The position numbers and the translations under genes were made by a program. The notes under the pieces were generated by a model. It saw nothing but the letters and a program-made list of their open reading frames with translations, was not told where the DNA came from and searched no databases. A DNA stretch of 64,000 nt, counting the filler. It is 4 parts of 4 records of this genome, joined end to end, with 100 filler letters (N's around TTAATTAATTAA, not from the genome) between each part and the next. Parts side by side here need not be neighbours in the genome. Positions count along the whole stretch, not along the records: positions 8,828 to 33,407 come from SRR31156797_14829; 3 more parts are not named here. One strand, given 5' to 3'. Below, one piece after another: positions 1-64,000 of the stretch (positions are counted from its first letter, which is position 1; each line of letters starts with the position of its first letter).

Positions 1-154
1 AATCGGAAATTAGATTTGAGAAACGCTATATTCCTGTCCGCCAAATGCCCTTGTATCCTTCCGCCGCGTTAAAAGTTAGGCCATATTAAGGATGGACAGG
101 GCGGATTCTCTCGAATATACTGAAATAAATCAATGCGTGCGGAGTGACGGATAG

Positions 155-1180
155 GTGGAAAACCCTCTTGAAACAACAATTCTCCTTGTTGAATCAGATG
201 CAAAACTGCGTAAAAGTGAAGCTGCTTTACTTTCTGATATGGGATACAAGGAAATACTCCAGGCCGGAAACGGCACCGAAGCCTGGTCTGTTATAAAAAA
301 TTCCGATGTAGGATTCATTGTCTGCGCCTGGGAATTAAGGGAAATGAACGGCCTGGTGCTTCTTAAGGTCGTTCGGGCGGACATCGCCCATTCCATGATC
401 CCGTTTTTACTGGTTGTGGAAGAAGTGACCAAGGCCCAGGTTGTTGAAGCCGGACAGGCCGGGGTCACGGACATCATCCTGAGGCCATTCACCAAGGAAC
501 TGTTTCTTAAAAAAGTAAACCAGACCCTCAGCGCGGAAGACGACCCCCAAACCGCCGAAGCCAACCGGATGTACGATAACGGCCTAGAACTCATGAAACA
601 AGGCGATTACGAAGAAGCGCTGAAATCATTCAAGAGAATTCTCAATATCTACGAAACCGCCGAAGTCTATTACAACATGGGTTATATAAAAACCGCCCAA
701 GGCCGGTACGAGGAGGCAATTGTCGCCTTTCGCCGCGCCACCCAGATAAATAACGCCTTTGCCCAGGCCTTTCAAAAAATGGGCGAAGCCTATTCAAAAA
801 TCGGCCATTCAAAAGAAGCTCAAAAATGTTACGAACAAGCCGCTGAAATATTCATGGATAAAAACATGGACGATAATGCCGAAGCGGTTTACATGCAGGC
901 GTTGAAGGTAAATCCCGGCACGATAAACGTTTATAATTCATTGGGCATACTCTATCGACGCCAGGGCAAGCTGGGCGAATCCATTAAAATGTATCGCAAA
1001 GCACTGAAAGTCAGCCCTTTTGACGAAAATATCCACTACAACCTGGCCAGGGTGTACATGGCGGATAAAAAACTGGATAATGCAGCCGAAACATTAAGAG
1101 CGGCCATAAATCTCAATCCGGATTTTAAAGAGGCTGAAAATCTTCTGAAATCAATAGAAATGGGTAATGGATTAAAGTAA
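155..1180 (+). CDS. Receiver-like (REC) domain plus TPR repeat protein
   Basis: N-terminal CheY-like pattern (ILLVESD...EMNGLVLL...RPF) followed by multiple TPR motifs (AEVYYNMG, YNSLGILY, HYNLARVY). Confidence 0.85.
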   Translation: MENPLETTILLVESDAKLRKSEAALLSDMGYKEILQAGNGTEAWSVIKNSDVGFIVCAWELREMNGLVLLKVVRADIAHSMIPFLLVVEEVTKAQVVEAGQAGVTDIILRPFTKELFLKKVNQTLSAEDDPQTAEANRMYDNGLELMKQGDYEEALKSFKRILNIYETAEVYYNMGYIKTAQGRYEEAIVAFRRATQINNAFAQAFQKMGEAYSKIGHSKEAQKCYEQAAEIFMDKNMDDNAEAVYMQALKVNPGTINVYNSLGILYRRQGKLGESIKMYRKALKVSPFDENIHYNLARVYMADKKLDNAAETLRAAINLNPDFKEAENLLKSIEMGNGLK

Positions 1181-1250
1181 AAGCGGAATTACCCCATCCA
1201 GCCTTATGGGATTTTTACTGTAATAGCGCCCCAACATTCTTTAATTGAAT

Positions 1251-1274
1251 TAGGCGGCCCAGCGGAGCCGCCTA
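1251..1274. terminator. Hairpin between convergent genes, possible bidirectional terminator
   Basis: TAGGCGGC-N8-GCCGCCTA inverted repeat. Confidence 0.5.
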
Positions 1275-1279
1275 TTCCT

Positions 1280-1522
1280 CTACCAGTTCCTCTCCCCCAG
1301 GGAATCTATGCGCAACAAGCGTCTCCTGAATTCGGGGATGACGGATAATACCGTCAGCAATCCGAAAAGAGCAAACGTCAGGGCTATCAGATCCAATACA
1401 AAACCAGCGGTCTCAAAACTCACCAAGGCTAAATGCTGTTTGACTACGTTCATCCGCGCGGCCGCGATAAGCCAACTGCCGATAACAGCAAAAGAACCTC
1501 CGGTAATCAGTCTTCGATACAA
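1280..1522 (-). CDS. Small hypothetical membrane protein
   Basis: 80 aa with two hydrophobic segments. It fills the gap between neighbours and ends at the hairpin. Confidence 0.5.
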   Translation of the reverse strand: MYRRLITGGSFAVIGSWLIAAARMNVVKQHLALVSFETAGFVLDLIALTFALFGLLTVLSVIPEFRRRLLRIDSLGERNW

Positions 1523-1775
1523 CTTTATTAGTGATTTGTTCTTGTTAGCGGCTATTAGAGCGTCCTCCCCCTTATTGGGCTTGTTTCAGCCATCTTCAAA
1601 ATATGAAATAATATCTTATATTTTTGCCGGGTTGATGTCAAAACATTTGTTATGGAATAACAAGCATGACATAATTGAAGAACGACTTCCATTCATACTT
1701 CATGGCCCCGTTTGGCTTGACATTTCATCAGCCAGTGGTTAGCTTAACCACATTAATCTTGGGGGTTTATTTATA

Positions 1776-2378
1776 GTGTTGCCTCAATCAAGCAGCTTAC
1801 TGAACTCGCTGGCGTCGGTAATAGGGATACTACTTACCGTATATATGTGGATCGTGGTAATCAGGGCGGTTATTTCCTGGTTCAGCCCGCATCCTCATAA
1901 CCCCGTGGTGCAATTCCTGGCCAAAGTGACCGACCCGGTGCTCTACCATGTTCGCCGCATACTTCCCGTTACCTTCGGCGGTATAGATTTTTCACCTGTA
2001 ATCCTTATTCTGTTGATAGTCTTTGTTAATGATTTTATTGTGTTTTCACTAAAATACCTGGCAATGGGCATGCCTGCTTCAGGCATATTACCCATTTTTG
2101 CCATAAGCCTGTTCAGGCTTATACAGGGCGTCCTTTTCGCCTTTATGATCATACTTATCGTCAGGGCGGTCTTGTCCTGGATAAGTCCGGATCCCTACAA
2201 CCCGATAGTTCGCTTTGTTTACGGCGTAACCGAACCTCTTTTATACAAATTGCGAGGTCTTTTGCCTTTGGTTTTCGGCGGTATAGATTTCTCACCCCTG
2301 GTTTTGATCGCGGCCATCTATTTCCTTAACTCCCTGCTGGGCCGCCTTATGATGACGCTTGGGCAAGGTCTGGGTTGA
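1776..2378 (+). CDS. yggT: YggT family membrane protein (two YGGT repeats)
   Basis: Two copies of the RAVISW..P.P.NP.V......TDP/EP...GGIDFSP motif. Confidence 0.92.
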   Translation: MLPQSSSLLNSLASVIGILLTVYMWIVVIRAVISWFSPHPHNPVVQFLAKVTDPVLYHVRRILPVTFGGIDFSPVILILLIVFVNDFIVFSLKYLAMGMPASGILPIFAISLFRLIQGVLFAFMIILIVRAVLSWISPDPYNPIVRFVYGVTEPLLYKLRGLLPLVFGGIDFSPLVLIAAIYFLNSLLGRLMMTLGQGLG

Positions 2379-2417
2379 TCATGCCTGCTATAAAGTCAGG
2401 CCCCATGGGCTGGAAAA

Positions 2418-2711
2418 GTGCTTTCATGTCGAGATGACGGGGAAGGGACCATTATTAAGGTTCACCTGACCCCGAAAGCATCAAAAGAAGGATTGGCCGG
2501 CCTTTACGGAGACGCCTTGAAAATCAAAGTCAAGGCTCCGCCTGTTGACGGCAAGGCCAATAAAGCTTTGGTAAAATTCCTGGCCGGTCGTCTCGATATC
2601 AGTTCTTCCAGGGTGGAAATAATTGCCGGACAGACAAGCCGGGCCAAAACGGTTCGTATATCGGATATAACTTCCGAAGAAGTAATAAAACGCCTGGGCG
2701 TTGATTTATAG
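2418..2711 (+). CDS. yggU: DUF167/YggU family protein
   Basis: KVKAPPVDGKANKAL...GQTSRAK signature, in its usual position after yggT. Confidence 0.92.
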   Translation: MLSCRDDGEGTIIKVHLTPKASKEGLAGLYGDALKIKVKAPPVDGKANKALVKFLAGRLDISSSRVEIIAGQTSRAKTVRISDITSEEVIKRLGVDL

Positions 2712-2824
2712 GGCGCTCCCTCGCGGGAGCCTGTTCTCTTGACCCAATATACCGAAATCAATAATTATTAACCTACAGGACTTGATTGGGTATTGTTTGG
2801 CCTGACCAGATAACCGACTGCCTG

Positions 2825-3715
2825 ATGAAAACCTTGATCCTCTCTATTCTACTGCTTGCAGCGGCCGCCGTTGATGACGGGCGTAATATAACAATTATAG
2901 GCCAAAACCTTAATCGGGGCATGGCGGAGTATATAAGGAATCATACGCAAACCGAACTTAATAAACTTGAAAGTGATTTCGGACTGCTCGTTAACGGCCC
3001 TCTTGACATTATTATTGCCGGGACTCATAAAGAATTTAAAAGATCTGCGCCCCACGGCGCTGATATCCCGATTTGGGCCGCCGGAGTCGCTTATCCAAAG
3101 CTCAACCTTATAATCATTAATAAGGAACGAATAAAAGACAACAAGGAAATGGAACGCGTTCTGCGGCACGAGATCGCCCATGTCGCCCTTGGATCTATTT
3201 TTATTAATAAAAGGCCCCCTTTATGGTTAAATGAAGGCTTGACCATGCATCTGGCCGATGACTGGGGAATATCACGGCAGATCGCCATTGTCAGGGCCAT
3301 GGCTTCAGGCAGACTTATTCCTCTTGAACGGCTTGCGGCAGGTTTTCCCGAAAACAGCCTTGACGCCGAAACCGCTTATGCCCAGAGTTATTATTTCCTG
3401 GCCTTCCTGCGCGACCGTTTCGGCGGCAAAGTTGTCGGAAGATTGATAAAGCATCTCGCGGACGGCATTAATTCGAATATTGCGTTTTTTCATGTTACCG
3501 GGATGAATATCGAAGACCTGGAAGAAGATTTTAATAAATGGCTGTCATCGAGGTTTTCAATTTATTGGATAATTACCGGACCTTACGGGTTCTGGGTTCT
3601 GGCTGCCGCCCTATTGGCCGCCGCGGTTATAATAAAGAAAAGGGCTGCCGCCAAACAACTGGCTGCCTGGGAGGCTGAAAGCGATGAATCCGAGGGTGAT
3701 TCTTTCGGGGCTTGA
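2825..3715 (+). CDS. Peptidase MA-like zinc metallohydrolase with signal peptide and C-terminal TM anchor
   Basis: HEIAH (HExxH) followed by PLWLNEG and AYAQS. The ATG at 2825 gives a signal peptide. Confidence 0.85.
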   Translation: MKTLILSILLLAAAAVDDGRNITIIGQNLNRGMAEYIRNHTQTELNKLESDFGLLVNGPLDIIIAGTHKEFKRSAPHGADIPIWAAGVAYPKLNLIIINKERIKDNKEMERVLRHEIAHVALGSIFINKRPPLWLNEGLTMHLADDWGISRQIAIVRAMASGRLIPLERLAAGFPENSLDAETAYAQSYYFLAFLRDRFGGKVVGRLIKHLADGINSNIAFFHVTGMNIEDLEEDFNKWLSSRFSIYWIITGPYGFWVLAAALLAAAVIIKKRAAAKQLAAWEAESDESEGDSFGA

Positions 3716-3956
3716 AGAAATTGCCGTAAGGTTAGGCCTCAAGGTCAGGTACGAAAAGCTGGGCGACGATGAATTCGAAGTCAAATCAGGGAGGTTTCGC
3801 CTGCAAGGCGAAGACGTCATCCTGCTTGACCGACGACTCGATGTAAAAGCTCGCATTGAAGTGATAAGCCGCGAACTTGCCCGGCTGGATTTAACCGGAA
3901 TCTATATTAAGCCCTTTCTCAGAGGATTCCTGGAAGACCGCGACGTGGATCCTTAA
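3684..3956 (+). CDS. Small hypothetical protein with a degenerate ImmA/IrrE-like pattern
   Basis: 90-aa ORF overlapping the upstream gene, with pattern LEEIAVRLGLKVRYE...G.FRL...ILLDRRL. Confidence 0.7.
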   Translation: MNPRVILSGLEEIAVRLGLKVRYEKLGDDEFEVKSGRFRLQGEDVILLDRRLDVKARIEVISRELARLDLTGIYIKPFLRGFLEDRDVDP

Positions 3957-4232
3957 GCCTGTTTTTCCATTCGCAATTCCTGTGATCCCGTAAATAAACT
4001 CCTTCTGTTTCAATCCTATAACCCTAGAGTAAAATAAAATGTTTCCCCGCCATGATATCTATTGCTTTCCTGGCCCGATAGGATGTAAATAGATGCATCA
4101 TTCGCTGGAACTTTATAGTATTTGCTCCCGTCGGTCATTCTCGGAGCTTTTTGTATATGCATTCGCCCCTTGAAATCACATCTGGGTTGCTTTTCTGAGT
4201 TCAGCGGTTCAAAACAGAAAGGAGAACGGTTA

Positions 4233-6110
4233 ATGGAGGAAAGATTTACATTCAAAACCTTGGCCGATATCGAAGCGGTTGAAAAGGTCTCGGTCTATGA
4301 TCGCATAAAGGAAAAAAGCACCTATGAATTGCTGGAAAAGGGCGCTTCATTCGATCCGGATGCAATAGCCATAAGCTTTCTGATGAACGGTGAAACATGG
4401 GATCAGCCGATTCAGATAACCTATAGCCAATTTATAGGTAAAATTAGGCAAACGGCCAACATGCTTAACGATCTCGGCGTAGGCCCGACAGATGTCGTCA
4501 CTTACCTGTTGCCCAATATTCCGCAGACGCATTACGTCCTGTGGGGTGCTGAAACCGCTGGAATCGCCAATCCAATAAATCCGATGCTGGAAGCTGAAAC
4601 CATAAAGGATATCTGTATAGCCGCTGATACCAAGGTCCTGGTTTCCCTGGGTGAATTGCCCGGAACCGATATCTGGGCCAAGGTTGAAGAAATCCGCAAA
4701 GACATTCCCACTCTTGAATACGTTATCCGGGTAATGGGACCGACCGATGAAGCTGAAAAAATATTCGGCTTTGAAGAAAAGGTCGAACAGTATTCAGCCG
4801 ACAGCCTGACTTTTGACCGCCAGATTCAACCCGATGATATTGCATCGCTTTATCACACAGGCGGGACGACCGGGCGACCCAAACTGGCCCGCAGAACCCA
4901 TTATAATGAAATCGCCGTGGCCTGGGATATCCTGGTCGGCGTGGGGGAACTGGGACCGGGAAAATCCTGCATGGTCGGCCTGCCCCTCTTTCACTGCAAC
5001 GGCACCATAGTCACCGGACTCATGCCTTTCTCCGCGGGCGCCGAAGTAGTCATGCTTTCGCCCTCAGGCTATCGTGACGTTAATATTATGATGAATTTCT
5101 ACAAGATAGTGGAAAAATTCAAACCCAAGTTTTTCTCGGCCGTGCCCACCGTCCTTTCCGTCCTGCTCGATGTGCCTGTAGGCGGAGCGGATATTTCTTC
5201 CCTTGAATACCTGATTTGCGGCGCCGCGCCCCTCAGCGTGGAACTCTTCAACCGTTTCGAAGAATATTCGGGCATGAAAATCATCGAAGGTTACGGCCTG
5301 ACCGAAACCGCCGTCGCTTCCGCGGTCAACCCGAAGGACGGCGTCCGCAAGGTCGGCAGCGTGGGCCTGCGGCTTCCTTATCACTGGATTAAAATCGCCA
5401 TCTTAAACGAAAAGGGCGAATACGTAAGAGACGCCGAACAGGGAGAGATTGGCGTGGTCTGCATCATGGGACCGTGCGTCTTCAAGGGCTATGTGGAAGA
5501 TATTCACAATGAAGGCATCTGGATTCAAGACGACTATTTCAATACCGGCGACATGGGACGCCTCGATGAAGACGGTTACCTCTGGCTGACCGGGCGTCGC
5601 AAGGAATTGATTATCCGGGGCGGACACAACATAGACCCGGCCACAATAGAAGAAAGCCTCTACAAGATGGAAGGCGTAAAAATGGCCGCCGCCGTGGGAA
5701 GGCCCGACGCCCATGCCGGTGAAGTTCCGGTGGCTTACGTGGAAGTGCAGGAAGGAGTATCCCTGTCCACGGAAGAACTTATGGATTTCGCAAAAAAGAA
5801 TATCGGCGAAAGGGCCGCTGTTCCCAAAGACATTTTCGTGGTCGACCAGATACCCCTGACCGCTGTCGGCAAGGTCTTCAAACCCGCTTTGAGATGGGAT
5901 GCAACTGAAACCGCCTATAAAAATGAGCTTGAAGCATTGGGCGACATGGTCGAATCAGTGGACGTAAAGGTCGGCGAACACAGCATCCATGGAACCAACG
6001 CCGTCATTACCATAAAAGCCGCATCCGGCGTGAACCATGATGATATCAGGGCGAAAATTCCTGAAATTCTGGCTCGTTATACAGTCCACTATGATATTGT
6101 TGTCGAATAG
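4233..6110 (+). CDS. Acyl-CoA synthetase (AMP-forming, long-chain fatty acid-CoA ligase family)
   Basis: AMP-binding motifs YHTGGTTGRPK, EGYGLTE, TGDMG and GKVFK. AGGAG RBS precedes ATG 4233. Confidence 0.93.
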   Translation: MEERFTFKTLADIEAVEKVSVYDRIKEKSTYELLEKGASFDPDAIAISFLMNGETWDQPIQITYSQFIGKIRQTANMLNDLGVGPTDVVTYLLPNIPQTHYVLWGAETAGIANPINPMLEAETIKDICIAADTKVLVSLGELPGTDIWAKVEEIRKDIPTLEYVIRVMGPTDEAEKIFGFEEKVEQYSADSLTFDRQIQPDDIASLYHTGGTTGRPKLARRTHYNEIAVAWDILVGVGELGPGKSCMVGLPLFHCNGTIVTGLMPFSAGAEVVMLSPSGYRDVNIMMNFYKIVEKFKPKFFSAVPTVLSVLLDVPVGGADISSLEYLICGAAPLSVELFNRFEEYSGMKIIEGYGLTETAVASAVNPKDGVRKVGSVGLRLPYHWIKIAILNEKGEYVRDAEQGEIGVVCIMGPCVFKGYVEDIHNEGIWIQDDYFNTGDMGRLDEDGYLWLTGRRKELIIRGGHNIDPATIEESLYKMEGVKMAAAVGRPDAHAGEVPVAYVEVQEGVSLSTEELMDFAKKNIGERAAVPKDIFVVDQIPLTAVGKVFKPALRWDATETAYKNELEALGDMVESVDVKVGEHSIHGTNAVITIKAASGVNHDDIRAKIPEILARYTVHYDIVVE

Positions 6111-6189
6111 AAACAATATGGAGCAACACCCAAAATCTGTCGATAATATATTAATAAGATCCTGAGCGCCGCCTCAGGCATAAACTCGA

Positions 6190-6226
6190 AATGGGCGTAA
6201 GCATCACGACGATGCTTATGCCCATT
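6190..6226 (+). terminator. Strong hairpin downstream of the acyl-CoA synthetase
   Basis: AATGGGCGTAAGCATC-ACGAC-GATGCTTATGCCCATT, 16-bp stem with one G-U pair and a weak U-tract. Confidence 0.55.
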
Positions 6227-6258
6227 GACATTTTAAAGATGGTATTATACTTACCATC
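6225..6258 (+). promoter_or_regulatory. Putative sigma70-type promoter overlapped by a palindrome
   Basis: TTGACA at 6225-6230 and TATACT at 6246-6251 (15-nt spacer, suboptimal). GATGGTA-N7-TACCATC flanks the -10 box. Confidence 0.45.
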
Positions 6259-6621
6259 CTGTGTGGTTCCCTCGGGAACAAGGCTGAAGGCAACAAAATG
6301 GGCGCCTTTAGCAATAAAAGACGGCAAATTCTTGTCGCCGCCAGGGACGGAAATATTATTATTCCGGTAACGCTGGCTTCTGCTGAGATAATTGGTTAAT
6401 TTACTTAATATGTAAAGTTGATATAGGACAAAACAGGACGGATTGGCGACGAATTAATAAATAACACTATTTCATGTCCGGTTGGATATGGGGCGCAACT
6501 CCATGCAACAAGCATGTTTTAATTATTACGGATTTGTCGGCCGGCATACACCGCGGGCTTTCAAACCGCCCCGGGCAAATGATCGGCGGGGTAATCGCCT
6601 CCCCGATTCCAAGCCGGCTGA
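6254..6621 (+). ncRNA. Candidate structured RNA of unknown family
   Basis: Several nested and long-range helices downstream of a promoter-like sequence in a 560-nt intergenic region (see findings). Confidence 0.35.
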
Positions 6622-6670
6622 ATTATTTGGTTTGATAAAATATATCGGCGCCTTCTTTCGGGAAGCATCA

Positions 6671-7000
6671 ATGAACATAGGACAAATTTGGAATAGAGTC
6701 GAAAAAAAACTGGGTGATCTGGAACAAGGACGAGGTCCACTGGATAAAAATATGTCGGAAGTTCAAAAGGAAATCCTGATACTTTTGGATTTACCGCCCA
6801 ATGACGTTCTTAAGCAGATAAAAACTTCCAGCTCGCCCCGAAAAGCCTTGATTACAAGGCTTATTTACGAGGCCGGCAAAGTAAATGGAATTGATTTTAA
6901 TCGTAAAAAGGCCATAAACGAATGCCTTAACGATTTTGTGGCCGAAAAAACGAAACCCGGTCAAAATCCGGTTAACCGGTCAAGAGACAATATCTCCTGA
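6671..7000 (+). CDS. Hypothetical protein (109 aa)
   Basis: ATG at 6671 after GGGAAG gives a protein-like charged helical sequence, followed by the hairpin GCGGGCT-GAATT-AGCCCGC-CTTT. Confidence 0.6.
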   Translation: MNIGQIWNRVEKKLGDLEQGRGPLDKNMSEVQKEILILLDLPPNDVLKQIKTSSSPRKALITRLIYEAGKVNGIDFNRKKAINECLNDFVAEKTKPGQNPVNRSRDNIS

Positions 7001-7473
7001 TTTTGAAACCGGATGAATGATCCGTAAGCGGGCTGAATTAGCCCGCCTTTATAATATAAGTGAACATGGGAGCTAAACTGCTGATATTCCAGCTTGAAAA
7101 CATATGATTAAACGGGAAGGGCAAAAGACGGTTTAGGCCGGACGCCGTTCCTCAAATATAGGCGATCGAACGCCGCTGAATAATTGGATGATACATAATA
7201 CCCTGATATTGCGCCGCCCGCATGAACCGGACCATTGGCCGGATCATTTATCAGCACTGAACATACATCTGTCGTCCTACCTGAAGCTGTGGATATTCCT
7301 GGATTAAAACTTGTAACAAAACATAGATGATTTTTTGAAAACAGGCGTCTGCCCAATCTTTTTAAGTCGCGCCCGTAAAGCCTTATTCATTTCAAAAAAA
7401 GCCCGGTTGCGGGATTAAAATATATTTATCGGGTCGTATTATGCGCCCGGTTTAACTACAAGGATGGTGGGTT

Positions 7474-8727
7474 ATGGATTATTTGAGTTGGTTGAACGAA
7501 TATTGCCCCGAAAAGCTGGTTGAAGCTCAGCAGGCTGTTTCTAATATAAGAAGAGGATCCCGCGTTTTCATCGGTACTGGTTGCGGAGAACCGCAGCATT
7601 TGATCCAGGCCATGGTCGAAGATAAAAATATCGCCGACATAATGGTTTACCAGATGCTGTCCCATACCCTGGCCCAATACGTGGACGATCCTTCATTTCT
7701 CAAAAGGTTTTCCCTCAAACTTTTCTTTATAAGCTATGCCATGCGAAAGGCCGCGTTTGAGGGAAAAATAGATTATGTGCCGGCCTACTTGTCTCAAATT
7801 CCAAGATTGTTTGACGACAACAGGATCGGACTCGATGTGGCCCTGGTGCAGGTAAGTCCGCCGGATAAATTCGGGTATTGCTCTCTGGGCGTGTCAGTAG
7901 ACATTACCCGCTCGGGCATGGAAAACGCCAAGCTGGTCATAGCGCAGATAAATCCAAAAATGCCTAAAACATGGGGCGACAGCGTAGTTCACGTCGACGA
8001 AATCGATTTCCTGGTATTACATGAAGAAAAAATCGTGGAAAGTCTGCCCATTGTAAAAGATGACGAGGTCGCCCGCCGAATAGGGCACTATGTGTCGGAA
8101 CTTGTTGAAGACGGATCCACATTGCAGATCGGGTTCGGACAATTGCCATATGCAATACTGGAACACCTTGATGATAAAAAGGATTTGGGCATCCACACCC
8201 AGCTTATCACCGACGGATTCCTGCCCCTGTTTGAAAAAAAGGTCATCAACAACAAGAAAAAGACGCTCCTGCCCGACCGGGTGGTGGCCTCGCTTTGCAT
8301 GGGAACGGAAAAATTGTACAATTATGTGGACAATAATCCGATGTTCTATTTCAGATCGTCCGAATTTGTCAGCGATCCCACTGTAATCGCCAGAAATGAG
8401 GGCTTGGTCTCCATCAGTTCGGCTCTCGAAGTCGATCTGACCGGACAGGTTAACTCGGACTCCGTAGGCGGCTTGTTTTTCAGTGGAATCGGCGACCAGG
8501 TCGACTTCCTGCGCGGCAGCGCCATGTCCAAGGGAGGCGTCTCGATTGTCGCCTTGCCTTCCACCGCCCAAAACGGTGAAATTTCCAGGATCGTGCCAAA
8601 CCTGTCCGAAGGTTCCGGGGTCGCCACAACCAGGGGCGATGTCAACTTTGTGGTCACCGAATACGGCATTGCCGACCTCAAGGGAAAGAGCATCTATCAG
8701 CGGGTCATGGAACTGGCCCAGATCGCC
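7474..8727 (+). CDS. Acetyl-CoA hydrolase/transferase family protein, truncated by contig end
   Basis: GTGCGEPQ, LGVSVD, TLQIGFG, GIGDQVDF and VVTEYGIA motifs. It runs into the linker. Confidence 0.92.
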
Positions 8728-8827
8728 NNNNNNNNNNNNNNNNNNNNNNNNNNNNNNNNNNNNNNNNNNNNTTAATTAATTAANNNNNNNNNNNNNNNNN
8801 NNNNNNNNNNNNNNNNNNNNNNNNNNN
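8728..8827. other. Artificial contig linker
   Basis: N44-TTAATTAATTAA-N44, with stops in all six frames. Confidence 0.99.
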
Positions 8828-8861
8828 TGGTCCCGCTGAAAGCGACCGCCGGTAGGCTTAC

Positions 8862-11768
8862 TTACAAAACCTGTCGAATATCCAAATCCAGCCCAGCATT
8901 TTCCATGGCCAAACTGTCACCGAGCACGCAGATGGAGCCATGCTTGGCGTTGATGCGCATGGCTTCGGCAAAAGCTCGGAAATCAGCTTCGGTCGCGTTC
9001 AATGCATCTTCACGAATGGTTTGTAAGAACGCATCGTCTTGATCAGTCAAATGCCGGACAAGCGCGGTAAAGCCCTTGGCGTCAGGCAACTGGTAGGTAT
9101 CGATTTCACCGATAGCGCCGATAACGGCTTTTTCAAGCTCATCCCCGGCAACATCGAAAGTGTCGAGATACTCGGCCACAGCGTCGAACGCGGCCACAGT
9201 GTCAGCCACGTTGGGATCACGATAAGAGACAAACGACATCGATCCAGCCATACGATCCATGAGGCAGAATGCGCCGTAGGCACCGCCCTGCACACGAACC
9301 TTTTCCCAGAGATACCCGGTACGAATAAGCTTGTTCACCACTTGAGCTGCGCCGGTGAAGTTGAAACCGTGCTCGGCCACGTTGCATCCTTTGCCCACAT
9401 AGTTGACCTGCGCAGGAATAGCGAGACCTTCACGAGTAGGCAGATCCGGGATGACACGGGCCACGACAGCGGCTTCGGATTCAGGCAGAGAAGCGACAAC
9501 TGAACCTATTTCGGTTTCAATGGGAGTGAAGGTAGCCCCATCCATAGTGGCGTTGATAATCAGGTTGTTCCGGGCAATAACGAGTGTACGCAGTTGCTCA
9601 AGATCCTGCGCCACGGATTGGAAATCTTCTTCGATACGTTGTTCGAGATGACGCAGAAAGTTCAAATTGGTCAGGCCGGACATGGCTTCTTCCATGGCAT
9701 GTCCAACGTGGGTCCGGGCACGAAGGCGCGTGGCGACCACCATGTGACCTGAAGGAACCAACCGCTGCTCGGCGCGGGCGCGGGCCTCGGAAACAATCCG
9801 GGAGAAGCGCTCTTTGTTGTCGAGCGTGGCCGAAGTCAGAATCTCGGTAAGAATTTCAAGGGTCGGGGCAAGCTTGTCGCCTGTGGCCTTGGTGCGGATG
9901 AAAAGTCGTGCAGCCGCATCCTGAGAATCACGGACCGGTGAAGAAAATGGCTGCGTCCAGATACCACCAGAAGTGCAGGCTATACGCTGGGACAGATCCA
10001 CATAATCACGCTTGGTCGTGCCAGACTCCAGCATTGCCCGACCAAAAACGCCCATGTATGGCAACAAATTCTCGGGTACGCAGGAAAGATCAAATCCAAA
10101 ATCGAGATACCCGATGCCGTTGGTAGGCAGGTCGTGATAGAGCATTTTCCGACCTGCGACTTCACGGATTTCCGTGGGGATAATCCGATTTTCACGCGGC
10201 AAATCAGCCACAGCCAGACGCGGAATGGAAGCAAGGGCTTCCGGGCTGTCAGGCGCGGCCTGCAATCGATTCAATTCCTCGGCATCCGCCATGACTGCGG
10301 CAATTTGATCATCAGTCATTGCGGCCTTGGCTGCGGCCAAACGATCAGATTCCACCTTTGACTGTTTGCGGGCCATCTTGTGATCCGGCTCAAGCAACAC
10401 GGTGGTCCGATGCGAATTGTGCAGGAAAAGACGCGCCAGCAATTCCTCGAATATCTTGTCACCGTTGGCAACCCATCCCTTGATGTTGTTGAGCGGTTCC
10501 TCAAAGGGCAGCAACCGAAGCGGATCGCCTTCTTCGTCGTCGTCATAGAGCCATGTCGACAAAGCTTGGAACATGAGGGAAAGACCACGCGGATATGAAC
10601 CGGTATTGTTCTCGCGCAGGGAAAACTCGACGGAGTTAATGGCCGCTTCGATATCACGGGCGTCAATGCCATTATCAACCAATTCCTTAATGGTGTGGAA
10701 GATGATGGACTCTACCTTAATGGCGTTGGACGGGTGCATGCCCTTAAGCCCCACGGAGAAGAACATCTGACGCATATCGGCCTCAAGACCGACACCCGCG
10801 AGGTCATCACCGAGGTTGGAATCCATGAGCGCTTTCTTGAGTGGCGAACTCGGCAGACCAACAAGGATATGCTCCAACACATGCAGGGCCAGGTTCAGAT
10901 TTGCATCCGCAGTTTCGGCTAAAAGCCAGTTGACCGTGAACATGCCCTTGGCCAACCGATCAGAGGCTGGGTACCCCTTACGCACGACCTTGGCCTCAGA
11001 GAAACGCTCCTGCAAAGGAATGCGAGTTGAGGTTACGTCGATGGGTTCGAACTTCGAGAAGACTGCATCCAGAATTTCAAGGCGCTTTTCCGGATCGTCA
11101 TCGCCATAGAAAAAGGCATAGCCGTTGGACGGATGGTAATGATCACGATGAAAGGTCATGAACTGCTCAAATGTCAGCTCCGGGATGATCGCGGGATCAC
11201 CGCCAGAATCCAATCCATAGGTAATATCCGGAAACAGGGATTGCTGGGAGTGTTCATACAACAGAGAATCCGGTGAAGAATACGCGCCCTTCATCTCGTT
11301 GAAGACCACACCTTTGTAGGTCATATCCTTATCTTTGCCATCCAGCTCGTAATGCCACCCTTCCTGCTTGAGGGTATTCTCGGTGAGACGGGGATAAAAG
11401 ACCGCGTCCAAATAAACATCCACCAAATTATAAAAATCCTGCACATTGGCTGAGGCTACGGGATAGCAAGTTTTATCCGGGAATGTCAGCGCATTAAGAA
11501 AAGTCTGAAGCGACCCCTTAAGCAATTCTACAAACGGCTCTTTAACCGGAAACTTGTCGGACCCGCACAAAACGGAATGTTCCAAAATATGGGCGATACC
11601 CGTAGAATCTTCGGGGGGGGTACGGAACGAGATGCCGAACACCTTGTTTTCATCGTCATTGATCATGGACAGGACGCGTGCGCCAGTCTTGTCATGACGA
11701 TAGACAATGGCCTTGGTGGCCATTTCCGCAATTTCCATTTCCCTGACTTTGGTAAAACCGTGGCTCAT
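8862..11768 (-). CDS. M16C insulinase/presequence-protease-like metallopeptidase
   Basis: HILEHSVLCGS (inverted HxxEH), KGVVFNEMKG and VRVQGGAYG. The start was taken at MSHGF. Confidence 0.93.
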   Translation of the reverse strand: MSHGFTKVREMEIAEMATKAIVYRHDKTGARVLSMINDDENKVFGISFRTPPEDSTGIAHILEHSVLCGSDKFPVKEPFVELLKGSLQTFLNALTFPDKTCYPVASANVQDFYNLVDVYLDAVFYPRLTENTLKQEGWHYELDGKDKDMTYKGVVFNEMKGAYSSPDSLLYEHSQQSLFPDITYGLDSGGDPAIIPELTFEQFMTFHRDHYHPSNGYAFFYGDDDPEKRLEILDAVFSKFEPIDVTSTRIPLQERFSEAKVVRKGYPASDRLAKGMFTVNWLLAETADANLNLALHVLEHILVGLPSSPLKKALMDSNLGDDLAGVGLEADMRQMFFSVGLKGMHPSNAIKVESIIFHTIKELVDNGIDARDIEAAINSVEFSLRENNTGSYPRGLSLMFQALSTWLYDDDEEGDPLRLLPFEEPLNNIKGWVANGDKIFEELLARLFLHNSHRTTVLLEPDHKMARKQSKVESDRLAAAKAAMTDDQIAAVMADAEELNRLQAAPDSPEALASIPRLAVADLPRENRIIPTEIREVAGRKMLYHDLPTNGIGYLDFGFDLSCVPENLLPYMGVFGRAMLESGTTKRDYVDLSQRIACTSGGIWTQPFSSPVRDSQDAAARLFIRTKATGDKLAPTLEILTEILTSATLDNKERFSRIVSEARARAEQRLVPSGHMVVATRLRARTHVGHAMEEAMSGLTNLNFLRHLEQRIEEDFQSVAQDLEQLRTLVIARNNLIINATMDGATFTPIETEIGSVVASLPESEAAVVARVIPDLPTREGLAIPAQVNYVGKGCNVAEHGFNFTGAAQVVNKLIRTGYLWEKVRVQGGAYGAFCLMDRMAGSMSFVSYRDPNVADTVAAFDAVAEYLDTFDVAGDELEKAVIGAIGEIDTYQLPDAKGFTALVRHLTDQDDAFLQTIREDALNATEADFRAFAEAMRINAKHGSICVLGDSLAMENAGLDLDIRQVL

Positions 11769-11979
11769 ATATGCTCTCTTTTTTGATGTCGTATACAACG
11801 CCGAAGGCAAAAACCATGTCCCTCCAACGTGAACCATCGGTATACACTACCTCGCCTCAGGGGCAAAGTATGGAAAAACACAAAAAAGACTTGACTCGGA
11901 CTCAGGTTAACCCTAGCTTGTTGAGAACGCGAATCATTCCTATATTTAATTTAACACGTTTGATAACAAGGATAATTAT

Positions 11980-12612
11980 ATGAGTACTGAACATAATCAC
12001 GAAGAAACGATGCCCGATTTTGCCAAAGTTGGACAACCCGTCCCGGAATTTGTCATGGAATCCTTTGACCCTATGGAGGGAGGATTTTGCGAAGTGGACC
12101 TTGGCGCATTGCGCAAAGAAGGCAAATGGGCGATCCTCTTTTTCTACCCGGCTGATTTCACTTTTGTCTGCCCCACGGAACTGGCTGATCTGGCCGCCAA
12201 GCACGAAGAGTTGAAAAAACTCGGTGCCGAAGTTATCTCCGTGTCCACGGACACCAAGTTTACCCATCTGGCCTGGAAAACAGACGAACGTCTGTTGGCC
12301 GATGTAAAATTCAAGATGGCAGCCGACCCCACTGGTGAAGTGTCCCGCTTCTTTGATGTATGGGACTTTGATACTGGTCTGGCTCTGCGTGGGACCTTTA
12401 TCATCAACCCTGAAGGTATGCTGGTTTCTTCGGAAGTGAACTACTACAACGTAGGCCGTAATGCGGACGAACTGGTCCGCAAGATGGAAGCAAATACCTA
12501 CCTCAAAGATCACCCCGCCGAAGCCTGCCCTGCCAAATGGACACCGGGTGAAAAGACACTGACCCCCAGTGAAAAAATGGTGGGTAAAGTATACGAAGCT
12601 CTCAACGACTAG
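11980..12612 (+). CDS. ahpC: Typical 2-Cys peroxiredoxin (AhpC/Prx1)
   Basis: FYPADFTFVCPTE peroxidatic motif and EACPAKW resolving Cys. Confidence 0.93.
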   Translation: MSTEHNHEETMPDFAKVGQPVPEFVMESFDPMEGGFCEVDLGALRKEGKWAILFFYPADFTFVCPTELADLAAKHEELKKLGAEVISVSTDTKFTHLAWKTDERLLADVKFKMAADPTGEVSRFFDVWDFDTGLALRGTFIINPEGMLVSSEVNYYNVGRNADELVRKMEANTYLKDHPAEACPAKWTPGEKTLTPSEKMVGKVYEALND

Positions 12613-12644
12613 TTACGATCTCACACTCTCGTAACTCCTGTTGC

Positions 12645-12681
12645 AAAAAACGCCCCTGTCGGATGGTCCGGCAGGGGCGTT
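12645..12681. terminator. Rho-independent terminator between convergent genes
   Basis: AAAAAACGCCCCTGTCGGA-TGG-TCCGGCAGGGGCGTT. Confidence 0.8.
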
Positions 12682-12705
12682 CATATTCAGTATTTTCTAA
12701 ACGAT

Positions 12706-13608
12706 CTAGCCAAGTACATCACTCAATGCATCATGAATCGACGAAAAATGAAAAGAATAACCGGCCTTGAGCAGCCGTTCGGGCTGGGCCATCTGTCCTG
12801 ACAAAAGCACTTCATCCGCCATTTCTCCGAACAAAAGTCGCAAGGCAATGCCCGGAACAGAAAAGGAGGAAGGTCGTCCCATGACTTTTCCAAGTGATTT
12901 GGCAAAGACACGAGAATTAACTGGCTCAGGCGAAGTCAAATTATACGGCCCACTGGTAGCCCGGTTTTCCATGAGAAATCGAATAGCGCCAACTTCATCC
13001 TTCATATGAATCCAAGACACTCCTTGCAGCCCTGACCCAACAGGACCACCCAGATACAATCGAAATGGAGTTGTCATCTTTTCAAGCGCCCCACCGTTGC
13101 CAAGCACCATGCCAGTACGAATGAGACATCGACGAACCCCCATGCCTTCCAACTCTGCGGTGGATGCCTCCCACTGTCGGGTCACCTCGGCCAAAAAACC
13201 GGTGCCGGACGGCGCATATTCATCGATCAACGCACTTCCACACGGGCCATAGTACCCGACAGCGGATGCCTGGATCATGACAGCAGGCAAAGATCCGCTT
13301 TTTTTCACGGCCTCTACCAAACGCTTGCCTACGTTAACGCGGCTTTCAAGTATCCGCTGCTTACGCGAACCAGTCCAACGCCCTGCTGCGATATTTGCTC
13401 CGGCCAGATTGACTATGGCTGTATCCGGTCCGATCAAATCGGGCCAGTCACCGTTTTCCCAATCCATGCCAATGACACCCGTTTCAAATGCTTCGGCCAC
13501 CTTTTTCGGACGTCGAGAAAGGATCACGATTTCCCAATCGTGAGCCTTCAACTCCTCTACCAAAGATCTACCTATAAAGCCGGTTCCTCCGGCAATTATT
13601 GCACGCAA
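12706..13608 (-). CDS. TIGR01777/YfcH family NAD-dependent epimerase
   Basis: GGTGFIG, VNLAGANI, ASAVGYYG and SWIHMKD motifs. Confidence 0.92.
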   Translation of the reverse strand: MRAIIAGGTGFIGRSLVEELKAHDWEIVILSRRPKKVAEAFETGVIGMDWENGDWPDLIGPDTAIVNLAGANIAAGRWTGSRKQRILESRVNVGKRLVEAVKKSGSLPAVMIQASAVGYYGPCGSALIDEYAPSGTGFLAEVTRQWEASTAELEGMGVRRCLIRTGMVLGNGGALEKMTTPFRLYLGGPVGSGLQGVSWIHMKDEVGAIRFLMENRATSGPYNLTSPEPVNSRVFAKSLGKVMGRPSSFSVPGIALRLLFGEMADEVLLSGQMAQPERLLKAGYSFHFSSIHDALSDVLG

Positions 13609-13782
13609 TTATATACCCTTCGTGTTTTTCACCCACCCAATCATCGTGGGTATATCCGAAAATAACACGGAACACGGTATAATTCCAAACAATAAAAACT
13701 CTTATTGGTAAAAACGCGAAAAAGTCCCGAAAAGGAGCAAAACGCTCTCTAGGGAGAAGAAGGGACGTGAGACAAAAGGAAG

Positions 13783-15975
13783 TTAGGCGTCAGGTAATTC
13801 CAGAACAAAGACCGTACCCACCGGATCATTGGCCAAAGCACGAACCTGCCCACCATGATCTGATACAATAGACCGGACAATGGTCAAACCAAGACCGGTA
13901 CCACTCTTTTTCTCGGTGTAATACGGCTCAAACAAACGAGAGGAATCCTTAGGCAAACCAGGACCATTATCGGCCACAAACACCATGACCCTCCCATTCT
14001 TTACATCATGGCTCGCGGTGATGGAAACCTGCGCATCATACACTTCTTTCAAAGCTTCGGCTGCATTGGTCAGCAGATTGATGAGCACTTTACGGATGGC
14101 TTCGCGGTCAAAGGGGAATTCATTGATCGGAGATTCGAAGTTGAGACTCCAGCTGATCTCGCGATGTGTATTCTCGAACATGGCCGTGACCTCTTCCAGA
14201 AGTGGGGCCAAAAAGTCAGATTCCGGTTGTATTTCCGGCAACTTGGCATAGGCAGAAAACTCTGTGACCATATTCTGTAACCGCTCCACCTGATTGACGA
14301 TAAGGCCGGTGCATTGGTCAAAGGTCGGCTCCCCAATATTCTCGCCATATTTACGCTGCAACCGTTGTGCGGACAGCTTGATGGGGGTAAGCGGATTCTT
14401 GATCTCATGGGCGATACGTCGGGCCACTTCGCGCCACGCCGCCAACCGCTGTATTTTTTCCAGCTCGGTTATGTCTTCAAACACAGCCACATGACCGGCG
14501 TCGCGGCCACCCATGTTCTTCAACGAGACCACGTTAACCAACACCTTGATGGTCTTGCCACGCACCGGCAAATCCAACTGACGTTGCCATACGCCCCCGG
14601 ATTTAGCGGAAAGTTGCTCCAACGCGTCAGTCATCATCTGGGCAAAATCTCCAGACAACAAATGATGCGGTTTTCTCCCGATAAGGATTGAACCAGGAAT
14701 ACCAAGAATACTCTCAGCGGCCGTATTTACGGTACCGATTCGCCCCTCGGAATCCATTGAAATAACACCAGAAGTAATATTATTGAGAACAGCTTCAATA
14801 TATTGACCACGCCGTTCCAATTCCTGATTCTGCTGGGCCAGTCGAACATTGGCCTGCTGCACGGATTCCTGACTCTGCTCCAAATCCTCTGCCATGCGAT
14901 TGAATGACTGGACCAGAAAACCCAGCTCGTCATCAGACCGATCTTCAAGACGCACGGACAGATCGCCTCGACCAATGCGTTCCGTACCTGCCGCCAATGC
15001 CTGAACAGGCGCGGACAGCTCCTTGGCCAAACGAAATCCGAACCAGATGGCACCAAGGATGATGAGTAAAGCCATGACACCGAGCGTCAGGTAAAGGTTC
15101 ATCTTCCACGGATATTTGCGAGTCTTGAGTTTTTTATATTCATCAAGGCCGCGCACAATCTGATCAAGTCGATGCAATAACCCCTGTCCCACGGTCTCGC
15201 CGATCACCAAATAGCCCGACCGCCCCTCGTCAACGGGCGTGACCCCAAGCACAAGGTCACTACCGGGTTTGGGAATAATGGTCGTCCATGAACGCGGATC
15301 TGCCTTGAGGGACTGCCAGTCGATCTTCGCCTTGATCTCTGGCCACGCTTCACGCCACTGAGACGCGGCATGTGTATTCTGTTCATTGCCTTCAGGGTTG
15401 ATAACGCCAACCAAACTGAGATCATACTCCCCAAATTTCTTTTCGAGATACCGGTCCATAGCCTTGCCACCCCACGCATACTTGGACGTAATGATCTCAC
15501 CGATCATGACCGATCCTCGTCGCTCAAGGCGATCCTGAGCTGAACCATAAAAAGCACGGCCCAATTCCAAAGCCTGTTCCATGGATTCTTCGACCTGGCC
15601 CTTGAACCAATAGTCCACCGAAGTCTGCACAAACTTTACGGATACCAGATAGATAAGCACTGTGGGAATAAGGGAAAGGGAAATAAACGCCAAAACCAGA
15701 CGGGTCCTAAGCTTGGACCCAAGCACCTTGCGGCGACGTTCCAAAATAAGCCGGACCGCGTTTCTCGCCACATAAAACAACATGGCCAGCAACAGGACCA
15801 CGTTGAGAATAAGCAGATTCAAAATGAGATAATAATCACCGCTCAAATATTTCAATTCAGCCCAAGTAAGGCTGACGATCAGCACCACAAAAACCACGGC
15901 CAAAATATATTCCCGTTTGCGCCGCTTTTTTTCTCGGCGTGTCGAGGAGCTTATGCGGATTGGATCGGGAGTCAT
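13783..15975 (-). CDS. NtrY-like sensor histidine kinase (TM, HAMP, PAS, HisKA, HATPase)
   Basis: AWREVARRIAHEIKNPLTPI, NLLTNA, DNGPG and GTGLGL motifs. Confidence 0.92.
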   Translation of the reverse strand: MTPDPIRISSSTRREKKRRKREYILAVVFVVLIVSLTWAELKYLSGDYYLILNLLILNVVLLLAMLFYVARNAVRLILERRRKVLGSKLRTRLVLAFISLSLIPTVLIYLVSVKFVQTSVDYWFKGQVEESMEQALELGRAFYGSAQDRLERRGSVMIGEIITSKYAWGGKAMDRYLEKKFGEYDLSLVGVINPEGNEQNTHAASQWREAWPEIKAKIDWQSLKADPRSWTTIIPKPGSDLVLGVTPVDEGRSGYLVIGETVGQGLLHRLDQIVRGLDEYKKLKTRKYPWKMNLYLTLGVMALLIILGAIWFGFRLAKELSAPVQALAAGTERIGRGDLSVRLEDRSDDELGFLVQSFNRMAEDLEQSQESVQQANVRLAQQNQELERRGQYIEAVLNNITSGVISMDSEGRIGTVNTAAESILGIPGSILIGRKPHHLLSGDFAQMMTDALEQLSAKSGGVWQRQLDLPVRGKTIKVLVNVVSLKNMGGRDAGHVAVFEDITELEKIQRLAAWREVARRIAHEIKNPLTPIKLSAQRLQRKYGENIGEPTFDQCTGLIVNQVERLQNMVTEFSAYAKLPEIQPESDFLAPLLEEVTAMFENTHREISWSLNFESPINEFPFDREAIRKVLINLLTNAAEALKEVYDAQVSITASHDVKNGRVMVFVADNGPGLPKDSSRLFEPYYTEKKSGTGLGLTIVRSIVSDHGGQVRALANDPVGTVFVLELPDA

Positions 15976-15990
15976 CTGGCTTGGCCTTTC

Positions 15991-16563
15991 CTAGTAGGTA
16001 AAATCAAGCTGAAAAGAGTTGTCTGCTCCGGCATCCCAGGACCAGAAATAGACATATCGCATGACGCCTTCGGGTGCATCTTTTTCAGTCATGGAGGTGT
16101 GCAACCGCAAACTGTATTTGGTCCCTCGGTCCAACAAAGCCCACGATCCGAGGCTTGCTTCGATAACACCCCACCCATCTTCAAGCAGTTGACCAATATC
16201 CTTATTGCGAAGCGGTGTCTCACGATCCGGCAAACTCATGACAAACTCACGTTTCAAGGCATCAAACTCAAGAACACTCTTAAAAGTGACCGAAGCCAGT
16301 TCGCTGTCGAGCCAATAATTATTTTCTTCGTAAAGATTCACCGAGCATTTGAGGACCAAAACGGCACCATCTTCCAGCTCGCCTTTAAGGACCGGTTTCT
16401 CTTCCACCGTCACACCGAACCGGGCGGTCAGCCTGCCGTTCACATTGGCAAGCGACGGGGCCATGAGGCTCAGGCTCTGTGCAGAAGCAATTCCGGTAAA
16501 TATAAACACAGTCAGGATGATTCCGAGAAGTGTCCCGACTTGCTTGTATGCAGTGTACGTCAT
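15991..16563 (-). CDS. DUF4390-like exported protein
   Basis: Signal peptide, position directly upstream of an NtrY-like kinase, C-terminal YFWSWD. Confidence 0.65.
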   Translation of the reverse strand: MTYTAYKQVGTLLGIILTVFIFTGIASAQSLSLMAPSLANVNGRLTARFGVTVEEKPVLKGELEDGAVLVLKCSVNLYEENNYWLDSELASVTFKSVLEFDALKREFVMSLPDRETPLRNKDIGQLLEDGWGVIEASLGSWALLDRGTKYSLRLHTSMTEKDAPEGVMRYVYFWSWDAGADNSFQLDFTY

Positions 16564-16697
16564 TATCTTCAAGGATGTACCAGTCGTAGTTGCAAAGAAC
16601 AAGTAGCCCGGCCTTGTGTTTTCCCTGCGGATTGAAGTACCATGTAAGAAACGAAAACCAATTTCCATATTCAACTAATCACAATGGAGTCAGTCAT

Positions 16698-17582
16698 ATG
16701 CAAAAGGAGCTCCTGCTCGCCATCGGCGATGACCGCGCCGCGTCATTCAATTTGCGTTTTCTCAAAGACTTGTTCGATGACGTCTGCGACATCAAGTTGA
16801 CCCTCTTTTATGTCGCCCCAAAACTTGCCTCCTGGAATATGCATGAAGACACGCTCGCCCCCATGGGAGACAGTCTCATAGAACTCATGGCTCACAAAAA
16901 AGACAAGGGTGAAAAGGCCCTTGATGAAGCCCTGCGCTGGCTCAAGAACAGAACGGGCTGTCCCGGCGACAATGTGAACACCAAGGTCGTTCATTCCAAA
17001 ACAGGCACGGTCCGTGAACTTATCGACGAGTGCAGAAACGGTCTTTATGACGCCATGCTGCTTGGCCGAAAAGGATTCACATGGTTTGAGGAAGTATTCG
17101 AAAATTCGGTCTGTCACGAATTAATCTGGCAGGATATCGATTTCCCCATCTGGGTCTGCAAACGACCGACCGGTGTCCCGCGTCAAAATATTCTGCTGTG
17201 TCTGGATGGTTCAGACGCCAGCCTGCGCATGGCTGACCATGCCTCATATATCTTGGCCGATGAAAAAAAACACTCCTTCACTCTGTTTCATGCAGCAAAA
17301 TGGGATTACGAAACCACCATCGCAGAACAGTATTTCAGTAAGGCTGCAAAAATCATGAAGGAAAACGGTGTCTCAAAAGATCGCATAAAATTCAGGTCTG
17401 TTGTGGCCAAAAATGTGGTTAAGGCTATCCTTCAAGAAGCCGCTGTTTCCTCCTATGCCGCGGTAGGGGTAGGACGACGCGGCACCACCAAACGGAATAA
17501 GAAAGAAAACATGTTTCCGACCTCTGTTTCCATCAATCTCCTGCGCCAACTCACCGACACGGCTTTGTGGGTGAGTAAATAG
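16698..17582 (+). CDS. Tandem universal stress protein (USP)
   Basis: LLLAIGD, LLGRKG, ILLCLDGS and VGVGRRG motifs. GGAG RBS precedes ATG 16698. Confidence 0.88.
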   Translation: MQKELLLAIGDDRAASFNLRFLKDLFDDVCDIKLTLFYVAPKLASWNMHEDTLAPMGDSLIELMAHKKDKGEKALDEALRWLKNRTGCPGDNVNTKVVHSKTGTVRELIDECRNGLYDAMLLGRKGFTWFEEVFENSVCHELIWQDIDFPIWVCKRPTGVPRQNILLCLDGSDASLRMADHASYILADEKKHSFTLFHAAKWDYETTIAEQYFSKAAKIMKENGVSKDRIKFRSVVAKNVVKAILQEAAVSSYAAVGVGRRGTTKRNKKENMFPTSVSINLLRQLTDTALWVSK

Positions 17583-17618
17583 AGACGCCTCCGGCGACTA
17601 AAGAAAGAAAAGAAAAAA

Positions 17619-17674
17619 CAAACCAATAAAGCCCCTCTGCATTCAAAAGAAGACAGAGGGGCTTTATTGGTTTG
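17619..17674. terminator. Bidirectional terminator (21-bp perfect inverted repeat)
   Basis: CAAACCAATAAAGCCCCTCTG ... CAGAGGGGCTTTATTGGTTTG between convergent genes. Confidence 0.8.
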
Positions 17675-17685
17675 CATCCTGTGGG

Positions 17686-18384
17686 CTATATGAAAGGCAG
17701 GGCTATGAAATAGCCTCCAAGCACACAGATAAGGATTCCAGCAAGACGTCGAAACAACGTTCCGCCACGTTGCCAACGGTTGCTCTCCAAAAGTTTACGC
17801 ACAAGCGATGTCGAACTTCCGGCAACAACAATAGGAATACAATGTCCAAGGCCAAAGAGCAGGATAAGCAGTATGCCGGTGGCGACCTGCTCTTGCACCG
17901 TAATAATAGCAAGAATAGGAGCTATAAAACCGAAGGTACAGGACCCGGAAAGGATTCCATAAGCCAGACCGAGGGCAAACGCTCCGAGAAAACCCTTGAG
18001 CTTCAATCGCCCCATAAGGCTACCGGAGACAGGACATTTGGTAATACCCAACATGTCCAGCCCCACCCAAAGAAGTATAAGGCCGACAACAATTGACCAC
18101 CAAGAACCGATATCTCCCATCATTCGGCCAAGCATGGCACAGACGACACCGATCAAAGTGATGGTGATAAACAAGCCGAGCGTAAACAAAACCGCGTATC
18201 CAGCGGCCTTTCTGCCCTCAATAATTTCACTCTGCCCACCGACATATCCCACAATAAGTGGAATGGACGCCAAGTGACAGGGAGAAAAAAGGACGCTCAC
18301 CATGCCCCAAAGAAAACAGCCCACGGCAGCGAGAGTTGTACCACTTACCATCCATTGATTGATAATCAAAAAGAATTGATCCAC
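17686..18384 (-). CDS. ccdA: CcdA/DsbD transmembrane disulfide reductase
   Basis: FSPCHLASIP and SGSCTFG cysteine motifs, with about six TM helices. Confidence 0.88.
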   Translation of the reverse strand: MDQFFLIINQWMVSGTTLAAVGCFLWGMVSVLFSPCHLASIPLIVGYVGGQSEIIEGRKAAGYAVLFTLGLFITITLIGVVCAMLGRMMGDIGSWWSIVVGLILLWVGLDMLGITKCPVSGSLMGRLKLKGFLGAFALGLAYGILSGSCTFGFIAPILAIITVQEQVATGILLILLFGLGHCIPIVVAGSSTSLVRKLLESNRWQRGGTLFRRLAGILICVLGGYFIALPFI

Positions 18385-18392
18385 GGGCCAAC

Positions 18393-18809
18393 CTACTTCG
18401 CACCCAGTTCAGTCAGCTTGGTGACAATGCTCTCCTTGTCAAAAAAACCAACATGTCGAAACTGTTCCTTGCCTTCGGCATCGTAAAATATCTGCGTCGG
18501 GATAGATTTGATGCCATATTTCTTGGCTTCGGCTCTGTGCTCCCACACATCGATAAACACAATGGCTACACGGCCTTCGTACTCTTTAGACAATTCCTCA
18601 ATGACAGGCGTCATCATCTTGCACGGAATACAGGAATGAGCACCTATGTCCACCATGGTAATCATACCTGGAACGGGAACATTCTGAGGATCACCGGAAA
18701 TCAGTTCAGCGGGGGATTTTACTTTACCCTCCCCTTGCGAATGTGCCGCCAGCGGCATACCCACAAGAATCAAAACGAGCAAAAACGCGGTCATATTCCT
18801 TGTAATCAT
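18393..18809 (-). CDS. Exported thioredoxin-family protein
   Basis: CIPC active site, IPTQIF cis-Pro and an N-terminal signal peptide. Confidence 0.9.
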   Translation of the reverse strand: MITRNMTAFLLVLILVGMPLAAHSQGEGKVKSPAELISGDPQNVPVPGMITMVDIGAHSCIPCKMMTPVIEELSKEYEGRVAIVFIDVWEHRAEAKKYGIKSIPTQIFYDAEGKEQFRHVGFFDKESIVTKLTELGAK

Positions 18810-18891
18810 CAATTCTCCATGCGTTGTTCTGGAAACCGCTTTCACGATCTCATAATTGTTTTCCAAAAAACCGTGCCTCAACTGGCCTGAT

Positions 18892-19119
18892 TTACAACCA
18901 GCTGAGGACATCCTTTTTACTCGGGGCTTTTCCGACAACTTTCACTTCGCCGTCGATGACTACGGCTGGCGTGGAAAAAATACCGTATTTAGCGATTTCC
19001 TGAAAATCTTTGACCTTTTCGATTTCAGCGTCGACGCCTGCTTCAGCAACAGCTTCACGCACGATTTTTTCGGCCTGTTCACATTTGGCGCATCCGGGGC
19101 CCATAACGAGAATCTTCAT
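18892..19119 (-). CDS. Small redox-active disulfide protein (MTH895-like thioredoxin)
   Basis: GPGCAKC and TPAVVIDG motifs, 75 aa. Confidence 0.9.
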   Translation of the reverse strand: MKILVMGPGCAKCEQAEKIVREAVAEAGVDAEIEKVKDFQEIAKYGIFSTPAVVIDGEVKVVGKAPSKKDVLSWL

Positions 19120-19140
19120 AACTAACTCCTGTATGATTGA

Positions 19141-20220
19141 TTAAATAATTGCGTTGAAAAGATAGCCCACCACAAGGATACCACAGCCGACAACTGCAAT
19201 AAAAATCGCAATAAGACGGGGCTTAAGTACCTTGCGCAGGATGACCATTTCCGGGAAAGACAACGCGATGACAGACATCATAAAGGCGAGGACCGTACCA
19301 AGGGCAGCCCCCTTGCCGAGCAGAGCTTCGACCACGGGAATGACTCCAGCAGCATTCGTGTACATGGGGATGCCCATAATCACGGAAAGCGGTACGGACC
19401 ACCACGCTTCATCACCCATAATACCGGCAAGCTGACCTTCGGGAACATAGCCATGAATGGCTGCACCAACAGCGATTCCGAGCACCACAAATTTCCAGAC
19501 CCGCCCCGTGATATCCTTGACCGAATCCAAGGCGTAATCAAAACGCCCGGTCCACGTCATCTTCTCATCCATAGCAGCTTCGCCAGCACGGATTTCCTTG
19601 ACCCAGTCCTCCACATGCCCCTCAAGATTCATGCGTCCGAGCACCCATCCAGCCACTACGGCAATGGTTATGCCTGTAACAAAATACAAGGCCGCAATCT
19701 TCCAACCAAGCAGGCCGTAAAGCAGGACCAATGCAATTTCATTGACCATGGGAGCGGCAATAAGAAAGGAAAAGGTCACTCCAAGCGGAATGCCTGCAGT
19801 CATGAACCCGATAAACAGCGGCACGGCTGAACAGGAACAAAACGGTGTGACTACGCCGAGCAGCGCGGCCATGACATTCCCTGCAGACTCCCGTTTTCCG
19901 GCCAAGAAACTCCGCGTCCAGTTAACGGTCACAAATGAGCGCAAGATGCCCACAAGAAAAACCACCAGCACCAAAAGCATCAAAACCTTGGGGGTATCAT
20001 AAACAAAGAACTGAATGGCCGCACCGAGATGGCTGCCCATATCCAACCCAAGCAGGGAATAGGCAAACCAATCGGAAAATGGGAGAAGTTGACTATAGAC
20101 ACCATACCAGACCATCAGTGCCAGACCGCTCATCAAAAGATACTTTGCAAGCCCTCTTCCCGAACCACCTTTACCGGAACCGGATTGACACTCGCATTGT
20201 GTAGTGTTGGATAAAGACAT
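19141..20220 (-). CDS. arsP: ArsP/DUF318 family permease
   Basis: TPFCSCS, PMVNEIA and ALSFPE motifs, downstream of arsR. Confidence 0.88.
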   Translation of the reverse strand: MSLSNTTQCECQSGSGKGGSGRGLAKYLLMSGLALMVWYGVYSQLLPFSDWFAYSLLGLDMGSHLGAAIQFFVYDTPKVLMLLVLVVFLVGILRSFVTVNWTRSFLAGKRESAGNVMAALLGVVTPFCSCSAVPLFIGFMTAGIPLGVTFSFLIAAPMVNEIALVLLYGLLGWKIAALYFVTGITIAVVAGWVLGRMNLEGHVEDWVKEIRAGEAAMDEKMTWTGRFDYALDSVKDITGRVWKFVVLGIAVGAAIHGYVPEGQLAGIMGDEAWWSVPLSVIMGIPMYTNAAGVIPVVEALLGKGAALGTVLAFMMSVIALSFPEMVILRKVLKPRLIAIFIAVVGCGILVVGYLFNAII

Positions 20221-20231
20221 ATTTCCCTCGC

Positions 20232-20247
20232 TTGGCGTTTTCGCCAA
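20232..20247. promoter_or_regulatory. Putative ArsR operator 2
   Basis: Palindrome TTGGCG-TTTT-CGCCAA just upstream of the arsP RBS. Confidence 0.7.
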
Positions 20248-20266
20248 ATGTTTGAACAAAAAAATA

Positions 20267-20569
20267 TTACTTACTTGCAGCCAGCACAGACTCAATGCAC
20301 TGGAAGAAATTAAGAACACACGGAACTTTCAGACGATAATAGACATTTTTGCCACGTTTTTCATCTTCCACAATCCCCACTTTCTTGAGCACAGTGAGGT
20401 GCTTGGACACCGTGGAAATATCCGCGCCCACCAAGTCACGCAGGTCACACACGCACCGCTCTCCCCGGGAGAGTTCGTCGATCATCATCAGCCGAGAGGG
20501 ATGCGCCATGGCCTTGACCACGTTGGCTCGCTCTTCAAACTGCTGTTGTGTGACTATGTCTTGTTTCAT
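20267..20569 (-). CDS. arsR: ArsR/SmtB transcriptional repressor
   Basis: KAMAHPSRL, ERCVCDL and STVSKHL motifs. Confidence 0.93.
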   Translation of the reverse strand: MKQDIVTQQQFEERANVVKAMAHPSRLMMIDELSRGERCVCDLRDLVGADISTVSKHLTVLKKVGIVEDEKRGKNVYYRLKVPCVLNFFQCIESVLAASK

Positions 20570-20593
20570 AAAGGCTTTCTCCGTGACGTTCAC

Positions 20594-20609
20594 TTGGCAA
20601 TATAGCCAA
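20594..20609. promoter_or_regulatory. Putative ArsR operator 1
   Basis: Palindrome TTGGC-AATATA-GCCAA upstream of arsR. Confidence 0.7.
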
Positions 20610-20676
20610 CCGTTGTCCAAAGTCAAGAGGCTCGTATATAATTTCGCCTCATTGGATCATAAAAATATGGTGAGGA

Positions 20677-21129
20677 CTATTCGATAGGGGGCAAAAGAAC
20701 AGCCTTGCCGTGGGTATACTCCACCCTAAACGGTTCCTTCCGAACCGCATAGTCCAACTCAGGTGTCAGCCGAGTAAAGCTGGTGATGGCCCCTCCGTTG
20801 GAAGACACGGTCACATACACCTTCTGCCCCACTTTGGGCTTGATGTAGATGATGTCTTTGGACCGTTTCTGCCATGCGTAGTTCAGGATCTTGCACGCAC
20901 CGATGAATGTCTTGGGTGTATAGGGCGTGACCGCATATACCCGCTTGAAAGAAACACGGGTAAACGTACCATCTCGATTGCCACGCATCTGTCGAACCTG
21001 AGAAACCGTGGCAATGGCTTTGATCTCGGAATCATGGGCCATAAGCGCCATGTAATCCGGTTCACTGGCCTTGGAAGGCAGCACAGCAAGAAGGAAAAAG
21101 AGACCTATAAGGGATATTCGGATTTTCAT
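20677..21129 (-). CDS. Hypothetical exported protein
   Basis: 150 aa with an N-terminal signal peptide. Confidence 0.7.
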   Translation of the reverse strand: MKIRISLIGLFFLLAVLPSKASEPDYMALMAHDSEIKAIATVSQVRQMRGNRDGTFTRVSFKRVYAVTPYTPKTFIGACKILNYAWQKRSKDIIYIKPKVGQKVYVTVSSNGGAITSFTRLTPELDYAVRKEPFRVEYTHGKAVLLPPIE

Positions 21130-21304
21130 ATTATTCTACTGTGTTTATGTCTTCAGCATTACTGAAGCGAAGGCACGGTATACCAGCTTGAACCTATAGG
21201 CAAGAAAGAGAAAGAAGATGCACAGCCTCCATACAACTGAAACGGTATTGGTATCGACAAAACCACACAGGAGCGGTATTACTTTTTTCTAATCAGGAGG
21301 CTTA

Positions 21305-21766
21305 ATGGAATATTTCAACTCTATGGAAAACATACTCTGGCTCATCTGGCTCGGTGTAGGTGTGGCCTTTCTCGTGGCAGAATTCGTGATGCCCGCCTTC
21401 ATCGTCATATTCTTTGGCGTAGGCGCGATCATTGCCGGGGTCACTGCTTTTTTCGGATTTTCACTGCAAATGCAAATTATCGTATTCGGAGCATCATCCT
21501 TGGCTCTGCTCCTCCTGCTTCGCAAGACCATGGCCGACACCTTTGCCGGAGACTCCTCCTCGGATGAAGAAGATGAAGACGCAGCAATTGGTGCACAGTG
21601 CGAAGTTGTAGAGGCAATTCATCCACCACAGGCTGGACGCATCAAGTATCTCGGCTCCTTTTGGTCAGCCCGATGCGATGATTCTGTGGAAACAGGTGAC
21701 ATGGTACGCATCAGTCATCGTGACGAAAAAGACCCCAACGCCTTTATTGTAAAAAAGGAGAACTAA
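21305..21766 (+). CDS. NfeD family membrane protein (OB-fold)
   Basis: Hydrophobic N-terminus, GRIKYLGSFWSA, AGGAGG RBS, and position upstream of an SPFH gene. Confidence 0.88.
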   Translation: MEYFNSMENILWLIWLGVGVAFLVAEFVMPAFIVIFFGVGAIIAGVTAFFGFSLQMQIIVFGASSLALLLLLRKTMADTFAGDSSSDEEDEDAAIGAQCEVVEAIHPPQAGRIKYLGSFWSARCDDSVETGDMVRISHRDEKDPNAFIVKKEN

Positions 21767-21767
21767 T

Positions 21768-22790
21768 ATGGATCCCGCAACCCTGACTTCCCTGATAACA
21801 GCCGTTGTCTTTGTTCTGATTTTGATCACCTTGATCATCAAAACGGCTGTCGTGGTGCCGCAAAAAAGCCACTTTGTTGTCGAACGACTCGGTAAATACT
21901 CTAAAAGCCTCAGCGCGGGACTGCATATCCTGATCCCGTTCATCGACAAGATTGCGTATAAACGCAGTCTCAAGGAAGAGGTCATGGATATCCCGGCCCA
22001 AAGCTGCATTACCCGTGACAACGTATCCGTAACCATTGACGGCGTGCTGTACATCCGAGTCATTGATGCCAAGAAGTCCTGTTATGGCATTGAAAATTAC
22101 TACGTTGCAGCCTCGCAGTTGGCCCAGACATCGCTGAGATCAGCCATCGGTAAAATCGATCTGGACAAAACCTTCGAAGAACGTGAGACCATCAACTCAT
22201 CTGTCGTGCTGGCCGTAGACGAGGCCGCACAGGAATGGGGTATCAAGGTCATGCGCTATGAGATCAAAGATATCACGCCTCCCAGCACGGTCATGACTGC
22301 AATGGAACAGCAGATGAGAGCCGAACGTGAAAAACGCGCGGAAATCGCCATCTCCGAAGGAGACCGTCAATCACGTATCAACCGAAGTGAAGGTTTGAAG
22401 CAGGAGGCTGTGCAGGTATCCGAAGGTGAAAAACAGAAACGCATCAACGAAGCCCAAGGTCGTGCTCAGGAAATCCTGCTCGTTGCCGATGCTACGGCAC
22501 AAGGCCTGCAAAAAGTGGCCGAGGTTATGAACATGCCCGGCGGCGCCGAAGCCATGAACCTCAAGGTGGCCGAACAATACATTGATGAATTCGGCAACCT
22601 CGCCAAAGAGAACAACACCATGATCATCCCGACAGACCTCGCCAACATGGGCGGCATGGTAGCAGCGGCAACCGAAATCATCAAAAAGACATCGGTCAGC
22701 CCCACAGCCAAACCCAAAAAAGCGGCTCCAAAGAAAACCACTGAGCCACAACAGGCTCCTCAGTCTGTGGGCGGTTTCGCTGTGGAATAA
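21768..22790 (+). CDS. SPFH/Band-7 (stomatin/paraslipin-like) protein
   Basis: VVERLGKY, ITRDNVSV, LAQTSLRSAIG and AEREKRA motifs. Confidence 0.93.
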   Translation: MDPATLTSLITAVVFVLILITLIIKTAVVVPQKSHFVVERLGKYSKSLSAGLHILIPFIDKIAYKRSLKEEVMDIPAQSCITRDNVSVTIDGVLYIRVIDAKKSCYGIENYYVAASQLAQTSLRSAIGKIDLDKTFEERETINSSVVLAVDEAAQEWGIKVMRYEIKDITPPSTVMTAMEQQMRAEREKRAEIAISEGDRQSRINRSEGLKQEAVQVSEGEKQKRINEAQGRAQEILLVADATAQGLQKVAEVMNMPGGAEAMNLKVAEQYIDEFGNLAKENNTMIIPTDLANMGGMVAAATEIIKKTSVSPTAKPKKAAPKKTTEPQQAPQSVGGFAVE

Positions 22791-22811
22791 CCACTCACAT
22801 CATCGTCATTC

Positions 22812-22845
22812 AAAGGCTCTGCCCATGTGGGCGGGGCCTTTTTTT
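22812..22845 (+). terminator. Rho-independent terminator
   Basis: AAAGGCTCTGCCC-ATGT-GGGCGGGGCC-T7. Confidence 0.85.
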
Positions 22846-22862
22846 ACGAAAAAAGATGTCAC

Positions 22863-24083
22863 CTAACTCAAGGGAATGGCCGAGCCCTCGCCCAACGGTT
22901 CAATGCCAAGGTGTATGGCAACGGTCTGCCCCACATCCGCGAAGGTCTCACGCATGCCATCGGCTCCCGGCAGCACCTCCGGTCCAAACAGGAGCACCGG
23001 CACGCACTCGCGAGTATGATCGCTTCCTTGCCAAGTGGGATCACAACCATGATCCGCAGTAATAATCGCCAAATCACCGGGCCGAAGACGACTGGTCAAC
23101 CCAGACACTCGTTTATCGATTCGTTCCAATGCGGCGGCGTATCCGGTTACATTCCGGCGATGTCCCCATTCAGAATCGAACTCCACAAAATTCACAAAGG
23201 TAAGCGAACCATCCGGCGCATTCTCGACTTCATCTTCCAGCAAATCAAACAGGCCGTCTGAGTCCGGCGCCTTGACCTTTTTCGTCAGGCCTTGGTGTGC
23301 AAAAATATCGGCAATTTTACCCACGGAAACGACCTCTCGACCCGCGGCCTTGAGCTTATCAAGCAAAGTCTGAGACGGTGGTGGCAAAGAATAATCCCGA
23401 CGGTTGGCCGTTCGTTTAAACGCTCCCGGTTCCCCGATAAACGGACGGGCAATGACTCGCCCTATATTGTAACCTTCCAATAATTCTCGCACGAGTTCAC
23501 AGAGCGCGAACAATCGATCCAGCCCGAAGTGTTCTTCATGGGCCGCAATCTGAAAAACCGAATCAGCCGAGGTATAACAAATGGGTTTGCCTGACTGAAT
23601 ATGTTCTTCGCCAAGTCGGGCGATGATTTCCGTCCCCGATGCGTGACAGTTACCTAAAATTCCTGGCAAATTGCCCTTTTCAACAATCTCGGCAATTAAC
23701 GTTTCAGGGAAACTTGGATATTCAGGAGGGAAATAGCCCCATTCAAAGCGAACCGGCACCCCAGCCATTTCCCAATGACCGCTCGGGGTATCCTTGCCAA
23801 GACTTATTTCATTTGCCGCCGCGAACCGACCACGCAAAACCGGCGATGTCAGACCGGGAGGCACTGTCCCGGTCACCAGTTGGGCAGCCAGTCCAAGGCC
23901 GAGAGAGCTCAGGCATGGCAGATGCAACGGACCGGACCGAAGACCGTCCTGATCAGCCTCACCCCGTGCGCATTTTTCGGCAATATGCCCAAGTGTGTCG
24001 GCACCGGCATCACCAAAGCGGTCAGCGTCCGGCGCCCAGCCAATACCAAGGCTGTCCAGCACGAGAATAAACGCGCGTCCCAT
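22863..24083 (-). CDS. deoB: Phosphopentomutase
   Basis: [31 protein letters not shown] and TADHGCDP motifs. Confidence 0.96.
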
Positions 24084-25415
24084 CTATGCAACCCCTGTAA
24101 TACGCTCTGCCACCACAGGCCGATCTGCCGGACAATCCGGGCCAACCTGCACGGCTTCACGGATACGCTCCACCGCCATGTTAGCCTTTTCCTCATCGCG
24201 TGCGAACACTCTGCACATCGGGACATCAGGTCCGACCTTATCGCCAACATGAGCGAAATTCGTCATGCCCACACCGTAATCAATGAACTGATCCCCACGG
24301 ATACGCCCACCCTTCATGGCCACCAAAGTCATGCCCACAGCGCGATTGTCCATGGCCGTCACGAACCCGGCACTTTCCGGGTACACAGCCATCTCCACAG
24401 GAGCCACATCGAGATACTCCGCAGCCTTTTGCACGAAATCCACAGGACCACCCAACCCCTTTATCATTGTGCCAAAACAATCAGCTGCTGTGCCTGAATC
24501 AAGAGCCGCGTTCATTTTTATGGTGGCTTCGCCGATGTCCTTTGCCAGTCCGGCAAGAATCAGCATTTCACCAGTCAAGGCGAACACAATCTGCGTCAAT
24601 CTCGAATCGCGATATTCACCTGTCAAAAAATCCACGGCTTCCTGCATTTCCAGTGCATTGCCAATGCTATGACCCAGTACTTCATTCATATCCGTAAGCA
24701 AGGCCACTGTCGGCACACCTGCACCCGCGGCAACATGGGCGATGGATTCGGCAAGTGCTTTGGCATCCTCATATTTTTCCATGAACGCACCGGAACCATA
24801 TTTCACATCCATGACCAATCCCTGCAACCCCGCCGCCAATTTCTTGGACAGGATGGACGCCGTGATGAGGTCGATAGATTCCACGGTCGCTGTGACATCA
24901 CGAATGGAATACAGCCGCCTATCTGCGGGGGCGAGGTCCGAGGTCTGACCGATGATGGCACAGCCTGCTTCTCGCGTCACAGTGACAAAAGTCTCAAGGT
25001 CAGGAGTCGTATCATAGCCCGGAATAGCATCAAATTTATCGAGTGTACCGCCTGTATGTCCAAGGCCACGCCCGGAAATCATGGGAACAAATGCACCGCA
25101 TGCCGCAGCCAATGGACCGAGAATCAGACTGACTTTATCGCCCACGCCGCCCGTGGAATGTTTGTCCACCACCCCGGATTCAAAACCCAAACTCGGCCAA
25201 TCGATGACCGTGCCCGAATTTTTCATGGCGACAGTCAGGTCAATACGTTCCTGCATGGACATGCCTTGAAAAAACACGGCCATGGCAAATGCCGCCACTT
25301 GCCCTTCGGAGACGGATTCATCCGTAATGCCACGCACCATGGATTCGATGTCGGATTTATCAAGCGGATATCCGTCCCGTTTTTTGCGAATTATTTCTTG
25401 CGGTATAAATTTCAT
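24084..25415 (-). CDS. deoA: Thymidine phosphorylase
   Basis: DKHSTGGVGDK, SGRGLGHTGGTLDK and SILSKKLAAG motifs. Confidence 0.95.
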   Translation of the reverse strand: MKFIPQEIIRKKRDGYPLDKSDIESMVRGITDESVSEGQVAAFAMAVFFQGMSMQERIDLTVAMKNSGTVIDWPSLGFESGVVDKHSTGGVGDKVSLILGPLAAACGAFVPMISGRGLGHTGGTLDKFDAIPGYDTTPDLETFVTVTREAGCAIIGQTSDLAPADRRLYSIRDVTATVESIDLITASILSKKLAAGLQGLVMDVKYGSGAFMEKYEDAKALAESIAHVAAGAGVPTVALLTDMNEVLGHSIGNALEMQEAVDFLTGEYRDSRLTQIVFALTGEMLILAGLAKDIGEATIKMNAALDSGTAADCFGTMIKGLGGPVDFVQKAAEYLDVAPVEMAVYPESAGFVTAMDNRAVGMTLVAMKGGRIRGDQFIDYGVGMTNFAHVGDKVGPDVPMCRVFARDEEKANMAVERIREAVQVGPDCPADRPVVAERITGVA

Positions 25416-25420
25416 GGGGA

Positions 25421-25530
25421 GGCGCCTCCGGCGGCTAGGGAAAGGAAGACAAAAATCTCTGAAAAGGGTTCTTTTCTTCCCCCCCCATCCTTTTCCTCAA
25501 CTTTTTGTAGGGCGCATTTGCGCTGATTAG
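25421..25530. repeat. REP-like intergenic element beginning GCCTCCGGCGGC
   Basis: The core is shared with 17587-17596 and, in reverse, with 8846-8857. It has internal purine/pyrimidine inverted tracts. Confidence 0.5.
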
Positions 25531-25574
25531 ATAAGGGAGGGAGTTTGTTTTTTATTCGTTGTGTTGACGAGGTT

Positions 25575-26393
25575 TTAGTAGTCGTGTTTTTCGTTAGGGA
25601 CGCTGTTCAAGTTGAGTTCCTTAAGGACATCATTGAGGATGCCACTGGCTCCGAAACGAAGGGTTTGAGGAGTGGCCCAGCCCTGTCCCATGATCTGATC
25701 GGCAAGGTAGAGAAACCCAGCACTGTCTGACACGGTTTTGAGGCCGCCTGAAGGCTTGAAACCGAGGGGCCGGTTGGTATTGGGCTGCATTTCCTCAATG
25801 ACAGAAAGCATAACGGCAGCGACTTCAAGAGTTGCCCCACCCGGCACCTTACCGGTGGAAGTCTTGATGAAATCGGCACCAGCCTCGATAGCGGCTCGAC
25901 TAGCGGCTTCAATAATGCGTAAGGACTGGAGCTGGCTTGTTTCAAGGATGACCTTGAGTTTGACATCTTCACCACAAACCACACGGACCTGTTCGATCAA
26001 TGCACTGGCGGTGTCTTCGTCGCCGGACTTGAACCGTTTGTATGGCATGACCACATCCACTTCATGCACCCCCATATTGACCTGTTCTCTGGCCTCGGCA
26101 ACAGCCTTGGCCGCATCTGCTCCGCCATGAGGGAAATTGCAAACCGTAGCCACACGGACGCATGTGCCCTCCAGATCCTTGAGCGCAAGCGGGACAAATC
26201 TGTCATACACACAGACGGCAGCGACATGCCCTGCCGAGCACACAGCGCGAGAGCATAGATCTTTAATCGTGTCATCAGTGTCGTTTTCGCCCAAAGACGT
26301 CAGGTCCATTGAGGCAAGGGTTCGCAAAGCAAACTCTTCATTGGCCGCGATGTGTTGCGCCTCGGCCACCAATTTTTTCAATATGTCGTTCAT
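25575..26393 (-). CDS. deoC: Deoxyribose-phosphate aldolase
   Basis: DLTSL, ATVCNFP, KVILET, FIKTSTGK and RFGASG motifs. Confidence 0.95.
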   Translation of the reverse strand: MNDILKKLVAEAQHIAANEEFALRTLASMDLTSLGENDTDDTIKDLCSRAVCSAGHVAAVCVYDRFVPLALKDLEGTCVRVATVCNFPHGGADAAKAVAEAREQVNMGVHEVDVVMPYKRFKSGDEDTASALIEQVRVVCGEDVKLKVILETSQLQSLRIIEAASRAAIEAGADFIKTSTGKVPGGATLEVAAVMLSVIEEMQPNTNRPLGFKPSGGLKTVSDSAGFLYLADQIMGQGWATPQTLRFGASGILNDVLKELNLNSVPNEKHDY

Positions 26394-26395
26394 TT

Positions 26396-26848
26396 TTATT
26401 TTTTGTTGAGGTTTCCCGGCCCGAAAGAATGGGGCAGCAATTCATCCAAAGTCATGGTCAAAAGTACACGCTCGCTGTTGCAGGAATAAGCAATGGTGTC
26501 CGGGGTGGAAAATTCACGTATGCGCTGACGACAACCGCCGCACGGCGTACAAACGTCCCGGGACGGCCCAACAATCACGATCTCACGAATGACGCGACCA
26601 CCACCGCGCACCATAGCGCTTATGGCTGACTGTTCAGCGCAACAGCCTAGCGGATAAGCCGCGTTTTCAACATTGCAGCCAGTGTATATATCGCCCGTAT
26701 CCGTTACCAGAGCAACGCCCACTGGATGATTGGAATACGGAGCATATGCCATATCGCGAGCCTCGGTCGCCAATCGAATGAGTTCTTTGATATCAGGCAA
26801 TAGACCACTCCTTGACTTAGGGATGTCAGCGGCTTGTGATACTGCCAC
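26396..26848 (-). CDS. cdd: Cytidine deaminase (homotetrameric type)
   Basis: AYAPYS, GCNVENAAY, CAE and PCGGCRQ motifs. Confidence 0.95.
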   Translation of the reverse strand: MAVSQAADIPKSRSGLLPDIKELIRLATEARDMAYAPYSNHPVGVALVTDTGDIYTGCNVENAAYPLGCCAEQSAISAMVRGGGRVIREIVIVGPSRDVCTPCGGCRQRIREFSTPDTIAYSCNSERVLLTMTLDELLPHSFGPGNLNKK

Positions 26849-26961
26849 CGTGTTTACGCCCCTTCAGACAGGGCATTGGCACTCAAGCTACCAACGGAAT
26901 AAATGTGAATATCAAAGAGGTCAACCGATTGCCCTAAATCACAGCGGATGTTTACCACAGG

Positions 26962-26991
26962 AAAAGCCCTGTAGTATAAAACCACAGGGCT
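26962..26991 (-). terminator. Rho-independent terminator
   Basis: On the minus strand: AGCCCTGTGG-loop-CTACAGGGCT-TTT. Confidence 0.7.
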
Positions 26992-27015
26992 CTTAACTAT
27001 CCTTCAGAATTGGAC

Positions 27016-27816
27016 CTAATTAAACATGTCGCTAATGGCGTCACGAAGGCCGGACTTTATTTCATCCTTGGTAGCTTCCTTGGCATCGTACCCGATATCC
27101 TTGGCGTCATTTTCCAACCCCATGTCTCCACCGGATTGTTGCTGAGCCGGAGGCTGCTGCATTTGCACCTGTTGGGAATTCGCCGGAAGCTTATAATATG
27201 CAGAATCAAGGTTTCGAATGGTCAGGCTGGTCAACCGCATGTCATTGCCAGAACGTAATAGGCCACCGTAGCCCATCTTTTTGGCCTCTTCCATGGAATC
27301 GTCAAAGGAATCACCCATGCTCTGCGTCAGGGCTTCGGCAATGGCAATCCATCCCTCGGAAAGCTTCTTGATGTTCGAATGGTTACTCAAAACCATTTCT
27401 TCACGGCTGGTAATCTTACCATCCTCATAAACTTTGGCCTCGTACACCGTGCCCTTATATCCGGCCACGGTTTCGGTCCTGCCGGTCTTTTCGTACCGAA
27501 CATCATATTCTGTTTCGGCAGCCTCATCGTCACCACCAAACATAGAGGAAAAACCACTTGCCATGCCCGCCATCTGGCCCATGTCCATGACATTGCATGC
27601 TCCGCTCTCATCACAAGTCACGGAATACACCTTCCCGCCCGACAACAACATGTAGGAAGTTGGCGACGTATCCATCCGTACATGATGAGCATCACGAGTC
27701 ACCAATGTGATCATTGACCCGTCAGAATACGTATACGTGGCTACAATGTCAGACGCAGCCTGCGCACACACAGGCATGACCAGAAAGACACACAAACAAA
27801 ACAAAAATTTACGCAT
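27016..27816 (-). CDS. Exported protein, DUF4412-like
   Basis: Signal peptide, KTGRTETVAGYKG motif and a GAGGAG RBS. Confidence 0.7.
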   Translation of the reverse strand: MRKFLFCLCVFLVMPVCAQAASDIVATYTYSDGSMITLVTRDAHHVRMDTSPTSYMLLSGGKVYSVTCDESGACNVMDMGQMAGMASGFSSMFGGDDEAAETEYDVRYEKTGRTETVAGYKGTVYEAKVYEDGKITSREEMVLSNHSNIKKLSEGWIAIAEALTQSMGDSFDDSMEEAKKMGYGGLLRSGNDMRLTSLTIRNLDSAYYKLPANSQQVQMQQPPAQQQSGGDMGLENDAKDIGYDAKEATKDEIKSGLRDAISDMFN

Positions 27817-27921
27817 GGAACTCCTCCTCAAGTATATCCCCGATTGGTGCTTGCACCCCGATTTAATCACGATCCAGTAACTGTACATTAATCATAAAAC
27901 CCATTTCATTTCAAACACACA

Positions 27922-27956
27922 AAAAAAGGCTTGCAACGACATGTTGCAAGCCTTTT
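27922..27956 (-). terminator. Rho-independent terminator ending the nhaB operon
   Basis: AAAAGGCTTGCAAC-GACAT-GTTGCAAGCCTTTT. Confidence 0.85.
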
Positions 27957-27980
27957 ATCTTTTATTCAAATAAATAGGGC

Positions 27981-29405
27981 CTATCTGCTCCCTACAACAA
28001 TTGCAGGAAACATTGCTTCCTCTTCGCCTGCCAAATACGGCTGGAACAAATTGTAGGAAACACTCTGTGTTCTTTGCGCATGTCCTCGTGTGTGCCTTTC
28101 TCCATCATAGTACGCGCCGTTTTCTAACAATATGTGCTCAATACGCTCTCGGAATCCTTCGATGAAGGCACCACCATCTCCCTTGAAACTCAAATTTCCC
28201 AGTCGAATAACTCGACGTTTGGAAAATTCTTCCAAACTCATTGAATGGACTTCAAGGTCCGCCTGAGTTCGAATATATCCCCAAACAAGAACATTATCGG
28301 GAATATCAATTGGCTCCTTGGCATCAATAATGGTGTGCGGCATGACAATGGTCCCGGCTCCCACGGTAATCCGGCTCCACTTCTCCCCATGCAGGAAGGA
28401 ATTAAAACCGACAAAAACTTTGTTCCCGAGTTTTGTGTAGGTAAGCTTGCCACCATGGGCGATGACATCGAGACCCTCAAGTTGAGAATCAATGATAAAA
28501 CAATTTTCCTGAGCATTGGACCCGTGGCCGAGCTTCGCGTTCTCAAGATATGCCCGCTGTGCGACCAACGAATTATCCCCTAGAAAACTCGAACCTTTAA
28601 CCACGGCATATCGACTCAAAAAGGCATTGTCCGGCACCGGCACGGGGCTTTCGAACGCCAAGGAATCGTACATCGGCAGGAAATCACTTCGGCGTCCTTT
28701 AAGGAAATCCGAAAAAAGCCCGGTTAACTGCCCTTCATCATCATAAGTCACGAACCGATCAATAATCGATGGGTCATGCGCATAGTCAAATTCGAATTCG
28801 CCCTGCTTCCGTATCCAGACGCGCCCGGACCGGATTGTCTTGCGCGAAAGGTCTCCAGCCTGAACATAGGCGAAATCCCCTAAAATACAGTTGTGCAAAA
28901 CGGAAAGATCAGCCGTGGAAAAAGCTCCGAGATACGCACCTTCCGTGGTTGTTCCATGGATATTGGAATAATGCATGGCCACGGTGTTGAGTATACGAAA
29001 ATACTCAGGAATTTCCGAATTTCGGGAATGATTATGTACCAACGTCTTGATAAGGAAACTGTTGACTACCTGAATAATTTCATCCTGATAGAGTTCAGTT
29101 TCCATACCGTTAAAACACGCGACCGCCCCTTTGGGCTTGAGTTCATCGCCGCGAATGTCGCTCATAAGAACAACAGAACGGTCGACTTCGCATTTTCCAA
29201 GAAAATACGTCCCCCCCAAATTACTTTCCTGAAAACGGAAGTACCAGGGATGATCAATAGAAAGGGCATAATAGGCGTAGTACTTGGTCAATTTATCAGT
29301 CCGAATGGACCGACGAACCGCGTTTTCTACATCCCGACCAATGGGTTTCAGATTAACATTCACCCGTGAGATGATATGATCGATCAATCGTGAGATGCTT
29401 TTCAT
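27981..29405 (-). CDS. Uncharacterised left-handed beta-helix (hexapeptide repeat, gamma-carbonic-anhydrase/acyltransferase-like) protein
   Basis: Isoleucine-patch repeats (LGDNSLVAQRA, LGNKVFVGFNSFL, VGAGTIVMPHTII), several His residues and an AGGAGAG RBS. Confidence 0.75.
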   Translation of the reverse strand: MKSISRLIDHIISRVNVNLKPIGRDVENAVRRSIRTDKLTKYYAYYALSIDHPWYFRFQESNLGGTYFLGKCEVDRSVVLMSDIRGDELKPKGAVACFNGMETELYQDEIIQVVNSFLIKTLVHNHSRNSEIPEYFRILNTVAMHYSNIHGTTTEGAYLGAFSTADLSVLHNCILGDFAYVQAGDLSRKTIRSGRVWIRKQGEFEFDYAHDPSIIDRFVTYDDEGQLTGLFSDFLKGRRSDFLPMYDSLAFESPVPVPDNAFLSRYAVVKGSSFLGDNSLVAQRAYLENAKLGHGSNAQENCFIIDSQLEGLDVIAHGGKLTYTKLGNKVFVGFNSFLHGEKWSRITVGAGTIVMPHTIIDAKEPIDIPDNVLVWGYIRTQADLEVHSMSLEEFSKRRVIRLGNLSFKGDGGAFIEGFRERIEHILLENGAYYDGERHTRGHAQRTQSVSYNLFQPYLAGEEEAMFPAIVVGSR

Positions 29406-29459
29406 AATTCTCTCCTTTCCCTGAACATTCGGGGGCGGCCCCGCGCTATTAAACGATTA

Positions 29460-31082
29460 TTACAACAGGTAATACACGGCAGCCAGACCTGTCAGGGACA
29501 TCGTAATGGTATACGGCAAAGCAAGGACAACCATGCGTCCGTACGACAGACGAATGACTGGTGCAAGTGCGCTTGTCAGCAGGAACAAAAATGCAGCCTG
29601 ACCGTTCGGTGTGGCGACAGACGGGATGTTCGTACCGGTATTGATGGCTACAGCCAACTTGTCGAAGTGCAGCATGATATCCCGCACCTGAGTGGCGGCA
29701 GCGGCAGGCAGACCGGCTATAACATCGGCTCTGACCAGACTTGCATCCGTCAACTTCTCCATCAAAGCCTGACCACTCATCCCGATACCGGGAACCGCGT
29801 TCAGCAGGTTGATGAAGTGCAACTTAGTTTCGGAGATATATACCGTTGCCACAAACACGTTATCCGAAATGGCGGAAAGCAGACCGTTCGCTCCATAGTA
29901 AGCCACTAACTGGCTCTGTCCCTTCATGCTCAAGACGTAGCCGAGGATAGGTGCAAACAAATGCTGCGAATGAATAACGCCGACAATGGCGAAAAACACA
30001 ACCAACAGGGCAGTGAAAGGCAAAGCTTCTTCAAAAGCCTGTCCCAGCTGACTTTCTTCAACAACACCTGTCATGGAAGTCAAAAGGACAATCACAGACA
30101 GACCAACCAGTCCAACCGCTGCCAAATGAAGTGCAAGCGCCGTAATGAGCCAAATACCGATTAAGGCCTGAATGACCAGCTTAACCTTACCGCGCTGTCC
30201 CTGTTCTGCTTCCATACGAATGGCGGTCTCCAGCAGGAACGAACGGATGTTACCCGGCAACTGTGCTCCGTAGCCAAACAGATGAAACTGTTCCACGGCA
30301 AGACAGGTCAGTAGTCCAGCCACAAGAACGGGCATGGACACAGGCATAACCTTGATAAAAAACGGAACAAAATGCCAACCCATCTCATGAGCAATCAAAA
30401 GGTTCTGAGGCTCACCCACCAACGTGCAGACACCGCCCAAAGCCGTACCAACTGCACCGTGCATCATCAAATTCCGCAAAAAGCCACGGAACTCCAACAG
30501 TTCTTCACGGTCCTTCTGCTTAACCGAATCATCGGAGATCAGATTATGGGAATCTCCGCTCCCCTTGCCGGAAGCAAAGCGATGGTAAACACTGTAAAAA
30601 CCATACGCCACAGCAATGATGACTGCGGTAACGGTCAGCGCATCCAAAAAAGCGGATAAAAAGGCTCCAGCCAGACAAAACAGCAAGGAGATGGCCTTTT
30701 TGGAACGCACCCTCACGAGAATTCGAGTGAAGGTGAACTGCAAAAAGTCCTTCATGAAGTGAATACCTGCGACCATGAAGATCAGCAGCAGGATGACCTC
30801 GAAGTTCTTGTGAGCCTCGTGATACACAACTTCTGCGGAAGTCAGTCCCATGGCAACGGCTTCGATAGCCAAAAGTCCACCAGCAGGCAGCGGGTAGCAT
30901 TTCAAGGCCATGGTCAGGGTGAAAATAAATTCTGCAATAAGCAACCAACCGGCCACAAATGGTCCGGCAGTGATCATGATAATCGGGTTGCAGACAAGGC
31001 AGGCAATGATGGTGAGCTTGTACCACACCGGGGCATTGCCGAGGAACATGTTGACGAAAGTCCGTGCTAAAGGCTGGGCCAT
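29460..31082 (-). CDS. nhaB: NhaB-family Na+/H+ antiporter with a C-terminal loop insertion
   Basis: [39 protein letters not shown] and [22 protein letters not shown] motifs. Confidence 0.95.
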
Positions 31083-31182
31083 TTCATTCTCCAGTAACGC
31101 TGTAGATTATCCATACAGATCTGAAAAAAACAGGAAACTGTCACACGGGGCAGCGACCTTAGTCTTCAGATCGTCTCTAAAC

Positions 31183-31210
31183 AAAAGGGCCACATCCGTG
31201 GATGTGGCCC
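31183..31210 (-). terminator. Riboswitch expression-platform terminator
   Basis: On the minus strand: GGGCCACATC-CACG-GATGTGGCCC-TTTT, between the aptamer and the nhaB start. Confidence 0.88.
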
Positions 31211-31246
31211 ATGAAATTCAAACGCACCACCACCATGATTCACACG

Positions 31247-31295
31247 GCAGAAGTCATCAGCTCATCAAGCGGTTCAAGGGGAACCTCATCCCCTG
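31247..31295 (-). ncRNA. Fluoride riboswitch (crcB motif) aptamer
   Basis: The minus strand reads GGGGATGAGGTTCCCC-TTG-AACCGC-TTGATGA-GCTGATGACTTCTGC, matching the consensus GGCGAUGGAGUUCGCC..AACCGC..GCUGAUGACUCCU. Confidence 0.92.
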
Positions 31296-31467
31296 TGCGG
31301 ATTGTGGTCTAGGCCCATCATTCCCGAAAGTCAAGAAAGAGCCTCTCGATATTCCAGGGATTCTCCAACAAGAACCAATGATATCAGCCCCAAAATCCCC
31401 CCTCAAAGGGGGATAGACCATTCATAAAGTTGGTGTTAAAGGGATGCTCTTCAACTCCAAAGGAGAG

Positions 31468-31671
31468 ATGATGTTCGGACTATTTTCACGGAACTACAAA
31501 AAAGCCGCAATGACCTTCCTCAGGCAACATACGGTCGGCCAAAGAGTATATTCTGTCGGTGATGGTGGAGCGAAAATGCGCTACCTGCGCGAATGTGGAC
31601 ACGTCGTCTCAGACAGGGTGTCAGACACTCGCTGGGTACACAAAATAGTCAGTAAACCCAAAATCACCTAA
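31468..31671 (+). CDS. Small basic hypothetical protein
   Basis: AGGAGAG RBS, 67 aa, followed by its own terminator (AAGAAGGCCTGC...GCAGGCCTTCTTTTT, about 31682-31715). Confidence 0.65.
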   Translation: MMFGLFSRNYKKAAMTFLRQHTVGQRVYSVGDGGAKMRYLRECGHVVSDRVSDTRWVHKIVSKPKIT

Positions 31672-31997
31672 ACATATCCTCAAGAAGGCCTGCTATTAAA
31701 GCAGGCCTTCTTTTTCCTTTACCATTGAATATGGTCTCGAAAACATCACAACAATAAACTCACCTTCATTGATCGTGGATGATTGGAGTTTCTTTCTTCT
31801 TCAATGCATTTCTTCCACTTTGTACAATACCTCAATGCAATACCACGCAAAAATATGTGGATATACTTTCTTTTCTTTTACACATCAAATAACTATTACT
31901 AAACATCCTTTATTTATAACAATTTCTATTTACAGACCAGCCTTCCGTACGTCACGCTTTCCTTCCTGTATAACCTGAAACTGTACTCGGAGGTTTT

Positions 31998-33407
31998 ATG
32001 CTTAACAATTTAAAACTCGGTATCAAACTCAGCTTAGGATTCGGACTCGTCCTGCTTTTAACAGCGTTGGTCGCCGTCATCGGAATCAATGGAATGCAGA
32101 ACGTACAGGATCGCGTTGACAAGGCGGATGATGTTAATCGACTTGTTCGTTTCATGCTTGAAACTCGCATTCAAGAAAAAAACTTCATGCTCAACCAAAC
32201 TGCAGAAGCGGTCGAAAAACACGCCGATACTCTTAAAAAAATCGTAGCTCAAACACAAACAACAAGTGCAAAATTCTCTCATCAAATCAACAAGAATCAA
32301 ATGGCACAGGTCATCAAAGGCGGTGAGAAATATGGAAAGGCGTTTGCGACATATTTAAAACTTGAAGAAAATAAAACCATAGCCATAAAGGAAATGGGAG
32401 CTGCGGTTCAAACAGTTTTTAACGAGACCGATGAACTACGTATTGAACAACAAAAACAGCTTGCTCAACTTATCAACACAGGTACCACATCTCCTGCAGT
32501 TCTTGAAGACAAGCTCATAAAGACAAATCAAGCCAATTCAATAATTAGAAGTTTTTATGACGCTCGCATGAGCGCTAAGGACTTCCTCACCAGCCGTAGT
32601 GACACAGACCTAAAACAATGCAATGACACCTTAAAATTGATCCTTGAAGAAATTGCGGCACTCAAGACTCGCTTCAAGGACCGCAACAATATTCGTCAAA
32701 TCGGCGAAGTCGAAGACGCCTTACAGGTTTATCTCAAAGGACTCGACGTTGTAGCAACATACATTAAACAGCAAGGACAAGCTGAAAAAGACATGATCTC
32801 CGCCGCCCGTAACGCGGATGAAATCTGCCGAGCAGCTCGTGCTGATCAAAAAGCAAAAATGCTCGACGATATCCACAGTGCGAACATCACGAGCATCATT
32901 ACTGCAGCAACTGCACTCATCCTCGGCATTCTGGCTGCCTTCTTCCTTACTAAAGCCATCACAAAGCCCATATCCATGGGTGTCAGCTTTGCAAAAAACA
33001 TGTCCGAAGGAGACTTTACAAATACACTGGACATAAACCAGAAAGACGAAGTTGGCATGTTGGCAAAAGCCTTGAATGACATGGTCACTAAACTGCGGGC
33101 TGTCGTTGCGGACGTTGAAATCGCTACCAACAATGTCGCTACGGGGAGCGAAGAATTGTCTGCATCTTCAGAGACTCTTTCACAAGGAGCGACTGAACAG
33201 GCTGCCTCAATTGAAGAAGTCTCTTCTTCCATGGAACAAATGGCTTCCAACATCAGCCAAAATGCAGAAAATGCCACGGAAACAGAAACCCTTGCAACCA
33301 AGGCAGCCGCTGATGCCAAGGAAAGCGGTTCCGCAGTCAATCAAACTGTTAATGCAATGAAAAGCATTGCTGAAAAGATTTCCATCATTGAGGAAATCGC
33401 CCGCCAG
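31998..33407 (+). CDS. Methyl-accepting chemotaxis protein, truncated by contig end
   Basis: Two TM helices, a helical periplasmic domain, HAMP, and QAASIEEVSSSMEQ...IEEIARQ. Confidence 0.93.
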
Positions 33408-33507
33408 NNNNNNNNNNNNNNNNNNNNNNNNNNNNNNNNNNNNNNNNNNNNTTAATTAATTAANNNNNNNNNNNNNNNNNNNNNNNNNNNNNNNNNNNNN
33501 NNNNNNN
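33408..33507. other. Artificial contig linker
   Basis: N44-TTAATTAATTAA-N44. Confidence 0.99.
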
Positions 33508-33870
33508 GAAGAATTTGGTGAACATACAAAACCTCCTTTATTTCATAATGGATATTTCTATGCTCAATACTCTACAAATGAACGTCGCGACGGCCTGGTT
33601 TGTATGAATGAAGACGGCGAAATTATGTGGAACACAAAAAGAGATCCTAATTTTGATAAAGGAAGTATGATTCTGGTAGATGGGCTGATTCTTGCTACCG
33701 ACGGTGCCAAAATGCTTTATTTAATTGAACCCGATCCAACAGGATTCAAACCTTTGGCATCAGCCGAGCTTCTCGGAACAGGACAAAACTGGGCACCAAT
33801 AGCATTGTCAAACGGAAAACTGTTAATCCGCGACCAAAATAAAATGATGTGTGTTAAAGTGGCAGAATAA
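33508..33870 (+). CDS. PQQ-type (BamB-like) beta-propeller protein, C-terminal part
   Basis: The frame is open from the contig start (EEFGEHTKPP...) and is paralogous to 34036-35427. Confidence 0.85.
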   Translation, partial: EEFGEHTKPPLFHNGYFYAQYSTNERRDGLVCMNEDGEIMWNTKRDPNFDKGSMILVDGLILATDGAKMLYLIEPDPTGFKPLASAELLGTGQNWAPIALSNGKLLIRDQNKMMCVKVAE

Positions 33871-33917
33871 TGTATGTTTTGAATATCTGCTCATAAGTTT
33901 TACAAAATATTATTATA

Positions 33918-33970
33918 AGAAAAAGGTGTTTAAACAATTAAACATCTTTTTCTTTTTGGTGTTCATCGCA
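33918..33970 (+). repeat. Terminator-containing intergenic repeat, copy 1
   Basis: AAAAAGGTGTTTAAACAATTAAACATCTTTTT...TGTTCATCGCA, with a second copy at 35472-35523. Confidence 0.85.
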
Positions 33971-34035
33971 GAAAATTGATTTTTAATTTCTATTCAATTA
34001 AATTTATAGTTGAAGTTCTAACTAAAAAAACCGCA

Positions 34036-35427
34036 ATGAATAAAATTAAAACATTTCCTCTGCTTTTTGTCTTTCTTTTCAGTTTGACAAATGCTTTCTC
34101 ACAAGATTGGCCTCAGTTTTTAGGGCCTGAAAGAAACAGCAATTCTCCTCAAAAGAATATTTTACGCTCATGGCCCGAAAGTGGTCCTGAAATACTTTGG
34201 GATGTAAATGTAGGTATCGGTTACGGTGGACCGGTTGTAAAAGATGGCAAAGTTTATATACTTGACCGTGACGATGAAGTTGGAGACAAAATGCGTTGTT
34301 TCGATCTGAATACCGGTGATGAACTCTGGAATTTTGAATACGATGCAGCCGGTTCGGTAATGTTCCCCGGATCGAGGAGTGTACCAGCTGTTGATGATAA
34401 ATTTGTATATTCCTGCGGACCTTACGGAGATTTGTATTGTATTGATATTAACACACACCAGCCAATTTGGAATGTAAATATATGGACCGACTTTGGAGGA
34501 GATCCGGGAAATCCTCCTGCCGATGAACAGGATGAAGAACAAAGCGGACCGGGTGGATTTGGCGGAAACGGTAATTTCCCGATTTGGGCAATTTCTCAAA
34601 ATCCACTGATTTATGGCGATTTGCTGGTTGTTGCCTCGCAGGCACCCGAAGCCGGAGTGGTTGCTTATAATAAAAACACAGGAGAACTGGCATGGAAAAC
34701 ACCCAACCTGGGTAACGAAAATTATGTGAGTCCTGTGGTTATTAAAATAGAAGGTGAAGACCACATTGTAATGGTAATTTCATCCACAAATCCTTTCGGA
34801 CGTTCAGAGTTAGACAAATCCATGGGAAGCATTGTTGGAATCAAACCTTCAACCGGAGAAATACTATGGAAATTTGAAAACTGGGAATGCCATATCACTG
34901 TTCCAAGCGCCGTTGATGCCGGTAATAACAAAGTTCTTGCTACCGGAGGATATGAACGGGGTGCAACAATGATTCAGGTTGAAAAACTTTCGGATGGAAC
35001 ATTTAAAACAACCGAACTTTTTACCACCGAAGAATTTGGGGATCAAACAAAACCGCCAATTTTAATCGATGGATATTTTTATGCGCAGTATGGTACCAAC
35101 AACCGTCGCGACGGACTCACCTGTATGAATATGGACGGAGAAATTATGTGGAACACAAAACGCGATCCTGATTTTAATAAAGGAAGTATGATTTATGCCG
35201 ATGGTTTAATTCTGGCAACCGACGGAGCCAAATCACTTTATCTGATTGAACCCGATCCAACCGGATTCAAACCAATCGCATCGTCAGAACTGCTGGCAGA
35301 ACCACCCGCAGGTGAAGGTATGGCTGCCCGTTTTGGAACGCAAAACTGGGCTCCTATTGCACTTGCCGACGGTAAACTTTTAGTTCGCGATCAAAGTCGA
35401 ATGTTATGTATTAAGGTTACTCATTAG
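34036..35427 (+). CDS. PQQ-type (BamB-like) beta-propeller exported protein
   Basis: Signal peptide, DWPQFLGP, repeated TG..LW blades and NWAPIALADGKL. Confidence 0.88.
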   Translation: MNKIKTFPLLFVFLFSLTNAFSQDWPQFLGPERNSNSPQKNILRSWPESGPEILWDVNVGIGYGGPVVKDGKVYILDRDDEVGDKMRCFDLNTGDELWNFEYDAAGSVMFPGSRSVPAVDDKFVYSCGPYGDLYCIDINTHQPIWNVNIWTDFGGDPGNPPADEQDEEQSGPGGFGGNGNFPIWAISQNPLIYGDLLVVASQAPEAGVVAYNKNTGELAWKTPNLGNENYVSPVVIKIEGEDHIVMVISSTNPFGRSELDKSMGSIVGIKPSTGEILWKFENWECHITVPSAVDAGNNKVLATGGYERGATMIQVEKLSDGTFKTTELFTTEEFGDQTKPPILIDGYFYAQYGTNNRRDGLTCMNMDGEIMWNTKRDPDFNKGSMIYADGLILATDGAKSLYLIEPDPTGFKPIASSELLAEPPAGEGMAARFGTQNWAPIALADGKLLVRDQSRMLCIKVTH

Positions 35428-35471
35428 TCTACTAGTGGAATAATATTGTTTAGTATTATTCCTTTCAAAAC

Positions 35472-35523
35472 AAAAGAGGTGTTTAAACAATTAAACATCT
35501 CTTTTTATTTGCTGTTCATCGCA
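35472..35523 (+). repeat. Terminator-containing intergenic repeat, copy 2
   Basis: AAAAGAGGTGTTTAAACAATTAAACATCTCTTTT...TGTTCATCGCA. Confidence 0.85.
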
Positions 35524-35645
35524 ACAATTTGTCGGTTTACTTTACCTGAGCTATGTTTGTACTACAACATTTAATAAAATATTAAATTCAAATATGTTGA
35601 TTTTTTTTAAATACCATTTAACCTGAAAATATTAAAACAATTTAT

Positions 35646-37850
35646 ATGAATACAATGTATAAAACAATCTATTTATTCTCCCTGCTATTTTTTTCTTTTT
35701 CACTTTTCGGACAGGAAACCGATCAGCGTATTTCAGTTAAGTACATTTCAGAAAGTATTAAACTGGATGGAGTAATGGATGAAGCAGCTTGGCAAACAGC
35801 TGATAAGAGAGGAAATTTCTGGCAGTTTTTCCCAACCGATTCAATGCGGGCACAATATCCCACTGAGTTCAGTTTACTATACGACGATCATAACATTTAT
35901 GTCGGAATCCGTGCAAAAGCGGCTTCCGACGAATATGTGGTTTCTTCTCTTCGTCGCGATTTCAGGGGAACTACAAGCGATAATGTTTCGTTAATGTTTG
36001 ACACATTTAAAGATGGGAATACTGCTTTTATGTTTGGAATGACTCCGTATGGTGTACAACGCGAAGCCTTTATTTCCAACGGAGGCTCACGCGAAGGATT
36101 TAATCCCAACTGGGATCAGAAATGGCAGCTTGAAAGTAAAATTTACGAAGATTATTATATCCTGGAAGCTGCTATTCCGTTAACATCCATCAAATTCAAC
36201 GAAGGAGAAACCGAATGGAGAGTACAATGTTATCGCTGGGATATAGGGGCAAACGAACAAAGTGCATGGGCACACGTTCCACAAAATCAACTTCTATCGA
36301 GCCTGGCATTTATGGGTACAATGGAATTTGAAAAACCTTTGGGAAAATCACGCACCCCTTTTGCCATTATTCCTTATATGAATGCACTTACATCAAAAGA
36401 TTTTAATACAGGATTAACCGACAGTAAACTAAAATTTGGTGGCGATGCAAAATTATCTATTGGAAACAGTATGAACCTGGATATAACCGTTAATCCTGAT
36501 TTTTCGAATGTTGAAGTAGATGCCATATTTACAAACCTTACCCGATTTGAGGTTTTTCTCCCCGAAAGAAGGCAGTTTTTTATCGATAACAGCGACCTTT
36601 TTGGAAGCTTTGGAAGTGCACGCGATGCAAGTCCGTTTTTTTCAAGAAGAATTGGTTTGGCACGAAACAATGAAGGCAATTTAATTGAAAACAGAATACT
36701 TGGCGGTGTCAGGCTAAGTGGAAAATTAAACGACGACTGGCGACTTGGAGTTCTGAATGTGCAAACAGCTGAAGATATAAATAACGGTATAGCATCGAAC
36801 AACAACATGATGTTTGCCCTGCAAAGAATGGTTTTCGCACGTTCGAATGTGGGTATTTTTATGGTTAACCGACAAGCATTTAAAGATTACGATTTTCTGG
36901 AAAGTGCAAACGAATACAATCGTGTATTTGGTATTGACTATAACCTGGCTTCGGCAAACGACAATTGGAACGGAAAATTCTTCCTACACAAATCTTTTCA
37001 GCCCGGCGATAATAAAGGCAATTTATCTTCGCAAGCTTACATTATTTACAACACCAGAAAATGGCGGTTATCAAGCGATTTAGTATATGTAGATCAGGAT
37101 TTCACATCCGACCTGGGTTTTATTCCAAGAAAAGACATATTCAAAATTGGCCAGTCTGTGGCACGCACTTTCTATCCAACAAGTGGAATTATAAATACCA
37201 ATAGTTTTCGTTTGCTTTCGCTAAGGTGGTTACGTCCAAGTATGGATTTAAAACAAACCGATACCCGTTACCAGCTTACCTGGACAGCCGAGTTTAAAAA
37301 TCAATCGGAACTTGAGGTTGGATTAACAAACAGTTATGTATATCTGCTAAGTGATTTCGATCCTACCCGTACTCCGGGCGGAGTTCCTTTGCAGGGAAAC
37401 AAAGGTTATACATATAATCAGGTTGAAGCAAGTTATCAGTCAAATCTGGCTAACTTATTTACATACAACCTGGAAACCACTGCCGGACAATTTTACAACG
37501 GAAATATCTTTTCCGCAGGCGGAGAAATTGCTTACCGTGTTCAACCCTGGGCATCGTTTAGTGTATCTGTAAATTACGATGGAATTCGTTTACCCGAGCC
37601 ACATTCAAATGCTGATTTATGGTTAATTAGCCCTGAAGCAGATATTACTTTTAGCAAATCGTTATTTTGGTCTACTTTGGTTCAATACAGTAATCAACGA
37701 AAAAATTTAGGTATTAATTCACGCCTGCAATGGCGCTTTGCTCCACTTTCCGATTTACACCTGGTGTATAACGACAATTATTTTACCGAAGATTTTGCTC
37801 CGCGATTTCGCTCAATTAACCTGAAACTGACGTATTGGTTAAATATATAA
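35646..37850 (+). CDS. CBM9-like plus DUF5916 outer-membrane protein
   Basis: IKLDGVMDEAAW, NPDFSNVEVD, PERRQFF and FFSRRIG motifs, and a barrel-type C-terminus (KLTYWLNI). Confidence 0.85.
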   Translation: MNTMYKTIYLFSLLFFSFSLFGQETDQRISVKYISESIKLDGVMDEAAWQTADKRGNFWQFFPTDSMRAQYPTEFSLLYDDHNIYVGIRAKAASDEYVVSSLRRDFRGTTSDNVSLMFDTFKDGNTAFMFGMTPYGVQREAFISNGGSREGFNPNWDQKWQLESKIYEDYYILEAAIPLTSIKFNEGETEWRVQCYRWDIGANEQSAWAHVPQNQLLSSLAFMGTMEFEKPLGKSRTPFAIIPYMNALTSKDFNTGLTDSKLKFGGDAKLSIGNSMNLDITVNPDFSNVEVDAIFTNLTRFEVFLPERRQFFIDNSDLFGSFGSARDASPFFSRRIGLARNNEGNLIENRILGGVRLSGKLNDDWRLGVLNVQTAEDINNGIASNNNMMFALQRMVFARSNVGIFMVNRQAFKDYDFLESANEYNRVFGIDYNLASANDNWNGKFFLHKSFQPGDNKGNLSSQAYIIYNTRKWRLSSDLVYVDQDFTSDLGFIPRKDIFKIGQSVARTFYPTSGIINTNSFRLLSLRWLRPSMDLKQTDTRYQLTWTAEFKNQSELEVGLTNSYVYLLSDFDPTRTPGGVPLQGNKGYTYNQVEASYQSNLANLFTYNLETTAGQFYNGNIFSAGGEIAYRVQPWASFSVSVNYDGIRLPEPHSNADLWLISPEADITFSKSLFWSTLVQYSNQRKNLGINSRLQWRFAPLSDLHLVYNDNYFTEDFAPRFRSINLKLTYWLNI

Positions 37851-37991
37851 TATATGTTTTTCTAAACATTTTATATTAAATTTATTGACACAAAACATTA
37901 TTCAAACAAATGGCTTTCAGACCACTATTCAAAAAATGTTTTTGCCGTAAACGAAATAAACAGGTCAGTTTATAAAATCATATTTGAATAA

Positions 37992-39209
<1,218 letters not shown>

Positions 39210-39355
39210 TAAGTAACATTGATATAATATATTAATAATCTACCAGGTGACGATAAATCATAATAAATAGTCACCTGCAGAATATAGTTTTAGGTTGTAA
39301 AAAAAAGAGCTCAACATAAACTGCATGAGATTGTTAAAGAAATAAAAGTATCAAT

Positions 39356-39832
39356 ATGAAATCACAAAATTCAAAAAAGATGAAAACAACAATTCTCGGA
39401 CTATTTATAATTCTTTTAAGTGCGCAATGGTCTTTCGCACAAAATTCAGCAACAGAGCAGGAAATAATTGATCTCTCGAAAAATAAATGGCAATTGATGG
39501 CCGATAAAAATGTTGAAGAACTAAAATCACTCTTCCACGACGATTCAAGATTTATTCATATGAGTGGAACCTGGGGAAAAGAAAGAGAACTGGAAATTAT
39601 TGAATCAGGAAGTATTTGGTACAAACAGGCCGATGTGCACGATATAGTAGTTAAAATTTTTGACGACACAGCCATACTTTGGAACCGCATTACACTAATT
39701 GCACATGTTCGCGGAAACGATGTATCGAATGAATTTACAGTTACTGAAGTCTATCAAAAAAAGAATAACAGCTGGAAATTACTGGACCTTACTTTTAGCA
39801 GCGTACGCGATACACATGAATTAGAGCATTAA
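39356..39832 (+). CDS. NTF2-like (DUF4440) exported protein
   Basis: Signal peptide, LFHDDSRFIHMSG and VTEVY...WKL. Confidence 0.8.
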   Translation: MKSQNSKKMKTTILGLFIILLSAQWSFAQNSATEQEIIDLSKNKWQLMADKNVEELKSLFHDDSRFIHMSGTWGKERELEIIESGSIWYKQADVHDIVVKIFDDTAILWNRITLIAHVRGNDVSNEFTVTEVYQKKNNSWKLLDLTFSSVRDTHELEH

Positions 39833-39858
39833 GAAATAAAGATTCTTCACAGTTTTAA

Positions 39859-39897
39859 GGATGCCATCCGTCAGTTGACGGATGGCATCTTTTTTTT
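39859..39897 (+). terminator. Rho-independent terminator
   Basis: GATGCCATCCGTCA-GT-TGACGGATGGCATC followed by a poly-T tract. Confidence 0.88.
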
Positions 39898-40401
39898 GCT
39901 CCGTGGCTTTTTTTTACATCCGGGTAAAATCTTACAAATTCAATTTTTTTTTCAGACAGAAACTGAATTTACCGGTTTTTGAAAATCGAACTACTATTCT
40001 TCCCATTTAAGTCCATTTTTATCGCATTTGCTTGATTATTTCTTATTCATAAATTAAATTTAAAAGAAAAATCATTTGAACTAAATTTATAAAACAAACA
40101 ATTTAAAGTCATACTCTGCTTCTATCATAAATCAGTTCCTGAAATTTCATGAATAACTGAAGTTAAAAAGTAAAGGAGGTACAAATCTGAAAAATGACAA
40201 AGTTAATTACTAAACAAGTCGATTAAGGCATTAAAAATGCAAATGCAGGCAAAGTACCAGGCCGCATTTACGAGTACTATTCCAAAAGCAGAAAATAAAT
40301 AATTATCTGTAAAAATGAATTGTAAGCAAACTGAGCGAAAACTGGAAAATAATTCTTAATTTGAAAATGGTGAAAAAATGTAAAATTTAAAGACTGAAAT
40401 T

Positions 40402-41538
<1,137 letters not shown>

Positions 41539-41601
41539 TTATGGGGTTCATTCCGTTGAAGCAAATATCTATTACTAAATAAAAAATCAAAAACAATTAT
41601 T

Positions 41602-42897
41602 ATGAAAAAACTAATCTTGTTAATTTTAATTCTTTCGGTTGGAGGAATTGTTAAAGCACAAGACTGGCCGCAATACCTAGGCCCCGACAGAAACAGTACG
41701 TCACCTCAAAAAAATATTATACGCTCCTGGCCCGAATCAGGTCCTGAAATTTTATGGACAGCCAATGTTGGATTTGGAAATGGAGGAACAGTTGTTAAAG
41801 ATGGGAAAGTGTATCTCCTCGACAGAGACGATGAAGTTGGTGATATAATGCGTTGTTTTAGCCTTTCCAATGGCGAAGAACTTTGGAATTTTGGTTACGA
41901 TTCACCGGGAACAGTTAGATTCCAAGGGTCAAGAAGTGTTCCGCTGGTCGATGATAAATACGTGTACTCTTGCGGACACAATGGTGAAGTTTATTGTATT
42001 GATATAAATACCCACAAACCGGTTTGGAATAAAAACATCTGGACTGATTATGGTGGTGAAGCAATTCCTACCTGGGCAATTGTTCAGATTCCACTGGTTT
42101 ACAACGATTTGTTAATTCTTGCATCTCAGGCTCCTGATGCCGGTGTTGTTGCATACGACAAAGCAACCGGCGAATTAAAATGGAAAACACCATCGCTGGG
42201 CGGTGTTGGCTATGTAAGTCCGGCTTTAGTGAAAATCGACAACGAAGACCATGTTGTAATGATAACTGCAGCCGACAGAAGAGCAGGCACTGGAAGCAAT
42301 GTGGTTGGTTTAGACCCGGAAAGTGGAAAAACGTTATGGGAATACACCGGCTGGTCGTGTATTATTCCTGCTCCCAACGCTGTAGATGCCGGAGAAAACA
42401 AAGTACTTATAACAGGTGCTTACGAAGCTGGAACAGCTATGATAAAAGTGGAAAAGAACTCCGACAACAGTTATAAAGTAACGGAACTTTTTAAGAATGT
42501 CGACTTTGGAGCACACACAAAACCACCTGTTTTCCATGAAGGATATTATTATGCACAATACGGAACAAATAACCGCCGCGACGGACTGGTCTGTATGAGC
42601 ATGGATGGTGAAGTAATGTGGAAAACTGGTCGCGAACCCAGTTTTAACAAAGGCAGTATGATTTTAGCCGATGGTTTGATTTTTGCAACCGACGGCGATA
42701 AAACGTTGTATTTAATTGAACCCGATCCTTCCGGATTTAAACCAATTGCGTCGGCTGAAGTTCTTGAAATAGCGGCTGATTTAGCTGAACAGGAAAGATA
42801 CGGAAACCAAAACTGGGCACCAATTGCACTTGCCGAAGGTAAACTAATCATACGCGATCAAAGTCAGCTGGTTTGTGTAAAAGTTGCTGAACAATAA
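41602..42897 (+). CDS. PQQ-type (BamB-like) beta-propeller exported protein, third paralogue
   Basis: DWPQYLGP...NWAPIALAEGKL, closely similar to 34036-35427. Confidence 0.88.
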   Translation: MKKLILLILILSVGGIVKAQDWPQYLGPDRNSTSPQKNIIRSWPESGPEILWTANVGFGNGGTVVKDGKVYLLDRDDEVGDIMRCFSLSNGEELWNFGYDSPGTVRFQGSRSVPLVDDKYVYSCGHNGEVYCIDINTHKPVWNKNIWTDYGGEAIPTWAIVQIPLVYNDLLILASQAPDAGVVAYDKATGELKWKTPSLGGVGYVSPALVKIDNEDHVVMITAADRRAGTGSNVVGLDPESGKTLWEYTGWSCIIPAPNAVDAGENKVLITGAYEAGTAMIKVEKNSDNSYKVTELFKNVDFGAHTKPPVFHEGYYYAQYGTNNRRDGLVCMSMDGEVMWKTGREPSFNKGSMILADGLIFATDGDKTLYLIEPDPSGFKPIASAEVLEIAADLAEQERYGNQNWAPIALAEGKLIIRDQSQLVCVKVAEQ

Positions 42898-42959
42898 ATC
42901 ATTACAACTGTTATGTAACCTGTATATTTATGGTGCATTTTTAATTAAAAAACTATCGG

Positions 42960-43418
42960 ATGGCAATCTTTAATTTAAATATTAATGGAAAAAACCAACA
43001 GGTTGATGTTGATCCTTCCACTCCCTTACTTTGGGTGCTCAGGGATCATTTAAAACTCACCGGGACCAAATATGGCTGTGGCGTTGCACAATGTGGTGCA
43101 TGCACCATTCATCTCGATGGTGAGGCTGTTCGTTCATGTATAACTTTTGTCGATTCTGTTGGAGATAAAAAAATCACCACTATTGAAGGGCTCTCAGAAA
43201 ACGGAGATCATCCTGTACAAAAAGCCTGGTTAGAGCACGATGTAGCCCAGTGTGGCTATTGTCAGCCCGGGCAAATTATGTCTGCTACAGCTCTGTTAAA
43301 TAAAAATCCTAATCCTACTGACGAAGAAATTTCATCAGAAATGGCAGGAAATATTTGCAGGTGCGGAACTTATACCAGGATAAAAAAAGCCATTAAAACA
43401 GCAGCTAATTCAAAATAA
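42960..43418 (+). CDS. (2Fe-2S) subunit, isoquinoline 1-oxidoreductase alpha-like
   Basis: [19 protein letters not shown] and NICRCGTY motifs. Confidence 0.93.
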
Positions 43419-43427
43419 AAGAATAAT

Positions 43428-45677
43428 ATGGGAATCGAAGAAACTACATTTGGAAGACGCTCCTTTATAAAAAGTGCAGCAATGGCCGGTGGCGGTCTCA
43501 TGCTTGGATTCAGTTGGTTTGCTTCTGGCAGTTCCTCTAAAGGAGATTCGTCTGTAATGGCAGGAGAAGAGGTCGAATTCAACGCTTTTCTGAAAATTGG
43601 GGAAGATGGTCAAGTTACAATCCAGTCACCAAATCCTGAAGGAGGGCAAAATGTAATTACCTCGATGCCCATGATTGTTGCCGAAGAACTGGATGTAAAC
43701 TGGAAAAATGTTGTTGTTCAGCAAGCTCCGTTAAATACTGAATTGTATACGCGCCAATATATGGGAGGCAGCAATTCTATTCGCTCTGGTTGGAATAGCC
43801 TGAGAAATGCCGGTGCTACTGCCCGGCAAATGCTTAAAGAAGCTGCTGCTCAGGAATGGCAGGTACCGGTTGAAGAGGTGGAAACAAACCAGGGAACATT
43901 AATTCATAAAAAGAGCGGAAAATCGGTAACTTATGGTGAAATGGCTGCTGCCGCCGCTAAAATTCCAGTCCCTGAAAATGTAGAACTCAAAAGCTTCAGC
44001 GATTTCAACATAATTGGTACCTCCCAAAAAAATGTCGATGGACTGAAAATTGTTTCCGGAAAACAGGAATTTGGAATTGATATTCAGGAAGAAGGGATGC
44101 TAATTGCAATGATTGTGCATCCGCCGGCTTTTGGAATGAAATTAAAATCGTTCAGCGAGTCGTCGGTAAAATCGATGCCCGGAATAAAAGATGTTTTTAA
44201 AATAAAAGTTCTTGACGATGAATACGTAAGAGAACATTTCGACACCGTTACTTTTAATGAACTGGTCGCCATTGTTGGAAATTCCACCTGGGAAGTGATG
44301 AACGCGAAGCTTTTGCTGGAAGTAGAATGGGAGCAAATTTCAGATCACACCATTACAAGAAATGATTATTATGCCGGAAAAGAAACGGTAAATATTCCCT
44401 CAAAACTGGAAAATACATCCGACTATTTAAATAAAATGGCGGAATTCGCTGCAAAACCCGGAAATGTTCTTCGCAAAGACGGAGACCCCGAAGCAGCTTT
44501 TAAAAATGCCGCAAAAGTTATTGAGCGTACTTATACAGGTCCTTTCTTAGCGCACAATAACATGGAACCATTTGCTTTCTTTGCACATGTAACCGATGAA
44601 ATGGCAAAATTTAAAGGGCCAATTCAAAAGCCCCAGTTAACTGAACAGGCACTTTCTGTAAGGATGGGAATCCCGGTCGAAAAGATCGATATTCAAATGA
44701 CAAGAATGGGTGGAGCATTTGGACGGCGTTCTTATGCACACTGGCTGATTGAAGCAGCGCTTATTTCCCAAAAAGTAAAAGCACCCGTTAAACTTATGTA
44801 CTCCCGCGAAGACGATATGACAGGAGGAATTTACCGGCCTGCTTACAGCACAACATACCGCGCAGCCCTTGATGAAAATAATAATATGATTGCTTACCAT
44901 GTGAAAGCAGGAGGAATTCCCAGTTCACCGCTCATTAATCCAAATCTGTATCCGGCAGGAACGGTCGACAATTACCTTGCAGAAAGCTGGTCAATAGAAT
45001 CAAATATTACCGAAGGTTCGTACCGGGCGCCTCGTTCGAATTTTAATGCAGTAGCCGAAGAAAGTTTTCTCGATGAAGTAGCTGAAGCGGCAGGAAAAGA
45101 TCCTTTTGATTTCCGCCTGGAACTGCTCGAACGTGCTCAGAAAAATCCGGTTGGCGAACGCAACAATTACGATGCTGTGCGTTATGCAGGAGTTTTAAAA
45201 TTACTTCGTGAAAAATCAGATTGGGACAAAAAACAACCTGATGTACACAGGGGGCTTGCTGTTTATTACAGTCATGGAAGTTATGCGGCACATGTTCTGG
45301 ATATGAAAATCGAAAATGGAAAACCGGTTACAAAAAAAGTAAACAGTGCTGTAGATTGCGGAATTGTAATCAATCCCGACAGCCTAAAAAACCAGATTGA
45401 GGGAAGTATTGTTGATGGGATAGGTGTGGCCATGTACGGTGGGTTAACTTTTTCTGAAGGTGCGCCTGATCAAAATAACTTCGACAGTTACCAATTGATT
45501 CGATATGGAGATGCACTTTTACCCGATTCAATAAATGTACATATTGTTCAAAGCAAAGTAAATCCGACTGGCATGGGAGAACCGGCTTTCCCTCCAATTA
45601 TGGGAGCTCTTGCCAATGCTTTGTACAGAACAACCGGAAAACGACATTATAATCAGCCATTCAATACAGGTTCATAA
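43428..45677 (+). CDS. Molybdopterin-binding subunit, xanthine dehydrogenase/IorB family
   Basis: Tat motif RRSFIK, PEGGQN, GGAFGRR, AVDCG and GMGEP. Confidence 0.92.
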   Translation: MGIEETTFGRRSFIKSAAMAGGGLMLGFSWFASGSSSKGDSSVMAGEEVEFNAFLKIGEDGQVTIQSPNPEGGQNVITSMPMIVAEELDVNWKNVVVQQAPLNTELYTRQYMGGSNSIRSGWNSLRNAGATARQMLKEAAAQEWQVPVEEVETNQGTLIHKKSGKSVTYGEMAAAAAKIPVPENVELKSFSDFNIIGTSQKNVDGLKIVSGKQEFGIDIQEEGMLIAMIVHPPAFGMKLKSFSESSVKSMPGIKDVFKIKVLDDEYVREHFDTVTFNELVAIVGNSTWEVMNAKLLLEVEWEQISDHTITRNDYYAGKETVNIPSKLENTSDYLNKMAEFAAKPGNVLRKDGDPEAAFKNAAKVIERTYTGPFLAHNNMEPFAFFAHVTDEMAKFKGPIQKPQLTEQALSVRMGIPVEKIDIQMTRMGGAFGRRSYAHWLIEAALISQKVKAPVKLMYSREDDMTGGIYRPAYSTTYRAALDENNNMIAYHVKAGGIPSSPLINPNLYPAGTVDNYLAESWSIESNITEGSYRAPRSNFNAVAEESFLDEVAEAAGKDPFDFRLELLERAQKNPVGERNNYDAVRYAGVLKLLREKSDWDKKQPDVHRGLAVYYSHGSYAAHVLDMKIENGKPVTKKVNSAVDCGIVINPDSLKNQIEGSIVDGIGVAMYGGLTFSEGAPDQNNFDSYQLIRYGDALLPDSINVHIVQSKVNPTGMGEPAFPPIMGALANALYRTTGKRHYNQPFNTGS

Positions 45678-45747
45678 TAAATAAAAAATTATCATTTTAC
45701 TTTCAAATTACTATTTTTACATAAAAAAATAAACAATCCGGGAAATT

Positions 45748-46320
45748 TTGGAAGATAAAAATCTTTGGAAAAACATTAGGCAAGGAGATAGAAAAGCACT
45801 CAAAGAGCTGCATAATAAGTATTTTAACCAAATGTATCTTTATGCCCAAAAAACAACTATTGATTCGGGAGTTGCTGAAGAATTAGTTTCTGATTGTTTT
45901 ATAAAGATTTGGGAAAACAGAAAAAAAATAGAAATTAAACATTCTGTTAAGCATTATATATTTTTAATATTACGAAATAGTTTAATTGACCATTTCAGAA
46001 AAAAAAGCATAATTACCGAATCTATTGAAAATATTAATATTCCCGGTGATGAAGATTATTTTGACAACCAGAAACAATATGCTTCATTATACTCATTACT
46101 TCATAAACTACCAGAACAAAGACGTAAAGTATTAGAATTGGCTGTTTTCGAGTCATTCACATATAATGAAATAGCTCAAAAACTTAACATTTCCAAAAAT
46201 ACAGTAAAAACACAAATTGGCAGGGCATACCGCTTTTTAAAAGAAAACCTCGACCCAAAAGATTTCTATTTTTTTTACTTTCTTCATTCTCCGGAAAAGG
46301 AAATGTGCAGTATTATATAA
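45748..46320 (+). CDS. ECF sigma-70 factor (Bacteroidota FecI-like)
   Basis: AEELVSDCFIKIWE, LPEQRRKV and EIAQKLNISKNTVKTQ motifs. Confidence 0.92.
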   Translation: MEDKNLWKNIRQGDRKALKELHNKYFNQMYLYAQKTTIDSGVAEELVSDCFIKIWENRKKIEIKHSVKHYIFLILRNSLIDHFRKKSIITESIENINIPGDEDYFDNQKQYASLYSLLHKLPEQRRKVLELAVFESFTYNEIAQKLNISKNTVKTQIGRAYRFLKENLDPKDFYFFYFLHSPEKEMCSII

Positions 46321-46346
46321 AAAACTAAAAAATAAATAACTTTTCT

Positions 46347-46377
46347 GTCACCCTCTTTAATCCCTTTATACGTCATA
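46347..46377 (+). promoter_or_regulatory. Putative ECF-sigma promoter of the fecR-susCD operon
   Basis: GTCACCC-N17-CGTCATA between the sigma and anti-sigma genes, an ECF-like -35/-10 arrangement. Confidence 0.5.
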
Positions 46378-46473
46378 TAAAAGAGAAAAAGTAGACTAGA
46401 AGAGTAGATCTGGTTTAGTAATGGGATGGTAGGAAATGGGCCATCCCATTAATTCAACAACTTATGAAAAAAA

Positions 46474-47475
46474 ATGAAAGAGCAAGATATATTTTGGAAT
46501 CTTACAGCCGCTAAAATCTTTAATGAATTAAATCCCGATGAAGAAAATCATTTAAAACAATTGCTCGGGGAAGATGAAAACCAAAAGATTTATGAAAAAA
46601 CAAATAAAATTCATCAAGGATTAAAAAAGAGTCAACCTTTACAAAGTGCATCCCCAAAACGCTCATGGAAAAAAGTTTCCCGTAAAATTAATGCTCGCAA
46701 AATCCACCTGCTTAACACAGTCTTAAAATATGCAGCTATAATAATCCTGGCATTTTTAGCTGGTAAAGAAATTAAATCAAAAATTTCTACACCTCCCCAA
46801 ATTCCCGAAACAATAATATATACAGAACTAAAAGTCCCACTCGGGCAAATGTCGGAGGTTACGCTTAGCGATGGCTCACAGATTTGGCTAAATTCCGGAA
46901 CAATATTAAAATATCCCAATACTTTTGGAGTAAACAGTCGAAATGTTTTTCTTGATGGAGAAGCTTATTTTGAAATTCAGAAAAGCAACATTCCTTTCAA
47001 AGTAAAATTAAAAAACAGCGAAATTGAAGTATTAGGGACTTCTTTCAGTGCCATATCTTATGCCGATATGAATACGAGCCAGGTAACTTTGGTTGAAGGT
47101 TCAGTTCAAATAAATAGTTTGAGAGGAACAGAACTGGCAAAAATTAATCCGGAAGAACAAATTACAATTCCCGACGACTTAAGTAAACTAAACATAAAAA
47201 AAGTAGAAACCGATTTTTATAGCAGCTGGACTGAAGGCAAAATAGTATTTAACGAAGAACGGTTGGCTGATATCGCTTTCAGACTTGAACGCTGGTATAA
47301 TGTTGAAATTAACTTTGCAAGCGAGGCTGCAGGTAATTTAAGATTTTCAGGAACCATATTAAAAAATAAACCTTTCGACCAGATTACAAAAGCAATTGGC
47401 CTATTGTTGCCGATAAACATTAAATATCAAAATAATTTAGGAGAAAAAGATATAATAACCATTTCCAAAAAATAA
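46474..47475 (+). CDS. FecR-family anti-sigma factor
   Basis: One TM helix, LSDGSQIWLNSGT, LDGEAYF, VLGTSF and LERWYNV. Confidence 0.93.
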   Translation: MKEQDIFWNLTAAKIFNELNPDEENHLKQLLGEDENQKIYEKTNKIHQGLKKSQPLQSASPKRSWKKVSRKINARKIHLLNTVLKYAAIIILAFLAGKEIKSKISTPPQIPETIIYTELKVPLGQMSEVTLSDGSQIWLNSGTILKYPNTFGVNSRNVFLDGEAYFEIQKSNIPFKVKLKNSEIEVLGTSFSAISYADMNTSQVTLVEGSVQINSLRGTELAKINPEEQITIPDDLSKLNIKKVETDFYSSWTEGKIVFNEERLADIAFRLERWYNVEINFASEAAGNLRFSGTILKNKPFDQITKAIGLLLPINIKYQNNLGEKDIITISKK

Positions 47476-47587
47476 ATGCCTATGTAAAATGTATTGTCTA
47501 CTTTGTAAAAACGGCGAATATGCGCCACATATCCGCCGTTTACCGATTAAAACAAAATTGTAATAATCATTTAAAACATTCAAATTT

Positions 47588-50500
47588 ATGAAAAAACAAT
47601 CAAACCGGGCTGTTTTAAACCGGCCTTTGAAAAAACTTTTACTAAAAATGAAATTGACATTGGTGATATTTCTAATTTCCCTTGTTAGTGTAAGTGCTTC
47701 AGTGTACTCGCAAAGCACAAGGTTAACAATCAATTTCAATGATAAAAACATTGTTGATTTGTTTAAAGAGATTGAAGAAAAAAGCGATTTCTACTTTTTC
47801 TATCAACAGGAAGATTTAAAAGAAATCGGTGACATTTCTATTAATGAAGAAAATGCCACGGTGATGGAAATTCTTGACGATATTTTGCAGGAAACTTCGC
47901 TGAACTACAAAATTGTCGACCGTTATATCATTATAAGAGAAGAAGGGAGCCGTTTCGGAGATAATATAATATCGGCGGAACAAAAATCGGTCAGTGGTAA
48001 AGTACTTGATTCGTCGGGGCAACCACTACCTGGTGTAACCGTTGTTATAAAAGGAACTACCAACGGAACCATTACTGATTTTGACGGTAATTATACCATT
48101 TCAGGAATTCCAGACGATGCCGTTCTCCAATTTTCTTTTGTGGGGATGAAACTTCAGGAAGTAACAGTTGGACAGCAAACAACCATTAATATTACACTGG
48201 AAGAAGAAACCATTGGAATTGAAGAAGTGGTAGCCATTGGTTATGGTGTTCAGAAAAAAAGCAATATAACCGGTGCAATTGCATCTGTTGATGCAGAAGA
48301 AATGCAAAACCGTTCTGTAAATAATGCTGGACAAGCCATGCAAGGTAAAGTATCAGGGGTACAAATCATGAATATGTCAAGTGCTCCCGGTGCCGATCCT
48401 ACCTTTAGGGTAAGGGGTTACTCAAGCAATAGTGCTAATTCTGATCCACTCTACATCGTCGATGGATTGAAAGTTGAAAGTATAAGTTACCTGGATCCTT
48501 CCAGCATTGAATCTATTGAAGTGTTAAAAGATGCTGCGTCTGCAGCGATTTATGGAGCTGAAGCTGGTAATGGCGTTGTTCTTGTAACAACGCGCGAAGG
48601 TAGTAAAACAGCAAGCCGGTTCTTTTTTAATTCATTATATGCAAGCCAGAATCCAAGTAAGAAATTGGATTTTATGACTGGTGATCAGTTTACATCCTAT
48701 TGGCAGGAAGCTGGTTACCCTGCATCATCATTTCAAGGTGCAAACACTGATTGGCAGGATGTGATGTTTGAAACAGGACAAAGAATGACCCACACCATTG
48801 GTTTTGAGGGTGGATCTGAAAAGTCAACTTTTTATGCAGCTTTAACATATAACGGAGAAGACGGTATGATTGTAGGCGATCAAGATACCTACAAACGTAT
48901 TGCCGGTCAAATCAATGCTACGTATCAAGTTAATGATTGGTTGAAAATTGGGACTAATACCTCAATTGAAAGAGCCGAGACTGTCAGTGTTTCTGCCAAT
49001 AACATGACTTCTACCGGAAGTGTGATTGGGGGAGCTTACTTTTTTGATCCAACCGTTCCTGTAAACTATACAAATGATGCAGATGCCCCTGTTGGACTTG
49101 GCCAGCTCGAATATGAAGCGGGCGGAGGATATATTGATCGCAGCGCTGATGGATTGTTATATGGTGAATCAATATTAATGCAATCCAATTTATGGAACCC
49201 GATATTGATGAAAGATAACTATACCAATGAATCATGGAGATCAAATATTAACGGTTCAGTATATGCGGAAGTCACACCTATTAAAGGTCTCATTTATACT
49301 TCAAGGCTTGGTTACCGTTTTGGAACGAATATGGTTTCCAACTATACCAGTGCTTTTTACCACAATACAAGTCAGAACCGTGCGCGTGGAGGTCTGGATG
49401 CAGAAGCTACGCATAATTTCTATTATCAGTGGGAGAACTTCGTTAACTACGCTTTTTCTGTTGGAAGTCATGATTTTACTGCCATGGCCGGTATGCAATA
49501 TGTAAATGACAATAATTCTTTTGTGTCGGGTAATAGTGCATTGCTGGCAAGTGATGAGCCAAATTATCGTTACCTGGATTATTCTGACGCTGCTGCAACT
49601 GATGGAGTTGGCGGAAATAATATTGATAGTCGTAGCATGTCATATTTTGGAAGATTAGACTGGAATTATGAAGGCAAATACATGTTGCAGGGAACTTTCC
49701 GTGCAGATGCTTTCGATGCATCTAAATTGGCACCTGAAAATCGCTGGGGATATTTTCCGGCATTTTCAGCAGGTTGGGATATTTCAAAAGAAGGCTTTGT
49801 TCAGGATTTAAACCTGGGCTTTTTAAACCAATTTAAAGTTCGTGGTTCATGGGGTATAAACGGTAATGTTACTGTATTGAATAACTATCCATATTCACCT
49901 TCCCTATCGCTGGGAGATTCATATTACAGCTTTAGCAATCAATTAGTATCTGGTGCATTACCTGCTAACCAACTTCCAAATCCTGAACTTGTTTGGGAAA
50001 GATCAAAACAAACCGACATTGGTTTTGATAGCCGTTTCCTTAACGACAGATTAACACTTAACTTAGATTATTTCATTAAAACCACTGATGGACTTCTGGC
50101 TACAGGCCCTGCTCCTGTAGTTTCAGGCACCAGTACAGTAATGAGAAATAGCGGTAAAATTGAAAACCGTGGTTTGGAAATTGATCTGGGATGGAAAGGC
50201 CAATTTGGCGATTTTAAATACAATATTGTAGGTAACTTCTCTACAGTGAAAAATGAAGTTGTCGAAAGTCCATATGGTGAAGGCCGCCAGTATGGTGGTG
50301 GAGCATTCATCGCTGGTTTCGTTGGAGGAGGAGGAACCTACTTTGAAAAAGGTTACCCTATCTGGTATCTCAGAGGTCGTGTTCTTGACCACTATGATGA
50401 ATCCACAGGACTGCCTGTATGGAAAACAGCTGAAGAGTTAGGTACCGATGACGGAATGGATTATTTGGGTTCAGTTATTCCTGATTTTTCTTACGGTTTT

Positions 50501-51001
50501 ACATTTTCAGCCGAATACAAAGGTATTGATCTAAGGGTGTTTGGAATGGGTCAGCGAGGTAGTGAACTTAGTTGGGCCATTACAAGATTTGATCTTCCGA
50601 TAATGAATTACCCTATAATGCTGTTTGAAGATCGTTGGACTCCATCAACCCCTAATGCTACTTATGCTTCCCCTCAAGTTTATACAACTGGCCCGGCAGT
50701 AGCTGCATACGGTGGATCTGATGTATTTGTCTATGATAATTCATTTTTCAAAATCAAAGAAATCCAGCTAGGTTATTCCTTGCCATCGGATTTAATCAGC
50801 CGTATGAAGATTTCTCAAATGAGGGTTTATGTATCTCTGGAGAATTATTTCACTTTTACAGATTATCCTGGTGTTGATCCTGAATCAATGGCTGGCGTTA
50901 CAGCCGGTGACGATCCTAACTTAGCCGGTGGTATGGGAATCGACAGGATTCAGTATCCATCGATGAAGCAGGCAACATTCGGTATTAATGTATCATTTTA
51001 A
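47588..51001 (+). CDS. susC: SusC/RagA TonB-dependent transporter with N-terminal STN signalling domain
   Basis: STN extension, EVVAIGYG, PLYIVDG, VLKDAASAAIYG and a terminal F. Confidence 0.96.
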   Translation: MKKQSNRAVLNRPLKKLLLKMKLTLVIFLISLVSVSASVYSQSTRLTINFNDKNIVDLFKEIEEKSDFYFFYQQEDLKEIGDISINEENATVMEILDDILQETSLNYKIVDRYIIIREEGSRFGDNIISAEQKSVSGKVLDSSGQPLPGVTVVIKGTTNGTITDFDGNYTISGIPDDAVLQFSFVGMKLQEVTVGQQTTINITLEEETIGIEEVVAIGYGVQKKSNITGAIASVDAEEMQNRSVNNAGQAMQGKVSGVQIMNMSSAPGADPTFRVRGYSSNSANSDPLYIVDGLKVESISYLDPSSIESIEVLKDAASAAIYGAEAGNGVVLVTTREGSKTASRFFFNSLYASQNPSKKLDFMTGDQFTSYWQEAGYPASSFQGANTDWQDVMFETGQRMTHTIGFEGGSEKSTFYAALTYNGEDGMIVGDQDTYKRIAGQINATYQVNDWLKIGTNTSIERAETVSVSANNMTSTGSVIGGAYFFDPTVPVNYTNDADAPVGLGQLEYEAGGGYIDRSADGLLYGESILMQSNLWNPILMKDNYTNESWRSNINGSVYAEVTPIKGLIYTSRLGYRFGTNMVSNYTSAFYHNTSQNRARGGLDAEATHNFYYQWENFVNYAFSVGSHDFTAMAGMQYVNDNNSFVSGNSALLASDEPNYRYLDYSDAAATDGVGGNNIDSRSMSYFGRLDWNYEGKYMLQGTFRADAFDASKLAPENRWGYFPAFSAGWDISKEGFVQDLNLGFLNQFKVRGSWGINGNVTVLNNYPYSPSLSLGDSYYSFSNQLVSGALPANQLPNPELVWERSKQTDIGFDSRFLNDRLTLNLDYFIKTTDGLLATGPAPVVSGTSTVMRNSGKIENRGLEIDLGWKGQFGDFKYNIVGNFSTVKNEVVESPYGEGRQYGGGAFIAGFVGGGGTYFEKGYPIWYLRGRVLDHYDESTGLPVWKTAEELGTDDGMDYLGSVIPDFSYGFTFSAEYKGIDLRVFGMGQRGSELSWAITRFDLPIMNYPIMLFEDRWTPSTPNATYASPQVYTTGPAVAAYGGSDVFVYDNSFFKIKEIQLGYSLPSDLISRMKISQMRVYVSLENYFTFTDYPGVDPESMAGVTAGDDPNLAGGMGIDRIQYPSMKQATFGINVSF

Positions 51002-51028
51002 CCAATTAAATTAATAGAGATAAAAACT

Positions 51029-52636
51029 ATGAAAAAGATAATATCATCAATTTTAGTTTTGTATTGCGGGATGTTTTTGCTGAATTCCTGCAACGAGGAC
51101 CTGTTGGAAGTTCAGCAACATGGTGCGCTCAATCCAGACTCTTATTATGCGAATGCAACTGACGCAGATGCAAATCAATTAATAGCGGCCATATATACTA
51201 CGATGTTTAACATGTCGGGTAATAGTGTTACTGATGGTGATGATGGAGTTACCAGAACTGCCAATACAAATGTTAATTCACAGAATGCCGGATCAAATGG
51301 AACATTTACATCACTATACAGAGTAAATTACCTATGTAACCTTATCATCGAGAACCTGACACCAGATACTGATGTAAAAAAACAGGTAATTGGAGAAGCT
51401 TATTTTTGGCGTGCCTATGCCTATATCGATTTAATTATGGGTTGGGGAACCCCTCCGCTTGTGGATCATATATTAGCTACCGATGAATTAGAACCTGCGA
51501 ATGGAAACCCATCTGAACTTTGGGCTTATGTAGAGAACAGTTTGGCGGAAGCCATTGCTTTGCTTCCTGTAAAACCGGGTATGGGTCAGCAGCAGGCAAT
51601 CGGGGGCCGTGTAACAAAAGGTTCTGCAACTGCTGTGCTGGGGAAAGCCCAGTTGTATAAAAAAGATTATGCAGCTGCAGTTTCAACTTTACAACCACTT
51701 ATCAATTCAGGATTGTATGCTCTGGAACCTGCCTACCTTGATTTATGGCATGTCGCTTCAGACTGGAGCGATGAATACATGTGGGAATGGAACATGGATG
51801 ATGCTGATCAAGCCAATTTCGAAAACCAGGGAGATACCAGGGCAATTACCCTGACATGGAGAGCTGAAAACGTCACTGTTCCTGGCGGACTTGGAGTTTC
51901 CGGATTTGGTGGTGCCGACTACGGCAAGGACTTCTATGACTTTATGATTGCCCATGATGGAAAAAGCAATCGTTACATGGGAACAATCTGGGATTATGAA
52001 GATATCCTTGATCGTTTCGTTGAATTGGGTCTGGCTACCGATCGTACAGCAGCTATTGACGAATTCTGGGGAGCCGCACCTATCATGCAAAATTGTCGGG
52101 GTTATTTCAGAATCAAAATGGTTCCCTGGGGTCCGCATCCTGAGATTCCGGGTTGGGTGAGTGATGTATACGACTGGAATGATGCTGATGAGATTCACTC
52201 CAAAGCAAACTGGCCGGGAATGCGCTACTCAGAAGTATTGCTAATCTATGCTGAAGCCTGTTTAGGAGCAGGTACAAATACAGCAGAAGGTTTGGCAGCA
52301 ATCAATGAAGTACGAGTCAGAGCAGGAATTGCACCACTTGGATCATACAACCTTGAGGACGTAAAAGACGAAAGACGTGCTGAATTGGTGAGTGAAGGTG
52401 TGCGTTTCCAGGATTTAATCAGATGGGGTGATGCAGCCACTGAAACAGCCGGAATGGCAGCATATACTTACACTTTTGAAGGCTATGATGGTGCAACGAC
52501 CAATTACCTGGTAACACCGACAGCCGTTCCTGAGTGGAGCGACTTTGTGGTAGGTCGTGACGAACTTTTCCCGTTCCCTTATAATGAAAGGTTATTAAAT
52601 ACAAACCTTGTACAAAACCCAAATTGGGGAAATTAA
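51029..52636 (+). CDS. susD: SusD/RagB lipoprotein
   Basis: LNSC lipobox, GEAYFWRA, RYSEVLLIYAEA, ERRAEL and QNPNW. Confidence 0.95.
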   Translation: MKKIISSILVLYCGMFLLNSCNEDLLEVQQHGALNPDSYYANATDADANQLIAAIYTTMFNMSGNSVTDGDDGVTRTANTNVNSQNAGSNGTFTSLYRVNYLCNLIIENLTPDTDVKKQVIGEAYFWRAYAYIDLIMGWGTPPLVDHILATDELEPANGNPSELWAYVENSLAEAIALLPVKPGMGQQQAIGGRVTKGSATAVLGKAQLYKKDYAAAVSTLQPLINSGLYALEPAYLDLWHVASDWSDEYMWEWNMDDADQANFENQGDTRAITLTWRAENVTVPGGLGVSGFGGADYGKDFYDFMIAHDGKSNRYMGTIWDYEDILDRFVELGLATDRTAAIDEFWGAAPIMQNCRGYFRIKMVPWGPHPEIPGWVSDVYDWNDADEIHSKANWPGMRYSEVLLIYAEACLGAGTNTAEGLAAINEVRVRAGIAPLGSYNLEDVKDERRAELVSEGVRFQDLIRWGDAATETAGMAAYTYTFEGYDGATTNYLVTPTAVPEWSDFVVGRDELFPFPYNERLLNTNLVQNPNWGN

Positions 52637-52665
52637 CAGTTCAGTTTTATTCATAAGTTTACAAT

Positions 52666-52706
52666 AATACGGTAATCATGGTTTACCGTGATTACCGTAT
52701 ATTTTT
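52666..52706 (+). terminator. Rho-independent terminator
   Basis: ATACGGTAATCATGG-TTTA-CCGTGATTACCGTAT-ATTTTT. Confidence 0.8.
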
Positions 52707-52885
52707 AAACTTTTTGAAAAGTTAATCCTATTTAAAAGTCAAAAATAGATAATAAATTTTCTGAGTCGAATCGTTATAATGTAATTTTCAAGATTATTAA
52801 AATCTTATTCTTGATAAAAGAACTGATTTTTTAAAGAACAGTTATCTGCTTAAACTTACTAATCATAACTTCTATTGATAAAATT

Positions 52886-53791
52886 ATGAAAAAAGTTATT
52901 TTTTTACTTATTATTCTATATTCAACAACAGGAGTCTATGCACAAGAAATTTATAAAATTTACGATGGTCAGGCTCCAGGTAGTGAAAACTGGACCGACC
53001 CTGAAATGTCCGTTCCAGCTCCGTGGAGTGGCAATCCTCTTATTTACAATGTAACCGAGCCCACTATTACAGTTTACAAACCAGCTCAGGCTATAAATAC
53101 AGGTGCAGCAATGGTTATCGCGCCGGGTGGTGGCAATAATTTTCTTACCTGGATTGAAGAAGGTGTTAATGTGGCCGAGTGGTTTCAACGTCACGGAGTG
53201 ACCGGTATTGTCCTTAAGTACCGAACTAATCAGGCCGGTTCACAGGAAGAAATCGAGGAATCTTTCAGAAATATTTCGGCTATATCTATAACTTCAAGCG
53301 ATGATTCTGATAATGAAATTGTATTTGAGGCTCCCAAACCAGTTGAGATTGAACCAACACTGCAAGGCGACGATGGCCGTCAGGCGATAAGATATGTACG
53401 CGAACATGCCGAAGAACTCGGAATTAATCCTGACAAAGTTGGACTAATGGGATTTTCAGCCGGTGCTGTGTTAACATCAAATGTAATATACATTCATGAT
53501 GAAGAGACTCGTCCTGATCTTGCAGCCTTTATTTATGGTAGAGGTGTGGCTAATACAATAGCCGATCCAATGCCGCTGTTTTTATGCTCTCCGGTGTATG
53601 ATGCAGCTAGTCTTCCGGCAACAGGACTATTATATATGCATCTGAACTGGAAAGCTGCGCGAGTGCCAACCGGATTACAGTTTATTCACAATGCCAGTCA
53701 TGGAGAGGGACTTCAATATAATGGCAAAGAATGGAACGAATGGATTACCAATCTCTATAACTTTATGAAAGCGGTTGATTTTGTTGAATAG
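52886..53791 (+). CDS. Alpha/beta hydrolase (carbohydrate esterase-like)
   Basis: IAPGGG, GFSAG nucleophile motif, HG near the C-terminus and a signal peptide. Confidence 0.88.
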   Translation: MKKVIFLLIILYSTTGVYAQEIYKIYDGQAPGSENWTDPEMSVPAPWSGNPLIYNVTEPTITVYKPAQAINTGAAMVIAPGGGNNFLTWIEEGVNVAEWFQRHGVTGIVLKYRTNQAGSQEEIEESFRNISAISITSSDDSDNEIVFEAPKPVEIEPTLQGDDGRQAIRYVREHAEELGINPDKVGLMGFSAGAVLTSNVIYIHDEETRPDLAAFIYGRGVANTIADPMPLFLCSPVYDAASLPATGLLYMHLNWKAARVPTGLQFIHNASHGEGLQYNGKEWNEWITNLYNFMKAVDFVE

Positions 53792-54023
53792 CTTGTCACT
53801 AAAAAGCAGTTAGAAAGTATTTTGATAATTAACTAAAATGAAACTTTAACATCAAATAAAGTAAAAAGGATTTTTTAAGGAACAATGGGAGATTAATTTG
53901 GTTTTGTGGCAATTCTTATTTTTCGTTAATAGCCTAAAATATTATACAAACAAACTTAAACAACTAAAATTAAACACAATGCAAATAGAAGCATCGCTTA
54001 TATTAATTAACAAAAGATATATA

Positions 54024-57000
54024 ATGATTCTGCGAGTTGCACTGATTATAAGTAGCCTTTTCCTGGTATCCTGCAAAAACAAAACTAAAGATGTTAATGA
54101 TCAGCTTGAAATAGGATTTATAAATCCCCCCGAAGCTGCCAGGCCACGCGTTTGGTGGCATTGGATGAACGGAAATGTTACTTGGGAAGGTGCCAAAGCC
54201 GACATGGACTGGATGAAACGGGTTGGTATTGGTGGACTGCAAAGTTTTGATGCCGGAATGACAACTCCACAGGTTGTTGACGTTCGACTTCCTTACATGA
54301 CCGATGGCTGGAAAGATGTATTTGCCAAAACAGCTGCTTATGCCGATTCGCTAAACCTGGAACTCGGGATTGCTGCTTCACCGGGCTGGAGTGAAACCGG
54401 AGGACCCTGGGTAACTGCCAAAGATGCCATGAAAAAAATGGTTTGGTCTGTAACTTATGTTGAAGGGGAAAAACCTTTTTCCGGCATTTTACCAAAACCT
54501 CCGACAGTAACCGGTGTTTTTCAATCCAGTACTGCAGGCGGTGTTTTAGGTGGCAGAGCTCACGGACAAGAACCGCCGGAGTTATATAAGGATCAAAAGG
54601 TAATCGCCTTTAAAATTCCTGATGATGCCGTTTTACCCACACCGGTTATTTCCAGCAGTGGCGGAAAATTAGATACTCAAGCCCTTTCCGACGGTGATTT
54701 GGAACAAACTGCTATAGATCTACCTGCCGGGAAAGAGACCGGGGAAATTTCCTGGATTCAATTTGATTATGGAAAACCAGTTACAGTGAGAGGGCTCATT
54801 TTATCATCCACGGTTTTTGCAGCTTATTACAATGGTCTTGAACCTTCCTATCGGAGCGGAACACCTCCTACTCTTTTTAAACTTGAAGCCGGCAACGATG
54901 GTATTTCTTGGTTCGACACAAATGCCAAAATTCAAACAGGAGCTCCCGAACGTTCCATTTCTGTGAACAATATAAATGCAAGATATTTTCGCTTTATAAG
55001 TATAAAACAACCACCACTCGAGAATCAGATTGTAAGACGTTTTGAACGACCGGCAGGTGCTCCCCCGGAAAGCATTGGAATAAAAGAACTTGTTTTACGT
55101 GGAGAAGCAACTGTGCATTCTTTCGAAGAAAAAGCGGCTTTTGCAAACAATAGCTGGTATTATGAGTTACCAAGCGGAACTGAAGGTACTGAGGCTGCCA
55201 TAAAAAATGATGAAATAATCGATATATCAAACCAGATGCAGGAAAATGGACAACTCAACTGGAATCCACCTGCAGGAAAATGGATGGTAATGCGTATCGG
55301 ATACTCACTGACCGGGGCAATGAACCGTCCGGCTTCTCCCGAAGCTACCGGTCTCGAAGTAGATAAACTGGACAGTGCAGCGGTGAGGCGTTATATCAGT
55401 ACTTATCTGTCAATGTACAATGATGCATCCAACGGATTGATGGGAAAACACGGTTTGCGTGCCATCATGTTTGATAGCTGGGAAGCAAGCAATACCAACT
55501 GGACACCTTTAATACTCGATAATTTTAAACAATTACGTGGTTACGATCCACTTCAATGGCTTCCTACTTTGGCCGGTTATGTTGTGGAAAGCCCCGAGAA
55601 AAGTGATGCTTTTCTTTTTGACTGGCGAAGAACCATTCAACAGTTATTAAAAGAAAATCATTACGAATTACTCACTCGCATTCTTCATGAAAGAGGCTTG
55701 ATTAGATATGGTGAAGCACATGAAGAGCTATTCTCAACCATGGGTGACGGAATGGAAATGAAACAATCAGCCGATGTTCCCATGGCCGCCATGTGGCAGG
55801 TAAATACACCCGGAGATATTGAAGGTGTTTATTTTAATGATAACCAGGAATCTGCATCTGTTGCACATATTTATGGACAAAATATTTCAGCAACCGAATC
55901 TTTTACCGGTGGCCCAAGATACGGTACTGCACCCTGGGATTTAAAAAGCACTGCCGATGCTATCCTTCTTGCCGGTTCCAACCGATTTGTTATTCATACA
56001 TCAACGCACCAGCCCATTACAAAAGGGCCGGGAATGACATTGGGTGTGGGTCAGTATTTCACCCGAAATGAAACCTGGGCAGAACAGGCAAAACCATGGA
56101 TCGAATATCTATCAAGGTCATCATATCTGTTGCAACAGGGAAAAGCGGCCAATAATATTGCAGTTTTTTATGGCGAAACGTCACCTGTAATTTCACAATA
56201 CAGAAATAGCTACCCTGCAATACCGGAAGGATACCGCTATGATTATGTAAATTCAGATGTCATACTGAATAAACTCTCAGTAAAAAACGGTTCAATGGTT
56301 ACCGAATCCGGCATGAATTATAAAGCCATTTATTTTGGCAACGGTACCGAAAAAGTAACCCTCCCGGTACTTACAAAAGTGCTGGAAATGGTTCGTGATG
56401 GCGCTGTCCTGATTGGCACCCGGCCTGAAGGTTCTCCAAGTCTCTCTGATGATCCGGCTCAGATAAATTCAGTTCTCGACATATTGTGGCCCGGTGGAAC
56501 AAAGACATCAGTTGGAACAGGGCTCGTATTCAACTCAAAAATTGTAGAACAAAATATGCTGGATGAAATAAACCTTCCTCCTGACTTTACTTACACCCAA
56601 CCCATGGAAGACAGCCATGTAATGTTTATCCACAGAAAACTTTTAAAAGGAGATATTTATTTTTTGGCCAACCGAATAGACCGTACTGAAACAATTGAAG
56701 CCAGTTTCCACGTAACCGGATATAAACCAGAACTTTGGGATCCTTCAACAGGAAATATAAGTCCGGTTTCTTACCGTTTTGATGATAATCGTACAAATGT
56801 TACCATTCCACTTGATCGTTTTGGTTCAGTATTTATCGTCTTTCGCGAACCAACAAAAATAAATAGCCAAACATTGTCCCCGATTAAAATGCGTATTGTT
56901 GAGGAATTAAAAGGTCCCTGGCAGGTAGAATTTCAGGAAGAAAGGGGTGCACCCACTTCAACAACATTTGATCAACTTATGGACTTCCGTGAAAATTCGG

Positions 57001-57392
57001 ATCCTGGTATACGTTATTTTTCAGGAATTGCAACTTATTCCAGGGAAATTAATATTCCGGAAAATGAAATTGGCAATGAAGGACAACTATGGATTGATCT
57101 GGGAGATGTTTATAATCTTGCTGAAGTTTGGGTAAACGGCAAACTTGCCGGAACAGCATGGAAACCCCCATATCGCGTGAATATTGACAATAAAGTAACC
57201 GCAGGAAAAAACCTTGTTGAAATCAAATCGGTAAACCTGTGGGTAAACCGTTTAATTGGAGATGAACAACCCGGAGTAGATGAAAAGGTAACGTTAACCA
57301 CTCGTTCGATGTATAGAGCTGATTCTCCTTTAGTTCCTTCAGGGCTGATGGGCCCAGTTAGGATAATTTATCTGTCAGGCAATATACAATAG
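54024..57392 (+). CDS. GH106 alpha-L-rhamnosidase-like lipoprotein
   Basis: LVSC lipobox, RPRVWWHWMNGN, GWSETGGPW, DSWE, ESASVAHIYG and SGLMGPV motifs. Confidence 0.9.
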   Translation: MILRVALIISSLFLVSCKNKTKDVNDQLEIGFINPPEAARPRVWWHWMNGNVTWEGAKADMDWMKRVGIGGLQSFDAGMTTPQVVDVRLPYMTDGWKDVFAKTAAYADSLNLELGIAASPGWSETGGPWVTAKDAMKKMVWSVTYVEGEKPFSGILPKPPTVTGVFQSSTAGGVLGGRAHGQEPPELYKDQKVIAFKIPDDAVLPTPVISSSGGKLDTQALSDGDLEQTAIDLPAGKETGEISWIQFDYGKPVTVRGLILSSTVFAAYYNGLEPSYRSGTPPTLFKLEAGNDGISWFDTNAKIQTGAPERSISVNNINARYFRFISIKQPPLENQIVRRFERPAGAPPESIGIKELVLRGEATVHSFEEKAAFANNSWYYELPSGTEGTEAAIKNDEIIDISNQMQENGQLNWNPPAGKWMVMRIGYSLTGAMNRPASPEATGLEVDKLDSAAVRRYISTYLSMYNDASNGLMGKHGLRAIMFDSWEASNTNWTPLILDNFKQLRGYDPLQWLPTLAGYVVESPEKSDAFLFDWRRTIQQLLKENHYELLTRILHERGLIRYGEAHEELFSTMGDGMEMKQSADVPMAAMWQVNTPGDIEGVYFNDNQESASVAHIYGQNISATESFTGGPRYGTAPWDLKSTADAILLAGSNRFVIHTSTHQPITKGPGMTLGVGQYFTRNETWAEQAKPWIEYLSRSSYLLQQGKAANNIAVFYGETSPVISQYRNSYPAIPEGYRYDYVNSDVILNKLSVKNGSMVTESGMNYKAIYFGNGTEKVTLPVLTKVLEMVRDGAVLIGTRPEGSPSLSDDPAQINSVLDILWPGGTKTSVGTGLVFNSKIVEQNMLDEINLPPDFTYTQPMEDSHVMFIHRKLLKGDIYFLANRIDRTETIEASFHVTGYKPELWDPSTGNISPVSYRFDDNRTNVTIPLDRFGSVFIVFREPTKINSQTLSPIKMRIVEELKGPWQVEFQEERGAPTSTTFDQLMDFRENSDPGIRYFSGIATYSREINIPENEIGNEGQLWIDLGDVYNLAEVWVNGKLAGTAWKPPYRVNIDNKVTAGKNLVEIKSVNLWVNRLIGDEQPGVDEKVTLTTRSMYRADSPLVPSGLMGPVRIIYLSGNIQ

Positions 57393-57408
57393 CTAAAAAA
57401 CAATTATT

Positions 57409-57614
57409 ATGAAAAACATTCAACTCATTTTTGTTTTACGGTTTATAAGCAGCCAAATTTGCTTTTCACAAACAAAAGAAACCGCTACTTTTAATGTTGG
57501 CGCTACCAAAATAGATATAACTCGTAAACCGGAAGATTTACCGGCTAATTTTACAAAAATTCATGATACTTATATATAAGGGCAGTTGCTATCGACAATG
57601 GAATAACCTATTAG
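57409..57614 (+). pseudogene. Frameshifted fragment of a neutral-ceramidase-like protein
   Basis: Signal peptide then VGATKIDIT...IHD. A frameshift near 57570 continues as LYIRAVAIDNG, then a stop. Confidence 0.65.
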
Positions 57615-57721
57615 CAGATTTGTTTGGTTTGCGGTAATTAAAGTTATTAAATCAGAATTATTCCAAATAATAAATTGCAATTAAAAACAGTAAATTTTAC
57701 AACATAATATACTAACCAAAA

Positions 57722-57843
57722 ATGAAATCAAAATTAAAAATGAAAAGAAGAAAGCAATTTCTTTATTCGGTACTGCTTTTGGCAGTTATATCATTAATTT
57801 TTGAACACTGTAAAAGTTCAGATAATACTGAAGGAATTGAACT
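57722..57843 (+). CDS. N-terminus of a putative lipoprotein, truncated by contig end
   Basis: MKSKLKMKRRKQFLYSVLLLAVISLIFEHC signal-like sequence. Confidence 0.5.
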
Positions 57844-57943
57844 NNNNNNNNNNNNNNNNNNNNNNNNNNNNNNNNNNNNNNNNNNNNTTAATTAATTAAN
57901 NNNNNNNNNNNNNNNNNNNNNNNNNNNNNNNNNNNNNNNNNNN
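57844..57943. other. Artificial contig linker
   Basis: N44-TTAATTAATTAA-N44. Confidence 0.99.
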
Positions 57944-57956
57944 TGAGTATCAACCG

Positions 57957-58196
57957 TTAATGCAAACATAGCGTTTTTTTATGTATGTTAGGATCTTCAC
58001 CCAATCGAATCGTATTAAGAATCTCATCTCTTTTAGCTTTACAAAACTTCTCATTTATACCACCTGATTTATTACCCACTTTCAACCATTTTAATTTATT
58101 AGTCAAATCTTTATAAGTGATATAAAAAACTATATCATTATCTTTCAAGTGGTTGAGGTATACACCTATATACTTTTTACTCTTGATTCTAGCCAT
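57957..58196 (-). pseudogene. N-terminal (arm-binding) fragment of a tyrosine integrase
   Basis: KY.GVY...FYITYK...KW.KVG.KS.GI resembles island integrase N-termini. It lies next to a tRNA 3' duplication, has an AAGG RBS and stops after 79 aa. Confidence 0.65.
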
Positions 58197-58210
58197 AATT
58201 TACCTTTATT

Positions 58211-58230
58211 TTGCTAACCTATTGCTAACC
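58211..58230. repeat. Tandem 9-bp direct repeat, possible integrase arm-type sites
   Basis: TTGCTAACC at 58211-58219 and 58222-58230. Confidence 0.6.
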
Positions 58231-58358
58231 ATTTTAAATAAAACATAAGGAAATTATAGAAAACATTAGATTACATATAAGTTAAACAAAACCTTTATTT
58301 AAAGTATTTTAGAAGATTTTAGAAAACATTAAAAAAGTTGAGAAAACGGTATAAATAC

Positions 58359-58377
58359 AATCCCTTCCTGTCTGCCA
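58359..58377 (+). mobile_element. att core: duplicated tRNA 3' end, probably tRNA-Ser
   Basis: AATCCCTTCCTGTCTGCCA is a T-arm 3' half, acceptor strand, discriminator G and CCA, without the rest of the tRNA. Confidence 0.8.
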
Positions 58378-58537
58378 TTATTCAGTTACTACATAGACTA
58401 AATTATAATATAATTTCACTTTTTTAAATTTATCAGTCATAATAAACAACACTTCATAAGCTTTGACCTTGACTTCGATAGATTTTTTCAATCTATAGAG
58501 CTCATAAACTTACTTAATTGAAAGATTATGTATTATT

Positions 58538-61500
58538 TTAATAATCATCCATAAAATCCCTTTTCTTTTCTCTTCTTATATCATCTTCAATATTTGATAT
58601 ATGTTTTTCTATTTTTTGTCTATGTTCTAAGAAATCTATGCCATTTATATTTTTAAGTAAGGAGCTGTAAAAGTCTAAATCTTTTTGATATACAGGTACC
58701 CAACTACCATTTGAACTTTTTGAACTGGGTTCTAAAGCAAGTTTATCAAATAATTCAAAAGATTTATTGTTTTTCAAAAAATGTAAGATATATTGTTCTC
58801 TAAATTTATAATTTAATGTAGAAATATAATCAAATATAAAAACCATTTTATGTTTATCATCTGAAAATGTATCTAGAAGTTTTTCTATGCAATAATTTAA
58901 ATTTTTATAGTACTTGCTTTTATCTAATTCAAAAAATGCTTCTAAAATATCTCCCTTTCTTAAATATCTTCTTTTAGATGTTTTTTGAAGAATTAAATCT
59001 ATTAAATTAAAAAATATTGTTTCAAAATCTTCTCTTTCCCATAAAACTGAAAAGTTAGGATAAATATCATATGCTGTTAAATATTCTTTGTCCTTAAAAA
59101 GTTTATCAATATAAAGTGTTAGAAAATTACTATCATAATCTATTAATTTATTTAAATATATTGCATCATAGTCATGATATGTATCATTATCCATAGAAAT
59201 TAAATAACATTGTTTAATTAGTTCCATATCTTCCTGAAAATATTTTTCTATATTCTTTGAAATTTCATTTGCATGATTGAATAGTATATCAAAGCCATGA
59301 AAAAATTTAGGATTTTCATTTGTTGCCCTCTTTACTAAAATCTGAACAACTAAAACAAATATATTTTTTTCTATTTTGAGATACTTCTTTAAATAATCTA
59401 AATGGTACGGCACTGAGAATACATCAGTATTTTTATATAATTCTAGAAGTTCTTTAACATCATTTTCATCTATATCTTCCTCTTTTAATAAGCCATAAAA
59501 ACTAAACCAAAAGTCATTTTTATAATTAAATGTATGTTGACTAATAAATTTTTTTGCTTTATTCTTACCCAAAATCTCATAGAGATTAATTGGATAAAAT
59601 CTTAGTTTAAATGGGTTTTCTAATTTCAAATAACTATCTAATACTTGAATATATAAGTTTGGATTTTGTTCTGCCAAATTTATCAATAGCAATGATAAAT
59701 TATGAGTAAATTTATAAGCATCTCTACTATTTTTCTTTTCGATAATTTTAGATTTTTCAAATAAAGTTTCCCAATCAGATAGTTTATAGTTTTTTACAAA
59801 ATCATATAGTCTTTTTTTATGGATTTCTCTAATTTCGTCCCAATCAGTTTTTTCTTCTTTATCTCTTGGAAACTCCAACGATATACCAACATCATCTAGC
59901 ATCAAAATTTTTTCTAAATCATATAATTCATGTTTATATTCCTTTTTTAAACTACTATCAAAAGATAATGAATATTTTTCAAAATGTTCTAAAATGATTT
60001 GTACCACTTTGACTTCTGGGTATGATTTAGATGTGAAATTTTCATTTATGAATTTAATAATGTTTTCACTATCCCATTTTTCTACTTTTGAAATTTTAAA
60101 TTGCCAACTCATTTTAGATGGGTACTCTTCAAAAAGTCTTAAAATATCATTTTTATATTTTTCATCATTATAAAGAATCGACAATTTTTCAAAAATATCG
60201 CTTCTTAAAAGCTGTAGTTTTTTTGTTTCAGCTAATTTAAAATGTTGCCAAGTAATGGTTCTTTTTTTTGATATGTGTTCTTCACATTCTATTTTAAGGA
60301 ACTCATCACAAACTCTGATAAATAATTTTGATATTAATTCATTTGTACCATTTTCACATTTTTCCCATATTGTATTTAAAACTATTGACTCTTTTTCATA
60401 GCCAAAACGATAACTTTCATAATGATAGCCATAATTATTTGATATAGTTTTTATAACCTCTATTATTAAGCTAGGTCTTTTAGAAAAATAGTTTAATATT
60501 AATTGAATTGCAATTTGAACTGATTGTGGTGAATCGTACCTAAAAGCAGATAATTTATCTAATACCTTATCTTTGATTTCATTTGTATTTGAAGTAGCCC
60601 AAAAATCATTCTTGTCTATTTCAAACAATTCAGTTTCTAAACTATTTATTTTTTTATTAAAATAACTTTGAATATCCGTTTGTAAAAGGTACCAAAACAC
60701 TCCCATCATATCATATAAAAATGACTCATTATTTATGTTTTGTTCCCAAAGTTCATTAATAGGTTGTTTAAGTACATTTATTATTATTTTACTATCAAAT
60801 GTATTAAGTAATGGGCTTAATACATCTACAAACCTTTGTAGATATTGAGGGAATAAAGACTTTAGAAAAAGGCTTATATCAACTTTTTTATCTACAAAAA
60901 CAATTTTATAGAATAAATAAGTTGATAGAATTTGGTCAGATACCTTTACTACTTCATTTTCATATAAATCAAAAATTTCTAAATTATGCAATATCTCTAT
61001 ATTATCCCATAAATTGCTAATTGAAATATTAAATGAACTTTCTATAAGTTCACATTGTTCTTTATTACTTTTATCAACAACTCTAAAAAAAGAAACTATG
61101 ACTATTGTAAATAATAAAGCTTTATCATCAAAAATATCTAAATCACTACGGATATTTGAAAAATATTCATCATAAATTGATGTAACATCATATAATGAAT
61201 CAAGGCTATCTTCTTTATATGCTATTGAAGCTGCCATTATTGCTAATCTTGGATTACCTTGTGATACATTAACTATTCTATCTAAGTATATTGCATTATT
61301 TATATCAAATTCTTTTTTTATGATATTTTTAATTGAATCTTCATTGAGTGGTTGCAAATCAAATTCTGCAAAATTAATTTTATTAAGTATTTTATCAATG
61401 ATTTTATCTTTTGCATAATCTCTTACAGTGGCAACTATTTTTATATAGCCATTTTTTACTTTTTCTCCAAAATAATTTAATGTATAATCAAGAGCCTCAT

Positions 61501-62305
61501 GTATTCTATTCACATCATCAATTAATATAAGATATTTTTTTTCATCACTAAAATATAAAATCATATCATCAAGTATATTTGCACCACGATTTAAAATTGC
61601 TTTGAACTGATAATCCTCAGCTTTCGCATATTTCTTTGAGGTCTCTATTGATAATTTTGTTTTTCCAACTCCCGCACTTCCAGTGACTAAAATAATTGAA
61701 GAGTTATTGATATGTTGATATAAAGTTTCAATTTCTTCATCTCTTCCTTGCAAATTTGTATTTAGAGATGTTGAAAATTTATTAGAATCAAAATTTTGTA
61801 TAAAATTATCATAATCTAAAATTTGCCTTGTATCAATAGAAATATCAAGAAAATCTTTTGCAATATTAGGATACTTGTTAAAAAGTTCATGTGCTATTGT
61901 TGAATTACCTAAAATTAAACAATCAGTATTATTCTTAGTACATAAATCTTTTAGTATTTTAGTTTCATTTGTATTAAAATCAGAATTACATGCTAATATT
62001 ATTTGTTTAATATTATCTATATCAATACTAGTTTTCGATGAATCAAAACACTTTTCAATATCATTTGAAAATTTATCTATAATATTAGTTTTTTGAGTTG
62101 TATATTCTATAAAAACATAATTTCCATTTTCTAAGATTGCATAACTATCTGGAGTACCTTTAGTCGGTTTATCTTCAGCTAATTTTGTACCATTTGAAAC
62201 AATCTTATAGTTATATTCTTTTGATAAATAAGTATCAACTAGTTTATGAAATCTAGTTGCATCAATTTCTTGTAAAGCTTTTTCAATTTGATTAATTTTA
62301 GACAT
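58538..62305 (-). CDS. Nuclease-like N-domain plus STAND NTPase plus long helical C-domain (Avs-like antiphage candidate)
   Basis: GTPDSY...FIEYTTQ, Walker A GSAGVGKT, Walker B LILIDD, IVATVR and GxP motif SQGNPRLA. A GAGG RBS precedes MSKINQ. Confidence 0.8.
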   Translation of the reverse strand: MSKINQIEKALQEIDATRFHKLVDTYLSKEYNYKIVSNGTKLAEDKPTKGTPDSYAILENGNYVFIEYTTQKTNIIDKFSNDIEKCFDSSKTSIDIDNIKQIILACNSDFNTNETKILKDLCTKNNTDCLILGNSTIAHELFNKYPNIAKDFLDISIDTRQILDYDNFIQNFDSNKFSTSLNTNLQGRDEEIETLYQHINNSSIILVTGSAGVGKTKLSIETSKKYAKAEDYQFKAILNRGANILDDMILYFSDEKKYLILIDDVNRIHEALDYTLNYFGEKVKNGYIKIVATVRDYAKDKIIDKILNKINFAEFDLQPLNEDSIKNIIKKEFDINNAIYLDRIVNVSQGNPRLAIMAASIAYKEDSLDSLYDVTSIYDEYFSNIRSDLDIFDDKALLFTIVIVSFFRVVDKSNKEQCELIESSFNISISNLWDNIEILHNLEIFDLYENEVVKVSDQILSTYLFYKIVFVDKKVDISLFLKSLFPQYLQRFVDVLSPLLNTFDSKIIINVLKQPINELWEQNINNESFLYDMMGVFWYLLQTDIQSYFNKKINSLETELFEIDKNDFWATSNTNEIKDKVLDKLSAFRYDSPQSVQIAIQLILNYFSKRPSLIIEVIKTISNNYGYHYESYRFGYEKESIVLNTIWEKCENGTNELISKLFIRVCDEFLKIECEEHISKKRTITWQHFKLAETKKLQLLRSDIFEKLSILYNDEKYKNDILRLFEEYPSKMSWQFKISKVEKWDSENIIKFINENFTSKSYPEVKVVQIILEHFEKYSLSFDSSLKKEYKHELYDLEKILMLDDVGISLEFPRDKEEKTDWDEIREIHKKRLYDFVKNYKLSDWETLFEKSKIIEKKNSRDAYKFTHNLSLLLINLAEQNPNLYIQVLDSYLKLENPFKLRFYPINLYEILGKNKAKKFISQHTFNYKNDFWFSFYGLLKEEDIDENDVKELLELYKNTDVFSVPYHLDYLKKYLKIEKNIFVLVVQILVKRATNENPKFFHGFDILFNHANEISKNIEKYFQEDMELIKQCYLISMDNDTYHDYDAIYLNKLIDYDSNFLTLYIDKLFKDKEYLTAYDIYPNFSVLWEREDFETIFFNLIDLILQKTSKRRYLRKGDILEAFFELDKSKYYKNLNYCIEKLLDTFSDDKHKMVFIFDYISTLNYKFREQYILHFLKNNKSFELFDKLALEPSSKSSNGSWVPVYQKDLDFYSSLLKNINGIDFLEHRQKIEKHISNIEDDIRREKKRDFMDDY

Positions 62306-62461
62306 AAAGTAACCTCTATTTATAAAAATAAACAATTATATCATATATTTATTTTCCATCTTTTCAATAGGTTATCATAAAAGTTGTTACAGGGGGATAA
62401 TTAAAAAAAGTATTTAAGGCTTACCTGTAAAATAACAACTTTCATAGAAAGATGGTCATTC

Positions 62462-62554
62462 TTAAAATTCATTTTTTATTTGTTTGACTTGATATAAAAC
62501 TAAAAAGTCTGCTTTCTGAAAGTATATATTTTCAAGTAAATAATGTTTATTCAT
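62462..62554 (-). pseudogene. Possible remnant of a PIN/VapC toxin
   Basis: 30-aa ORF MNKHYLLENIY..., starting 2 nt after the upstream small gene and resembling the YLLDTNI start of PIN domains. Confidence 0.35.
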
Positions 62555-62556
62555 GA

Positions 62557-62790
62557 TTAAATGTTTGTTGTAAAATTATCTCTAACTTCTTGTTGATTGT
62601 TATTTATATGCTCTATAATATCAGGTGTAAATATACCATCCATTTTATTGGCAAATTCACTCCATTTTGTTTGTTTTTTAGTTAAAGTATTAGTATCTTC
62701 AATTACTGTAAAATTCATATGGAGTTTTTTCGCCAAATTTAAAAACTCTTGAACTTTATTTTTATCTTCATTAAGTTGTATTATAGTCAT
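62557..62790 (-). CDS. Small antitoxin-like hypothetical protein
   Basis: 77 aa with a GAGGTG RBS and C-terminal KWSEFA..MDG...RDNF. Confidence 0.65.
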   Translation of the reverse strand: MTIIQLNEDKNKVQEFLNLAKKLHMNFTVIEDTNTLTKKQTKWSEFANKMDGIFTPDIIEHINNNQQEVRDNFTTNI

Positions 62791-62949
62791 AACTCACCTC
62801 TTAAAATTACAATATATTATATTTTATCTAAATAATGGGCAAATGCATTATAAATTTATTTAAACGTTTAATCTATCAAGCAAATATCATACTCAAAATA
62901 AGAAAAGTCTAAGCAGTAGTTTCATCTTATAGCTTTGTTTATTTTTTAT

Positions 62950-62979
62950 TTGACTTTTTCATACAACTTTATATATAAT
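62950..62979 (+). promoter_or_regulatory. sigma70 promoter of the TA-like pair
   Basis: TTGACT-N18-TATAAT, then an AAGGAG RBS before 63009. Confidence 0.6.
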
Positions 62980-63008
62980 TGATAAATATAGTATACGAAG
63001 GAGTCTAA

Positions 63009-63266
63009 ATGAGTATCGATGAAAAATTTAAACCTATGCTATTATTAACTATTAATAACTCAATAGGAAATAAATCAAAACATATGTCTTTAGATTCTTT
63101 AATTCAATTATTTAATAAAAACATTGAAGAATATTCAAACTTAGATAAATATGCTATAGATAAAATTCAAACAGAAGCATCAAAGGAAGAACTTAATTAT
63201 TTTATAGAAAAATTCCATATTTCAACTGATAAAGTGGATTATGTCTTATCCGTCAATCCATATTAA
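63009..63266 (+). CDS. Small hypothetical protein, putative antitoxin
   Basis: 85 aa with a strong RBS, overlapping the AbiEii gene by 26 nt. Confidence 0.75.
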   Translation: MSIDEKFKPMLLLTINNSIGNKSKHMSLDSLIQLFNKNIEEYSNLDKYAIDKIQTEASKEELNYFIEKFHISTDKVDYVLSVNPY

Positions 63267-63969
63267 AAATCTTTCTTTTATAAAGAAACACTACTTAGAT
63301 CAAATAAAAGCTTTAGAGCTTTTTTACAAAGAATCAAATATAAAATCTATCCCCTCAGATAAAGTCAAGTTTGGCGGTGGGACTGCTTTATCTATGTATT
63401 ATTTTCAGCATAGGTTGAGCTTTGATATTGATCTTTTTGTAGACGATATACAATATCTTGACTTTATAAGACCAAAGCTATGGATAGATGAATCTAACTC
63501 ATTCAATCCAAATGAATATATTGAACAATATAATCATATTGGATTAATTACTTCTAATGATATAAAAGTAGATATCTTATTTGATTCTAATTCAACAGAA
63601 GGTTTTATAGATGATACTCATAAAATTTTTCCTTTTGATATCTACATAGAATCAATTGAAAATATCTTAGCAAAGAAAATTACTTTTAGAAAAAAAGACA
63701 ATAAAGCTAGAGATATTTTTGACATTGCAACTGCTCTATCTAAAGATCAATATATATTAGAAAATATGGTGAAAAGTGGTAAGATCACAAAAGAAGATAT
63801 TATTACTTTTCATGATTCTTTAAAAAACTTAAATCTGAAAAAGTTTGCAATAGCAATTGAAATGGTTGAACCATTTGAAGAGTATCTAGATATTGCTCAA
63901 AATGCACGAGAAATTATTTTGGCAAATATAAAAAAATCACTTAGTAAACTTAATATAATCACTTCTTAA
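63241..63969 (+). CDS. AbiEii/AbiGii nucleotidyltransferase toxin family protein
   Basis: FGGGTALSMYYFQHRLSFDIDLF, ILAKK and ARDIFD motifs. Confidence 0.92.
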   Translation: MSYPSIHIKNLSFIKKHYLDQIKALELFYKESNIKSIPSDKVKFGGGTALSMYYFQHRLSFDIDLFVDDIQYLDFIRPKLWIDESNSFNPNEYIEQYNHIGLITSNDIKVDILFDSNSTEGFIDDTHKIFPFDIYIESIENILAKKITFRKKDNKARDIFDIATALSKDQYILENMVKSGKITKEDIITFHDSLKNLNLKKFAIAIEMVEPFEEYLDIAQNAREIILANIKKSLSKLNIITS

Positions 63970-64000
63970 AACAAATTTCAAATCTTCACTATTTGCTCAC

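What the first reader, a model, noticed from the sequence alone, without database searches (positions are those of the whole stretch)
27981..31334. Fluoride riboswitch drives nhaB plus an uncharacterised beta-helix protein: candidate non-Fluc/CLC fluoride-resistance module
Seen in sequence: a canonical fluoride aptamer (31247-31295, minus strand), an intrinsic terminator (31183-31210), nhaB, a 474-aa LbH gene 54 nt downstream and a closing terminator. A TTGACT -35-like box lies at 31329-31334. No crcB/fluc or eriC(F) gene occurs on this contig. Established: these riboswitches switch genes on in response to F-, most often Fluc and CLC(F) exporters, and Na+/H+ antiporter genes are among the reported but mechanistically unexplained associations. 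Inference: this NhaB either exports F- or counters HF-driven acidification, with the LbH protein as a dedicated partner.
Basis: partly seen in the sequence, partly recalled or inferred. Interest (0 to 1): 0.85.

Follow-up and report, generated by a model that had tools for sequence, protein, structure and literature searches.

The report
Fluoride riboswitch controlling NhaB–LbH operon
A genuine fluoride-sensing RNA switch sits in front of a sodium/proton antiporter gene and an orphan beta-helix protein gene, but this is an add-on to ordinary fluoride channels rather than a replacement, and the beta-helix protein is a general companion of ion-transporter genes in these sulfate reducers.

Summary
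Rfam's fluoride riboswitch model hits window 31241-31302 (-) at 54.6 bits against a threshold of 34. It is followed by a strong terminator, nhaB (540 aa), a 54-nt spacer, a 474-aa LbH gene and a closing terminator.

The window has no crcB or CLC gene. However, the nearest held genome (both proteins 100% identical) has two crcB genes, one with its own fluoride riboswitch, and crcB occurs in 41 of 42 genomes of the genus. So this is an accessory module, not a Fluc-free system.

The LbH protein belongs to the family of PDB 3C8V, which has a solved structure but no known function. It is not fluoride-specific. Across Desulfovibrionaceae it sits in a riboswitch-less cluster, CBS–DASS transporter–LbH–NhaB. 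The riboswitch operon combines the genus's usually solo B-type nhaB with a second LbH paralog.

An intact riboswitch was found in only four sequences. It is eroded in two sister species.

The most likely function is fluoride-induced Na+/H+ and pH homeostasis. Riboswitch-linked Na+/H+ antiporters are already known as a class. The LbH link and the conserved cluster are the new parts.

The parts
31329..31334 (-). -35-like box TTGACT of the likely promoter. A weak -10-like TAGACC follows 17 nt downstream at 31306-31311.
   Evidence: Read. The block is invariant in five aligned leaders. The consensus scan did not list it. It is a promoter by inference only.
31241..31302 (-). Fluoride riboswitch aptamer (crcB motif, RF01734).
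   Evidence: 54.6 bits against gathering score 34, full-length model match. No difference from G001 in this stretch.
31230..31250 (-). Linker hairpin between aptamer and terminator. Its 5' arm abuts the 3' strand of the pseudoknot.
   Evidence: Present in the minimum-free-energy folds. The sequence is conserved in five leaders but shows no covariation. Its role in the switch is inferred.
31177..31210 (-). Intrinsic terminator of the expression platform: stem 31187-31210 plus the U tract.
   Evidence: -20.7 kcal/mol. One compensatory A-U to G-C change in G170 and one G-U change in L142 keep the stem paired.
29460..31082 (-). nhaB, Na+/H+ antiporter NhaB, 540 aa, 'B-type' paralog.
   Evidence: PF06450 712 bits and NF007093 803 bits against cut-off 640. 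It groups with the genus-wide solo nhaB clade. 13 DNA differences from G001 and no residue change.
29406..29459 (-). 54-nt spacer with a GGAGA ribosome-binding site and no terminator.
27981..29405 (-). LbH protein of the 3C8V / Hexapep_loop family, 474 aa, 'type-A' paralog.
   Evidence: PF18776 40.9 bits against cut-off 31.5. PDB 3C8V E 1.7e-140. Model TM-score 0.91-0.94 to 3C8V. It keeps all 59 invariant family columns. 6 DNA differences from G001 and no residue change.
27924..27956 (.). Bidirectional terminator closing the operon.

Best explanation
This is a fluoride-inducible two-gene operon. A promoter with a TTGACT -35 box drives a leader that holds a canonical fluoride aptamer, a short linker hairpin and a strong intrinsic terminator. 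Without fluoride, transcription stops at 31177-31210. With fluoride bound, it reads through into nhaB and the LbH gene, which share one transcript and end at the terminator at 27924-27956.

The cargo is not a fluoride exporter. It is an ordinary NhaB Na+/H+ antiporter plus a second paralog of a beta-helix protein. In this bacterial family, that beta-helix protein normally sits in a riboswitch-less ion-transport cluster: CBS protein, DASS transporter, LbH, NhaB.

The lineage also has Fluc (crcB) channels. So the operon most likely acts beside Fluc. It would adjust proton and sodium balance when HF entry loads the cytoplasm with H+ and F-, for example by trading membrane potential for a smaller pH gradient, which lowers weak-acid trapping of fluoride.

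The LbH protein most likely serves the transporter as a cytoplasmic accessory enzyme or regulator. Its chemistry is unknown.

Shown here: the anatomy, the family memberships, the presence of Fluc in relatives, the gene-neighbourhood pattern and the evolutionary origin. Inferred: induction by fluoride, co-transcription, the physiological role, and any LbH-NhaB cooperation.
For: Switch and operon anatomy.

Leader conservation: promoter box, aptamer, linker and terminator are conserved in five leaders, with one compensatory pair in the terminator.

Genes maintained: the window and G001 differ at 25 positions plus one gap in 4,038 nt. Nineteen fall in the two genes without changing a residue, and none falls in the aptamer or terminator.

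Fluc present in the lineage: G001 has 2 crcB genes, one behind a 52.6-bit riboswitch. crcB occurs in 41 of 42 genomes of the genus.

NhaB is orthodox: it passes the equivalog cut-off and lies in a clade of 30 B-type rows with support 98.

LbH is a transport-cluster protein:
- DASS lies directly upstream on the same strand in 20 of 20 loci from other genera and 25 of 25 type-C loci of the genus.
- NhaB lies directly downstream in 11 of 20 and 24 of 25 of those loci.
- MgtE lies upstream in 12 of 17 type-A-like loci of genus g8.

Literature: Na+/H+ antiporters are described as the next most common riboswitch-associated class after exporters (PMC11139923, passages). The weak-acid accumulation idea is from PMC4144673 (search listing and abstract start only).
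Against: There is no expression data. No RNA run is listed for this DNA, so induction and co-transcription are untested.

The terminator does not overlap the aptamer; it starts about 30 nt downstream. Folding gave no convincing antiterminator, and the one candidate helix is not conserved in G160. The relay from aptamer to terminator is therefore unresolved.

Bacterial NhaB normally imports H+ (established knowledge, recalled). That fits 'reduce the pH gradient' but not the review's 'counteract acidification', so the direction of benefit is uncertain.

The aptamer is eroded in two sister species that keep the operon (G170 at 24.5 bits, G187 no match). Fluoride control is therefore dispensable or short-lived.

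The window's own genome is not held. Fluc in this organism is inferred from relatives.

Outside Desulfovibrionaceae, the LbH gene is next to a transporter in only a minority of loci. Of 72 metagenomic loci with enough upstream sequence, 21 have DASS, 2 NhaB, 2 a P-type ATPase and 9 a CBS gene. Ten have response regulators and the rest are varied.
Confidence: 0.65

Rival explanations
1. One reading: NhaB, alone or with the LbH protein, is itself a fluoride or HF export system that replaces Fluc and CLC-F.
For: No crcB or CLC gene in the 64-kb window. In G160, the only riboswitch over threshold is the one before nhaB.
Against: crcB occurs in 41 of 42 genomes of the genus and in all six genomes close to the window that were checked. 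G001 has a second, riboswitch-controlled crcB. This NhaB passes the NhaB equivalog cut-off and groups with riboswitch-less orthologs at 77-81% identity. None of the 15 orthologous nhaB loci given to Rfam has a fluoride riboswitch.
Confidence: 0.05
2. Back-up copy model. Fluoride inhibits the housekeeping DASS-LbH-NhaB function or another sodium pump. The riboswitch then turns on spare paralogs of the affected parts, as it does for enolase and pyrophosphatase in other bacteria.
For: Both genes are paralogs of riboswitch-less copies in the same genome. G001 has the pair at 1.92 Mb and a third nhaB. The LbH family has five invariant histidines and other invariant polar residues, consistent with a metal or ligand site that fluoride might attack. 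Extra copies of fluoride-inhibited enzymes under riboswitch control are documented in Enterobacter cloacae FRM (PMC5533749, passages) and stated in PMC9646797 (passages).
Against: There is no evidence that LbH or NhaB is fluoride-sensitive. The riboswitch-linked nhaB is the genus's ordinary B-type ortholog, not an extra copy: G001 has no other B-type gene.
Confidence: 0.2
3. The LbH protein is a non-canonical gamma-carbonic-anhydrase-like enzyme. It would speed CO2/bicarbonate buffering next to proton-moving transporters, forming a bacterial 'transport metabolon' that supports pH control under HF stress.
For: The only weak sequence and fold relatives outside the family are gamma-carbonic anhydrases, CcmM and the gamma-CA subunits of complex I (TMt 0.5-0.64 for one LbH domain). 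The family has an N-x-Q-E-N motif like the gamma-CA N-x-Q-D-N and an RGD motif.
Against: In the alignment to 1V3W, only one of the three zinc-ligand histidines is kept (H317). The other two positions are I304 (invariant) and T322 (ligand positions recalled, not from a call). Matches are at single-domain level only.
Confidence: 0.1
4. The riboswitch in the window is a decaying relic and the operon is effectively regulated in another way, or is silent.
For: Aptamers in sister species G170 and G187 carry core substitutions while the terminator persists.
Against: The window's aptamer matches the full model at 54.6 bits. It is identical in G001, and G160 (51.5 bits) and L142 (43.1 bits) also score over threshold. 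No substitution separates the window from G001 in the aptamer or the terminator, while 25 substitutions and one gap lie elsewhere in the 4,038 nt.
Confidence: 0.05

Closest known systems
Fluoride riboswitch (crcB motif, RF01734) regulons that include Na+/H+ antiporter genes
   Same: Same aptamer family, same ON logic with an intrinsic terminator, and a cargo class already reported as the second most common after exporters (PMC11139923, passages).
   Different: The cargo is NhaB specifically, plus an orphan LbH gene. No paper in the searched library holds both 'fluoride riboswitch' and 'NhaB' in this sense: one search found one paper, and it does not link them. The terminator does not overlap the aptamer, unlike many representatives (PMC2864571, passages). 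Baker et al. 2012, the primary gene list, is not held, and supplements are closed, so an nhaB entry there cannot be excluded.
NhaB Na+/H+ antiporter (PF06450; NCBIfam NF007093)
   Same: Full-length match over the equivalog cut-off, with conserved core residues shared with diverse NhaBs.
   Different: 540 aa against a 515-position profile. The Pfam match is split into two stretches with extra residues after about position 423. It scores below the older TIGR00774 cut-off (694.5 against 826.1). It is riboswitch-controlled and followed by LbH.
PDB 3C8V, 'putative acetyltransferase' YP_390128.1 of Desulfovibrio desulfuricans G20
   Same: Full-length homolog: E 1.7e-140 and about 45% identity, with the predicted model superposing at TM 0.91-0.94. 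Same Hexapep_loop signature.
   Different: No function is attached to 3C8V. The two papers that mention it are protein-design papers (search listing only). The window's copy is a distinct paralog (type A) under riboswitch control.
Gamma-class carbonic anhydrases, CcmM and the gamma-CA subunits of complex I
   Same: Left-handed beta-helix fold and partial motif resemblance. Some members are attached to membrane complexes.
   Different: Two of the three zinc ligands are not aligned. This protein has two beta-helical regions plus helical N- and C-terminal parts in 474 aa. Similarity is at domain level only.
Enterobacter cloacae FRM fluoride operon (ppaC-uspA-eno-gpmA-crcB-orf5249)
   Same: A fluoride riboswitch turns on a multi-gene operon of helper functions besides export (PMC5533749, passages).
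   Different: That operon includes crcB and enzymes known to be inhibited by fluoride. This one has neither.

Membership tests
Fluoride riboswitch RF01734 | Covariance-model score at or above the gathering threshold over the full model | tested here: met
   54.6 bits against 34, model positions 1-64 of 64.
Fluoride riboswitch RF01734 | P1 and P3 stems and the pseudoknot between the P1 loop and the 3' tail | tested here: met
   The cmscan alignment shows P1 with 4 pairs and P3 with 3 pairs, with no non-canonical pair flagged. GAGGU in the P1 loop can pair with ACUUC in the 3' tail; this was read from the sequence, with the pseudoknot geometry recalled from the solved structure.
Fluoride riboswitch RF01734 | Binds fluoride and raises expression of the downstream gene | not testable with these tools
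   No RNA run is listed for this DNA. Binding and termination assays are needed.
NhaB Na+/H+ antiporter | Full-length match over a curated family cut-off | tested here: met
   NF007093 803 bits against 640; PF06450 712 bits against 27.
NhaB Na+/H+ antiporter | TIGR00774 equivalog cut-off | tested here: not met
   694.5 bits against 826.1. The match is split by extra residues near position 423.
NhaB Na+/H+ antiporter | Electrogenic Na+/H+ exchange | not testable with these tools
   Needs vesicle or proteoliposome assays.
   The window has none and its own assembly is not held. G001 has 2 crcB genes. crcB occurs in 41 of 42 genomes of the genus.
3C8V / Hexapep_loop (PF18776) family | Pfam cut-off and full-length homology to the solved structure | tested here: met
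   40.9 bits against 31.5. E 1.7e-140 over residues 3-471. TM 0.91-0.94.
Hexapeptide acyltransferases (PF00132) | Family cut-off, plus a catalytic histidine and an acyl-CoA site | tested here: not met
   PF00132 scores 21.4 bits against 27. Acyltransferase structures match only at low TM (0.11-0.26 by query). CoA binding was not testable.
Gamma-class carbonic anhydrase | Three zinc-ligand histidines | tested here: not met
   In the alignment to 1V3W, only H317 aligns with a ligand; the other two positions are I304 and T322. The ligand numbering of 1V3W is recalled, not from a call.

The most novel reading that the evidence does not exclude
The 3C8V-family beta-helix protein is an unrecognised cytoplasmic partner of secondary ion transporters (DASS, NhaB, MgtE). 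It could be a regulator, or a non-canonical proton- or bicarbonate-handling enzyme. The fluoride-inducible NhaB-LbH pair would then be a dedicated device that reshapes the pH gradient to keep fluoride out, acting beside Fluc.
Probability: 0.15. Interest if true: 0.7.

Novelty: new variant of a known kind. Interest (0 to 1): 0.4.

Why it matters
Fluoride riboswitches mark genes that help cells survive fluoride, and the role of the Na+/H+ antiporters among them is still explained only loosely.

This locus offers a clean test case with two genes, one switch and natural controls: sister species with eroded aptamers, and riboswitch-less paralogs in the same genome.

It also gives a first functional handle on an orphan protein family. 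That family has a crystal structure, more than 2,000 members and 59 invariant positions, and it sits inside a conserved but undescribed CBS-DASS-LbH-NhaB cluster in marine sulfate reducers. Sodium-coupled anion uptake and sodium recycling are central to the energy budget of these organisms.

The finding does not reveal a new kind of fluoride exporter.

Tried and rejected
- Own genome: search of the window's own assembly failed because it is not held. G001 and relatives were used instead.
- Complex prediction, NhaB 10-540 with LbH 3-471: no verdict. The score was 0.00, the alignments were not used and the controls were not run. It counts neither for nor against binding.
- The look-up of sequencing runs: no RNA holder listed.
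- Read laying of X1 and X2 on G001's riboswitch-crcB locus: one 3,858-nt contig covers locus positions 783-3342 with no difference. The runs hold about 0.9-1.2 million contigs and look mixed, so the contig cannot be assigned to the window's organism.
- Antiterminator search by constrained and truncated folding: only weak helices. The best candidate (GUGGU with GCCAC) is not conserved in G160, so it was rejected.
- 'LbH always follows a transporter gene': true in Desulfovibrionaceae but rejected as a general rule after the metagenome survey.
- Distant genome loci: 0 of 15 have nhaB within about 6 kb.
- The protein-atlas search: returned only the same family, with weak leads to gamma-CA and DUF4954.
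- The search of earlier findings: nothing.
- Literature: Baker et al. 2012 is not held. Searches for PF18776, Hexapep_loop or YP_390128 and for hexapeptide + NhaB + Desulfovibrio found no paper. The sulfate-transporter genomics paper PMC5840216 has no occurrence of 'hexapeptide', 'CBS', 'transferase' or 'neighborhood'.
- Other riboswitches: none was found before orthologous nhaB genes, 0 of 15 loci at E up to 0.1.
Full report
OBSERVATION

Rfam's fluoride riboswitch model (RF01734) matches window 31241-31302 on the minus strand at 54.6 bits (gathering score 34, E 2.3e-12, full model). It is the only Rfam match over threshold in the window.

Downstream lie the following features:
- A 10-bp, G+C-rich hairpin at 31210-31187 followed by TTTTGTTT. 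It folds at -20.7 kcal/mol on its own.
- nhaB at 29460-31082, 540 aa. It scores 712 bits against PF06450 and 803 bits against the NCBIfam NhaB equivalog, cut-off 640.
- A 54-nt spacer with a GGAGA ribosome-binding site.
- A 474-aa left-handed beta-helix (LbH) gene at 27981-29405.
- A bidirectional terminator at 27924-27956.

TTGACT lies at 31334-31329. The window holds no crcB or CLC gene detectable by tblastn (best E 2.2).

IS THE ORGANISM WITHOUT FLUC?

The window's own assembly is not held. The nearest held genome, G001, is syntenic with the window at 96% DNA identity over 13.4 kb and at 99.4% across the operon. Its NhaB and LbH proteins are 100% identical to the window's.

G001 has two fluoride riboswitches. 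One lies before nhaB. The other (52.6 bits) lies about 100 nt before a crcB gene, which Pfam confirms. G001 also has a further crcB elsewhere.

crcB is present in 41 of 42 genomes of the genus. The one miss is a genome that is 81% complete. The 'non-Fluc' framing is therefore very unlikely to hold for the whole genome. The operon is an accessory to Fluc.

HOW COMMON IS THE ARRANGEMENT?

In a sample of 151 Desulfovibrionaceae genomes, 19 had a riboswitch match, giving 21 loci. I classified the first recognisable downstream gene by tblastn with Pfam-verified queries:
- MFS transporter: 8 loci, plus one where it is the second gene
- CrcB: 5
- AAA ATPase: 2
- CLC: 1
- Radical-SAM protein: 1
- NhaB: 1 (G001)
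- Unclassified: 2

In the genus, only G001 and G160 have riboswitch matches over threshold, 2 of 42 genomes.

The same leader is recognisable in G170 and G187, but there the aptamer has core substitutions. P3 is broken and the GCUGAUGA motif is altered. G170 scores 24.5 bits and G187 gives no match.

A metagenomic contig, L142, whose LbH is 86% identical, has an intact riboswitch at 43.1 bits before nhaB-LbH.

So the intact arrangement is seen in four sequences: the window, G001, G160 and L142. It is eroding in two sister species. None of 15 orthologous nhaB loci from other species has any riboswitch family at E up to 0.1. I gave that of the 26 available loci because of a size limit.

THE LbH PROTEIN

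It has more than 2,000 relatives of about 473 aa (2,191 at E up to 0.001), mostly in Thermodesulfobacteriota. It is a full-length homolog of PDB 3C8V, a structural-genomics 'putative acetyltransferase' of Desulfovibrio desulfuricans G20 (E 1.7e-140).

A model built from 49 family members (pLDDT 88.8) superposes on 3C8V at TM 0.91-0.94. Nothing else matches beyond single-domain level: gamma-carbonic anhydrases give TMt 0.5-0.64, and GlmU/LpxA-type acyltransferases score lower.

The family has 59 invariant columns. They include an RGDELK motif, N297/Q299/E300 and five histidines. This suggests a conserved ligand or metal site.

It is not a canonical gamma-carbonic anhydrase. Only one of three zinc-ligand positions aligns (ligand numbering recalled). 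It does not reach the hexapeptide-transferase cut-off. No paper on its function was found.

GENE NEIGHBOURHOOD

In the genus, 29 of 30 LbH loci have nhaB adjacent on the same strand. In 24 of them the order is LbH then nhaB. All 25 such 'type-C' loci, including the one that lacks nhaB, have a DASS-type transporter gene (Na_sulph_symp/CitMHS) directly upstream of LbH.

In 20 further loci from other genera of the family:
- DASS is directly upstream in 20 of 20.
- A CBS-domain gene lies before DASS in 17 of 20.
- nhaB is directly downstream in 11 of 20.
- A dCache histidine kinase is directly downstream in 3 of 20.

The conserved unit is therefore CBS-DASS-LbH-(NhaB), without any riboswitch. G001 itself carries this housekeeping cluster at 1.92 Mb, plus a third nhaB.

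The riboswitch operon is of a different, rarer 'type A': nhaB then LbH, with no DASS. It is seen in 5 of 42 genomes of the genus, plus the window, L142 and L143.

Outside the family the neighbourhood is looser. Of 72 metagenomic loci with at least 600 nt upstream:
- 19 have DASS within 400 nt, and 2 more have it at 429 nt.
- 9 have CBS.
- 2 have NhaB.
- 10 have response-regulator genes.
- 4 have a divergent TauE-like gene.
- 2 have a P-type cation ATPase, 2 enolase and 2 a PEP-utilising enzyme.
- The rest are singletons.

None of 15 distant genome loci has nhaB within about 6 kb. The LbH gene is thus a transport-cluster gene in Desulfovibrionaceae, but not universally.

ORIGIN

In a quick IQ-TREE tree of 63 LbH sequences, the riboswitch-linked LbHs form a clade with support 100. 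That clade joins G171 and the 17 LbHs of genus g8 in a 23-row clade with SH-aLRT support 99. In g8 the upstream gene is MgtE in 12 of 17 loci. This clade is separate from the 25 type-C LbHs.

In a FastTree tree of 54 NhaB sequences, the riboswitch-linked NhaB lies in the 'B-type' clade (support 98, 30 rows). That clade occurs about once per genome and lacks an adjacent LbH everywhere except the window's clade and G171.

The operon is therefore a recombined pair: the ordinary B-type nhaB plus the second LbH paralog, with a riboswitch leader added in one small clade.

Between the window and G001, the 19 substitutions inside the two genes change no residue. None of the 26 differences falls in the aptamer or terminator. 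This is consistent with purifying selection on all parts.

MECHANISM

The ON-switch logic, in which fluoride-stabilised aptamer folding prevents termination, follows from the family's established behaviour and the strong terminator. One compensatory pair in G170 and one G-U change in L142 support the terminator stem.

The relay is unresolved. The terminator starts about 30 nt after the aptamer, and a conserved hairpin lies in between. Folding did not yield a conserved antiterminator.

For the cargo, I favour an ion and pH homeostasis role beside Fluc. The review literature states that Na+/H+ antiporters are the next most common riboswitch-associated class and ties them to pH homeostasis under weak-acid accumulation (PMC11139923, passages).

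Bacterial NhaB imports protons (recalled). The more consistent version is therefore that it lowers the pH gradient and so lowers fluoride trapping. This is inference.

The LbH protein probably assists the transporter as an enzyme or regulator. Rival roles, as a back-up copy of a fluoride-sensitive function or as a gamma-CA-like buffering enzyme, remain open.

VERDICT

The claim of a Fluc-independent resistance module is not supported. The locus is a new variant of a known kind: a fluoride riboswitch controlling an Na+/H+ antiporter.

Two points are new. One is the co-regulated 3C8V-family protein. The other is the conserved CBS-DASS-LbH-NhaB cluster, which I did not find described in the library searched.

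Noticed in passing
L072 (G170) about 1280-1340 and L071 (G187) about 3280-3340; alignments A1 and A4: Two sister species keep the promoter box, linker hairpin, terminator and nhaB-LbH operon, but their aptamers carry core substitutions. P3 is broken and the GCUGAUGA and GAUG motifs are changed. G170 scores 24.5 bits and G187 gives no match. This is either decay of fluoride control or a changed specificity.
   Followed up: partly
L122-L141 and L044-L068; for example L123 1309-6554: A conserved same-strand cluster runs CBS-domain protein, DASS (Na_sulph_symp/CitMHS) transporter, LbH, NhaB across several Desulfovibrionaceae genera. The DASS protein is 67-74% identical even to a distant metagenome-assembled genome. 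A dCache histidine kinase replaces NhaB in some loci, and sigma-54 response regulators flank LbH in metagenomic loci. The paper on sulfate transporters of sulfate reducers that I read does not mention it.
   Followed up: partly
L104, L106-L112, L114, L115, L117, L118 (genus g8): The LbH paralog closest to the riboswitch-linked one lies directly after an MgtE magnesium transporter gene (MgtE_N, CBS and MgtE domains) in 12 of 17 loci. In two others it lies beside a divergent MOT1-type molybdate transporter gene, and in L155 as well.
   Followed up: partly
L005, L006, L010, L011, L013, L017, L019, L020, L023; L007, L018; L016: In the Desulfovibrionaceae sample, the commonest gene after a fluoride riboswitch is an MFS transporter (8 of 21 loci, plus one where it is the second gene), ahead of crcB (5). 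Two loci have an AAA ATPase and one a radical-SAM/SPASM protein. In L010 and L013 the MFS match is in two pieces, so the gene may be broken.
   Followed up: partly
window 31083-31176: The 5' UTR between the leader terminator and the nhaB start holds two blocks that are nearly invariant in five species (around TGCCCCGTGTGACAG and GATAATCTACAGCG). This is more conserved than expected for a plain spacer and may be a second regulatory element.
   Followed up: no
window 29460-31082 (NhaB residues about 424-470): The NhaB match to Pfam and to diverse relatives is split in two, with extra residues after about position 423. The protein has 540 aa against a 515-position profile.
   Followed up: no
window 8728-8827, 33408-33507, 57844-57943: There are three pairs of 44-base N runs, which are masked stretches. 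The one at 33408-33507 lies at the 3' end of the methyl-accepting chemotaxis-like gene (31998-33455, plus strand) that diverges from the riboswitch promoter.
   Followed up: no
window 22863-26848 (-) and 19141-20319 (-): Downstream on the same strand, after the closing terminator and a 290-aa protein with no Pfam match (27016-27888), lies a nucleoside-catabolism set: cytidine deaminase, DeoC aldolase, pyrimidine-nucleoside phosphorylase and a phosphopentomutase-like metalloenzyme. Further on is an ArsP-type permease.
   Followed up: no
G001:C1:3022310-3022819 (L002, L004): The riboswitch-crcB unit was found only in G001 among the 42 genomes of the genus; all others have a single crcB with no riboswitch match over threshold. 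It may be a recent acquisition. Its aptamer is 83% identical to the nhaB one over 58 nt.
   Followed up: partly
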